The notes beneath the pieces were generated by a model. The model ran no database searches. It had not been told where the DNA came from and was given only the letters and a program-made list of their open reading frames with translations. The translations under genes and the position numbers were made by a program. A stretch of DNA of 63,476 bases, filler included, from Intoshia linei (taxonomy: Eukaryota; Animalia; Orthonectida), in NCBI GenBank assembly GCA_001642005.1. It is 6 parts of 6 records of this genome, joined end to end, with 100 filler letters (N's around TTAATTAATTAA, not from the genome) between each part and the next. Parts side by side here need not be neighbours in the genome. Positions count along the whole stretch, not along the records: positions 1 to 16,546 come from LWCA01000876.1; 5 more parts are not named here. One strand, given 5' to 3'. Each line of letters opens with the position of its first letter. Position 1 is the stretch's first letter. Below are positions 1-63,476 of this stretch, one piece after another.

Positions 1-124
1 GCAAAATATTTGTTGAAATTTTTATCAATATTAATAATAAATTTAGAGAAACTGTTCTAATATATTCAACAAAATAAAATTCAGGGCGATCTTATTTAAT
101 GATCTAATTAGTGAGCCAATAATT

Positions 125-448
125 ATGTTAATTATGTTAACTCCTCAAATCCTTAAAAGTAGACACCTCCTATGTAATGAAGAAAAAACTAAACATCATG
201 TTGTTAGCAGGAAAAATAAGGATGGTTCCTGGAGAAAGTGTAAATACCTTGTATCCAAGCTAAATACTGATGATGACATAATAGACAGAACATCTCTAAC
301 AAATAACGCCATGAATAACCTGAGTCAAGTATGGAAAAGTAACCTACCTATAAATACCAAAATGATAATCTTTAATGCTATAGCTTTTCATTTGTATGGG
401 TCTCATGCAGATCCTCGAAAAAAGTTTTCATTTTGTTGTCTAGTGTAA
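125..448 (+). pseudogene. Non-LTR retrotransposon reverse transcriptase fragment
   Basis: CKYLVSKL...DIIDRTSLTNNAMNNLSQVWKSNLPINTKMIIFNA resembles the LINE RT thumb region (FKYLGS..I..RI..A..AF..L..IW....K..IF); truncated. Confidence 0.65.
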
Positions 449-1181
449 TAGTAGAAACTATTTATTTTATAAGTAATTTTATGCAAACAAATCAATTTTT
501 GAAGTTGATAATATCAAATCAGGATTAATTTTAATAAATGTATCATTCAAATGCAATTAATGTAACAATAATGATATAATAATAACTATAGAATTCTAAT
601 TAAAATTTTAATCAAGTATTATTTTACGATGATATATTGATAAAAATTAAATAATTTACATATTTATTACATACTCAAAGGACTCAAAATAGGTCTTAAA
701 ATTAAAAAGTCTGCCCTCGACAAAACTAGCTACTTTTTGTATGAAATAAATAACGGTCAAATTATTTTCAATATAAAAGTAAATAAATATTTTTATAATG
801 TATAAATAATTACATCTATAAATTAATATAATCCATCATAATGAGTATATTTTAATTTGGTTAAGATAAAAAAATCATACATGGACGGTTTTTGTTTATG
901 TTTAATCTGATTTTGCAAAGTTGCGATGGAACAGTACTACATGTATAAAAGTATCGGAATTCAATAATTATTGAATTCATTAGATTATAATCTAATGACA
1001 CCGTGACGAATAATTTATAAACTTTGTTTTTATCTTTGCGTTTTTATTATGTATTTTAATATAGTAACCCTCTTACATTGTAACGCAGTTCTTCTCAAAG
1101 AGGTTCGCTATGTAGCAGGGATTCACCGCTAAATTTAGTAAGTTTATTTAGATAAATAAGTTTAAAATCTAAATTAACTAG

Positions 1182-1502
1182 AACAACGAAAATATCAGAC
1201 CGTAAGTAAAAATACATTCTTTATTTAAACATGTAGGCTTTATTTTAAAAAAATATAAACAGTTTTTAGTACATGTAGTGTATTGTCTCGAAGTTTAAGT
1301 AAATTGTTTAGTCTTAAGTTTTATATTAAATTAATGCATTGATTGATGTTGATTTAATTGATAGTCGTGTTTAATATAATTTTTAGATTGAATACATGAT
1401 TGTTCATTTTGACGATAAAAATAGAAAAGCTCAATTTTCACTTAAATCCCCAGAAATTAGAGAATATTTTGGAAATATTGAACAAAAATATGCAGCTAAA
1501 GG
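1182..1502 (+). CDS. Exons of an unknown gene (partial)
   Basis: Micro-exon 1182-1201 (..QRKYQT, donor gtaag) and AG/GT-bounded exon 1387-1502 (IEYMIVHFDDKNRKAQFSLKSPEIREYFGNIEQKYAAKG); start and end not resolved. Confidence 0.35.
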
Positions 1503-1717
1503 GTATTTTTTTGATATTTCAATTAGGATTTTTTAATTAAGATTATGCACACATCATTTATATGTACAGATTATTTATCTTTTAAAATTGTCTAACGTAA
1601 TGTTTTAAAAATGTATTTAATATTATTTTTTTTGGCCGAGTTCCATGATATTGTTTAGTTAGGATTGGATTGGGATGGATCATCAATTCTGTAACATTAT
1701 TTTTGATTCATCTGACC

Positions 1718-2117
1718 CAGTGTTTCTCAACCTTTTTTACTGCGCAGAACCTTTATGAAAATTCAAAAAATCGCGGCATCTAAAAGCATGATCAAAATTT
1801 TTTTTCGCATGTCGAATATATAAAACAATTTGATTTTTAATTAAAAAATTACGCTTCTAATATTGAAAACACATAAATTTTTTAATAATGAAATGTATTT
1901 ATCTTTCTCAATGAGAAATTTTGGCCTGATATTTTTTACAGAATTTTTATACATTAGACATTATATTTAATTTTTATTAAAGAATATATTTAACTTAACA
2001 TTAACTTAACTTAAACTTAAAAACAACAGTAATTTAGAAAAACATTAAATTGAAAAATATCGCATTTATATTTCACGGAACCTCTGGGTTCCGCGGAACA
2101 CGGGTTGAGAACCACTG
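1718..2117. mobile_element. hAT-type MITE
   Basis: TIRs cagtgtttctcaacc / ggttgagaaccactg; perfect 8-bp TSD ATCTGACC at 1710-1717 and 2118-2125. Confidence 0.9.
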
Positions 2118-3517
2118 ATCTGACCAAATAACCTTTTTTCATAGTGCGTTTGGTTCTTTAATAAAGGATAGTTTTTTCGCTTAAACTTTTAGATATAAAT
2201 TTTAGCTATCTAATTTATTGAATTTAGTAGCATTTATTACATTTGCCTAATATTTTGGCACACTTGAAAATTTAAAAAAATAATGATATGTTTTTGTTAT
2301 TAATAATAACAAATAACTTCTATATTATTGATATGAAAGAGTTTTTGTTGGAAATTAACTATTTATTTTTTTAATATAAATTGAGAATCAATTAAAAGTT
2401 AATTAATGCCGAAAAAATATAAGTTTTGATATAATTAAAATTAATTACACAACTTTTAGTGATTTGCATAATAATTTTGCAGTGTGTTTGTTATTATTCA
2501 AAGAGTCATCATACGAAATACATTAAAACCAAACATTATTATTAATATTCAATTATATTAATTATCTAAATTAAATTATCTAAATTAAACATACGTTAGT
2601 ATTTTTAGGTCTTGTTTTTTGACATACTTATGATCAGGGATTGAAAATAATTGATTGCAATCAATTATTTTGTATAAAGTAATTAATTGTTTGCTAAATA
2701 TTAATTTTCAATTAATTGGTTTTTTTCGTATAACTGAAAAAAAAATAAATTGAATCCTTTTATTGACGAATGATTGGATGAAAAAATTAATTAAATTTTT
2801 TTATGTAGTTCAAAAATTAAATTAATAATTATACAATATTAAGGTGTCAAGTTGATGGCTAGGGGCTAGGTTCGAATCAAGATTTGAACATATTTTTATT
2901 TAAGATGAACTTATCTGAGTTCTTATCTGCCAATCATTACAAACTTCAAGTTATCAAACACTCGTTACTACAGTATAAATAGGAACATAATTATGTTTAA
3001 ATGGTTAAACCAGTTAATAAACCGATTCAATGGTTTATGGTTCTGAACCAAACCAAACCATGAACAGGTCTAGTTTGCAATCAATTAATTCCAATCCAAG
3101 AATTTAAAATAAAAATAAATTTTTTTTGATATATTTTTCAATTTTTCTGCTTATACAAATTGATCAATAAAAAAAATTCTAGAAACCTTTGAAAAGAGCC
3201 AAACCTTGAGGGAATACTCGAGTATAGCCTAAATAATTTACGGTATGAATATTTTGAAATCGATTAAATATACAATAAGTATAATAAATATATATAAATG
3301 TAAATTTACATTGTAGACTTTTGGCAAAAAACAATGAATGGTAAAAATAAGACAAAGATTAATCACAAAGTTGAAAGAAATGTCAAACAAAATAAACAAC
3401 CAATACATTTTAATTTTATTATAAATGAAATGGCATAATTTAGACTAATTGGGATAAATTTGTAACAAACATAAAATTAGTGACAAGTGTAAATATGTAC
3501 AAAATTTCTTGGAAAGG

Positions 3518-4759
3518 TTAATCTACAGAAATATTGTTGATGGCGTCATTATGAGTAATAGAAGAAACGTCCAATTGCGTCAAGGAAGTATTAAATGATT
3601 CCGTTATTTGGTTATATTCAAATTTCTCTGGTTCGTCATTTTTGCTTTGAGAATCAGTATCATACGTGCCATTAGTTTGTGTTTCCTGCAATTCAATGTA
3701 GCTACCATTTTGTTTTTCTGGTTCAATTTGATCATTGATAAATTTAATTCTCAAAAATTCGTGCGGGTTTCGAATAATTGGTGTAGATTTATTAGTAGGT
3801 TTTTGACCATTTGTATGTATATTGATGGAACACGGACACACCATGCATTTGTGTTTGAACGAAATATTATAAAAAATTGCTCCTTTAGAATCAACATTCT
3901 TAAAAACAGAAGGAGTTCCAATACTGCTAAAATCTTCAACATTGTTATTTTCCACGTCTTCGATAGTTAAATGTTTCTTAATGTGCGTTTTGCATTTATC
4001 GCGACGATAAAAACTCCTCTGACAAAATCGACACGCGAATCGTCTCAATCCGGTATGAATGGGTCTATGACGTAAGAGGCTACTCTTTATGGTAAAAAAT
4101 TTGCCGCAATCGTGACAAATGTACGAATAATGCAAGTCCATACAATGTTTGAAATACACATTAACACCGTTCATTACTAATTTACACTGAGTGCATTTAA
4201 TACTTCCGCTAATATTTTCACCTTCTCCGAGATATTCACCGATTTCTTCCAAATTAAACCTACTATCCGCAGTTTTCCGTTTTTTCGGCTTGATAAAACC
4301 TTGCTCGCTTTGATAACTCATATTGATCGAATTTTCTCTAGTTAACTCTGCCGTCTCCTCCATGTCGACTTTATTGTTGACTGGAATATATTCTTGGGAT
4401 TGAACATGTATATATTTCCTTTTAGGTAACTCAGAAACAGTGGTCCCATTGTTGAAATCATCAACAGATAATTGAAAAATTGGTTTTTTCTGTACAGAAT
4501 TGACACTATAGGTACCATTACAAATATTGAACTTTAAAGGTTTTGAACGTTTCCGTTTATTCCGAATTAACAAATTTGACACAAATTTTGAATTCGATGA
4601 CAAAGATTTTTCCAATTTAAGACACATTTCGCTATTATCGTCAATTTTAATAGCAAAAGCGCCCAAAAGATTCAAATCCTTCATATACGGTATATTTGCT
4701 TTACAAAGATCGACTATAGCCTCACCAATATTTGAAGCATTTTGCGTAAGGTTTGCCAT
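3518..4759 (-). CDS. C2H2 zinc-finger transcription factor (uninterrupted CDS)
   Basis: Three C2H2 fingers (CTQC..H..H, CHDCGKFF..LLRHRPIH, TGLRRF linker, CRFC..H..H); 413-aa ORF. Confidence 0.9.
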   Translation of the reverse strand: MANLTQNASNIGEAIVDLCKANIPYMKDLNLLGAFAIKIDDNSEMCLKLEKSLSSNSKFVSNLLIRNKRKRSKPLKFNICNGTYSVNSVQKKPIFQLSVDDFNNGTTVSELPKRKYIHVQSQEYIPVNNKVDMEETAELTRENSINMSYQSEQGFIKPKKRKTADSRFNLEEIGEYLGEGENISGSIKCTQCKLVMNGVNVYFKHCMDLHYSYICHDCGKFFTIKSSLLRHRPIHTGLRRFACRFCQRSFYRRDKCKTHIKKHLTIEDVENNNVEDFSSIGTPSVFKNVDSKGAIFYNISFKHKCMVCPCSINIHTNGQKPTNKSTPIIRNPHEFLRIKFINDQIEPEKQNGSYIELQETQTNGTYDTDSQSKNDEPEKFEYNQITESFNTSLTQLDVSSITHNDAINNISVD

Positions 4760-5802
4760 TAAAGATTGATAAATGATCTAAAATTTACATTAAAGTAAAG
4801 AAACATAAAATGAAACTTTTCGTTCATGATTATAAAAAATTTTGTAAATGTTGAAAAACACAATCTTGGTAATATCATATCTTGGTAATCAAATGGGCTA
4901 ACTACGTTATTGTGTGTTGGTAATATCTATAAACCAATATTTGTTTACATAGATACTAGGGATAATTTTAACATTTGGGAAAAATCATTTTAAATATGTC
5001 AATAAAGTCGTACAGTATAAAGTACTCGCAAGTTCAAGTTTTACAAATTCACTAAAATTTTAAATTTAATTTAAAAATACCAAATTCAGTAGGATATATT
5101 GAGCACTTTATAAAAAATAAATTGATTAAATTTTAGTCCCGCCACAAGTAACAAGGCTTCGTGTTAAAATGTGTATCTATAGTTTTCACATTCTGTACAT
5201 TCACACTATTGCAATTACCATAATTCCTAGTATGTCACATTTAGCAGACTCGATCTAAAAGCACAAAGGAATACCAGTCACCATGCTACAAAAGTATTAT
5301 CTGCGCCATAAAAATATCATGTTGATAAGCAATGCATGCAACCACTACAGTGCACTGTAATTACAAGTTGATAAGGTTAGGCAGAGCCAGATAACGATTA
5401 CATTGAGATGTACAATGTGCGTTCAATGCCCAAGAAAGATAAACTACTGAATTTTACTGAATCACAATTTGTGATATCTTCGATACATCATTGTTTTGCC
5501 TAAATTTCATTATCGCTTTAAGGAATTTTAAACTTTGATATCTAATTCATTTATTGGAATTTAGGTTATTAACTAATGTTACAATTATTATTTATTCCCA
5601 TAAACTATTGGGAATAAGTAAACTTGAAAGTATGTTAACATCAAAGATCAAACCATTACATTTGCATGTATTTGAATTCAGTGACACGGACAATGTCATC
5701 CATTCACTATTCATAATTGTCGCACCCACACTGAAACGATTTAATAAAAATTGTAGTCAATATTTACTAAAATGATTATATTACAAAGCGATGGAAGTAA
5801 AA

Positions 5803-8430
5803 TTATCTGAATCGTTTTCTGGGAGGTTCTTCATATCTTCTATAACCGCGTCTTGCATTCCTATTCTCGTGTCTGTCAGCATTTCTCTTGTATAAATCCT
5901 GATAAGGAACATTGCGTCCATCATTTGGATATTCTAATCTACTTTTGACGTTCGGTCTGGGATTAACCTTGTAATCTGAAAACATATTTTGTTGGCGGTT
6001 AATTATTTCGTCTATCCTTATAGGTCGCTTAAAAAGGTGAATGCCGTTCAAAGTTTGCATTGAATAATGAACACTGACTTTGTCTATAAATTCCACAAAA
6101 CCTTTATTTACATGTTCTGTATCTTTTTCTACCTTGACCATCGATAAGGGAGCAATCTATTAAATATATATTATAGAATTACAACAATGTATTATTATAC
6201 TTATTATATTTTTAAATACTAACGGTGCTTTCACTTTTTTAGTAAAATTCAAAATTTGGTCATTTTTTTAAGTGATTTAAAAAAATTAAGATCTCTAAAC
6301 GCTAATTTTTTCGTTAAATATAAATACAGGAAAATGAATGTGAATTCAGGTTTAAATTAATTAATTAAACTTTAATTGGTACTGAATATTGCAGTTTTTC
6401 TCGTCGGTGCATACATCAAAATGTAAATATACAAATTTACTTAGCAAAAAATTCTGACAAATGTGAATGTATCTTTATTTTACAATACGGGTCCAAAAAT
6501 AGAAGCGGTTCAAAAAAAAAATTCATTTAATGCAGGGATGGGTAACCTTTTGCGTCTCGTGGGTAACTTTTTTATATCAAAACATTTTACAGGTACCGTT
6601 TTTGAAAATTTACATATGATACATTTAAATTTCAACTGAAGAGAAACAGTTCTAGTATATTTGAAATAACATCCAGGGCAATCTGAAAATTCAAAATTAA
6701 AATGATTATGAGCCAATTATAGTAGAAAATGTTTAAAACTGTGTTTAACCCTTACGAGACAATTTCATGTATAAATTCCAAAAACTACACTCATAAATTG
6801 ACATTGGTTTGTATACAAAACAAAAAAAGGCGGTACCACTATAAATTATGAACAAATTACTGCTCATACCATAAGATGTAATATGCATAAAAATTAATTT
6901 TATTATAAATGTTTACTTCGTGCCAACAATAAAATAAATTACAGTCAACCCTCTATAAGATGAACCCCTATAACGTGAACTTCTCCAATAATCAACAACT
7001 CAAAAAATTTGTTAGTTTACTATGAAAAAAGTAAATTAATCCTGAACATTCTACTACGTGAACGATGAACATGATTTATCGAAATTAAAATGAAGTTCTT
7101 ATTGTTATTCCCAATTATTGTATACAAAACGTGCTTTTCGAAAAATTTTTATTTTTGCAACATTAACAAAGAAAATTTAAAAAAAGATTAAAGATTTAGC
7201 TGCATCTACAAAAAAATAACTAATTCGTTTGTTTGATGAAGACAAACGTAGTACACAACGTTTTCTTGCTTCAAAACACAATGTATACAATAACCATTGA
7301 AAAAAATATTACATATGAAGAAAATCAAATGTCTGAACTTAAAGACCCAGAAATCTTACCTGTTACCCATTATGAAGCTAATAATCATGCTAACAAATTA
7401 CAAACATTTTTTATGATTCATAACCCAGAAAAATTATCAAGTGTATGAACTTTAATGCAGGAAATAAAGTCTGAAAAATTGGCAAGATTATCAAAAATAA
7501 TTGATTACTTTGGTTCTACCAAAGAAAGAAAAAAATGAATTGATATAATTATTATAATAGTGTTAATTATTTATTTATCTTTGTATAATGTAAAAGACTT
7601 ATATATATAAATAAGTTAAATATTTTTTTGTGAATTAATATCATATCAACTTTAATGTTACGATATATTTTATTGCTAATTCTAAGCCAAATTTAAGTTG
7701 TTCACTTTACAGATCAATGACATTTGAAATTTCTGAATTTTAAGCTTTAAATTTTAGTGTTTTTTTCAAAACTTCAAAAGTGAAATTTTTTGCTTTCATT
7801 TTTGAAAATCAGCAGTCTCGTCATGGTTAAAAGTTGAAAAATAAATAAAATACGTATTTACTCAAATAACCACCAAAATTATTATAAGTCATTTTTGGAC
7901 TGCGGGCCACTGGTTGCCGACTCCCGATGTAATGTAAGGTTTTAATTCAGTAATTCTAAAAAAAGAACATTAAAATTAACGTGTGCGAAATACCCTTTTC
8001 TGTTAATGTAGAAATGAATTACTCTATTTCAACTTATCATAAACATTTTATCTTGGTCCTTTAATTTTTATAAACATGAAATATAAAATGAAAATTTTTA
8101 ATTTTTTATCATAAGATTTGGTAAAATCGTTTTTCAAAAAAATATTGGAAAAAAGTGATATTTCCATAAGGTTTGGTTAAATTGGTTTTTTATATTGTAG
8201 TTAATTTAAGTAGATTTTTCAAAAAATTTTGTGGTAATCTGCATTTGGAACCTGTAACTATTTGCAAAAAATATTAAATTAACTCACAAATTAAAAAAAT
8301 CAAAAGTACAACTCAATAATAGAACATAAAAAATAAAAACCTGCAAAAATAATTCAAATAGTATATCTTCTGTGACATCTTTATCCAAATTATAAACACA
8401 TACTGATTTATCAACATCCAAGTACGACAT
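5803..8430 (-). CDS. RBM7: RNA-binding protein 7 (NEXT complex RRM protein); 2 exons 8430-8341 and 6156-5803
   Basis: MSYLDVDKSVCVYNLDKDVTEDILFELFLQ|IAPLSMVKV..GFVEF..SVHYSMQTLNGIHLFKRPIRI matches the RBM7/RBM11 RRM (VTEELLFELF..AGP...VPYAMNLLNGIKLYGRPIKI); phase-0 GT-AG intron filled with TEs. Confidence 0.8.
6749..7826. mobile_element. piggyBac-like non-autonomous element
   Basis: TTAA|cccttacgagac ... gtctcgtcatgg|TTAA. Confidence 0.7.
6942..7720 (+). mobile_element. pogo/Tigger-like deletion derivative
   Basis: TA|cagtcaaccctctataa left TIR; ORF remnant 7233-7448 and ..KIIDYF resemble a pogo transposase C-terminus; right end degenerate. Confidence 0.5.
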
Positions 8431-9024
8431 TTTCAATTAAATTTATTACGAAATAACAATTCAACTTAATTTTTCAATTGCACTATCCTTTACATAGAAA
8501 CGTAATCTGAATCAATATTTAATAAGTTATTTTTATCGGTTCTTAAATTATTAATCTGATGTATATTGCCCTGTATCTTTTCCTAAAGTCGCAGACTACA
8601 AGTAGTTTTAATAATTTTTTACCTAATTAGTTTACGGATTTAACTTTTTGCATTAAGATTCGAGGTTAACGATATTTTTTCATTATAGGTTCTTCAATTT
8701 TTATATATTACTAATGTACTAATAACAGAATATGACTAAGGTTTATCAGCTGCGTTACAATCGTTACATCAGCATATAAGAAATTTTTAGACTCAACAAT
8801 TTTATGGGTGTAAATAAATGCATTCATAAGTAATCTAATGGTCTTAGGACAATGACCATGCCGCTGTCCGGTTTGCCGTACTCACGAACAAAGGACTACG
8901 ATATAAATTTTAACGAAAAACACGATAATTGTAATTTACAACGAATTAATTATTAATTAATTATCGTACACAATACGTCTCCATGTAACAGTTGCATAAA
9001 CGACAATAAATAAAATAAAAAATA

Positions 9025-9033
9025 GCGCGAAAA
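9025..9033 (-). promoter_or_regulatory. E2F-like site upstream of CDT1
   Basis: TTTTCGCGC on the minus strand about 100 nt upstream of the CDT1 ATG, in the RBM7/CDT1 divergent interval; CGCG is rare in this AT-rich DNA. Confidence 0.5.
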
Positions 9034-9130
9034 TAAAGTTTTACAATAAAAGAAAACATTTGTACATAAATTTTGCATTCGCTATCAAGCAAACAACAAT
9101 CAAATTGAAAAAGCATTGATAAATTTTAAA

Positions 9131-11579
9131 ATGGATAAAAAAGCGAATCAAATGAAACAAACCAATATGGAAAATTACTATGTAAACTCTAAAGTTATTC
9201 GACCACAACAGTCCAAAACTTTACTTTTGGATGACAAAAAGAGGACTCCGAAACGACAAAATAAAATTAAAAAAAGTTGTAAACCGGTTAAAAAAATGAA
9301 TGAAAAATCCAACACAATTAAACAAAAAATTGATACTGGCAAACGCAAACCTTTAAAAATTGACCCTGTTAAAGTCAAAAATGCTCTCAAGAAATGTACA
9401 AACCTAAATGAATTGAAAAGTAAATTGATTCAATTTGATAAAAATGTTATACAGTCCGAAATTGGATATAGTTCACCAAATTTTCATCAAGACGATAATA
9501 TCGTTTCCATTTTAAACAAAAGTCCCTTAAAAAAAGCCATGCACAGTAAAATATCTTTTAATAAATCTGTCTCTCGCAAATTGGATTTTTCTAGGTATTA
9601 CATTATTCTTATATTACGAGAATCCAAAATATATTTTTTATAGATGTGAAATTAACGAATCAACCAGTTCAAAATTTGCTAGTTTGACTTCACTTGATAA
9701 TTTGCCAATGCCCATCAAGTTTAGTAATTTATTGGACACTTTTAAAACTTTGGATACTGTGTTGGGTATGTTTGGTCAACGAAAGGAAACTGCCACTTTT
9801 GGTCGTATCAAAAGTGTTGTTGAAAGGATGACAAGAAGGTTTTTATTTTAATTTTATATTGATTACAAATCACTATAATCTTCATTATCATGTATGTTTG
9901 CATAGCCCCGTCTGCAAAGTATCACACCTTAAAAACGAAAGATATTTTTGTATTCAAGGGTTCATGATAATTGGCTTTGAAAATTCATGAATTAAACAAA
10001 TAAAATACTAATATACAATCATTCATGTTATTTTATCTGTCATTGCATCTGTTGCTTTTAATTTAATATTAATTTTAGAAATTTTACAAAAAAGGCTATA
10101 TATCAAATTGTTACAGTTTTTCCTGAAGCATATATAGTGGAACAAATTAAAAATATTCCATTGCCATCTTGTATAGAACCATCCTCTGAATATCAATTGT
10201 GTATTAGATATAAAAATGGTAATTTTAAAAGCATCAAATAAGTATTTCAAGCATGGTGCTTAGATTTTTTTCCATCTAAGAAAATTTATAAATTAATTAT
10301 AAATATTATTTAAAACTTATTAATCATTAATTTGGTACTGATCCAAATAATTTGCTTCAGTGTCACTTGAAGAAAACCCCAATTTAAATTTTTTGCAAGA
10401 GTTTACAGAAAATGAATTATTTACAATTTAAATTAAATTAATAGAACCGATTGATAAGTTGTGCGATTATTACAAGAGAAGAAAGATACAATTTCACGAA
10501 ATGTTGTTGGAACGAGTGTATACAGCTCATGATAATTTTTTACAAAAAGTTTCCAAAAAATTGAAGGTAGATATCAAAGTGGATAAGACGGATATTATAA
10601 GATGGCATGTTGATTTTATGCCAGATAAACATGTTGAAGATATTGAGGAAGCTGAGCATATTCAATATAAAAATCAAAAAGTTTTAAAAACTGCAGATCA
10701 GGTCCTGTCAGAAATTTCAAAGCAGTGTTTCACCAAAAAAGTAATTTTTAATTTAATACGGAAATGGTAGGTGGGCGTATAGCATTAAAAACATTCAATT
10801 TTAAGAGGTGAAAAATCGTAGGAAGTAGCATTAATTAATGTTAAAAGGCTTAAAAATTGATATGTAATAATGTAGCTTAACCAGTTTGGTATAAAGATCC
10901 GTACCCTGTCTGTGATCGGTAAAATAGGGAAATTTTCAAATATATTTGACCCTTGAATTGAGGCCGTCATAAAATTATCACACGTGATGCTAGTTTAACA
11001 AAAAAGTAATTTAATATTTTTAACAATTTATAATTTTAGATGCAAGAAGCTTATAAAATGGCTGAAATCATTAGAAAATGTTCGCTAAAATCAGATAAAC
11101 TTGATACAATCCAAGAAAAAACTATTGAATCAAAAGACCTGGATAAAAAATACAAAGGCATATCGAAAAAACTGTTAAACAAGGTTAGATCGACACAAGC
11201 AGCAAAAACATATGTAGATATGACTCGTAATAGTTCAGCACAAAAAATGATTAGCAAATATTCCAATGTACCAGAAATTGCGAGAATTATCCGAGTTTTC
11301 TTCATTCTAAACAAAACGAAATGCTTACCATACAGCCAAGTCATTAATAAAATTATGGACAGTCTACCAAATTCAATCTCAGAAGGTTTTTAAAAATTTT
11401 TTTAATAATTTGTCATCATAGATGAAATACATTCATCTCTAGAAGCTTTGATTCAAGTTTATTCTGAATGGATATCATTTGTGCAGGTCAACAATGTAAA
11501 ATATGTAAAAACTAGCAATATTACTATGAACTATGCTGATTTATTAGGAAAAATCAACGCTATTAAAAAAACATTTTAG
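9131..11579 (+). CDS. CDT1: DNA replication licensing factor Cdt1 (multi-exon)
   Basis: N-terminal PIP box QTNMENYY; LPMPIKFSNLLDTFKTLDTVLGMF..RKETATFGRIK; IIRWHVDF..VEDIEEA; YKGISKKLLNKVR..DMTR..VPEIARIIRVFF; final exon ..EWISFVQV..YVK..; stop at 11577-11579. Confidence 0.93.
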
Positions 11580-11643
11580 ATTTTTATATAATTTGTGTAA
11601 ACGTTTAATAACATTTATAAATATTTTAACCGTACTGACTTTA

Positions 11644-14600
11644 TTACAATTCATCTGATTCTTTATTTGGTTCATCTGTTTCTTCACAATTCATTATTGT
11701 CTACATTTTAATGTAATATTAATTGCTTTAGTTTTAGTTTAAAAAAATTTAAACCTTGATAGTTTCCGCAAAATGCATTGTAGCTTCACATAATTTTTTC
11801 AATTTAACATTTTCTGTGTTTAACTTTTTTGATTCTTCTATTAACTATAAAATTTTAATCAACTGAGTTCATATTCTATATATGGTTCTCGTGCGCGGGT
11901 CCATTATGCCATTTTTGTGAAAAAAATTTCATTGATACTATCAAATGTAGTTTAAACCAGGCATTCTCAACCCTTTTTTAGCTGTGGACCCCAAAAAAAT
12001 TAATAATACAGTCCAACCTCGGCGTGGGGATACTCGGTTTTTGGCGAACTTTTTCAGAATTATGTTAATTTTATAGTATTTAAATCGATGGCATAGCAAT
12101 ATATGTGAAATTAACCCCGCTTTTGGGGCAAAAATGTTGTAAATACATAAGAATAATAAGTATAATTTCTACAGTGATGACATTAAATTAAAAATTATAT
12201 TTATTTGAATATTTTACATACATTTTCATATGTATTTATCAGAATTCATTCATTTTTCATTATGCCTATATTTTAATATGATAAATTATTAATTACTATT
12301 CTAGATTAGAAAGTAACTATAATTCTAAAAATTAAGTATATAATTTAAAAAATATTCATAACTTTGATTTGAGATTTTTATTATATTTTGTTTTTCAGGT
12401 ATTTACCTGAAAATGTCACCCTAAACCGTGTTGGACTCTAATAGAAACAAATATATCATAATATATTGCAATAGTTTAAATATTCAATGAAAAATTAGAT
12501 AACTTACTAAAACCCCTGTTTTTGGGACACTTCAAAAAATGGTGCCCCAATCCGAGGTCCGACTGTAATGACAATGAATCATTACATTTAAGTGAAACGA
12601 ATGATGGTCAAAAGACATGGAGTAATCTATTTTTGCGAGATGATAAACTTGATAAACTATTAATATTAACCTTTAACCCGTCAATGTTCCCAAAATAGAA
12701 CATGTTTTTCAGGTATTGTTTACAGTACATTATTAATTGTTTACTACATATTTTATCAGATCAATAAAAAGTTTATATTATCTATCTTCCCTGTGAAAAA
12801 TTAATATTTTATATCCTTTGGTTGATGTTTCATAAAATCATAAATATTGACTGATTTTTTGTCCCATTTTCAATTTGAAATTTAAAGCTTTTTTTATGAC
12901 TAGAAACTTGGCTCGGTCATAAATTTTAATAAAGTAATTAAATAAAACCGCTGCTCCTAAAATAGAACAATGGAGGTTTTCTAATAAGTTTTTACACTTG
13001 TAAGTAATTTAATTTAATACCAAAGAATTTACTTTTACATGATTTGCACGTTTTATATTAGTATTTCTGAGCCTTTATGTTTTAAAANCTTGGTTGATGT
13101 TTCATAGAATCATGAATATTGACTGATTTTTTGTCCCATTTTCAATTTGAAATTTAAAGCTTTTTTTAAGACTAGAAACTTGGCTCGGTCATAAATTTTA
13201 ATTAAATCAAAACGCTGCTCCTAAAATAGAACAATGGAGGTTTCCCAATAAGTTTTTACACTTGTAAGTAATTTAATTTAATACCAAAGAATTTACTTTT
13301 ACATGGTTTTTACGTTATATAATTAGTATTTCTGAGTCTTTATGTTTTAAAAACGACTTTATGTTATTGAAAATGTTTATAATATGTAATAAATGTATAT
13401 AATTTTCATGGACCCCAAAAAAGTGCTGTGGACCCCGTTGAGAATGGCTGGTTTAAACTATATATTATTGTAGACTAAAAATTAGTTTTTGATACATGAA
13501 GGCCTCAATTTCATGGAATAAAATTTGCTATAAAAAATTACTTGAAAAGCTACAGAATTCTCTATAACTCACCATTCTTGAGATTTCAAAAAAGTTGGTA
13601 AGATAGAGAATTTAAAATATAGAAACCTTCAAATTAAAAATTTAATACAAAATGATTAAAATGTAATTTATCAAAAAATTCATTTTTAAATTAATTATTT
13701 TCTAAAAATTACATTTTAATTAATAAATGGGTTTACTAAATAGTAAATCAGTAAATAGAATATAAACAATTTTTTGTAAGCGCAATATATATCCCTTTTT
13801 AAATGTATTATTCATCTGCTTTATTAAACCTTCTTTTGCGATTTAGAAGCCTTTTAAATTTCAATGTGATTTAAAACTTAAGTAATAAAATTGTAACTAA
13901 TTTTGACAAATGGTTTTAAAACTTTTAGTTTTATATTTTAAATTAATGGCGAGTTATAGAATAAAATGTTAATATTTATATATTACAGTAATAACTATAT
14001 GACGAGTTGTGGAGAGAACAGATTTAAACCTTTAGCAGATTTAGGCCCTTTAAGCAGAGCAATTTATGATTTATATATGGGCACAACAAAAATAAGAAAC
14101 GGAAACTAAAGTGTTCAACTAAGTTAATCTGAAACTCGGGAAACTATTCTATCTTGGACTTGTAAAACTTATAAAATGTATTTCATTTCAAAAGTTTTGA
14201 TTACGATTTTGGCGACTTTGTACATAATCAAAATACAAAAATTACACAGTACATTCAAAATTGGATGAACTATTAAAATTAACTAACGGTTACAAATTTT
14301 TTTTTAAATTTAATGTTGTTACTCACACAGCTGTGAATCTGAAAATATTGGTGGTATGTACATTGTACACTAGAGGTGTGATTTTGTATACTTTTTTTCG
14401 AAATTTCATGGTCCAAATACTGATAAAGTTGCGTGTGATAGTTTCATGATAATCAAAAAATTTACTTTACTTTTTATTGTTTTTACTATTTTTTAATATA
14501 CGCATAACAAATTGGTACAGTGTGTATATTATAGTAAATTAATTTGCTCATGAGTTTAAACTTTAAAGTAATCAATATTAATCTCAAATACACTTTATAT

Positions 14601-14922
14601 ATCAATGAATAGGAACAATTTGTAAACATTTAAAATCAAAATTTTCATGTGCCCGAGCTGGAAACCCGTTCTATATTAGAAAGTTACCGTTTCGTTGCGT
14701 TCCAATTCTGTGGATAAAGATTTTTTTAAATTATCGCATGATTCTTTCCAGTAAGTTGGTTTATTTAAATTTTCTAAATAAAAAAAAGATAATTTATTTA
14801 TCGATTATGTACTAGTCATTTCAGATTTACATTTGTTACAGTATTGTTCATGCTAGAGAAAATTTTGTTTATTTATAATAATAATTAATTGCCTTCATTT
14901 GTTTGGTTTTTAAATTAGACAT
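11644..14922 (-). CDS. GMNN: Geminin-like coiled-coil protein, 100 aa; exons 14922-14893, 14852-14813, 14773-14688, 11844-11755, 11700-11644
   Basis: Spliced ORF MSNLKTKQMK HEQYCNKCKSEMT KNLNKPTYWKESCDNLKKSLSTELERNET LIEESKKLNTENVKLKKLCEATMHFAETIK TIMNCEETDEPNKESDEL*. YWK..(R/K)..L...L..NE.L...EN..L.......AE.I plus an acidic tail matches the geminin coiled coil; all phases are consistent; intron 1 is GC-AG. Confidence 0.75.
11958..13450. mobile_element. hAT non-autonomous element in geminin intron 3
   Basis: TIRs caggcattctcaac / gttgagaatggctg; perfect TSD GTTTAAAC at 11950-11957 and 13451-13458. Confidence 0.88.
12009..12565. mobile_element. Tc1/pogo-type MITE nested in the hAT element
   Basis: TA|cagtccaacctcgg..ggg ... 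cccc..ccgaggtccgactg|TA. Confidence 0.75.
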
Positions 14923-14949
14923 TTCCAAATAATTTGGTAAAATTTAAAA

Positions 14950-14956
14950 TTCGCGC
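14950..14956. promoter_or_regulatory. E2F-like site upstream of geminin-like gene
   Basis: TTCGCGC 28 nt upstream of the predicted ATG. Confidence 0.4.
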
Positions 14957-16179
14957 AATTATCGTCTCGTAAATTAAGTTAACATCTTTAGTGGTGTCAC
15001 TATCGTATCAGTACGTAGATTCATTACATTCAATGCAATTACGTTTATATGCAATGCTTTTTTTCCATTATTATTTATTTTATAAAAATTATAGCTCATT
15101 TTATCATAGAGGCGCTCATTTATAAATTTATGTATTATATTGGAATGGTGGCGTTAGTTTAAAAAGATTGAGAACCCCTGATTTAGATGACGAGAAAATA
15201 GGTACAAGCATGAACGATACTATTGAAATTAAGTCGGTTAAGTTAATATTTATCTCGAAATACCGAAATTTTTTTATTTTTTTCACCGGTGATGGTCCGT
15301 CGATCTGAACTTGTGAACCATTGAGTTAACTTATCGTTAAGAAAATAACGTATATTCAATGATGGGTAGGTCAACAATTTATTCAAATAAAACAATCAAT
15401 TTTTGTAAAGATTCATCTGAACAACCTTTAACCAGAAATAAATCTTTTAAATCTAAAATAAATAGTAATACATGAACCAAATTAAATTACATCTTAGAAT
15501 GTAGCTTTTATTTTCAACAAATATTTCATATTGTGCAAAAAGATTTTGTACATTATTATTTTTATCAAGATTCAAGTTACTTTGCATTAAAATACAAATA
15601 TATTTATGAATTGCATTCAACATGGCATCATAAGCACAAATTATTGGATTCATTACATTTCCAGGTATCAATAACCTACAAAATCAAAAATATAATTCAA
15701 AGATCTCTAAATTTTCATATACGGAATCCGTACTACGGACCCAAGTTTTCAATACTTTCTGGTGTTAATTAAAATTAATAACTGAAATGTACTTTTTTTT
15801 AAAAAATACGCGGGATAAATACATAATTTTCAATTTAAATGTACCAACCTAGATCCCTACACCGGCCGAATTTCTTACCCACCCGTGTCATCAAAATTTG
15901 GCATTTGTTCATGATTCATGACCACTAGCCTCTCCAATTTTCGATATATTATCCATTACACATTGACGGGAAAGGTGAAAATTGATACAAAAAATCATTT
16001 AGGTACAAATAAATAAATGGTATATTATTTTTAATTGGGCCCTCTATACTCATGCGTCAACATTTTTAAAATTTTTTTTCTGGTGATTCTCTAGTTGGAC
16101 CACGAGCGTGGAGAGGGTTATATGGCCCGGGCTACAATCATGAGGGCCTACTTTTTTAATTAATATTCTTAATTAAAAA

Positions 16180-16325
16180 GGGTGTCTACTTAAATCCAAC
16201 TATTTTTACTTAAATCTAATTTAAAACTGTAATTTTCTCTAAAGGGTTTTTAAAATCGAATTTTTCCTTTTAGTGTTGGTAAATTTTGATTTTTAGTAAA
16301 AATGGTTAGATTTAAGTAGACACCC
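16180..16325. mobile_element. Palindromic MITE (relative at ~22632-22860)
   Basis: TIRs gggtgtctacttaaatc / gatttaagtagacaccc; internal ttggtaaaat-type repeats shared with 8115-8250, 18000-18170 and 28895-29110. Confidence 0.7.
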
Positions 16326-16546
16326 TTTTATTAATTTATTAATAGTTAATATTGGAAAATTTCATAAGTATACACTCCGTCCAATAATTATAACACTATC
16401 ATTTTGTTAATAACAATTATATTTGTAGATCAAAATTTATGAAAATTGGAATGTTGGGCATGCACAATGTAAGGTGGTCATATTAAAAAAATTAATTGAA
16501 AAAAAACAAAATTAACTAAAGTTTTTTAATAAAAACGTTAAAAATA

Positions 16547-16646
16547 NNNNNNNNNNNNNNNNNNNNNNNNNNNNNNNNNNNNNNNNNNNNTTAATTAATT
16601 AANNNNNNNNNNNNNNNNNNNNNNNNNNNNNNNNNNNNNNNNNNNN
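16547..16646. other. Assembly gap with artificial TTAATTAATTAA spacer (also ~35144-35243, 42286-42385, 57407-57506, 61588-61687)
   Basis: Identical 12-mer giving stop codons in all six frames, centred in 100-nt N runs. Confidence 0.95.
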
Positions 16647-17060
16647 CTTTCTTCGTCTGTTTCCTCAATTGGAAGCTTTTTCAGGTAGCCAAGATAACTT
16701 AAAATTTCTTTTAAATGCTGAATAGTCATGTTCACTACCCAAAAAAGCATCCTGAGAAAATAACGCATAGTGAGGTGGAGTGGTCATTACAGCTACCTCT
16801 TTTTTCAAAGCATTCATCTTATTCTTACAATCGTACATCTTTTTGGCATTAGTTCTACCCCGTGTGGTCTAAAATGTCAATAAAATAAGTAAAATTAATA
16901 GTATAATACTTAAACATCCTTAGAGAAGTGCTATCTACGGTCAGTCCTATAAATGGGAAATTTCTATCAAGTTTTTGTAATCGTTTCTTGTTACTCCACC
17001 ATTTTTCAAACAAAAGTTCCAAAAATGGAATTCTCATTCTTTCTATTGTTTTTTGAATTA
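16647..17060 (-). pseudogene. PIF/Harbinger-like transposase fragment
   Basis: FPFIGLTVDSTS..FKP and AKKMYDCKNKMNALKKEVAVMTTPPHYALFSQ..GSEHDYSAFK resemble the DDE_Tnp_4 core; frameshift and stop; 41-nt GT-AG intron at 16869-16909. Confidence 0.65.
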
Positions 17061-17209
17061 AATTCGCATTAATTACAAATATTTATAATATACAACTGAT
17101 TGATAATAAAATAACTCGTTTAATTTTAAAATAATAGAAACCATGTCATTTATATTGGTTATCATCATGTATATAAATAAATTTAATTCGTAAAGTTTTA
17201 ATTTAATTC

Positions 17210-20200
17210 CATTCATCTCGACATAATTATGTTACATCGCATTTCATCCACTGTATAATATACAGTTATAATTATATTATATTAAATTAATAATTATATT
17301 AATTAATTATAATTATAATGTAATTCAATTTCAAATATCTCAATAATCTCAATAATGACTCGATAAATTTTAAAAAATAAAAACCTAAATAGTTGAAAAC
17401 ATTGCGGTGAAATACTGTACGGCTACGGAATTAGTTATACTAACCATTATGTTATTGTTATGAAAATAAAAATTACAGAATGTTCAATTTCATGGATTGT
17501 AAGTGACTGTAGAAAACTTTCAGCTAAAATAGAGGATAGAAATGAACAAAATTCATTTTTTTGACTTTGAATGTGTTCATCTACCAAAGAAATTCCGTCA
17601 ACGACACTTTCATTTAAATATGCATGCTTCTAATGAAAAGTATTATTCAATACAATAATAATAGTACACGTAACATGTATTATAAATAAAAATAGATATT
17701 TAAAAATAGTAAATTATATAATTAGTGTTAGGAATTTAATGTGACGTCGACCCATTTTTTCGTTGAAAGGTCTTCAACTGCATTAATTGCAAATATACTA
17801 CAATATGTAATATAAATATTTCCTAGAGTTGTACAATGTACATGATCAAGGGTAATCGATTTGCTGGGACCAGCAAACTTTTTTAAATATATAAATAACT
17901 AATTTGTAAAATGTAAACTGAATACAATGACGCTTGTGAATTTTCACAACTTTTTAATGTTTAGAACTAAGTACTCGGGAAAAGGGAGGTTACCTTCATG
18001 GTTGCTAAAATTTTGGTTTTATATTTTGTGGTTGGATTAACAGTTTTTTCTCGAAAGGTTTGGTAAAATTTATGTTTTCAAAAAAATGTAGGACAAAAGA
18101 TTTTACCTTAAATAAAGGGTTGGTAAAATTATATTTTCTATTTTGGTGTTGGATTAAAAGATTTTTACATATAGTGCTTGAAATGGAATTTTTAAATAAT
18201 AATTTAGCAGTCGTCTAGGCTTTGGAATAAAATCCCAACATTTGGCAAATTATTTTACAAAAATAAAATAATTTTTTCATTTTGCCAGTAATAAAACCAG
18301 AAATGCTGGTAACACCTTTGGTAATAACTCATTGAGCTGATGGCTACAGAAATGAAATTATACATATGATCAAATTGAATAAACTCATAAAATAGAAATT
18401 CTGAAATGACGAAAAATAACGGTTCTTAACAAATAATAAGTTATTGTAAATAAATAATTTCATAAATAAATAACAAAAAATAATAATAATAATAATATTT
18501 TTTAAGTTTTAAAAATTAGTCTAAATCTATTAAAATTAGCTAGGGTTTTTAAGGGAATTTTTTTAAACCTTAAAAACCCTACCAAATCTTGGGACCAAAA
18601 TTATCTTCAAAATCTTTAAAACTGGGTCAAAAAAATAATAAAAATAATAATAAATATAATATAATAACAAATATAATATAATAATATAATAAATAATAAT
18701 CAAAATAATATGATTAATTAGCAAAATCTATAATTATGTCGCTCTAAGTCAGGGGTCGGCAATCAATGGCCAACAGAATAAATTTGGTGGTCCCTTTGAG
18801 TAAATATGTAAATTATTTATTTTTAAATGTTTCAACTTTAAAACACTGTTTTAAACATTTTTACTATAATCGGCTCATTATAATCCTTTTAATACTGAAT
18901 TTTTAGATCGTACCAGATTTTATTTTGTTGAATATACTAGAAACGATTCTCTTCAGTTAAAATTGAAATCTATCATGTGTAAATTTTCAAAAACGAGGCC
19001 TATACAATTTTTTTTATATAAAAAAGGACCCATGAGATGCAAAAGGTTTCCTACCCCTACTTTAAAGTGTATCGCTTAACTGAATAGTCGCCTTGTTTCA
19101 TCCAATAATTATTATAATAGTAATAATCGAATAAAACAAATTGTTTTAAACAATACATGCCTGAATAATAGTTAGAATGCATACATTAACAAAAGATTCT
19201 ACTTTAAAACGGGACATAATCCAAAAAAAGTAAATATATTCTATCTAATTTTATTTCGTTTACTTTATATAAGTAAGGATGAAATAACAATTTTTATTAT
19301 TTGAAAAAATAATTAAGAGAAAAATTTTTGGAGCCATAGGAAAATACATTATAATAAAGGGCCATATGCAGCTGAATATACCGTACCGAGTTTCAGAGAG
19401 TGTACATTTTACAACCAAATATAAAACGGATAAATAAAATGAAACCTCATTTGTAGCCACATTTTTTGAAAAATAATACATCATATCTAGAAATTAAAAT
19501 ACATACAAAGTAATAAAATAATAGATTACTTTTAATTTTAGAAAAATCGACATTAATTGATGTTTCCACTAAATCATCACTAAACGGTTTGAGGTGATAA
19601 CGTAAGACATAAAAATGTTTGCAAACAAATAAATGAGACTCACTAACCTAAAAATCTTAAATAAAAACAAATGATGAACATACGCCATTCTTGGCTTTTA
19701 ACAGTTGTCCAGCATGTAAAATTGATTCGATGCAGGCTCTAATGACATCTAATGAAATATTCCGAAAAGATTCTTTCTAAAAATAAATAATAAACTCAAT
19801 AAATTATAAGAACCAAATATTAACAATATTACACTCCATAATTATGGATATTATAAAAAACTAGAATGCAGTGCCGAGCTTACCTTATCACAACGAAATG
19901 TTTGAGCCTCAAATTAAATTTTACCAAATTGGACATTAAAAAAATTATATTCTTAACCCTTTCACTGTCTGTGTATTCTATACTATACACAGCAATTTCA
20001 TTTGACACGTCTGTGTATTCTATGATATACACAGCATAATTTTGAAAAACTTTATTCTTTTATTTTCATACATTTTCACATAAGTAATTTAAAAATAATA
20101 CAAGTTTAAATTAAAACATAAATTCCAGACGTGTGGTGAATGTACATAAAATTGCATCAGACAATGAAAGGGTTAAACATCATAACTATTTTGTGTGTTA

Positions 20201-23200
20201 AATTTAAAATGTCATCTCAAGAGTCTTAGAGAGATGGCTAAGAGCCATAAATTTTTATATTACTACGAACCGTTTGGAAAAAAATTTTAAAAATTTCATA
20301 TTTTCATTTTCGGGTAGCCTTGAGCTTGCTAGGTTGGACTCGTCTAGTATGAATGACATTTCAATTTAAAATATTACATCCAAACATCGAAATAATTTAA
20401 TCAAACATTGAATGGTTCTTCTTATAGTAGGATAATACAATCCCAAATAGTCAGACGTTCCAATATCTAAAGCAAATTGATAACGTATAGAGTGTCCTAC
20501 ATTTTGAATAATCTTGATTTAAGTTTGATTTGTTTTGTTCCTTTTCAATTTTCTGGAATAATTAAATTAAATCAAATTTAAAGTTAAATTAATAATTGAA
20601 TACATTCATCATTTCAATTAAGGCAGGGTAATTCAAATCTGTTGCTGATGGATTATATTTTTTAATTTCTGAATCAGCATAAACGTAACTCTTGAAAATC
20701 AATCTTTCTTGGACATCTCCCATTAGCTGCAGACAAAAGTTTTGATATGGGGATTGTTTCACTTCTAAAATGGTTTCAAGAATAACAAGAATCAACGACA
20801 GATATTTTAAGTGTTGATACCATTTTGAAAAATTGTAGGATCAGCCAATTCCATCTAAATTTCAAACCTGTAAAATTCTTAAAATGACAATTACAGCAAG
20901 AAAACACGACATGTCGGTTAACGTTTCCAAATGATCAGTTTTTAAAATATCTTCTCGAATTATACCATAAAAATAATTGGAAATTTCTTCAATAAATTCT
21001 CTAAATAATAAGTATTAAAAAATACAATATTAACACATTTTACCTCAATAAAGGAGAATTAAATTTAAAACATTTCGAAAAAATGCAAGTTTCATCAGTG
21101 GACCAAGTAGAAATTAAAGATAATGATTTTTTCAACTAAATTATTAAATAATAATATATAATTGTTTAATTTTTTGATAAAATAATTAAATATTAAATAA
21201 TGGAACTTACAATATTTATATGAGAAGATGAATTAAAAATGATTATACTTTTTAGTAAATTGCGTATAATTGACAAAATGATACTTCTACGACAATCTAT
21301 CCACATTTTATATAATTTTTCCAACAACATGCGGCAACTGAAATAGAATGAATTCAAATTGAAATAAAAATTTTAATTTTAATTTACCAATGATATTTTG
21401 ATACGTTGTTCTCAATCAAACTGACTACATTCGCGTAATTAATAGTAGCAGCTCTTTCAGCATCTATGCGCAATTTAAAAAGCACGTTAATATAATTGTT
21501 TTCATCTTGTGTTTTTGGGAGTTGAACTTGACGAATCAATGAAACACATTGTAAATTGAAATAATTTTCAATACGCATAGACACATTATCAAAAAAAGAT
21601 TTATACATGGCATGATATTTTGAGTATTCACAAAACTTTTTCTAAAATAACAAAATCAATAATCATACAAGTGACAAATGTTTTCAACTTTATTCTGTAC
21701 CCTATAAAAACAACATTTTCAACCTTTTTTCGCAGTATAACTTTTAAAATATTGGGTAAACCTTTAAATCAGGGGTTGGCACCCTTTTTCGTGTAACGGG
21801 GCACACTGCACATTTTATTGTATCGCGGGCTGCACCAAGAAAAATTACACAATTTCACTTCGTTCCCTTTTTTAAAAATATTTTTTTTAATTAATATTAA
21901 AAACCCTTATACATATCTCACTTGTTTAAGAATATTTTAAGGTTAATAATCAATAAAGTTACTCCTTAAATGTAATTTAATGCATTAAATTCTCATATTC
22001 GGCAGAATTTATAAAAAAATGTTAAATCATTATTGTTTATTATTAACATAATTCACTCATACTTATGAGTGATTTTGTTTTTTTCTGGAGTTGAATAAGG
22101 TTAAATGCTACTTCTACCATTAATTAAATTTAAATTATTCAAAATTTTTAATTTCACTCACGGGCAGCAAAAATTGATAAGAGGGCCACACTTTGCCCAT
22201 ATATGCTTTAAATCATGACTAATTAATACAAAAAAATTATAAAAGTACATTTTCAGATATAAAGGTGTATCCATCAATAATCATAATAAAATATGTTGCA
22301 AAGTGTTCAGAGTCAACTTTAAAATCTTTATATTCCAACATCTAAACGGTTTTAGAAAAAAAAATTTAACCTTACTTTACTAATTTTATCTGTATTTTCA
22401 AAATATTTTAAAATTTTCTCTGTATATTGAATACATTTTTCAGTAAAAATCTAAATTATCGAAAATATTAATTTTTAATTAAAACATGATACAGCTAGAG
22501 AAAGATAAAGTGAATAAAGTCCATTTTTAGTGTACCAAATAGATTACAAAAATTCTTTACATAAAGGTATGATACCAATACAATGTAAATAACGCTTTTT
22601 GAAATTATAGTATCATACCAATAAAATAAAAAGAGTGTCTACTTAAATCCAACCATTTTTACTAAAAATCCAGTTTTACCAACCCTAAAAAGCAAAATTC
22701 GGTTTTAAAAACCCATTAGGGAAAATTTCAGTTTTACCAATCTTTAATGGAAAAATCCAGTTTTACCAACCCTATTAGGAAAAATTACATTTTGATTTTT
22801 AGTAAAAATGGTTGGATTTAAGTAAAAATGGTTGAGTTTAATTAAAAATGGTTGGGGTTAAGAATATTCTCAAGTAAAAATATAAACCACGAACAGTCAA
22901 CACTGCAAAATAAAACTACTTAAGTGTTTCCAACCTGGTTGATGCCTCCTACTGGGTGATGATATAATTTTATAAAATAAAAACTAGGTGAAATTAAATT
23001 TTTGCTAACCCAACCGTCAAAAAAAGGCAACACTGATTGGTGTTGTTCTCTTAATTTTTGGATTTAATAATTGTAAACAGATAAATAAAATTACATGTTC
23101 TTTTTGCATTTTAGCAACATTTTCGGTTAAAAAATTATACTTTTCCTTAACAGCTTCCATATTCTTTAAAACAATTTTATTTTTATCGCATAATTTTTTG

Positions 23201-23594
23201 TATTTTCTATTTATATCGGAAATACGACTATCGATATTATTCAATTTATTTTCACATCTGCTAAAAAATAAAAATATACAATAAAAAAATTTAAAATAAC
23301 GACAGGGCTTACAACCACTTTTAATGATTGCAACGATTCCGAGAATATTTGTCCGTATTTGAATTAAAATAATAATATTATCTTATTAAAATGAAAATAT
23401 CATGGAATCAGTGCCAAAAACACCGAAAATGATTGAAAATCCCTCATTTTGAAATTAGGTAATTCAAAAAATAAGAATCAAAAAACCAAAAAAGTTCATT
23501 TTGTTTCTTCTTGTAGTGTGTTTCCTTGAATAAAAGGTACTAAAACATAAATAACCACAAAACCAAATTAAACCTGTTCTAGTAAATCATTCAT
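17210..23594 (-). CDS. COG3: Conserved oligomeric Golgi complex subunit 3 (multi-exon; both ends approximate)
   Basis: LMGDVQERLIFKSYVYADSEIKKYNPSATDLNYPALIEMM and LYYPTIRRTIQCL match COG3/Sec34 (DVQERLVYR..Y.P...DL.YP; WYPTVRRTLVCL); HLETLTDMSCFL; many short introns. Confidence 0.85.
18750..19059. mobile_element. hAT MITE (uninterrupted relative of 6533-7926)
   Basis: caggggtcggcaa ... tttcctaccccta; internal sequence is the diverged reverse complement of 6533-6748 joined to 7831-7926. Confidence 0.75.
19957..20172. mobile_element. piggyBac-like MITE
   Basis: TTAA|ccctttcactgtctg ... cagacaatgaaaggg|TTAA. Confidence 0.85.
21770..22205. mobile_element. hAT MITE
   Basis: caggggttggca ... 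tgcccatatatg; perfect TSD CTTTAAAT at 21762-21769 and 22206-22213. Confidence 0.8.
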
Positions 23595-23850
23595 TCTGTA
23601 CACGTAACAATAAATTTTAAATGATTTTAATTTTATTGAATTACTATCGAATCTAATGCATATAATTCAAACATTATTGAGAATCCTTGAACGAAATGAA
23701 AATTTAATCAACAATTTAGCAGAATCGAAACCAATGAGACTGGCTGCTCGTATCACTGCCAATACTTTTATAAATGTGAAAAATAAAATGGACTCAATGA
23801 AAAACGAAAATATAATTGAAGATGTAAAAAAATATTTTAAAAAGTAAATT

Positions 23851-24563
23851 TTAAATTTTATTTTTTCGTTTTTTTACAGACAAAGGATTAGCACCCTTGG
23901 CAACGCGTTTCCGTGACCTATGAGTGGTAGCCTTATTAATGGTTTGTTTGAGTTCTCTGCGTTTAAGGTGTTTGAGTCGTTTAGTTTCATCTTTGGTATC
24001 ATTTTCTAGTACATTCTTTTTTAATTTGTGAGATTCCAATGTTAAACTATTTCCATGCAAGTATAATAGAGGATTCAATTTAGTATTTCTAATTTTATCA
24101 GATAAATCCGGATCCTTTAATTGATTTATTTTAAAATAATGATTGTAATTTTACCTGTGTAGCTGCAATGAATGTTTTATATTTTTCATTGAAAATTGAA
24201 TATTTTAAGCAATTTACAGCAGGATAAGTGACGTTTTTATCATGCGAGCAATCAAGAATCACAAATTGTTCCAATATTTTGACTACACCGTTCATCATTT
24301 TCCCTAAAAAATTAATTAATATTTGTCAATATATAAAATTATTTACCAAAATTTTTGCATTCACTGATTATGCATTTCGTAGTGTACAGGTGAACTTGTG
24401 CCTTAAAATATCTGGGAATCTGTTCATATAAATCTACTTTATTTTTGAGTGCTATGGAACAAAATGTTCCATCGACAAGAATATGATATGGTGGTTTTAA
24501 TTTACATACAGTTTCATAATATTTCAATATATTTTTGACATTTTTCTGACGTTTCAGAGTCAT
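23851..24563 (-). CDS. UTP23: rRNA-processing protein UTP23 (PIN/Fcf1 family; 3 exons)
   Basis: MTLKRQKNVKNILKYY..PPYHILVDGTF; FIAATQDPDL; PLLYLHGNSLTLE; C-terminal AKGANPLSVKKRK. Confidence 0.92.
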
Positions 24564-24647
24564 TTCAGATTATACTAATTAATAAATAAAAGTTTAAATT
24601 ACACTAAACGACGAAAACTTTAATATAAGTTAAAATTTATTTACAAA

Positions 24648-29815
<5,168 letters not shown>

Positions 29816-30028
29816 TTTAATCAAATTTTGCGCTGAAACCGGTTAAAATTGCTATGCAATAAATGTGTTTCTTTAGATACTTTTAATTATAAACTACAAA
29901 TGTACGAAATAATAATTTAGTCAAGTATCACGATTGTTTTCTCGTTTGTATTGTTCTAAAATTTTCAAAACTATAATTATAACACGTCGTAATCATTTAT
30001 TAACAATTATAATTAAACATTGACATGC

Positions 30029-30543
30029 TTATATTTTTGGAGAAAACGATACGCCACAGGAGCATGCCAACTGGGAATTTGGATTATTTAATACAACAAA
30101 AGATGATCTTATTAATTCAGAAGCATATTCTATGGTAGATCCTTTTATGAATTCAATAGAAATTTTATCAATGATTAGTTTTAAACCATTTTCATCAAAC
30201 AATCTAAATATTTTAAATTTACTCGTCACATTAGTGTATATTACATATCATCTTTTTCAATGTTTGTATCAATAGTAAAATTGTAGGTATACCCTGAACA
30301 ACCTCCAGTATCTACCAGGATTCTCAACATTTTGTTTTTACCTAGAGAAGCCAGTTTCTAAATTTTTTTTTAATTTTTTTATTTTATCAAATAGACTTTT
30401 TTACTATTTTCTGTCATTGTTATGTTGTACTTAGTAAAATTGTTTACATTGTGTGATGAATAATATTTGCAACAAAAGTGTTCATATTTTATTGGATTTA
30501 TTAAGTTTAAACCATTTTTAATCAATTTGATACGAGATTGCAT
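30029..30543 (-). CDS. ISCA2: Iron-sulfur cluster assembly 2 homolog, mitochondrial (3 exons)
   Basis: LRILVDTGGCSGYTYNF; IEFIKGSTIEYASELIRSSF..NNPNSQLACSCGVSFS. Confidence 0.92.
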
Positions 30544-30759
30544 AAATTTTAATATTAAAAAAAGTTTATTGACTATTTAAGTTGAGTAGCCCAGTTGTTC
30601 TCAAATATAAACATTTCAGATGGAAGATGAATTAAAATTAAAAGCTATATCAACTGTAATTTTTTTTAAAATTCAGAAATTGAAAAAATAATAACATTAA
30701 AATTGCAGAGCATTGTAATAAATACAAAAATAATAATAGCAAAGTTGGATTGATTGTTG

Positions 30760-31570
30760 TAGTTTTAAACTAAAATTTCGTTAAATTTTTTAAAAATGAA
30801 TATTCGACAATAAAATTTTAGATATTTGGGTAGTAATGAAAAAAAATTAGAATAATGAATTATATAGATTTTCACCCATATTTCTTTATTGGAAATTTTT
30901 AATTTCCCGGTTCTCGACTTTTATCTTTTCCTGGGAAATCACAACCACTATAAATTGTAGGATGAATATTTACATTTTTGATTTTACAAAAAAATTGGTA
31001 AATTTTTTTATTATTAATCGAAACATTAAAAAAATATTGAGTGATAATATATTAAAAATTATTTTTCACCGGGAATGCGTATATTTCTCAGGTTTAAATG
31101 TTGTATTTATATCAAATGGAATAAGCTGTATTAGAATAATCTTTTTTGAGGTTTCCATATATGATAATGTTTATGATTTTAAAAATTATCCCAGAATTTA
31201 TGCTTTATAAAATTTTAGGACATGTTTCATTTTTATAACAGAGAAATTTGTGGTTTTGACCATGAAGGTATGCGCTTCTGAGGCTGAGATTAACGACAAG
31301 TTAATGCTTTTAAAACGCGTCCCAGGATGTATGTTTTATTAAATTTTAGGACCAATTTTTTTTAAACAAAAAGAGGAATTGTGTTTTTGACCATGAAGGA
31401 CTCAAATTCTGATACTGACATATTCTGATATAGATAAAAACACTCTCTGGAAAAAACTATGAGAAATTTTTGAAAAAATTGTATTTAGGCTTTTTTAAAT
31501 CATACAACTGACAATTTTTTAAATAAATGGTTACACACACAAACATTCATTTTTATATAAGTAAAGAATT
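30760..31570 (+). repeat. Dispersed non-autonomous repeat, possibly Helitron/Helentron-derived (copies ~38140-38960 +, ~40826-41355 -, ~57510-57910 -)
   Basis: Shared blocks atagattttcacccatatttctttatt and ttatttttcac(c)gggaatgcgt; 3' end acacaaac..tatataagtaa(a/g)ga; no TIR or TSD seen. Confidence 0.6.
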
Positions 31571-31751
31571 ATTTTGGCATGTGCTTTAAAAAATGTCAAT
31601 TTTTCGAATCGACATTGTGGACAGTACCGTATACCGTATTCGAATTTTAGACGCAGCTACAGAATTGTTGCTTTATTAAAAAATACTATTAAATTTGTTA
31701 TTATTTTATTAATAATTAATAATTTACTACAATTAAGTGTTATATGAATGT

Positions 31752-32741
31752 TTATGATCGATTTGAACAACTCTCACAACAATATTCTTTAACCAGGTCA
31801 GATGTGCAGTGGCCTCCTTCATACAGTTGTTTACAAGTTAGCTGTTCTTTTTTGTCAAAACTATATATGTACTCCAGTTTTGATTTAGAATTTTCAAAAC
31901 AACCTATAATAATAATAATTTTAATGACACTATGTAAATCTCTGCATACGTATTGAGCATTGATTGCAATAGTTCCGACATTGGTAAAACATATACGTAC
32001 CTCCATTTGTATTGGCTTTACAATGGGATTGATTCATGTGACAACTTGAAAATCTATCGAGGCAATCTGTTACAACTAAAAATAAAAATTATACAACGAT
32101 AATAATCATAAGTAGGGTTGCCAACTCTGTCCAAAGGACATAAATGACAAGTACGTTAATGCATCTACCCTAAAATTACATTTTTAGATATTATTTTAGA
32201 TAAATTTTAGCTTATGTCATATAATATTAGCTTATTACCATAATTAACTTTTTTGAAAAAAAATGGCGATATGAAAGATGGAAACAATTGGATTTATAAG
32301 TCAATCTTAAATTTTATCGATTAATATAATGTAGTAATAAATTAAAATTAAATCATGCTCAATAAATACATCCGCGGTTTTCAATTAGAATGAAAGTAAT
32401 AAGTTAACAATGCCACTTTATAAACAAATGACATAAACATAGTGTAGGATTCGAAAATAATTTTACAGGTAGTTTTAAACCGCTGATCTATTTGACATAC
32501 CAATTTGCTTCATTTTTGGAGGATTTTTGTCCTAAATAAATAAAATATACATTATAAAAAATTACCGCATTAACATGGTCGGATTCAACAAATGGTGGAA
32601 GTTCCGTGTCATTCTCTGGGATATTACTATTCGGCTGGACCAAATTGAATAGCGGATAAGCTGAAAAAAAATGTTGAAAAATTTATTAATTTTACCCATC
32701 ATTTGACTGGTTAAAAGAACAATTACAATGAAATTAAACAT
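31752..32741 (-). CDS. Small secreted Cys-rich protein: signal peptide + ShK domain + 6-Cys PLAC/ShK-like module (5 exons)
   Basis: MFNFIVIVLLTSQMMA signal peptide; exon 32075-31950 encodes DCLDRFSSCHMNQSHCKANTNGGTYMFYQCRNYCNQC (ShK Cys spacing); last exon C..LTCKQLYEGGHCTSDLVKEYCCESC. Confidence 0.8.
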
Positions 32742-33328
32742 TTTTAAATGTTTATTAAATTACTTATTATGAAAAATGGCAATAATTTTGAACTGTATAC
32801 CAATATTTTAATAACAATTAGATACTTAGCTCAAATTAATTTTTTTGACAGGTCTAGTTTACAAAATATTCTTATTATAATAACAATAATCTGGTGCATA
32901 AACGCATTTGAAATTTAATGAAAATATTTTTCCAGAGTAGTCTAAACTTGATCTAAAGTAATTTGTCTAGTATAGTATATGTACTATATGTATATTTAGG
33001 CACTCTAAGTAAACACAAAAATATTTAACAATGTTGCGATAATTATAAAAATTAAAATGGTTCAGTATTAAAAATTTTAATTATCCTTAAATTCTTTATC
33101 TTTAATCCTCATAAGGATTCCTTACTAACAGTTTGACTCTAAACTAGACTAGTTGTTACTCTAACATTATAGAATAAAGTTTTAACAGTTATGCTTTTAG
33201 TGATTATTGTCAAGAATACGAATATTCATTGTGATAGTGATACGTAAATACAATTTTTGGCAATACCGTCATTTTGCATTTGATTATATATTTTCAAACA
33301 GTTTATCTAATTCTAATTTAATTTAAAA

Positions 33329-34615
33329 ATGGCTGACTCTAAAGTAAAAATAAACTATGAGACGATTGTATGAATTATTAATTTTAGTCGCAAAATGTTG
33401 AACAAATGAAAAAATTATTTGTGCATTCTTTTCCTATAGAATCGACAGAAGAGGAATTGAAACAGTTTTTTTCTCAATATGGTGAAGTGGAAGAATTTAT
33501 TGTGATCCGAGACAAAATAACAAAAAAGTAATTTATTTTTATAACTCATGAGTCATGAGTAAGCAAATTCACATCTTTTGCATATACTGACCATGAATCT
33601 TTAACTAAGTTGAGATTATTTTATAGGTCAAAACGATTCGGTTTTTGTAAGTTTGCAAGCGTTGAGGGTATCGATAATGTACAATCGCAGAGACCTATCA
33701 ATTTTAAGGATGCTATACTTGACACGAGAAGAGCTGCTCCTAAAGGGGTATTAAGTTTTGTTGTTAATAACGTGAATTAACTTGAGTTCAGTCTTGAGAC
33801 TATTCTCAGTTAATATTACTTACGTTTTAATATTAATTTAATTTAAATAACTATTTCAGATGGAACATGATTCAATAACTAAACAAAAAATTAACAGATT
33901 ATATGTAAGTGGTATAAGAGAGGACATAGAATCTGAAGATTTAAATGCCTATTTTTCTAACCACGGTAAAATCGTTAAAATTGATGTTATGGTTTCGCAA
34001 GAAACCGGTAAGAAACGAGGTTTTGGTTTTATTGAATTTGATGATTTTGATACTGTCGATAAAATGTGCCGTACGTTAAGTTTTGTAATTTTCTTTATCG
34101 CTTTTAGTTATGAGAAGTCACATGATCAAAAATTATCGATGTGATGTTAAAAAAGCTATACCAAAGGAAAGTATGACCAAAGGACCTGGTCAAAGAAGTG
34201 ATAATGGGAATAGATCCTACAACAACAACGGTGGACGTGATAGAAGTTTTAACAATAGTGGATATGGAAATAGAGAACAATATGCTCCTAGACCTTCTTA
34301 TGACCAATACAATCAGGGTCGACAGGAATATGGTTTAAATTTAAAACGTACATATTTAATTCTTTTTAGCACCTGCTCCATATGAGCAGCAACCTGCATA
34401 TGCACCTGATGCATATAGTAACAGGTATCAATATCGTGGTCCAGCTAATCCACCACAATATGATAGTAATTTATCTTGGTTTTCTTTTCCAATTTTATTT
34501 TTAGATGATGCAAACGGTTATGACGAATATGCTCAAGGTACTGCATTTATTTCTTCGTATATAATTATTTTATATAGCACAACCACAGAGACACAATCCG
34601 TATAAACGTTACTAG
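33329..34615 (+). CDS. hnRNP A/B-type protein (two RRMs, G/N/Y-rich tail)
   Basis: RRM1 KKLFV..FFSQYGEV..RSKRFGFCKF; RRM2 RLYVSGI..KKRGFGFIEFDDFDTVDK..CDVKKA; C-terminal RHNPY (PY-NLS-like). Confidence 0.88.
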
Positions 34616-34859
34616 ATAATTGTATATTATAGTTCATGATATTAAATATTTTACAAAGTTTTATTTCCTTTTATATTTTTTTAATATTAGCGGTCTATGA
34701 GAAAATAGAGACAATTTCATTTAGAGTAAATTTTTTTTAACTATTTTGCATTCTAGAATTTTCATAACAGGCTAATATAATTTATTTTACATCATCGAAA
34801 CGTTGATGTAAAAAATAAGTTTTTGAGAATAAAATATTCGAACAGTAATTGAATTCACC

Positions 34860-35030
34860 GGGATTGGACTGTTTTTACTTTATTTTTAATATTATACACA
34901 CATTCTGTCTAATAAAATTGGACTGTTTTTACTTTATTTTTAATATTATACACACATTCTGTCTAATAAAATTAAAAAGTTTTAACTTTATTTTTAATAT
35001 TATACACACATTCTGTCTAATAAATTAAAA
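34860..35030. repeat. Tandem repeat, about 3 x 55 nt
   Basis: Unit includes actttatttttaatattatacacacattctgtctaataaa. Confidence 0.75.
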
Positions 35031-35243
35031 AAATTTAATTATTTTTAAAATTCAATACGCAAATGTTAACAAAATTAAAATGAAATAATTCACTTTAAAG
35101 TAAAAAGTTATGTGATATGACGGTTCCACCTGAAACAAATTTGNNNNNNNNNNNNNNNNNNNNNNNNNNNNNNNNNNNNNNNNNNNNTTAATTAATTAAN
35201 NNNNNNNNNNNNNNNNNNNNNNNNNNNNNNNNNNNNNNNNNNN

Positions 35244-35820
35244 AAAATATGATTGATGCTTACCCAGAGGACTTGAACATTAATTTATCTGTTGAGCAGT
35301 TTCACTCATATGTGTGCCATAAATTCAGTGTACAAGAAAATGTAAAAACAAGATTCAGTCATGCTGAACTTTATAAAATAATTGTAGAAGACAATATTGA
35401 GTGTGCATTCCCAAATGTAGAAATTGCCTTTCGAATATTTTTAACATTAATAGTTACAAATTGCTCAGCTGAGGGTTCATTTTTCCAGTTGAAGAATATT
35501 AAAAATGCCAACAGAACAACTATGCAACAAGGCAGGCTGGATGACTTATCTCTACTAAATATAGAAGCAGATATGTTACGCAAGATTAGTTTTGAGGATC
35601 TTATCAAAGACTTTGTAATTATAAAATGTAGAAGAAAATTTTTCAAATATAAATGAAGTGAAAGTATATATATTTACATAAAAATTATATTTTATCTTAC
35701 TGTAAGTTTTGTTTCATTTCAAAAAATAAAATTTTATATTTTACTTTTATTTATATATATATAGGGGGCACTAAAATCGTGTAAGTGCTTAGGGCACCTA
35801 AATGGGTTAATCCGGCCCTG
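35244..35820 (+). mobile_element. hAT transposon 3' part (dimerisation domain and right end)
   Basis: FPNVEIAFRIFLTLIVTNCSAEGSFFQLKNIKNANRTTMQQGRLDDLSLLNIE is the hAT dimerisation motif; terminal ..taatccggccctg. Confidence 0.9.
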
Positions 35821-35989
35821 TACACAAACCAATGTAAATTTATGAGTAGTTTTTGATATCTATACAAACTAATATAAATTTATGAGTGTAATTTTTGGCA
35901 TCTATACATGTAATGTGTCTTGTAAGGGTTAAATGTATTGTTAAATATTTATACTTTATGTGGTAAATGAATTTTTTTTAAATAAATAC

Positions 35990-36579
35990 CTTTCTACTAC
36001 CCGGAAAACCTTCAGATTCAGTAAGGAAATAAGAGAATGGTAAGAGGAAAAACAAATTGATTGTAGCCACCACATAACAAACATACCACAAATCTAATAA
36101 TTACATTATGTTTTATAAACTTGATACTGTTTACCTTCGATCAATTTGAAATTGATCCATCTCAATTTATCAAATTCAAAAGAAATCAATTGGAAAGAAG
36201 GAATTAAAGGTGAAAAAGTAAACAATATTACTTGGAAAACAGAAATAGTGAATGATATGTTACATATAAAATGACTAAAATACAATCAACTACGCAAAAT
36301 GTAAAATACTACCCAATATGGTTAACTATAGCTTCGATCCTGTCTAAAATAATCAATTAAATTGTAAATTAAAATACGTACCAATGTGTCTGTAGCTGTA
36401 AAAATTTAAATGTAATAATTTTGTCAGTGATATTGATATTGCTGTGTAAAGGCATAGTATTGAAATAAATATTAACTAATATGAATTTAAAATTAGAAAA
36501 TTTTAATTTATACCACATAGAATCTGGTATTATTGTAAAATATCAAATCTGGCGGTAAGGAATGATTAAGTTCGTACAT
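35990..36579 (-). CDS. Unknown hydrophobic/membrane protein (partial, about 5 exons)
   Basis: Series of GT-AG-bounded exons: MYELNHSLPPDLIFYNNTRFYV|LIFISILCLYTAISISLTKLL..|..FTISVFQVILFTFSPL..|ICGMFVMWWLQSICF..; 3' end not found. Confidence 0.45.
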
Positions 36580-36713
36580 TTACATTACTGATTATTTTTA
36601 AAGATTAAGTAGATTACAACTTTACTCTAATTATGTTAATGAACACTGTTCATTTAAACGTTTATTCTTTTCCATGACAAAAAACAAAATAATGATAAAT
36701 AAATGGCTATCTG

Positions 36714-38084
36714 GTAAAATACGTTATTTTAGTAAATTCCATACAAATTATACGTTATTTTAGTAGCTCATACTTTATTATTATTATTTTAATCTTTGTT
36801 AATTAAAATTAATCTTGCTAAATGAAATTAAAATTAAATTGTTAACTCAACAATGAGAAATTAAATTTAAATTTTACTTTTAAGTTGCTTTATAATAACT
36901 TGGTTTATGTATTGTAAGATGTATTGATAACAATCAATCATTTAAAATATTATCAATTAGTATATGTTCTAAAGAAAATTCTATTTCTGTCAATTTTATA
37001 TTAAGGAGATTGCTATTTTATATCAGATTGAATATAACCCAATTTCATATCAAATTTTTGATTTGCGACAACGCAAAGGTATTTTAAAGTGTTGTTAAGA
37101 CCGAATTTGATTGCATAACAATTATCAATTGTTGGGCATACACCAAAAGGTTATTGGATTCAAAGGCAAAATATCTCAAGGATGATAAATCTGAATTAAT
37201 AGATGATATATTGTTTTTGCAACTTGCATTTGATGAGGAGAATTTTACTATTAGAAAGAATTTATTTATTAAAAATATCAGTTATGTGATAAATATTCAA
37301 TTTTTCTGAATAAATTCATCAATGAACATATCAAAATTTTCTCAAATTGGTATGAAGGGGTATCGCCTCATATCTCTTCAACTAACAATGCATTAGAAAT
37401 TACCAATAAAACAATAAAAACAAAGTTTTTTAAGGGTAAGTGTTGTGATATTAAGCAGTTCATTAATAATATCGGGGATATTTTTAGGTATTTTCAGGAA
37501 AAAAATTTAATGATACATATATCGAATACAACAATCTTGAGTATATTGAAAAACTAATTGACATTAAAGTTCTTCCTAATGATGCAATACTGTTCAGAAA
37601 TTCATTGAAGATTGAATATCCAAAAAACATCAATTACTCATTATTTACCGATATTAATGATATGAAAAAATTCTGTAGAGATTTCTCTATTGTCATGATT
37701 AAAGATCCGGAAGTAAAAACATATAATTCAATTATTTGCTGCTGTAAAACCTTTTTGAAGGAAAAGAGGTGAAAGCACATATTTTTAACTTTGAGGCAGA
37801 GAAAAAGGCGTGATATAATAAACCTCACCGTAATTAACCAGCAAAGGCGTTGAGGACGAAAAAGAAAAAAGGGTGAAACAAACAAGGTTTCTTTTGACGA
37901 CTTTATACAGAACAAAGAAGTTTAAATAAATATTTAGTTTTTAATTTTTAAAATTCTTTTTTCACTTTTATTTCATTTTTCACTTTTATAATAAAGTACG
38001 TGAATCTTCATAAATCTTCTCAAGTACGTATTATATAAATAACGTATAATTTGTATGGAAGTTACTAAAATAACGTAAATTTAC
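36714..38084 (+). mobile_element. Decayed Mutator-like element (MULE)
   Basis: About 45-nt TIRs (tacgttattttagtaa(a/c)ttccatacaaattatacgttattt) at both ends; internal STNNALEITNKTIK motif and SWIM-like CCCKTFLKEKR*KHI; multiple stops. Confidence 0.78.
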
Positions 38085-40054
38085 TTTTTTCTCATAAATA
38101 AATCTACATACAGTAAACATTTTGATGAACATTTATGTAAAATGGCCAGATATACGTATTTTTGTACGAAATAAATTTCAAAAAAAATACGAAGTAATGA
38201 ATTGTATAGATTTTCACCCATATTTCTTTATTGACAATGTGTAGACGTTCAATGCACATTTTTATTGAAATTGTAGGATCAATATTTACATTTTCGATTT
38301 TTATTTTAATCGAAATATTTGAAATATATTGGTTGATAATATATTTAAAATTATTTTTCACGGGAATGCGTGGATTTCTGGGGTTGAAATTTTATATTTA
38401 TATCAACTGGAATAAGCTCTATCAAAATAATTTTTTTTTTTTTTTAATCTTCGGAGCGTTAATTATTTCACATTTTTAGTTTTACATATATTGTTAATAT
38501 AATATTTCGAAAAAAAATATATTAATATTAAAATGCTTTTTTGACCGTGAAGTTATCACTTATTCGAATTGAAATTTTCTGTGTGTGTTACCAGGATACA
38601 ACTGTAAACCTGTAAATTTTTTGAAATTCTAGAGCTGTTTTCATTCAAAAAAAAAGGGTAATTTGGGGTTTAGGCCCTGAAGATATAATTTTTTTAAATT
38701 TAAATTTATGGTAATGTTTATGATTTTAAAATCCGTATCAACGTATATATTTTTTTAATTTCTCCAATTCGTTTGATTTTCAAAAAGAGGGACAACTGGG
38801 GTTTTTGACCTGTAAGATGTGAAATTATGTTTGCGCACACAACCGGAAAAAACTGTAATTGAAATGTGGACTTTATAAAATTCTAAAACAGATAGTTATT
38901 GAAATAAACGGTAACACAAACACAAACAAATATTGCGTAGTATATTATATAAGTAAGGATTCTGTTTAATAATTTTAAAAAATGGATTAACATTTGTTTT
39001 TAAAATTCTTTACACAAATGTTAACAAAACCAAATTAAGATGAAATATTTCACTTTAAAGTAAAAGATGATATGACGGTTCCACGTGAAACAAGTTTGGA
39101 AACCACTCTTTTAAAGGATTGATAATAGTGAATACATGTAGTAGCATTTTTCAGTTAGATTTTCTTATTGACAAATAGTTTTGTGGGAACCTCTTGAATG
39201 CTGTTTAGGACCTATAATACCACCTAAATACTCCAAAGCGTATTGTTGCCTAATGAAACATTGGAATAAAACTATACAGTTTATGGATATATTTTTCACC
39301 AATGAGATATACGAAAGATTTCTTGCATTGATGGATAACGTTGGCCGACATGCAAAAAATTTAGAAAATAGAGTTTTGAATAAAAATAATAATAAATAAA
39401 TAATTATGTATACAAAATTCACAATTCATTGTTAATTAATTAAAATGTAACGATTTAAATGTTATTCTACATTCAAAACTATTAATTGAACCTTATTTGG
39501 CTTTCATATAATTAATTTGATGATATGAGTAAGTAATACTCTTACTATGCATATTTAAATAATAATTTGATATTTTGTGCTTTTGAATGGAATTAAAAAT
39601 TAAGATGGAATAATTCACTTTAAATTAAAAAAAACTATGATATGACGGTTCCACCTGAAACAAGTGTGGGAACTAATCCTTTAAACAATTGATAATAGTG
39701 AATACGAGGATTATTAAGTTAGATTATACATTTGAATTTATTTTTTGTAGAATAAAAATGTGCCTCGGCAGAGCTAGATGCTGTTTGCGATGAATGTCTG
39801 CAAACGTTCTAGAGGTGTTTTCGGGCAAAAAGAGAAAACAAAAATAATTAAATAATTAATTAAAGTTTTCTAATTTTACTTTTTTTGTCCATTCCCACAA
39901 TGTTTTTCAAACCCATGTTATAATTCATAGGAATATGAATTGAATATGAATATCATTGGAAAATATGAGGCTACAATATACATAAAATTTCGACGGCGAG
40001 TGTAGTGAAAATTATGTATTGACAAGTACTATATTATGCAATATATACAATAAA

Positions 40055-40825
40055 TTATAATTTACTTATTATAATACTTTCATTTGGTGTAAAAATAACA
40101 CGCATTTTATTAAATTCTTTAGTATTCATGTAAAAAACTGGAATATAAATATTATCCAATTGTTCATGGTATGGTAAATGAGGAATAATCAAAGGAAATA
40201 TATCTGCATCCTCAGTTTTGTATACATCTAAATGGTAAGTATAAATATAAGTAAAACGTGTGCAAGTTACTATATATAATGATGGCGATAACACCAAGTT
40301 TTTGTGCATTGATTGCCTAAATTTCAAAAGATTAATTAATGATTAATTTAATCAAATGTTACCTTTTCATAAAAACTACATTTTCCAATTTGGACTAGTA
40401 CTATTTTATTGAAAATATTTGGTTTATCGGTATTGCACAAAAGTTTATCTTTCATTAAATGGCCAAATCCTTTAATTTTTTCAGATTTTATAATTTTTCC
40501 AAAAAGAGCTCGATTAAGTGTTAATAAAGTATTATTAATTTTCACTAACAGCATTAAATCGTTTCGGTAATGTAAGTTGATATTATAAATTAAAATTATA
40601 ATTTCTTGGCTATTGCATTTTGTAAATTTAACTCGTTTTGTTTCAAATATTTCAAATGTATCTTCATCGTATTGTCTTACTAAAAATCCCAATTTATCCA
40701 AATTAAACGGCAATAAATGTGATTGGGCTTCATTCATGTATAATGATAGAGTTGGGTAGTTTTTCAATATTTCAGCAAATATTTTTGAAAACGATATACT
40801 AAAAAGCAAAAGAGTTAAATTTACA
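40055..40825 (-). CDS. Protease-associated (PA) domain protein, EDEM3-C-terminus-like; 5' end unresolved
   Basis: ALFG..LC..IFNKIVLVQIGKCSFYEK|AINAQKLGVIAIII..D..DNIYIPVFYM is the PA-domain pattern; two short GT-AG introns. Confidence 0.65.
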
Positions 40826-42385
40826 TTTTATAAAGTCCACATTTCAATTACAGTTTTTTCCGGGGTGTTAGTAAAATAAATTTCAACCTCCCAAACTCAC
40901 ATCTTACATGTCAAAAAGCCCAATTTCCCTTTTCTTTTAAAATCAAACGAGTTCGAGAATTTAAAAAAATATATACTCTAATACGGATTTTAAAATCATA
41001 AATATTATCATAAATTTAATTTTAAAAAAAATATATATAATCAGGGCCAAAACCACTGATTACCCTTTTTATTTTAATAAAAACAGCCCTAGAATTTAAA
41101 ACAAATTACAGATGGTACAGTTGTATCCTGTTAATACACACAAAAAAATTTCAATCTGAATAAGTGACGCCTTCACGGTCAAAAAAGCATTTTAGTTTCG
41201 TATAATTACAAAAAATATAAAATAATTAACGGTCCAAAATTAAAAAAAAAAATTATTTTGATAGAGCTTATTTAATTAATATAAATACAAAATTTCAACC
41301 CCAGAAATCCACGCATTCCCGATGAAAAGTAATTTTAAATATATTATCAACCAATAAAACAACAACGAATTACTAAAAGTTATACAACTTTGTTATTATC
41401 ATTTTTATATTTATTACAATCCTTTGTAATATTGGTAAAATTCACCTGAAATATGTTTATAAAGTGATGATTCCGTTAATTACACTAGACGACACTGAAA
41501 AATCATCCCTAACTATATTTATATCATTCCATTCATGAATGAATTTCAAAAATATTTAAAAATAAATGTAATACATGTATTAGATCTACTTAATCCATAA
41601 ATTAATAATTTGTAAATAATTAATAAAACCTTCACATTTAAATTTAATAAAGTTTAATTTGTTCATTATATTTTAAAAATATGGAAGAATGCAATAAAAT
41701 CATAAATAGAATATGTTATATATGTGAGGTAGGGTGTCACATCCAATATTCTTTTTAAAAAATTCAAAAACATACCCAGTAGATTAGATGTAATTTAAAA
41801 AAAATGACAATGCGATGACTAATTCTGAAAAATACTCATTAATGACTCAGCGTTGATCAATTAAGTAATTAACAAAAAATAACTTAATTTAAGTTTATTT
41901 TCATGTTTTTTTTAATTTTTTTTACAAAAAATGAAATTCCTGCTTTGTTTGTGAAGAAAAGTTAAAAATGTTTGTATATTTTAATAAAACGCGCATCATT
42001 TGCAAAAATCGATATGTTAAAAAACATGCCATGAATATGATTGGAGATTATTTCTGGAATATAAAAAACTTGTTAAATTCAATCTAATAAATTTTAATTC
42101 ATTATATTATTTTGCGTAAGTCAAATTATTAACTTATACGCCAAATTATTGAAAAATAAGCTAAATATTTTATTAAAACGCCAAATTCTGTCTCTAGACA
42201 CTCCAAATTAATCAATACACGCCAATAAAAAAATAAAAATCAGAAAAAGGATATTAAAAAATTAAAATGATTACTTATACTCTTTNNNNNNNNNNNNNNN
42301 NNNNNNNNNNNNNNNNNNNNNNNNNNNNNTTAATTAATTAANNNNNNNNNNNNNNNNNNNNNNNNNNNNNNNNNNNNNNNNNNNN

Positions 42386-43110
42386 GAGAATGGTATGGGA
42401 CATTGTACATCTCACATTGAAAACTTACAACCTCCTCATCATTCAAAAAATGTGCTGGTACCTAAAAATTTCGATTTTCGGACGATCACTGACAGTTATT
42501 TTGAAAGTGACGTCTCCGCCGATGAGTCATATGATGAGTCAATTATTAAAAAGCATTATTCATCCTCATCAGAAGGAGTAAATACTTCCAGAAAAATTAA
42601 ATTGTAATCACGAAAATCGGTTGGTGTTATCGCTGAATTAAGAAATGAAACGCCAAGTCATGTTTCAATCTGGAAAGCGGGTGGATGGAATGGAAATGCA
42701 AGTAGTATGCTTTGAATCCGAAAACATGAAAACAGGATTAGCAATTGGAGTTGTATATCTACCAAACGGTAAAGCAGAAACTATTTATTTAGCTATAAAA
42801 AAATAATTGAAAGATATTCCATTCAAGATAATATTAAAATTGTAATATCTGACACATATTCTGTAAATACGGGGTAATGAGATAATTTGAAAATTACAAA
42901 AAAATGTTATTGGAAGTATTCCATATTTTGGATGTCAGCGACACATACTAGATCGATTATTACGGCTATACATGGATGCGAAATTAGGAAGCATGGACAA
43001 ATCTCCGAACATCGGTTATGAATTCATAAGTAAACATTTATATTTAATCTTTTAAAAACAAACTTATAGATGAATTCATTCAAATTATGATGAATTAACC
43101 AAATCATATT
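42386..43110 (+). pseudogene. Degenerate hAT-like transposase
   Basis: LPNGKAETIYLAIK..IVISDTYSVNTG*, YFGCQRHILDRLLR, KSPNIGYEF; frameshifts and stops; 40-nt GT-AG intron at 43030-43069. Confidence 0.6.
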
Positions 43111-43729
43111 CATCATACACACGGTGTATTTATATTTCTTTCACAATGTATAGAATAGTCAATGGAAGCATTTTTTACTGGCCGGTAAAAATTTAATTTA
43201 TAATAGAAAGGTTGGCACCATTTTACATTAATCGAACAACCCTGAATACGTTGATACGTTATCTTATAACAAGGTCATATACCGTACTGAACAAATTTCC
43301 ATATTTTTGGTTATTAGGACAATTATTCTCATATATAATTATAATAAAACAGTAAATTTTATATGGGTGTTTATTTAGTTACATTTTACTATTCTATCCC
43401 AGCCTAGAGCCAACAGGTTGATAAACGCTGATGATAAAATGCTATCTGGAATAAGTTATATGCACAGTATATTGGACTATGTTTTATACAGATTGACAAA
43501 CATATCGATGCATCATACACGTGAAATCACGTCATCCGAAATAAAATTTAGTTCCCATCCTTGTACCGTATAAGTTTTACGTTTCATTCACACTTACATT
43601 TATAAGTTACAACACAATAACAGTAATTTACATTTACCGTCTATGTAACTAACGGAATTTTCGCATTCATTACTATGGAATGTACCACTTATGCTCGATG
43701 TTTGAATTGATAATTGATAAACTTTCGAT

Positions 43730-49927
<6,198 letters not shown>

Positions 49928-49953
49928 ATCTGTATACAATATAACTAAATACA

Positions 49954-51116
49954 TCATGTTTCTACTGTACTATCTTTGGTTCCAGTATTCGAAAAACGTT
50001 TCATTCTATCTATTTTTTTTTGCTAAAAAATAATATATTATAAATTATCTAATTTTACATCAATAGATAGTTTTTCGGTGAGTCCATACTTTTCACGTCT
50101 TTTTTTTAACTTTTCTTCGTCGATTTCTTTTATTAATACAGGTGAAGTTACTACTCCAAAACGTTCAGCCCTTTTTTTAAGAAGATCAATATTCTAAAAA
50201 AAATTATCTAGATAAAATAAGACTTGCCGTATTTCCTACAACAGCAACATTATTTGTGCCTCCAAATCTAAAATATATATGTCAATAAAATCAAAATATT
50301 ATATCACATCATAGACATGAAATGGACTAAGAAGGCAATCATTAAAAAGGGGATTTAATAATCAAAAGATAGAAACCATTTTAAAATCGTTAATAACGTA
50401 ATGTGACATATGAACTAAATTTAAAGTTATTTCGTACAATTTCTCACTGTATAAGATAGACTTTAAAGTTTTAAACCAACAAACACCAAAATATGGACTT
50501 AACGATTTAAATTTTAATGTAAAATAATGCCTGCCATAGATGATTCAAAATTTATTACTACATTTACCTTTCCAAACGCATCCGTTTGCGTTCACTGTCG
50601 CTAATGAAATTGAATCGCTCACATCTCTTTTTTATACGCTAAATAAATGAGATTATAAAATTAATTCTACAAAATGAAGGGAATTTAATTGTCATGATTT
50701 ATTTATAGGTACCTCGGTTTCTGTAATTTCACAAGTTTTGGTGGTTTCATTGTCAGGCCTAAATTTAAATTATTCAAATATTTAATATAAACATTACATT
50801 TCATCCTCTGTTACTTCGATTTCCAAAGCAGTTTGAACGCTGGGTGTTAAATCAGTTTCAGTTATTTCTGTTGGTTGTATAACCTTTTCCGGTAATTCTG
50901 AAGGTTCGTCTATGTTATCTTCCAAGGTTAATTCTGTTGAATCCAGATCCAACAGAGGTTCTGAAATATTAATTTCTGAACCATCTTCTGTATCTTGAGG
51001 GATAACTTCCTTGGTTATTTTTGTAGCTTTAACTCCTCTCTGAATTTACCAAATAAATAATTAAGTGGGTGCATTACCTTCACAACCTTTTTTTTCTTTT
51101 TTACTATTTTAGTCAT
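49954..51116 (-). CDS. SARNP: SARNP/CIP29/Tho1-like mRNA export factor (no clear SAP domain)
   Basis: Repeated basic R..RF motifs: KRCERF, RKRMRLERFG, LKKRAERFG, RMKRF; acidic N-terminal region; one GC-AG intron (donor at 50227). Confidence 0.7.
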
Positions 51117-51219
51117 TACAATTTATAAAATCAAAATGTTTATTTTATCAGTTTAAATTGGTTTCTAATAGAGATGTATCAATGGTGATCTATATTAAAG
51201 TTTACGTGTTCTGAAAAGA

Positions 51220-52070
51220 ATGAATGTAATAGTCCAATTAATATATTTTTGTAACTTTCATTTAACTTCTTGTATAATAGCTTTATTTAGTTTTACTCTT
51301 CAAGAATTTTAAATGTAACGATATCACATATGGGTCTGTTTTGAAATTGATAAACTTGTATTATGAAGTGAGATTACATTCGCATGAAGTAAAATACGGT
51401 GGAACTGGAAGTGGTCAACAAGTATTTATTAATCTAACATGAATTTGATTTTAATTAGTCCGTTACGGCTATTTCTGAATCTGACGATCATAACAGTTAT
51501 TGGAAAGTAATGACACCTCCGAATATTAAAAATGACGAGTAATTGTTTTTCCGTATATATCATTGTATTATTTTATAGACTCAACGTTAAATGCGGCGAT
51601 ACCATTAATTTATTACATGTATCTACCAAAAAGAAACTCCATAGTCATAATTTTCTATCGCCTTTATCAAGCAATTACGAGATTTCTGCTTTTGATTCTG
51701 ACAAAAAAATAAATTCAGGTAACAGTCAATATTGAGTATCTTTATTTCAATTAGATGACAATTTTATAGTGGAATGTATATCCAAAAAAATGTTTTGGGA
51801 TAGAGATGACTCCGTCAAATTTAAACATTCAAACACCAACAGGTTTGACATTTTATTTTCTATTTAATATATAGATATCTGGTCGTAAATGGTCAAATAT
51901 ATTCTCATCCTATCCAAGGCCAATACGAAGTTTCGGGGAAATTTGACAATAGCAAAAAAAGTCAATGGAAAGCTGCTGAAGGAATTTTTATCAAGAAACC
52001 ACATTTTAATCATAATGAAAAAACAAAAAAAAATAATCAAAATTCGGAACATATTCATAATGAACTATAA
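51220..52070 (+). CDS. SDF2: Stromal cell-derived factor 2 (MIR domains)
   Basis: ITYGSVLKLIN..VRLHSHEVKYG..GSGQQSVTA..DDHNSYW; LHSHNFLSPLS; HPIQGQYEV; WKAAEGIFIK; C-terminal HNEL; start approximate. Confidence 0.92.
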
Positions 52071-52085
52071 ATTTATAAACAATTT

Positions 52086-52842
52086 CTATACATCTTTTAA
52101 CATTTTAACTAATTTTTCATTTTCTTCACGATACATTTGTCCATTCTTGTCAATACAAAAATCATAATCTATTAGTATTTCCAGTGATTTTTCGATTTCG
52201 TCATCCAAGTTTATCTCGTCAATGTAACCTTTTACTTCAATCTAAAACCAATCAGTATCATAATTGGTAATTATACCTGCAATTTTTCCACTTTTTGGTT
52301 TAATTCGGTAATCATTTTATTATTTGCTTCTATCAATCCATTTGCATCCTCGTTGTATATTAATTTTTGGTCCAATTCACAATTTTTGATAAATTTTTCT
52401 CTAATTACTTCAATTAATTTTTAGCTAATGATTAATATGAAATTTTTACCTATGGGGTTTAATTTCTTTGTTCCAGGCGTCAATTTCATCAATTTTATCA
52501 TCCAAGTAGTCAGTGGTTTCTTTTTTTAGAGCCGAATCAATATTTTCATGTTGTAGATATTTACTAAACATTCAGTAATTTATTAGATTAAAATTACACT
52601 ATTGAACGCATTTCTATTTTATACTCCCGGTTAAGTTTTAATAGTCTTTCAAATTCTTCGGGGACAATAGGCGTGGGTTGTCTGACTTTGAAAAATTTAC
52701 TCTTGCTTCTTGGTAACCATTTTGGTTTTTTACTTTGTCTTTGATTTTTACGGTGTAGAGGCCATTTACTTTCATGTTTTGGTATGGATGTGGTTAATTT
52801 TCTTATCTCTAAATTCAACTTAACACCTTTTAGGAAAGACAT
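52086..52842 (-). CDS. MRPS26: Mitochondrial ribosomal protein S26 (mS26)
   Basis: KKPKWLPRSKSKFFKVRQPTPIVPEEF..YKIEMRSI; C-terminal NLDDEIEKSLE..DYDFCIDKNG; basic N-terminal presequence. Confidence 0.8.
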
Positions 52843-53245
52843 TAACAAAATTCGTTTCAAATTGTGTCTATACCGACGAAAAATATACTTCAAAGTATAC
52901 AAACAATTGATGGATGAGCCATCATGTCCCGGCTATGCACATTTAGTAAGGAACTTTTCAAAATAAAAATATTTGCTAAATTCCCAGCTTTGAGAATATG
53001 TAAAATTCTCTTTGATTTAAACAAAATAATTCGCCTTACAAATAAATCTACTCATGCAATTTGTTACAAAAAATTATTTTCATTACAAAAAAGTAGTTAT
53101 AACCTTACATTCAAAATTATTAGACAAAATTATGTATTTATTTGTTTGTATTTTATAATTTACAAAATGTCTGGTGAAAATTGTAACTAAATATCGTTCA
53201 TATTAATTCTCAAAACTCAAAATTTTCTTTAAGTTGTCTAAATAT

Positions 53246-55928
53246 ATGCTAAATTTACCATGGGTAAAGCACAATTTAAAAATACGCGCCAAGGCCTTAA
53301 ATCCAGTGTAAATCTATATAATTAAGAATTTACTTACTTTTTAGACTTCCTATAAAAGGTCAAAATAATGTTTTAATTACATCTGCATTACCCTACGTTA
53401 ACAATATACCTCATTTAGGAAATATTATAGGGTCTGTACTCAGTGGTGATGTTTTTTCTAAATATTGTAAATTGAGAGGACACAATACACTGTATTTTTA
53501 CGTTTAAATTTTATAAATTATTCAAATTAGGTACATATGTGGAACTGATGAATTTGGTACAGCCACACAAACAGCTGCATTAAAATCAAATGTGACACCT
53601 AAAGAAATTTGTGACAAGTATTACAAAATACACTATGATGTGTATAAATGGTTCAATATTGAATTTGATAATTTTGGTCGCACAACGTGTAAAGAACAAA
53701 CGCCAATTTCTCAATATATTTTCAATTCGCTTTACAAAAAAGGGTATATTAGTTCTAAAACGGTCGAACAAATGTACTGTCAAAATTGTAAAATGTTTTT
53801 GGCGGATAGATTTATTGAGGGTATATGTTATTTATGCAATTTTCCGGACGCTCGTGGAGATCAGTGTGATAAATGTGGTAAACTTATGAACGCTATAGAA
53901 CTCATTAATTCTAAATGCAAAATGTGCAAATCGGATCCAGTTAGAAAGACTTCTGATCATTTGTTTATTGATTTGGATAAATTGCAACCTTTATTAGAAG
54001 ATCATGTTTCTAAAAGTAATTTTTCAAAAAATTGGACTGAAAATGCGGTGGGTATAACCAAGGGTTGGTTAAAAGAAAAATTAAAAGCTCGATGTATCAC
54101 CCGAGATTTACATTGGGGAACACCAGTACCGTTAGAAGGTTATAAAGATAAAGTATTTTATGTTTGGTTTGACGCACCTATTGGTTATATATCTTTTACT
54201 GCTGAATATACTAAACAATGGGAAAAGTGGTGGAAGAATCCTGACGAGGTAATTATTTCTATTTACATTCATTGTTGATTATTGAGAAAAATATCTTATA
54301 AATTTAAATTAAATTTTTTACTTGTATATTAAGATATATTAAAGTATTTACATCAGCTATTTTTAACGTGATCCATGTGGACCACGTTTTCCACAAAATA
54401 ATTTTAGATTTTATAAAAATTTTTTATTATTGTCAAGTAAATAGATTTGATTTCAAATTCAGTTAGAACCAATGTTGCCGTGCTTCTTACTTGATGGCCC
54501 ACCAGGATCTAAATAAACCCAGAAAATTTTTATTTACAAATTTATTTATACTTTATAAACATTTATGATTTGACGGTTGAGTCCATAATAAATACAAAAA
54601 TTTTGAAGGAATCCAGAGTTGAAAAAATTTAGAACTTCTGATTTATATTATATATTAGGTGGAATATTATCAATTTATTGGTAAAGATAATGTTCCTTTT
54701 CATGCAGTTATGTTTCCTTGCAGTTTATTAGGTACCGGTGAGGCGTGGACATATGTAACACATTTGTGTGCTACAGGTATAATTTTATTAATATAAGTGT
54801 TCGACCACTTCCGACGGATTCATTGAATTAAATACGCTTATGATGTAATTCATAAATAATATCTCGATTGTTTACTAATCGCATCGGAATTGGTCGAATC
54901 TATACACTGCAATGTAAATTGTCAGTTATACAAATTTTTAGAATATTTAAACTATGAGGGTCAAAAGTTTTCAAAAAGTCGCGGTGTGGGTTTATTTGGA
55001 GACGAAGTCCAAAAAACTGGCATACCGAGTGACATATGGAGATTTTACTTGTTAGCAGTTCGGCCGGAATCCAATGATTCTACATTCTCCTGGGAAGATT
55101 TAGTTCATAAAACGAATTTCGAATTACTCAATAACATTGGAAATTTTGTTCACAGATCTTGCAGTTTTCTAAAGAACTTTTTTGGTGGTAAAATATCTCA
55201 TGTTAATTTGACCGATGATTCGATTGACTTAATATCTAAAATTGACATTGAAACCGTTCGTTATGTGGAGAAAATGGAAAAAACTGAATTTAGAGAAGCC
55301 CTCAAATCTGTACTAAGTATTAGTCGACTAGGAAATCAATTTATGCAATTAAATAAACCTTGGGAAACAGTTAAAACATCAAATACGAAACAATTGGCGC
55401 TTGAAACTTGCAGTTTATGTGTAAATGTAGTTGCCCACATTTCTGTTTTATTGTCACCTTTCATGCCCGATACAAACAAAACAATAAAAAAGTTTTTAAA
55501 GTTGGATGATTATATTTTATCTGAACCATTTGGATTGAAACAATATTTATCTGTTGGTCACGAAATTAGCAAAGTTTCATAAAAGTTTATTTTTTTAATG
55601 TATTAATTTAGCCCGTCATCCTTTTTGAAAAACTGGACATGGAAAAAATTGAAAAATTTATATCAAATAAACAAGTTGTTCCAAATGTGGTATCATTTTC
55701 TTTTCTATATACATTTTTTATTCTTTATAGATCAAGTTGACTGAACAACAAGTTCAACAAATCGAACAAGATATCCAGACACAGGTATTACATATTTGCG
55801 TGCTTTTCATTTTCTCTTAGGGGGATTTAATTAGAAAATTAAAATTGGAAAAATCTACCAAATCTCAATTAAAGCCACATATTGACAAACTTATCGATAT
55901 GAAACAGAAACTAAAAATAGGAAAATAA
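53246..55928 (+). CDS. MARS1: Cytoplasmic methionyl-tRNA synthetase with C-terminal WHEP domain
   Basis: [27 protein letters not shown]; zinc knuckles; [13 protein letters not shown]; [12 protein letters not shown]; GKDNVPFH; KFSKSRGVG; WHEP-like [19 protein letters not shown]. Start approximate. Confidence 0.96.
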
Positions 55929-55962
55929 ATGTAATTTTGTATAAATAAAGTTTATTTATAAC

Positions 55963-56402
55963 ATGTCTGAAAATGAAAAAGATAATTCTACTTTTCGAAA
56001 TTATTCTAAATTTAAATTAATTCGTTTCCCTTTACTATCAACACCTGATGGACAAGATTCATTGTACAAAGTATTCAGAACTACTCTATCTACAACTACA
56101 ATCGGAGCAGGTAAAATCAGTGTTGATATAAATTTCATTTACACATCATAGTATTTACCTATCTGGACCTTATTTCTACCATTAATTTAACCACATTGAA
56201 TTGGAAGATTATAAAAGGACGTTTCAAAAAAATTACTATTCCAGCAGGTAATACAGAATATATACCTTTACACTGCTTTTAGCATTTCTAGGGTACGTTT
56301 ATTCTAGTACCGCCAATGTATCTGGTTCAATAAGAGGTAGAAATGATAGTATCAATCACTCTAATGCTGGAATCGCTTCAGGAATTGCACTTGCATATTT
56401 AA
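55963..56402 (+). CDS. NDUFA11: Tim17/Tim22-family protein, NDUFA11 (complex I B14.7)-like; 3' exons not resolved
   Basis: STPDGQDSLYKV; TM segments; SIRGRNDSINHSNAGIASG matches the R.KDD..N...G...G family motif. Confidence 0.6.
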
Positions 56403-56639
56403 GTAATAAATTAACATTGATATGTAACAATGGTTCGTAAACTTAAAACTCCAAGGACCTTACAAAATTAAAGTAAATATCCTTTGGTAAGTTTTTTTCC
56501 TGAAAATGTAAATTTCTGAGGTTGAAACACTGGAAAAAACTATTGTTTTTTAAATAATCAAGACCACATACAGTGTTGATCATAAAGTTATAATAATTGC
56601 TTTTTACATATTCTGTGGTTACTAATTCACTAATGAGTA

Positions 56640-57360
56640 GATGAAATTAAATAATATTTTGTAACACCTCATTTAGCATGTATGAGAGGCATAATTCTCC
56701 GTGACATACTATTAATACAGTCTTTTCAAATTAGGAGAATTGTATGAACTTCCTCTTTCAATTGTGCCCACACATTTTCGATTGGGTTCATATTTGAGGA
56801 ATTTACGGGTCATTCAAGAACGGTAATCCCTTCATTTTGGAAATATGAAGTTACAAATTTAGCTTTGTAACATGGAGCAGAATCATGTTGGAATATATGC
56901 TCTTAATCAATGTGTCGTTGTGTCATTTCATCAAAAAAATACTCATACCTTCAAAAATCTGTAATTCACCCATTCCCACAGAAGATATAGCCCCAAACCA
57001 TTACTTTTGTTGGATAATTTTACTGTTTGTATGATGCATTCTGGCCTTGATGATTCGCATGATCTTCTGCGCACATTTTTACATTAGTTGCCTATCACAC
57101 AAATCATTGATTCGTCCGAAAAAATTACAAATTAGGTGGTTTTTTATTAATTAGTACAAAATTAATGAATATAATATAATACAATTTATTTTAACTTATT
57201 AAATAAATTTATACTTAATAAATAAGCTCATTCCATTTATGTTCATTCCAATTTTCATGACTTTTTTCCCATAAACACCTTGATTTTTTTCTTCTCTCAC
57301 TAAGGAGGGGTTTTCTTGTTTTTCAGTAAGATCTGTAAGCTGCCTCCAATATTCTACGAT
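56640..57360 (-). pseudogene. Tc1/mariner transposase relic
   Basis: FSDESM; ISSVGMGELQIFEG; HIFQHDSAPCYKAK..VLE*PVNSSNMNPIENVW; stops and frameshifts. Confidence 0.88.
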
Positions 57361-58339
57361 TAACAGTTAACCTTGACACATTAACATTTTAAGTTTGTAA
57401 TTTTCTNNNNNNNNNNNNNNNNNNNNNNNNNNNNNNNNNNNNNNNNNNNNTTAATTAATTAANNNNNNNNNNNNNNNNNNNNNNNNNNNNNNNNNNNNNN
57501 NNNNNNTGATTTATAATAAAGTTACAATAAAAACGACATTACTTATAAAACGACCTAATAAATATCGATCCTACGATTTCAAAAAAAAATGTGCAGTGAA
57601 CGTCTACACATTTTCAATAAAGAAATATGGGTGAAAATCTATATAATTTATTCTATCGGAATTTTTTTCATTGATACGCAATTTAAAAAAAAAAATTGAG
57701 TCCGTCAGGGTCTAAAACCCAAATTTTATTTTTTTAAATAAAATGAGTCTTAAAATTTTACAAATCTTTAACATTTTCGTTCATGTCAACCTCAAAGACA
57801 TAAATCTTTACAGTCCACAGTGTAGACTCCACACCTAAAATTATATTTTATTTTAATTTAAATATTGATCCCACAATTCAAAAAAAAATTTGAGTCAAAA
57901 ACTTATACACTGGAAATACAAAAATTTAAATTTTAGTCATAGTAATTGATCCCTTCATGTTTTTACATAAACACACGATACCACATTTGAGAATTTGGGA
58001 AATTTAGGACATTGGGAAAATTTTCAAAGTTTCTGGTTGCTTAGCACTAAATACATTCTACTGTATATAAATACTATAATAATACTTATTATAATAAAAG
58101 TAAATGTCAAAATTACGCTGTATTCATCCAATGAAATATATTTTTCTCTTTCTAAATACAAATTGTTATATTTTGTCTTGTAGTTGATTCGAGTACTAGG
58201 GTTAAATTTACATATATGTGACATTATGCAATCTTTTTTCCAATATATTATTTTACTAATATTAACTAAAATAATTTAATCATTTTAATTAATACATGTA
58301 ACCATATATCAACTGAAACATAAACATTAAACAATGTAC

Positions 58340-59670
58340 ATATTTAAACATTACCAATGTTTAGTTTTTTTGACAAAAATTTTAAATTATATGGATCAGG
58401 TTGAACATATGTATCCATATTTGTTGGGTTACTAGTTGATTCATCCAACTAAAATTATTTAGATAATCAATACGTTCATTTATATAAATTTTCTTTCATT
58501 TACATTTTTAAAATCGTGTGTTATAGGTCCAGTGTATTTTTCATTGAATATTATACCTTGAGATACAATATTGTTTTTATGGTTGTTTATGAAATTTTCT
58601 TTTTTCTGGAATGTAAATGGTGTAATTTGACTAGTTTTCAAGTCTAAGAATAAAAAATTACGAATTTTTATTATTGTACTTCATGATTATTGTAAGCACA
58701 TATTATCTACACTAGGACAGTGCTTTCCAACCCATTTTGGTTGGCGACACATTAATCTAAAAATATACTATTGATTCGTTGAAAAAAAATTTTATCTAAT
58801 AATCTCTAAATAAATATAAAATTATTGCTCCACTATATATTAAAAAAAATTACATTTGAATAAACGAGATTTAAATTATTTTTTCATTATTTCAAAAATG
58901 TGCGTGAACGATATGAAAAGGTGTATTTGATGACTAATTTGATGCTTTATATATTGATTTTGACTGTAAAATAATCATTTTGGTGATGAATTTAATCAAA
59001 TTTAGTGAAAAATAACGCTATTTTAGTTATGTTTAGTTTAGTTTAGTTTAGTTATGTAAAAATTTTATTTTCATTTGAAAATCTTATTTATGCTATTTAG
59101 AACCAAAAATTTTAAAAAGTTTGGCGACACACCGGTTGGAAAGCACTGCACTAGGATGTGATTAGGTATGATCATTAAAGTACCAACCAAATCAAAATCA
59201 AATCAATAAAAACCAATCAACATGATTAAACATACAGTACAACAGTGATAACAGGATTATAATCCTGTTAATTCATTTTGAAAAGTCAAAATCGTATTAA
59301 TCAATGACTCATCTGCAAAATGTTGCAATAATGATTGATGATATTTAAAAAATAGATAACTGATTTTAAAATAACCCTGTTTTTTTCGAATTTTCTTTTC
59401 ATTTTTAATTTCATTGAGCCTATTTTTATAATACTTGTCATTATCTCTTTTAATTTTTCCTTTGGGATAATTCCAAGGTTTCATTGAATCTTTAGAGTTT
59501 CTTTTCGGAATATTAAGATTATAGTACCTCAATTGAAAATTTGGTGGTTTAATGTCACTTATGCAACAAGTTTGTACTTTTTTTGTGTCTCCAACATCAA
59601 TACATTTACTTCGATATTCATCCAATAACAAATTTGCGCTTATTTTGTTCTTATCGGGTAACAAAAACAT
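58340..59670 (-). CDS. Uncharacterised protein (multi-exon; weak resemblance to C7orf78-like proteins)
   Basis: Exon with IKPPNFQLRYY..KPWNY; downstream GT-AG exons ..YTGPITHDFK and ..DTYVQPDPYNLKFLSKKL; 3' end approximate. Confidence 0.5.
58718..59148. mobile_element. hAT MITE
   Basis: Perfect 15-bp TIR cagtgctttccaacc; perfect TSD CACTAGGA at 58710-58717 and 59149-59156. Confidence 0.92.
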
Positions 59671-60556
59671 TAATTTTCAAATCTATTATAGTTAATTAAT
59701 ATACTGATAGTTTTCAGTTTTAAACAATAACAATATTTTTGGTAACGTGTTCGATTTATTTTTAAAATGAGATTAAACATTTATTGATTTACAAGTCCGT
59801 ATTATCTCATAATGTATTGTCAACATTCACATTATATTATAATTATTATTCCATTTATGCTCTTATTGTTACGATTAATTAGTTACATATGAATTTTCAA
59901 TAATTTTAATATCATATACATTCAATCGTAATAATTTGAGTAAATTAATAAATACATTTACCGTTATTTTAATTTATAAATTAGATTTTGTATTATGAAT
60001 ATTGTATTTGAAAAATTTGAAAGATTCAAAATGTTCAACTAACGTTTATAACTTCATGTATATTAATTGTATCATCAACTTTTCTGGGTCATTTAATTTT
60101 TCATAACATTAAGTACCTACATAGATCAATTTCTGTTAAAATTTTAAATTTAAGATGTAATTATTGCAATTATAATTATAATTATCATTAAAATACAATA
60201 CATTGAATAAAATTGTTGAAAACTAAATAATATCGTTTTTACTCGAATGTACTCGGAACAACTTAAATAAACTGTTGACAACTCAATATAACTTTGAACA
60301 ATTCCGATTTCAATTAAAATGACATTAAATTATTTAAATATCGGTCAAGCCGAGATGTATGACATAAAACTTAATTTTAATTATATTATTTGTGTTTTCA
60401 CATGTTTTTTTTTCAATAATTTAATTTTTTACAACAGATGTTAGAGGAAATTTTATAATTTACACTCACGCGAACTAGAGAATTGAAAACTCAAGTTATA
60501 GACTACAAATTATTTTTGATTTACATTTTTAGAAAAATATTTTTTTATAAAAAGTA

Positions 60557-61348
60557 CAGTAGACACTCAAAAAGTGACCACTTCGAACGGGTGACCACCT
60601 CCCAAAAGTGACCACTTTTTAAGACAGTATAACAAATCCATACTAATATAAATAAATTTCTCTTCGAAAAAGTGACCAAAAATATAAATTAAATCGTGTC
60701 AATTTTATTGAAGACCAAATTAATGACGTTATTGACAATATCAATATAGCAGAAAATGAATAATTACAAAAATTTTGAAGAATTAAGAAAGGATGGAATC
60801 TATGCAATATTTAATAATCCTAGAAATTATGCAAAACTAGTGTTTCAAATGAAACCACTCAGAAATATTTTTGTATAATAGACAAATAATATATGATTAG
60901 CTTAGAAATTTCTCGTCTTATTTTTAATATATTTTCAAGGTGATAGTAACGATAGAGCAACTATCGTTAAACTCACTTCACTCTAGAATGAATATATTAT
61001 GTTAATTCATTTTCTACATGAAATATAATGTTTGATATATAAGTTTCTAGTAATACACTATCGAAGTTACTGCTAGTACTTAATATTATTATTTCGTTAC
61101 CAAATGTATTTATAACTTCATTTTTATGAGTTATACACCCCATTACGCTACTGTGATAATCAATGTAATTAATATTTTTAGTCGATTAATCAATCAGCTT
61201 CTGTTTCAGTTGTTAAAATGATAAATGTTATGTAAAATGAATACTGTATTTTAAAGAATATGTAACTATAGTAATGCCATCATTTTAACTTTAGTGGTAA
61301 AAGTGACCACTTTCCCCAAAAAAATGGTCACTTTTTAAGTGTTTACTG
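60557..61348. mobile_element. Tc1/pogo-type non-autonomous element
   Basis: TA|cagtagacactcaaaaagtgacca ... tggtcactttttaagtgtttactg|TA; subterminal aagtgacca repeats. Confidence 0.85.
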
Positions 61349-62307
61349 TATATTGTGTGCTATTTATTTGGTAATATGAATATTTACAATAAATTATATA
61401 CATTTATAGTTCTAATGCCAAACTTTAATCGATTCTTATTGAATAGCGTTTTGAGAGCTATTGATGAGGGGGAAGATGCAATTGAAAATATGAATATTGT
61501 TGATAACAGAAATGGAAATTGATTTCAGTGGTACTATTTATAAATTTGTTTCAGAGAATGATGCCTTTTTGGATATTACCGGATTTTNNNNNNNNNNNNN
61601 NNNNNNNNNNNNNNNNNNNNNNNNNNNNNNNTTAATTAATTAANNNNNNNNNNNNNNNNNNNNNNNNNNNNNNNNNNNNNNNNNNNNTCAATATATGTCT
61701 TTATTGAATAATTTTGTCACACCCTAATATATGCACTAATTATAAAAAAAACATTAATAATATTATAATAATAAATTCTTACTTTGAATTTTGTTGAAAT
61801 TTTTCCTATCATTTTGGATGTAATTATTCTTAGTAAGAATTTCTTACATTACCTGTGACTATTCTTACTTTGAATTTAAATATGATAATTTTAAAAATGA
61901 ATTTATATTTTGAAACTATATTATGGTTAAATGAATCTGCAAATAACATAATGATATTTTTAACAATTTAAACTCAGAAAATTCTAATATTTTTCTTAAA
62001 TATACATCTTTAACGTAAAAAATTATATTACATCGCTTGTAATTATGATTATATTGATAATGAAATGATATAGTTTCGCACCTCATTAAACAATTAAAAA
62101 TTAAGCTATTGATAAATACAACTATTTGTTGATTGATTCTATTCATGCTTCATTTCACATGTCAACGTAAACATATTTACATTTTAATTACAGTAATCTA
62201 CAACTGTTTTCTTCGATAAATGATAATTATAATAAGATAATTAAATATTTCATCAAAAGTTATATAAATCAAATAGAATCGTTGAGGTCTATTTTCTATT
62301 GCAATTA

Positions 62308-63476
62308 CAGTAGAAGCCGCTTATATTGGGACAGAGCAGTTTTGATCAGTATAAGCGGCTTTTTAAAATGTAGATAATTATATTTGTTTACATATTCGAT
62401 GAAAGTTATAGATACGAAATATTACATAAAAATACTTCAATAACATTTATTTAGACAAGAAATAATCATCAATTTTAGATTGTATTATATTTTCATGTAA
62501 TAATTCTTGAATGAAGCGATCATACTCGTAATGCTTTTCAAATCTTATAGATCTTTGTTGTACACCTCGACGTAGTACATTCAAGGCTTCTTTTAACTCA
62601 CGATTGGTTACTAGTGTCTCTAAAAATAATACAATTTTGAATGTAAAATACCTGTATCATTTTCAGTTTCATTCTCTAACAAATCACCTTTGTCAGTATT
62701 TACCTGGCACACGTCCAAAACATTAATATCAGAAGTAATTTCTATATTTACATCTACCCACCCACTGTTGAAATTCCCTATCATATAGTTCAGTCATTGT
62801 TATCATCTATTTGAGATGGTAGATTTATGGTATCTATTTTATTGAATCCTCCTTTTTTAAAGCAATTTTGTATTATCTGTATAGACACTTGCATCCAAGA
62901 ACTTGCTGCCATATACACTGCAGTAAGAACCGATATTTTTTTAGCAAGTACATTTGCGTTATACATATCACAATTATCAAGTTGTGTTATTATTTGAGAT
63001 CTGATTTCTTTTCGGTAATATGACTTAAAGGTTCGTATTATGCCCTGGTCACACGGCTGAATAATAGACGTTGTATTCGCCAGTAAAAACATGTTTTTGA
63101 TATGATTTAATTGGCCAATGTTTTTGTGAGCCATGCAATTGTCAAGTAATAACAGAATGTTATGACCCAAAGATAAATCCCATTTAATCAGCCAATCTGT
63201 GAATATAGATCTACTCATCCAAGAATTTTAACTACTTGTATAATCAATGGGTAACATTCTAATGCCTCTAAAGCATTGTGGACTTTTGCTTTTCCCGATT
63301 ACCAATAGTTTTTTTTGTGGCCTTCCATATTGACGCAGAACAATAATGTAAGTCGTTATTTGATTACTTTAAAACCCCTTACAGCTGTCATTTTTAAATA
63401 AATATGTATGATTAGGCAATGTCCGAAAATATAATCCGGTTTCATCAGCATTGTAAATGTTCTTCGGACTATATTC
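62308..63476 (-). mobile_element. pogo/Tigger (DDE_1) transposon, 3' part, frameshifted
   Basis: IYNADETGLYFR; LVIGKSKSPQCFRG; LLLDNCMAH; ANTTSIIQPCDQGIIRTFKSYYR; terminal TA|cagtagaagccgcttata. Confidence 0.92.

What the first reader, a model, noticed from the sequence alone, without database searches (positions are those of the whole stretch)
9131..14922. Geminin-like gene hidden tail-to-tail with its target CDT1 (stop codons 64 nt apart)
Seen: five small minus-strand exons, none in the ORF track, splice in phase into a 100-aa protein containing YWKESCDNLKKSLSTELERNETL..ENVKLKKL..FAETIK and an acidic tail. Its stop (11644) faces the CDT1 stop (11579). Established: geminin is the metazoan coiled-coil inhibitor that binds Cdt1 to block MCM re-loading, and the two genes are unlinked in human. 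Inference: an inhibitor-target pair whose 3' UTRs probably overlap, allowing dosage coupling, antisense interaction or transcriptional interference. I know of no described Cdt1-geminin gene pairing.
Basis: partly seen in the sequence, partly recalled or inferred. Interest (0 to 1): 0.9.

Follow-up and report, generated by a model that had tools for sequence, protein, structure and literature searches.

The report
Divergent geminin paralog beside CDT1
The small spliced gene facing the replication-licensing gene CDT1 in the parasite Intoshia linei is real and belongs to the geminin family, but it is the most divergent of three geminin-like genes, and such tight tail-to-tail spacing is normal in this compact genome.

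Summary
The window is contig C781 of Intoshia linei. Its plus strand carries the genome's only CDT1 gene (6 exons, 532 aa). Its minus strand carries a 5-exon gene whose stop lies 64 nt from the CDT1 stop. Spliced RNA-derived contigs from three runs show every junction of both genes. One contig runs unbroken from CDT1's last exon, across the spacer, into the minus gene.

The gene is not hidden. It is deposited as hypothetical protein OAF66631.1 (164 aa) with a different, unverified 5' end.

Geminin-family membership is supported but sub-threshold:
- Pfam Geminin is the top hit (E 0.003, 17.8 bits, below the 22.2-bit cut-off).
- The five best PDB hits are all Multicilin or Geminin.
- The protein-language-model atlas places it among Geminin clusters (0.95).

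The genome has two more geminin-like genes. The C1724 copy fits canonical geminin far better and has a D-box-like motif; the window copy has none. That copy's stop is 14 nt from a convergent THUMP gene, and the third copy's is 137 nt from sestrin, so close spacing is ordinary here. Next-door placement of CDT1 and a geminin paralog is a real curiosity. No evidence here shows that it has a function or is conserved.

The parts
9131..9594 (+). CDT1 exon 1 (start ATG at 9131)
   Evidence: RNA contig joint to 9644, GT..AG; splice sites read.
9644..9838 (+). CDT1 exon 2, start of the CDT1 middle domain. It holds KFASL, aligned by eye (from memory) with the geminin-binding helices of mouse Cdt1.
   Evidence: Pfam CDT1 E 1.9e-9, profile positions 2-44; joints.
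10079..10218 (+). CDT1 exon 3
   Evidence: Pfam CDT1 25.5 bits, profile positions 44-87; joints.
10445..10740 (+). CDT1 exon 4
   Evidence: Pfam CDT1 E 2.5e-10, profile positions 113-168; joints.
11040..11385 (+). CDT1 exon 5 (C-terminal winged-helix domain)
   Evidence: Pfam CDT1_C E 4.3e-11; joints.
11422..11579 (+). CDT1 exon 6, stop TAG at 11577-11579. The six exons total 1599 nt (532 aa).
11580..11643 (.). 64-nt spacer between the two stop codons, covered without a break by RNA-derived contigs
   Evidence: Contig pieces 11420-11700 in X1, X2 and X3. Poly(A)-signal-like hexamers on both strands.
11644..11700 (-). Geminin-like gene exon 5: acidic tail and stop (TAA at 11646-11644). AATAAA overlaps the stop.
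11755..11844 (-). Geminin-like gene exon 4: 30 aa, second half of the coiled coil, HFAE motif
   Evidence: Joints 11700/11755 and 11844/14688, CT..AC. Same length and phases as the matching exons of the two paralogs.
14688..14773 (-). Geminin-like gene exon 3: YWKE motif and first half of the coiled coil
   Evidence: 16.6 bits to the profile of the other two paralogs; top of 1072 pieces in the window.
14813..14852 (-). Geminin-like gene exon 2 (HEQYCNKCKSEMT, then a split codon)
   Evidence: Joints; identical in OAF66631.1.
14893..14922 (-).
   Evidence: Joint 14852/14893 in X1 and X3; the X2 contig end is consistent with it.
15394..15653 (-). Alternative 5' exons used by the deposited 164-aa model OAF66631.1 (15653-15492 and about 15450-15394). 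No RNA check was made here.
   Evidence: tblastn of P0001 on the window.
11936..13472 (.). Repeat element inside the 2.84-kb intron 3. It has 36-nt inverted ends and an internal tandem duplication of about 270 bp. It is not part of the coding model.
   Evidence: Many 90-95% identical contigs from elsewhere map here.

Best explanation
Region 9131-14922 holds two convergent genes of Intoshia linei that are both transcribed. One is the single-copy licensing factor CDT1. The other is a small gene (A3Q56_05596) for a short, divergent geminin-family protein. Its RNA-supported form is 100 aa: a 24-residue head, the YWKE segment that in geminin adjoins the Cdt1 contact, about five heptads of coiled coil, and an 18-residue acidic tail. 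It is one of three geminin-like genes in this genome. All three share three intron positions and lack the same heptad relative to vertebrate geminin, so they probably arose by duplication within this lineage. Shown here: the gene structure, its splicing, family resemblance, three paralogs, and single-copy CDT1. Inferred: the protein forms a parallel coiled-coil dimer, with itself or with the canonical geminin on C1724. Like geminin or Idas-geminin dimers, it would then bind the N-terminal helices of the Cdt1 middle domain and modulate MCM loading. It has no RxxL or KEN motif, so APC/C would probably not clear it in G1. The 64-nt spacing and the RNA continuity across it are most simply explained by genome compaction. 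Placement next to CDT1 may well be chance.
For: CDT1 identity and single copy. All junctions in spliced contigs from three runs, with one contig spanning both genes. Searching with the single exon by reference retrieved the deposited protein P0001 = OAF66631.1 of Intoshia linei. For P0001, Pfam Geminin is the top hit (E 0.003, residues 69-148 against profile 85-171). The five best PDB hits are Multicilin and Geminin (E 0.01-0.26). Atlas features score 0.95 with 204 shared features, and all top family hits are Geminin. A profile of the YWKE-type exon from the three paralogs hits solved geminins at E 2.5e-6. A single heptad register runs across the exon junction, with Trp at position d as in geminin and Idas: and PMC4631479. 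Paralogs. Tight convergent spacing at the other two loci. Family members heterodimerise, and the Idas-geminin dimer binds Cdt1: PMC3814758.
Against: The Pfam score is below the gathering cut-off (17.8 vs 22.2 bits). Exon by exon, the window gene gives no Pfam or PDB hit. A profile built from the other two paralogs finds its YWKE exon only at E 2.3 genome-wide, no better than two chance hits, and scores its second coiled-coil exon at only 6.5 bits. Coiled coils attract spurious similarity. Binding to Cdt1 is not shown. GemC1, another family member, does not bind Cdt1 (PMC4631479). The naive chance of a geminin paralog lying next to CDT1 is below 1 in 1000, which argues somewhat against pure coincidence.
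Confidence: 0.6

Rival explanations
1. This is the organism's geminin, and the tail-to-tail pairing with overlapping 3' UTRs is a selected regulatory unit that couples inhibitor and target through dosage coupling, antisense pairing or transcriptional interference.
For: The geminin-family signal. CDT1 is single-copy and an immediate neighbour. RNA covers the whole spacer. Adjacency of this specific pair is unlikely by naive chance: about 2 neighbours x 3 paralogs out of roughly 9000 genes (gene number from memory).
Against: A better geminin orthologue exists on C1724, with a D-box-like motif and a near-threshold Pfam score from one exon. Stops 14 nt and 137 nt apart occur at the other two geminin-like loci, next to unrelated genes. 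Contigs give no strand, transcript ends or expression levels. Poly(A)-like signals would allow very short, barely overlapping UTRs. There are no conservation data.
Confidence: 0.1
2. An Idas-like modulator. The protein does not inhibit Cdt1 by itself. It acts by heterodimerising with the canonical geminin (C1724), weakening or redirecting it, as vertebrate Idas does.
For: Its best PDB hit is Multicilin/Idas. Geminin-family coiled coils prefer heterodimers, and Idas-geminin inhibits geminin's licensing function (PMC3814758). The window copy is the most divergent and lacks a D-box.
Against: Only 18 residues follow the coiled coil, so there is no room for the C-terminal domain of Idas/GemC1 (my recollection of that domain). 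The Multicilin and Geminin E-values are practically equal (0.010 vs 0.012). All three Intoshia copies share a heptad deletion, which points to a lineage-specific origin rather than Idas orthology.
Confidence: 0.2
3. An unrelated short coiled-coil protein whose resemblance to geminin is compositional chance.
For: All scores are sub-threshold. The leave-one-out searches are not significant genome-wide. Chance hits of 16-17 bits occur in an LRR gene and in non-coding DNA.
Against: Three independent methods rank geminin first. The match is collinear across two exons and in exact register with the exon ends. Three intron positions and phases are shared with the two clearer geminin-like genes. The YWKE Trp sits at heptad position d.
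Confidence: 0.1

Closest known systems
Geminin (GMNN; Pfam PF07412; structures 2ZXX, 2WVR, 1UII)
   Same: The YWKE motif precedes a parallel coiled coil, with the Trp at heptad position d. There is an acidic C-terminal tail. It is the top hit by Pfam, and solved geminins are among the five best PDB hits.
   Different: The protein is half the length (100 aa). It has no RxxL destruction box or KEN motif. Its coiled coil is one heptad shorter. The Pfam score is below the gathering cut-off. Cdt1 binding is untested.
Idas / Multicilin (MCIDAS; structure 4BRY chain B) and GemC1
   Same: These are divergent paralogs of geminin that share only the coiled coil and act partly through heterodimers with geminin. 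Multicilin is nominally the best PDB hit (E 0.01).
   Different: The window protein has no long C-terminal region after the coil. It shares a heptad deletion and intron positions with the other two Intoshia copies, so it is probably an independent, lineage-specific duplicate rather than an orthologue.
The two other Intoshia geminin-like genes (C1724:~2700-3430 minus; C2498:~26990-28700 plus)
   Same: Same exon architecture: a phase-1 intron before the (E)NPS/YWKE exon, a phase-0 intron after ENEK/RNET, a 30-aa second coiled-coil exon, and a phase-0 intron before a short acidic last exon. Each is convergent with a close neighbour.
   Different: They are 27-40% identical to the window copy in the two core exons. 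C1724 keeps ENPSxxFWKE, a VDFMTL segment and a D-box-like RTILREI. Their neighbours are a THUMP-domain gene and sestrin, not CDT1.

Membership tests
CDT1 (plus-strand gene) | Pfam CDT1 middle domain (PF08839) and CDT1_C (PF16679) above their gathering scores | tested here: met
   38.4 and 41.3 bits (cut-off 22.6) and 43.7 bits (cut-off 25) on single exons. These are the only CDT1 matches in the genome.
Geminin family (PF07412) | Pfam Geminin profile at or above the gathering score | tested here: not met
   P0001 scores 17.8 bits against a 22.2-bit cut-off, although Geminin is the top hit at E 0.003. The window exons alone give no hit.
Geminin family (PF07412) | Sequence similarity to solved geminin-superfamily coiled coils | tested here: met
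   The five best of 177,635 PDB sequences are Multicilin and four Geminin entries, E 0.01-0.26. The profile of the YWKE-type exon from the three paralogs hits geminin at E 2.5e-6.
Geminin family (PF07412) | Continuous heptad coiled coil with the N-terminal Trp at position d | tested here: met
   The best register over 58 residues puts W at d. Positions a/d are 65% hydrophobic against 22% elsewhere. The register in geminin and Idas is given in PMC4631479.
Geminin family (PF07412) | Independent (non-alignment) family assignment | tested here: met
   The atlas feature search scores 0.95 with 204 shared features, and 12 of 30 hits are Geminin clusters. The top structural neighbour is a putative Geminin.
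Canonical geminin (orthologue of GMNN) | N-terminal destruction box (RxxL) for APC/C-dependent removal in G1 | tested here: not met
The C1724 copy has RTILREI, read by eye.
Canonical geminin (orthologue of GMNN) | Best geminin match in its own genome | tested here: not met
   The YWKE-type exon against PDB geminin: C1724 E 9e-5, C2498 E 0.0045, window none. Pfam scores: 21.9 and 19 bits for single exons, against 17.8 bits for the whole window protein.
Canonical geminin (orthologue of GMNN) | Binds Cdt1 as a dimer and blocks MCM loading | tested here: inconclusive
   The complex prediction (P0001 residues 75-164 in two copies, plus the CDT1 exon-2 piece) gave no verdict. An experiment is needed.
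Idas/Multicilin and GemC1 | Extended C-terminal region after the coiled coil (the TIRT domain, from my own knowledge) | tested here: not met
   Only 18 residues follow the coiled coil before the stop.

The most novel reading that the evidence does not exclude
Intoshia has evolved a minimal geminin without a destruction box, and this gene is kept tail-to-tail with its target CDT1. Overlapping 3' ends would tie inhibitor and target expression together. This could hold Cdt1 inactive in the non-dividing cells of the adult or in the multinucleate plasmodium. It would be the first inhibitor-target gene pair of the replication-licensing system.
Probability: 0.1. Interest if true: 0.7.

Novelty: new member of a known kind. 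Interest (0 to 1): 0.35.

Why it matters
The finding gives a function-level annotation to a deposited 'hypothetical protein'. It also shows that one of the smallest animal genomes carries three geminin-like genes, where I would have expected a single one (as I recall for invertebrates; not checked here). If the divergent copy, which lacks a destruction box, binds Cdt1 or the canonical geminin, it would be an independently evolved counterpart of the vertebrate Geminin/Idas/GemC1 system. That could help explain how licensing is controlled in an organism with a syncytial stage and adults of fixed cell number. The CDT1 adjacency matters only if it proves conserved. On present evidence it is a curiosity in a gene-dense genome.

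Tried and rejected
- Exon-by-exon Pfam and PDB searches of the window exons gave no geminin hit.
- The own-genome scan with the Pfam Geminin profile did not pick the window locus at all. It found the two other loci.
- Leave-one-out profiles from the two other paralogs were not significant genome-wide for the window exons. The competing hits on C671 (an LRR gene) and C2952 were chance matches.
- The search for homologous proteins with P0001 residues 85-164 returned only itself.
- Complex prediction of the P0001 core (two copies) with the CDT1 exon-2 piece gave no verdict: score 0.02, and the partner folded poorly. This is not evidence either way.
- I could not obtain the full spliced CDT1 as a referenced protein, so the proper 2:1 complex was not modelled.
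- Whole-protein tests used the database protein P0001, reached by a single-exon search.
- Literature searches for CDT1-geminin synteny or orthonectid geminin found nothing relevant.
- P0002, the second hit, is an unrelated repeat protein.
Full report
WHAT THE SEQUENCE HOLDS

The usable piece (1-16546) is contig C781 of a 41.6-Mb, 26% G+C assembly. A protein retrieved later names the organism as Intoshia linei.

On the plus strand, six exons run from the ATG at 9131 to the TAG at 11577-11579. They are 9131-9594, 9644-9838, 10079-10218, 10445-10740, 11040-11385 and 11422-11579. All have GT..AG borders and together make 1599 nt.

On the minus strand, five short exons total 303 nt and read as 100 codons plus TAA. 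They are 14922-14893, 14852-14813, 14773-14688, 11844-11755 and 11700-11644. Introns 2-4 have canonical borders and intron 1 is GC..AG. Exactly 64 nt (11580-11643) separate the two stop codons.

RNA EVIDENCE

Three public runs from one study hold this locus as contigs with the introns removed, so they derive from RNA even though the record does not state the library type. In each run a single contig of 2272-2314 nt covers all six CDT1 exons with the five GT..AG joints. It continues without a break through 11420-11700, then shows the minus-strand joints 11700/11755 and 11844/14688 (CT..AC), 14774/14814, and, in X1 and X3, 14852/14893.

Three points qualify this.
- The aligner puts the 14774/14814 joint one base away from the canonical site (14773/14813). 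Both versions keep the frame and differ only in one residue (E or K). The deposited protein has K, and both paralogs have a phase-1 intron at the same place. I therefore take the canonical site.
- Contigs carry no strand, ends or abundance. The merged contig shows only that RNA reads tile the whole spacer, so at least some transcripts of one or both genes cross it.
- Poly(A)-signal-like hexamers would allow very short UTRs. These are ATTAAA at 11562 and TATAAA at 11616 on the plus strand, and AATAAA overlapping the stop at 11645 and ATTAAA at 11609 on the minus strand. The extent of overlap therefore remains open.

THE PLUS-STRAND GENE

Single exons score above Pfam's cut-offs for the CDT1 middle domain (E 1.9e-9 and 2.5e-10) and for CDT1_C (E 4.3e-11). 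A six-frame scan of the whole assembly with the CDT1 profile finds only these exons. CDT1 is therefore single-copy in this assembly.

THE MINUS-STRAND GENE

Tested exon by exon and by reference, the window exons give no Pfam hit and no geminin hit in the PDB. A whole-genome scan with the Pfam Geminin profile did not even select this locus.

Instead I searched with the 30-residue YWKE exon piece against 1.84 billion representative proteins. This returned P0001 (E 1.7e-10), which is OAF66631.1, 'hypothetical protein A3Q56_05596 [Intoshia linei]', 164 aa. Its first 74 residues come from two other exons (15653-15492 and about 15450-15394), which lie outside the stretch I laid reads on. So the gene is not hidden. 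It is deposited without a function and probably with a wrong or alternative 5' end.

With P0001 as query, several lines point to geminin:
- Pfam Geminin is the best family: E 0.003, 17.8 bits (below the 22.2-bit gathering score), residues 69-148 against profile positions 85-171.
- The five best PDB sequences are Multicilin and four Geminin entries, E 0.010-0.26.
- The protein-language-model atlas puts it among Geminin clusters, with score 0.95 and 204 shared features. Its nearest structural neighbour there is a putative Geminin.
- One heptad register runs across the exon junction for 58 residues, with the Trp at position d. This is the register reported for geminin and Idas (PMC4631479).

I rate superfamily membership at about 0.85, while noting that every alignment score is sub-threshold.

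TWO MORE GENES OF THE SAME KIND

The Geminin-profile scan found loci on C1724 and C2498. Reading them shows the same architecture as the window gene:
- an exon beginning in phase 1 and reading (E)NPSERFWKE...ENEK or (D)VPSEQFYKRK...YENEK;
- a phase-0 intron;
- an exon of exactly 30 codons ending ..EYFANVLN or ..EYFANILS;
- a phase-0 intron;
- a short acidic last exon.

The window gene has the same three intron positions and phases and the same 30-codon exon. All three lack seven residues, one heptad, relative to solved geminin, exactly at the junction of the two core exons. This suggests duplication within this lineage rather than orthology to vertebrate Idas and GemC1.

A profile of the three YWKE-type exons hits solved geminins at E 2.5e-6 and Multicilin at 0.016. 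Ranked on that exon alone:
- C1724: 21.9 bits to Pfam Geminin, E 9e-5 to PDB geminin;
- C2498: 19 bits, E 0.0045;
- window copy: nothing.

Upstream, C1724 also carries ...KRTILREI... (an RxxLxxI destruction-box pattern) and ...VDFMTL just before ENPS. I read both by eye, and they resemble the human geminin N-terminal features as I remember them. P0001 has no RxxL or KEN. So the canonical geminin orthologue is most likely the C1724 gene, and the window gene is the most divergent paralog. Leave-one-out profiles from the other two copies rank the window exons first within the window (16.6 and 6.5 bits). Genome-wide they reach only E 2.3 or worse, no better than two chance hits that I inspected.

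IS THE PAIRING SPECIAL?

The spacing is not special. The C1724 gene's stop lies 14 nt from the stop of a convergent THUMP-domain gene. The C2498 gene's stop lies 137 nt from the stop of a convergent sestrin gene.

The partner is what stands out. I recall roughly 9000 genes from the genome paper, a figure I did not verify here. On that basis, the naive chance that one of three geminin-like genes is an immediate neighbour of the single CDT1 is about 7 in 10,000. However, a scan of a whole genome for any adjacent pair of known interactors expects several chance cases. I could test neither conservation in other species nor strand-resolved expression. I therefore treat the adjacency as a curiosity, with about 0.1-0.15 probability that it is functional.

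MECHANISM

The most likely picture is inference from family knowledge. The protein forms a parallel coiled-coil dimer. It either binds the Cdt1 middle domain as geminin does, or pairs with the canonical geminin as Idas does; the Idas-geminin heterodimer binds Cdt1 and dampens geminin's licensing inhibition (PMC3814758). GemC1 shows that not every family member binds Cdt1 (PMC4631479). Without a destruction box, the protein would not be removed in G1 by APC/C, so its activity would have to be set by transcription or by partner choice.

One complex prediction, with the P0001 core in two copies plus the CDT1 exon-2 piece, gave no verdict and counts for nothing. The exon-2 piece holds KFASL, which I aligned by eye with the mouse Cdt1 primary-interface helices as I recall them from Lee et al. 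2004.

LIMITS

- The single read-laying run ended at 15000, so the annotated 5' exons are untested.
- No external geminin sequences could be obtained for a tree or a profile-profile comparison.
- No self-joined spliced model was searched.

Noticed in passing
L001 = G000:C1724:1573-4668 (gene on minus strand, locus coordinates about 1149-1858): This is probably the canonical geminin orthologue. It has a D-box-like KRTILREI, then VDFMTL, ENPSERFWKE..ENEK, a 30-aa coil exon ending EYFANVLN, and an acidic tail. Its stop is 14 nt from the stop of a convergent THUMP-domain gene (616-1134, plus strand).
   Followed up: partly
L002 = G000:C2498:26701-29808 (gene on plus strand, locus coordinates about 288-1997): This is a third geminin-like gene (DVPSEQFYKRK..YENEK, then ..AEYFANILS, then a short acidic tail). 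An intron of about 1.1 kb precedes the core exons. Its stop is 137 nt from the stop of a convergent sestrin (PA26) gene.
   Followed up: partly
window 11936-13472: The 2.84-kb intron 3 of the geminin-like gene contains an element bounded by 36-nt inverted repeats (11936-11971 and 13437-13472). It has an internal tandem duplication of about 270 bp (12818-13087 and 13090-13352). Many RNA-derived contigs at 90-95% identity map here, so it looks like a dispersed, transcribed repeat family.
   Followed up: partly
window 14853-14892 (minus strand): Intron 1 of the geminin-like gene has GC..AG borders rather than GT..AG. The joint is seen in contigs from two runs.
   Followed up: no
window 9143 and 11085: All three RNA-derived data sets differ from the assembly at these two positions in CDT1 (G>T and C>A). 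These are probably strain polymorphisms or assembly errors.
   Followed up: no
window upstream of 9100: The merged transcript contigs extend 312-339 nt beyond position 9100 on the CDT1 5' side. This could be a long 5' UTR, a further 5' exon, or overlap with an upstream divergent gene.
   Followed up: no
window 3518-4759 (minus strand): A single-exon 413-aa ORF with weak C2H2 zinc-finger matches. ORF 5803-6141 (minus strand) has no Pfam hit.
   Followed up: partly
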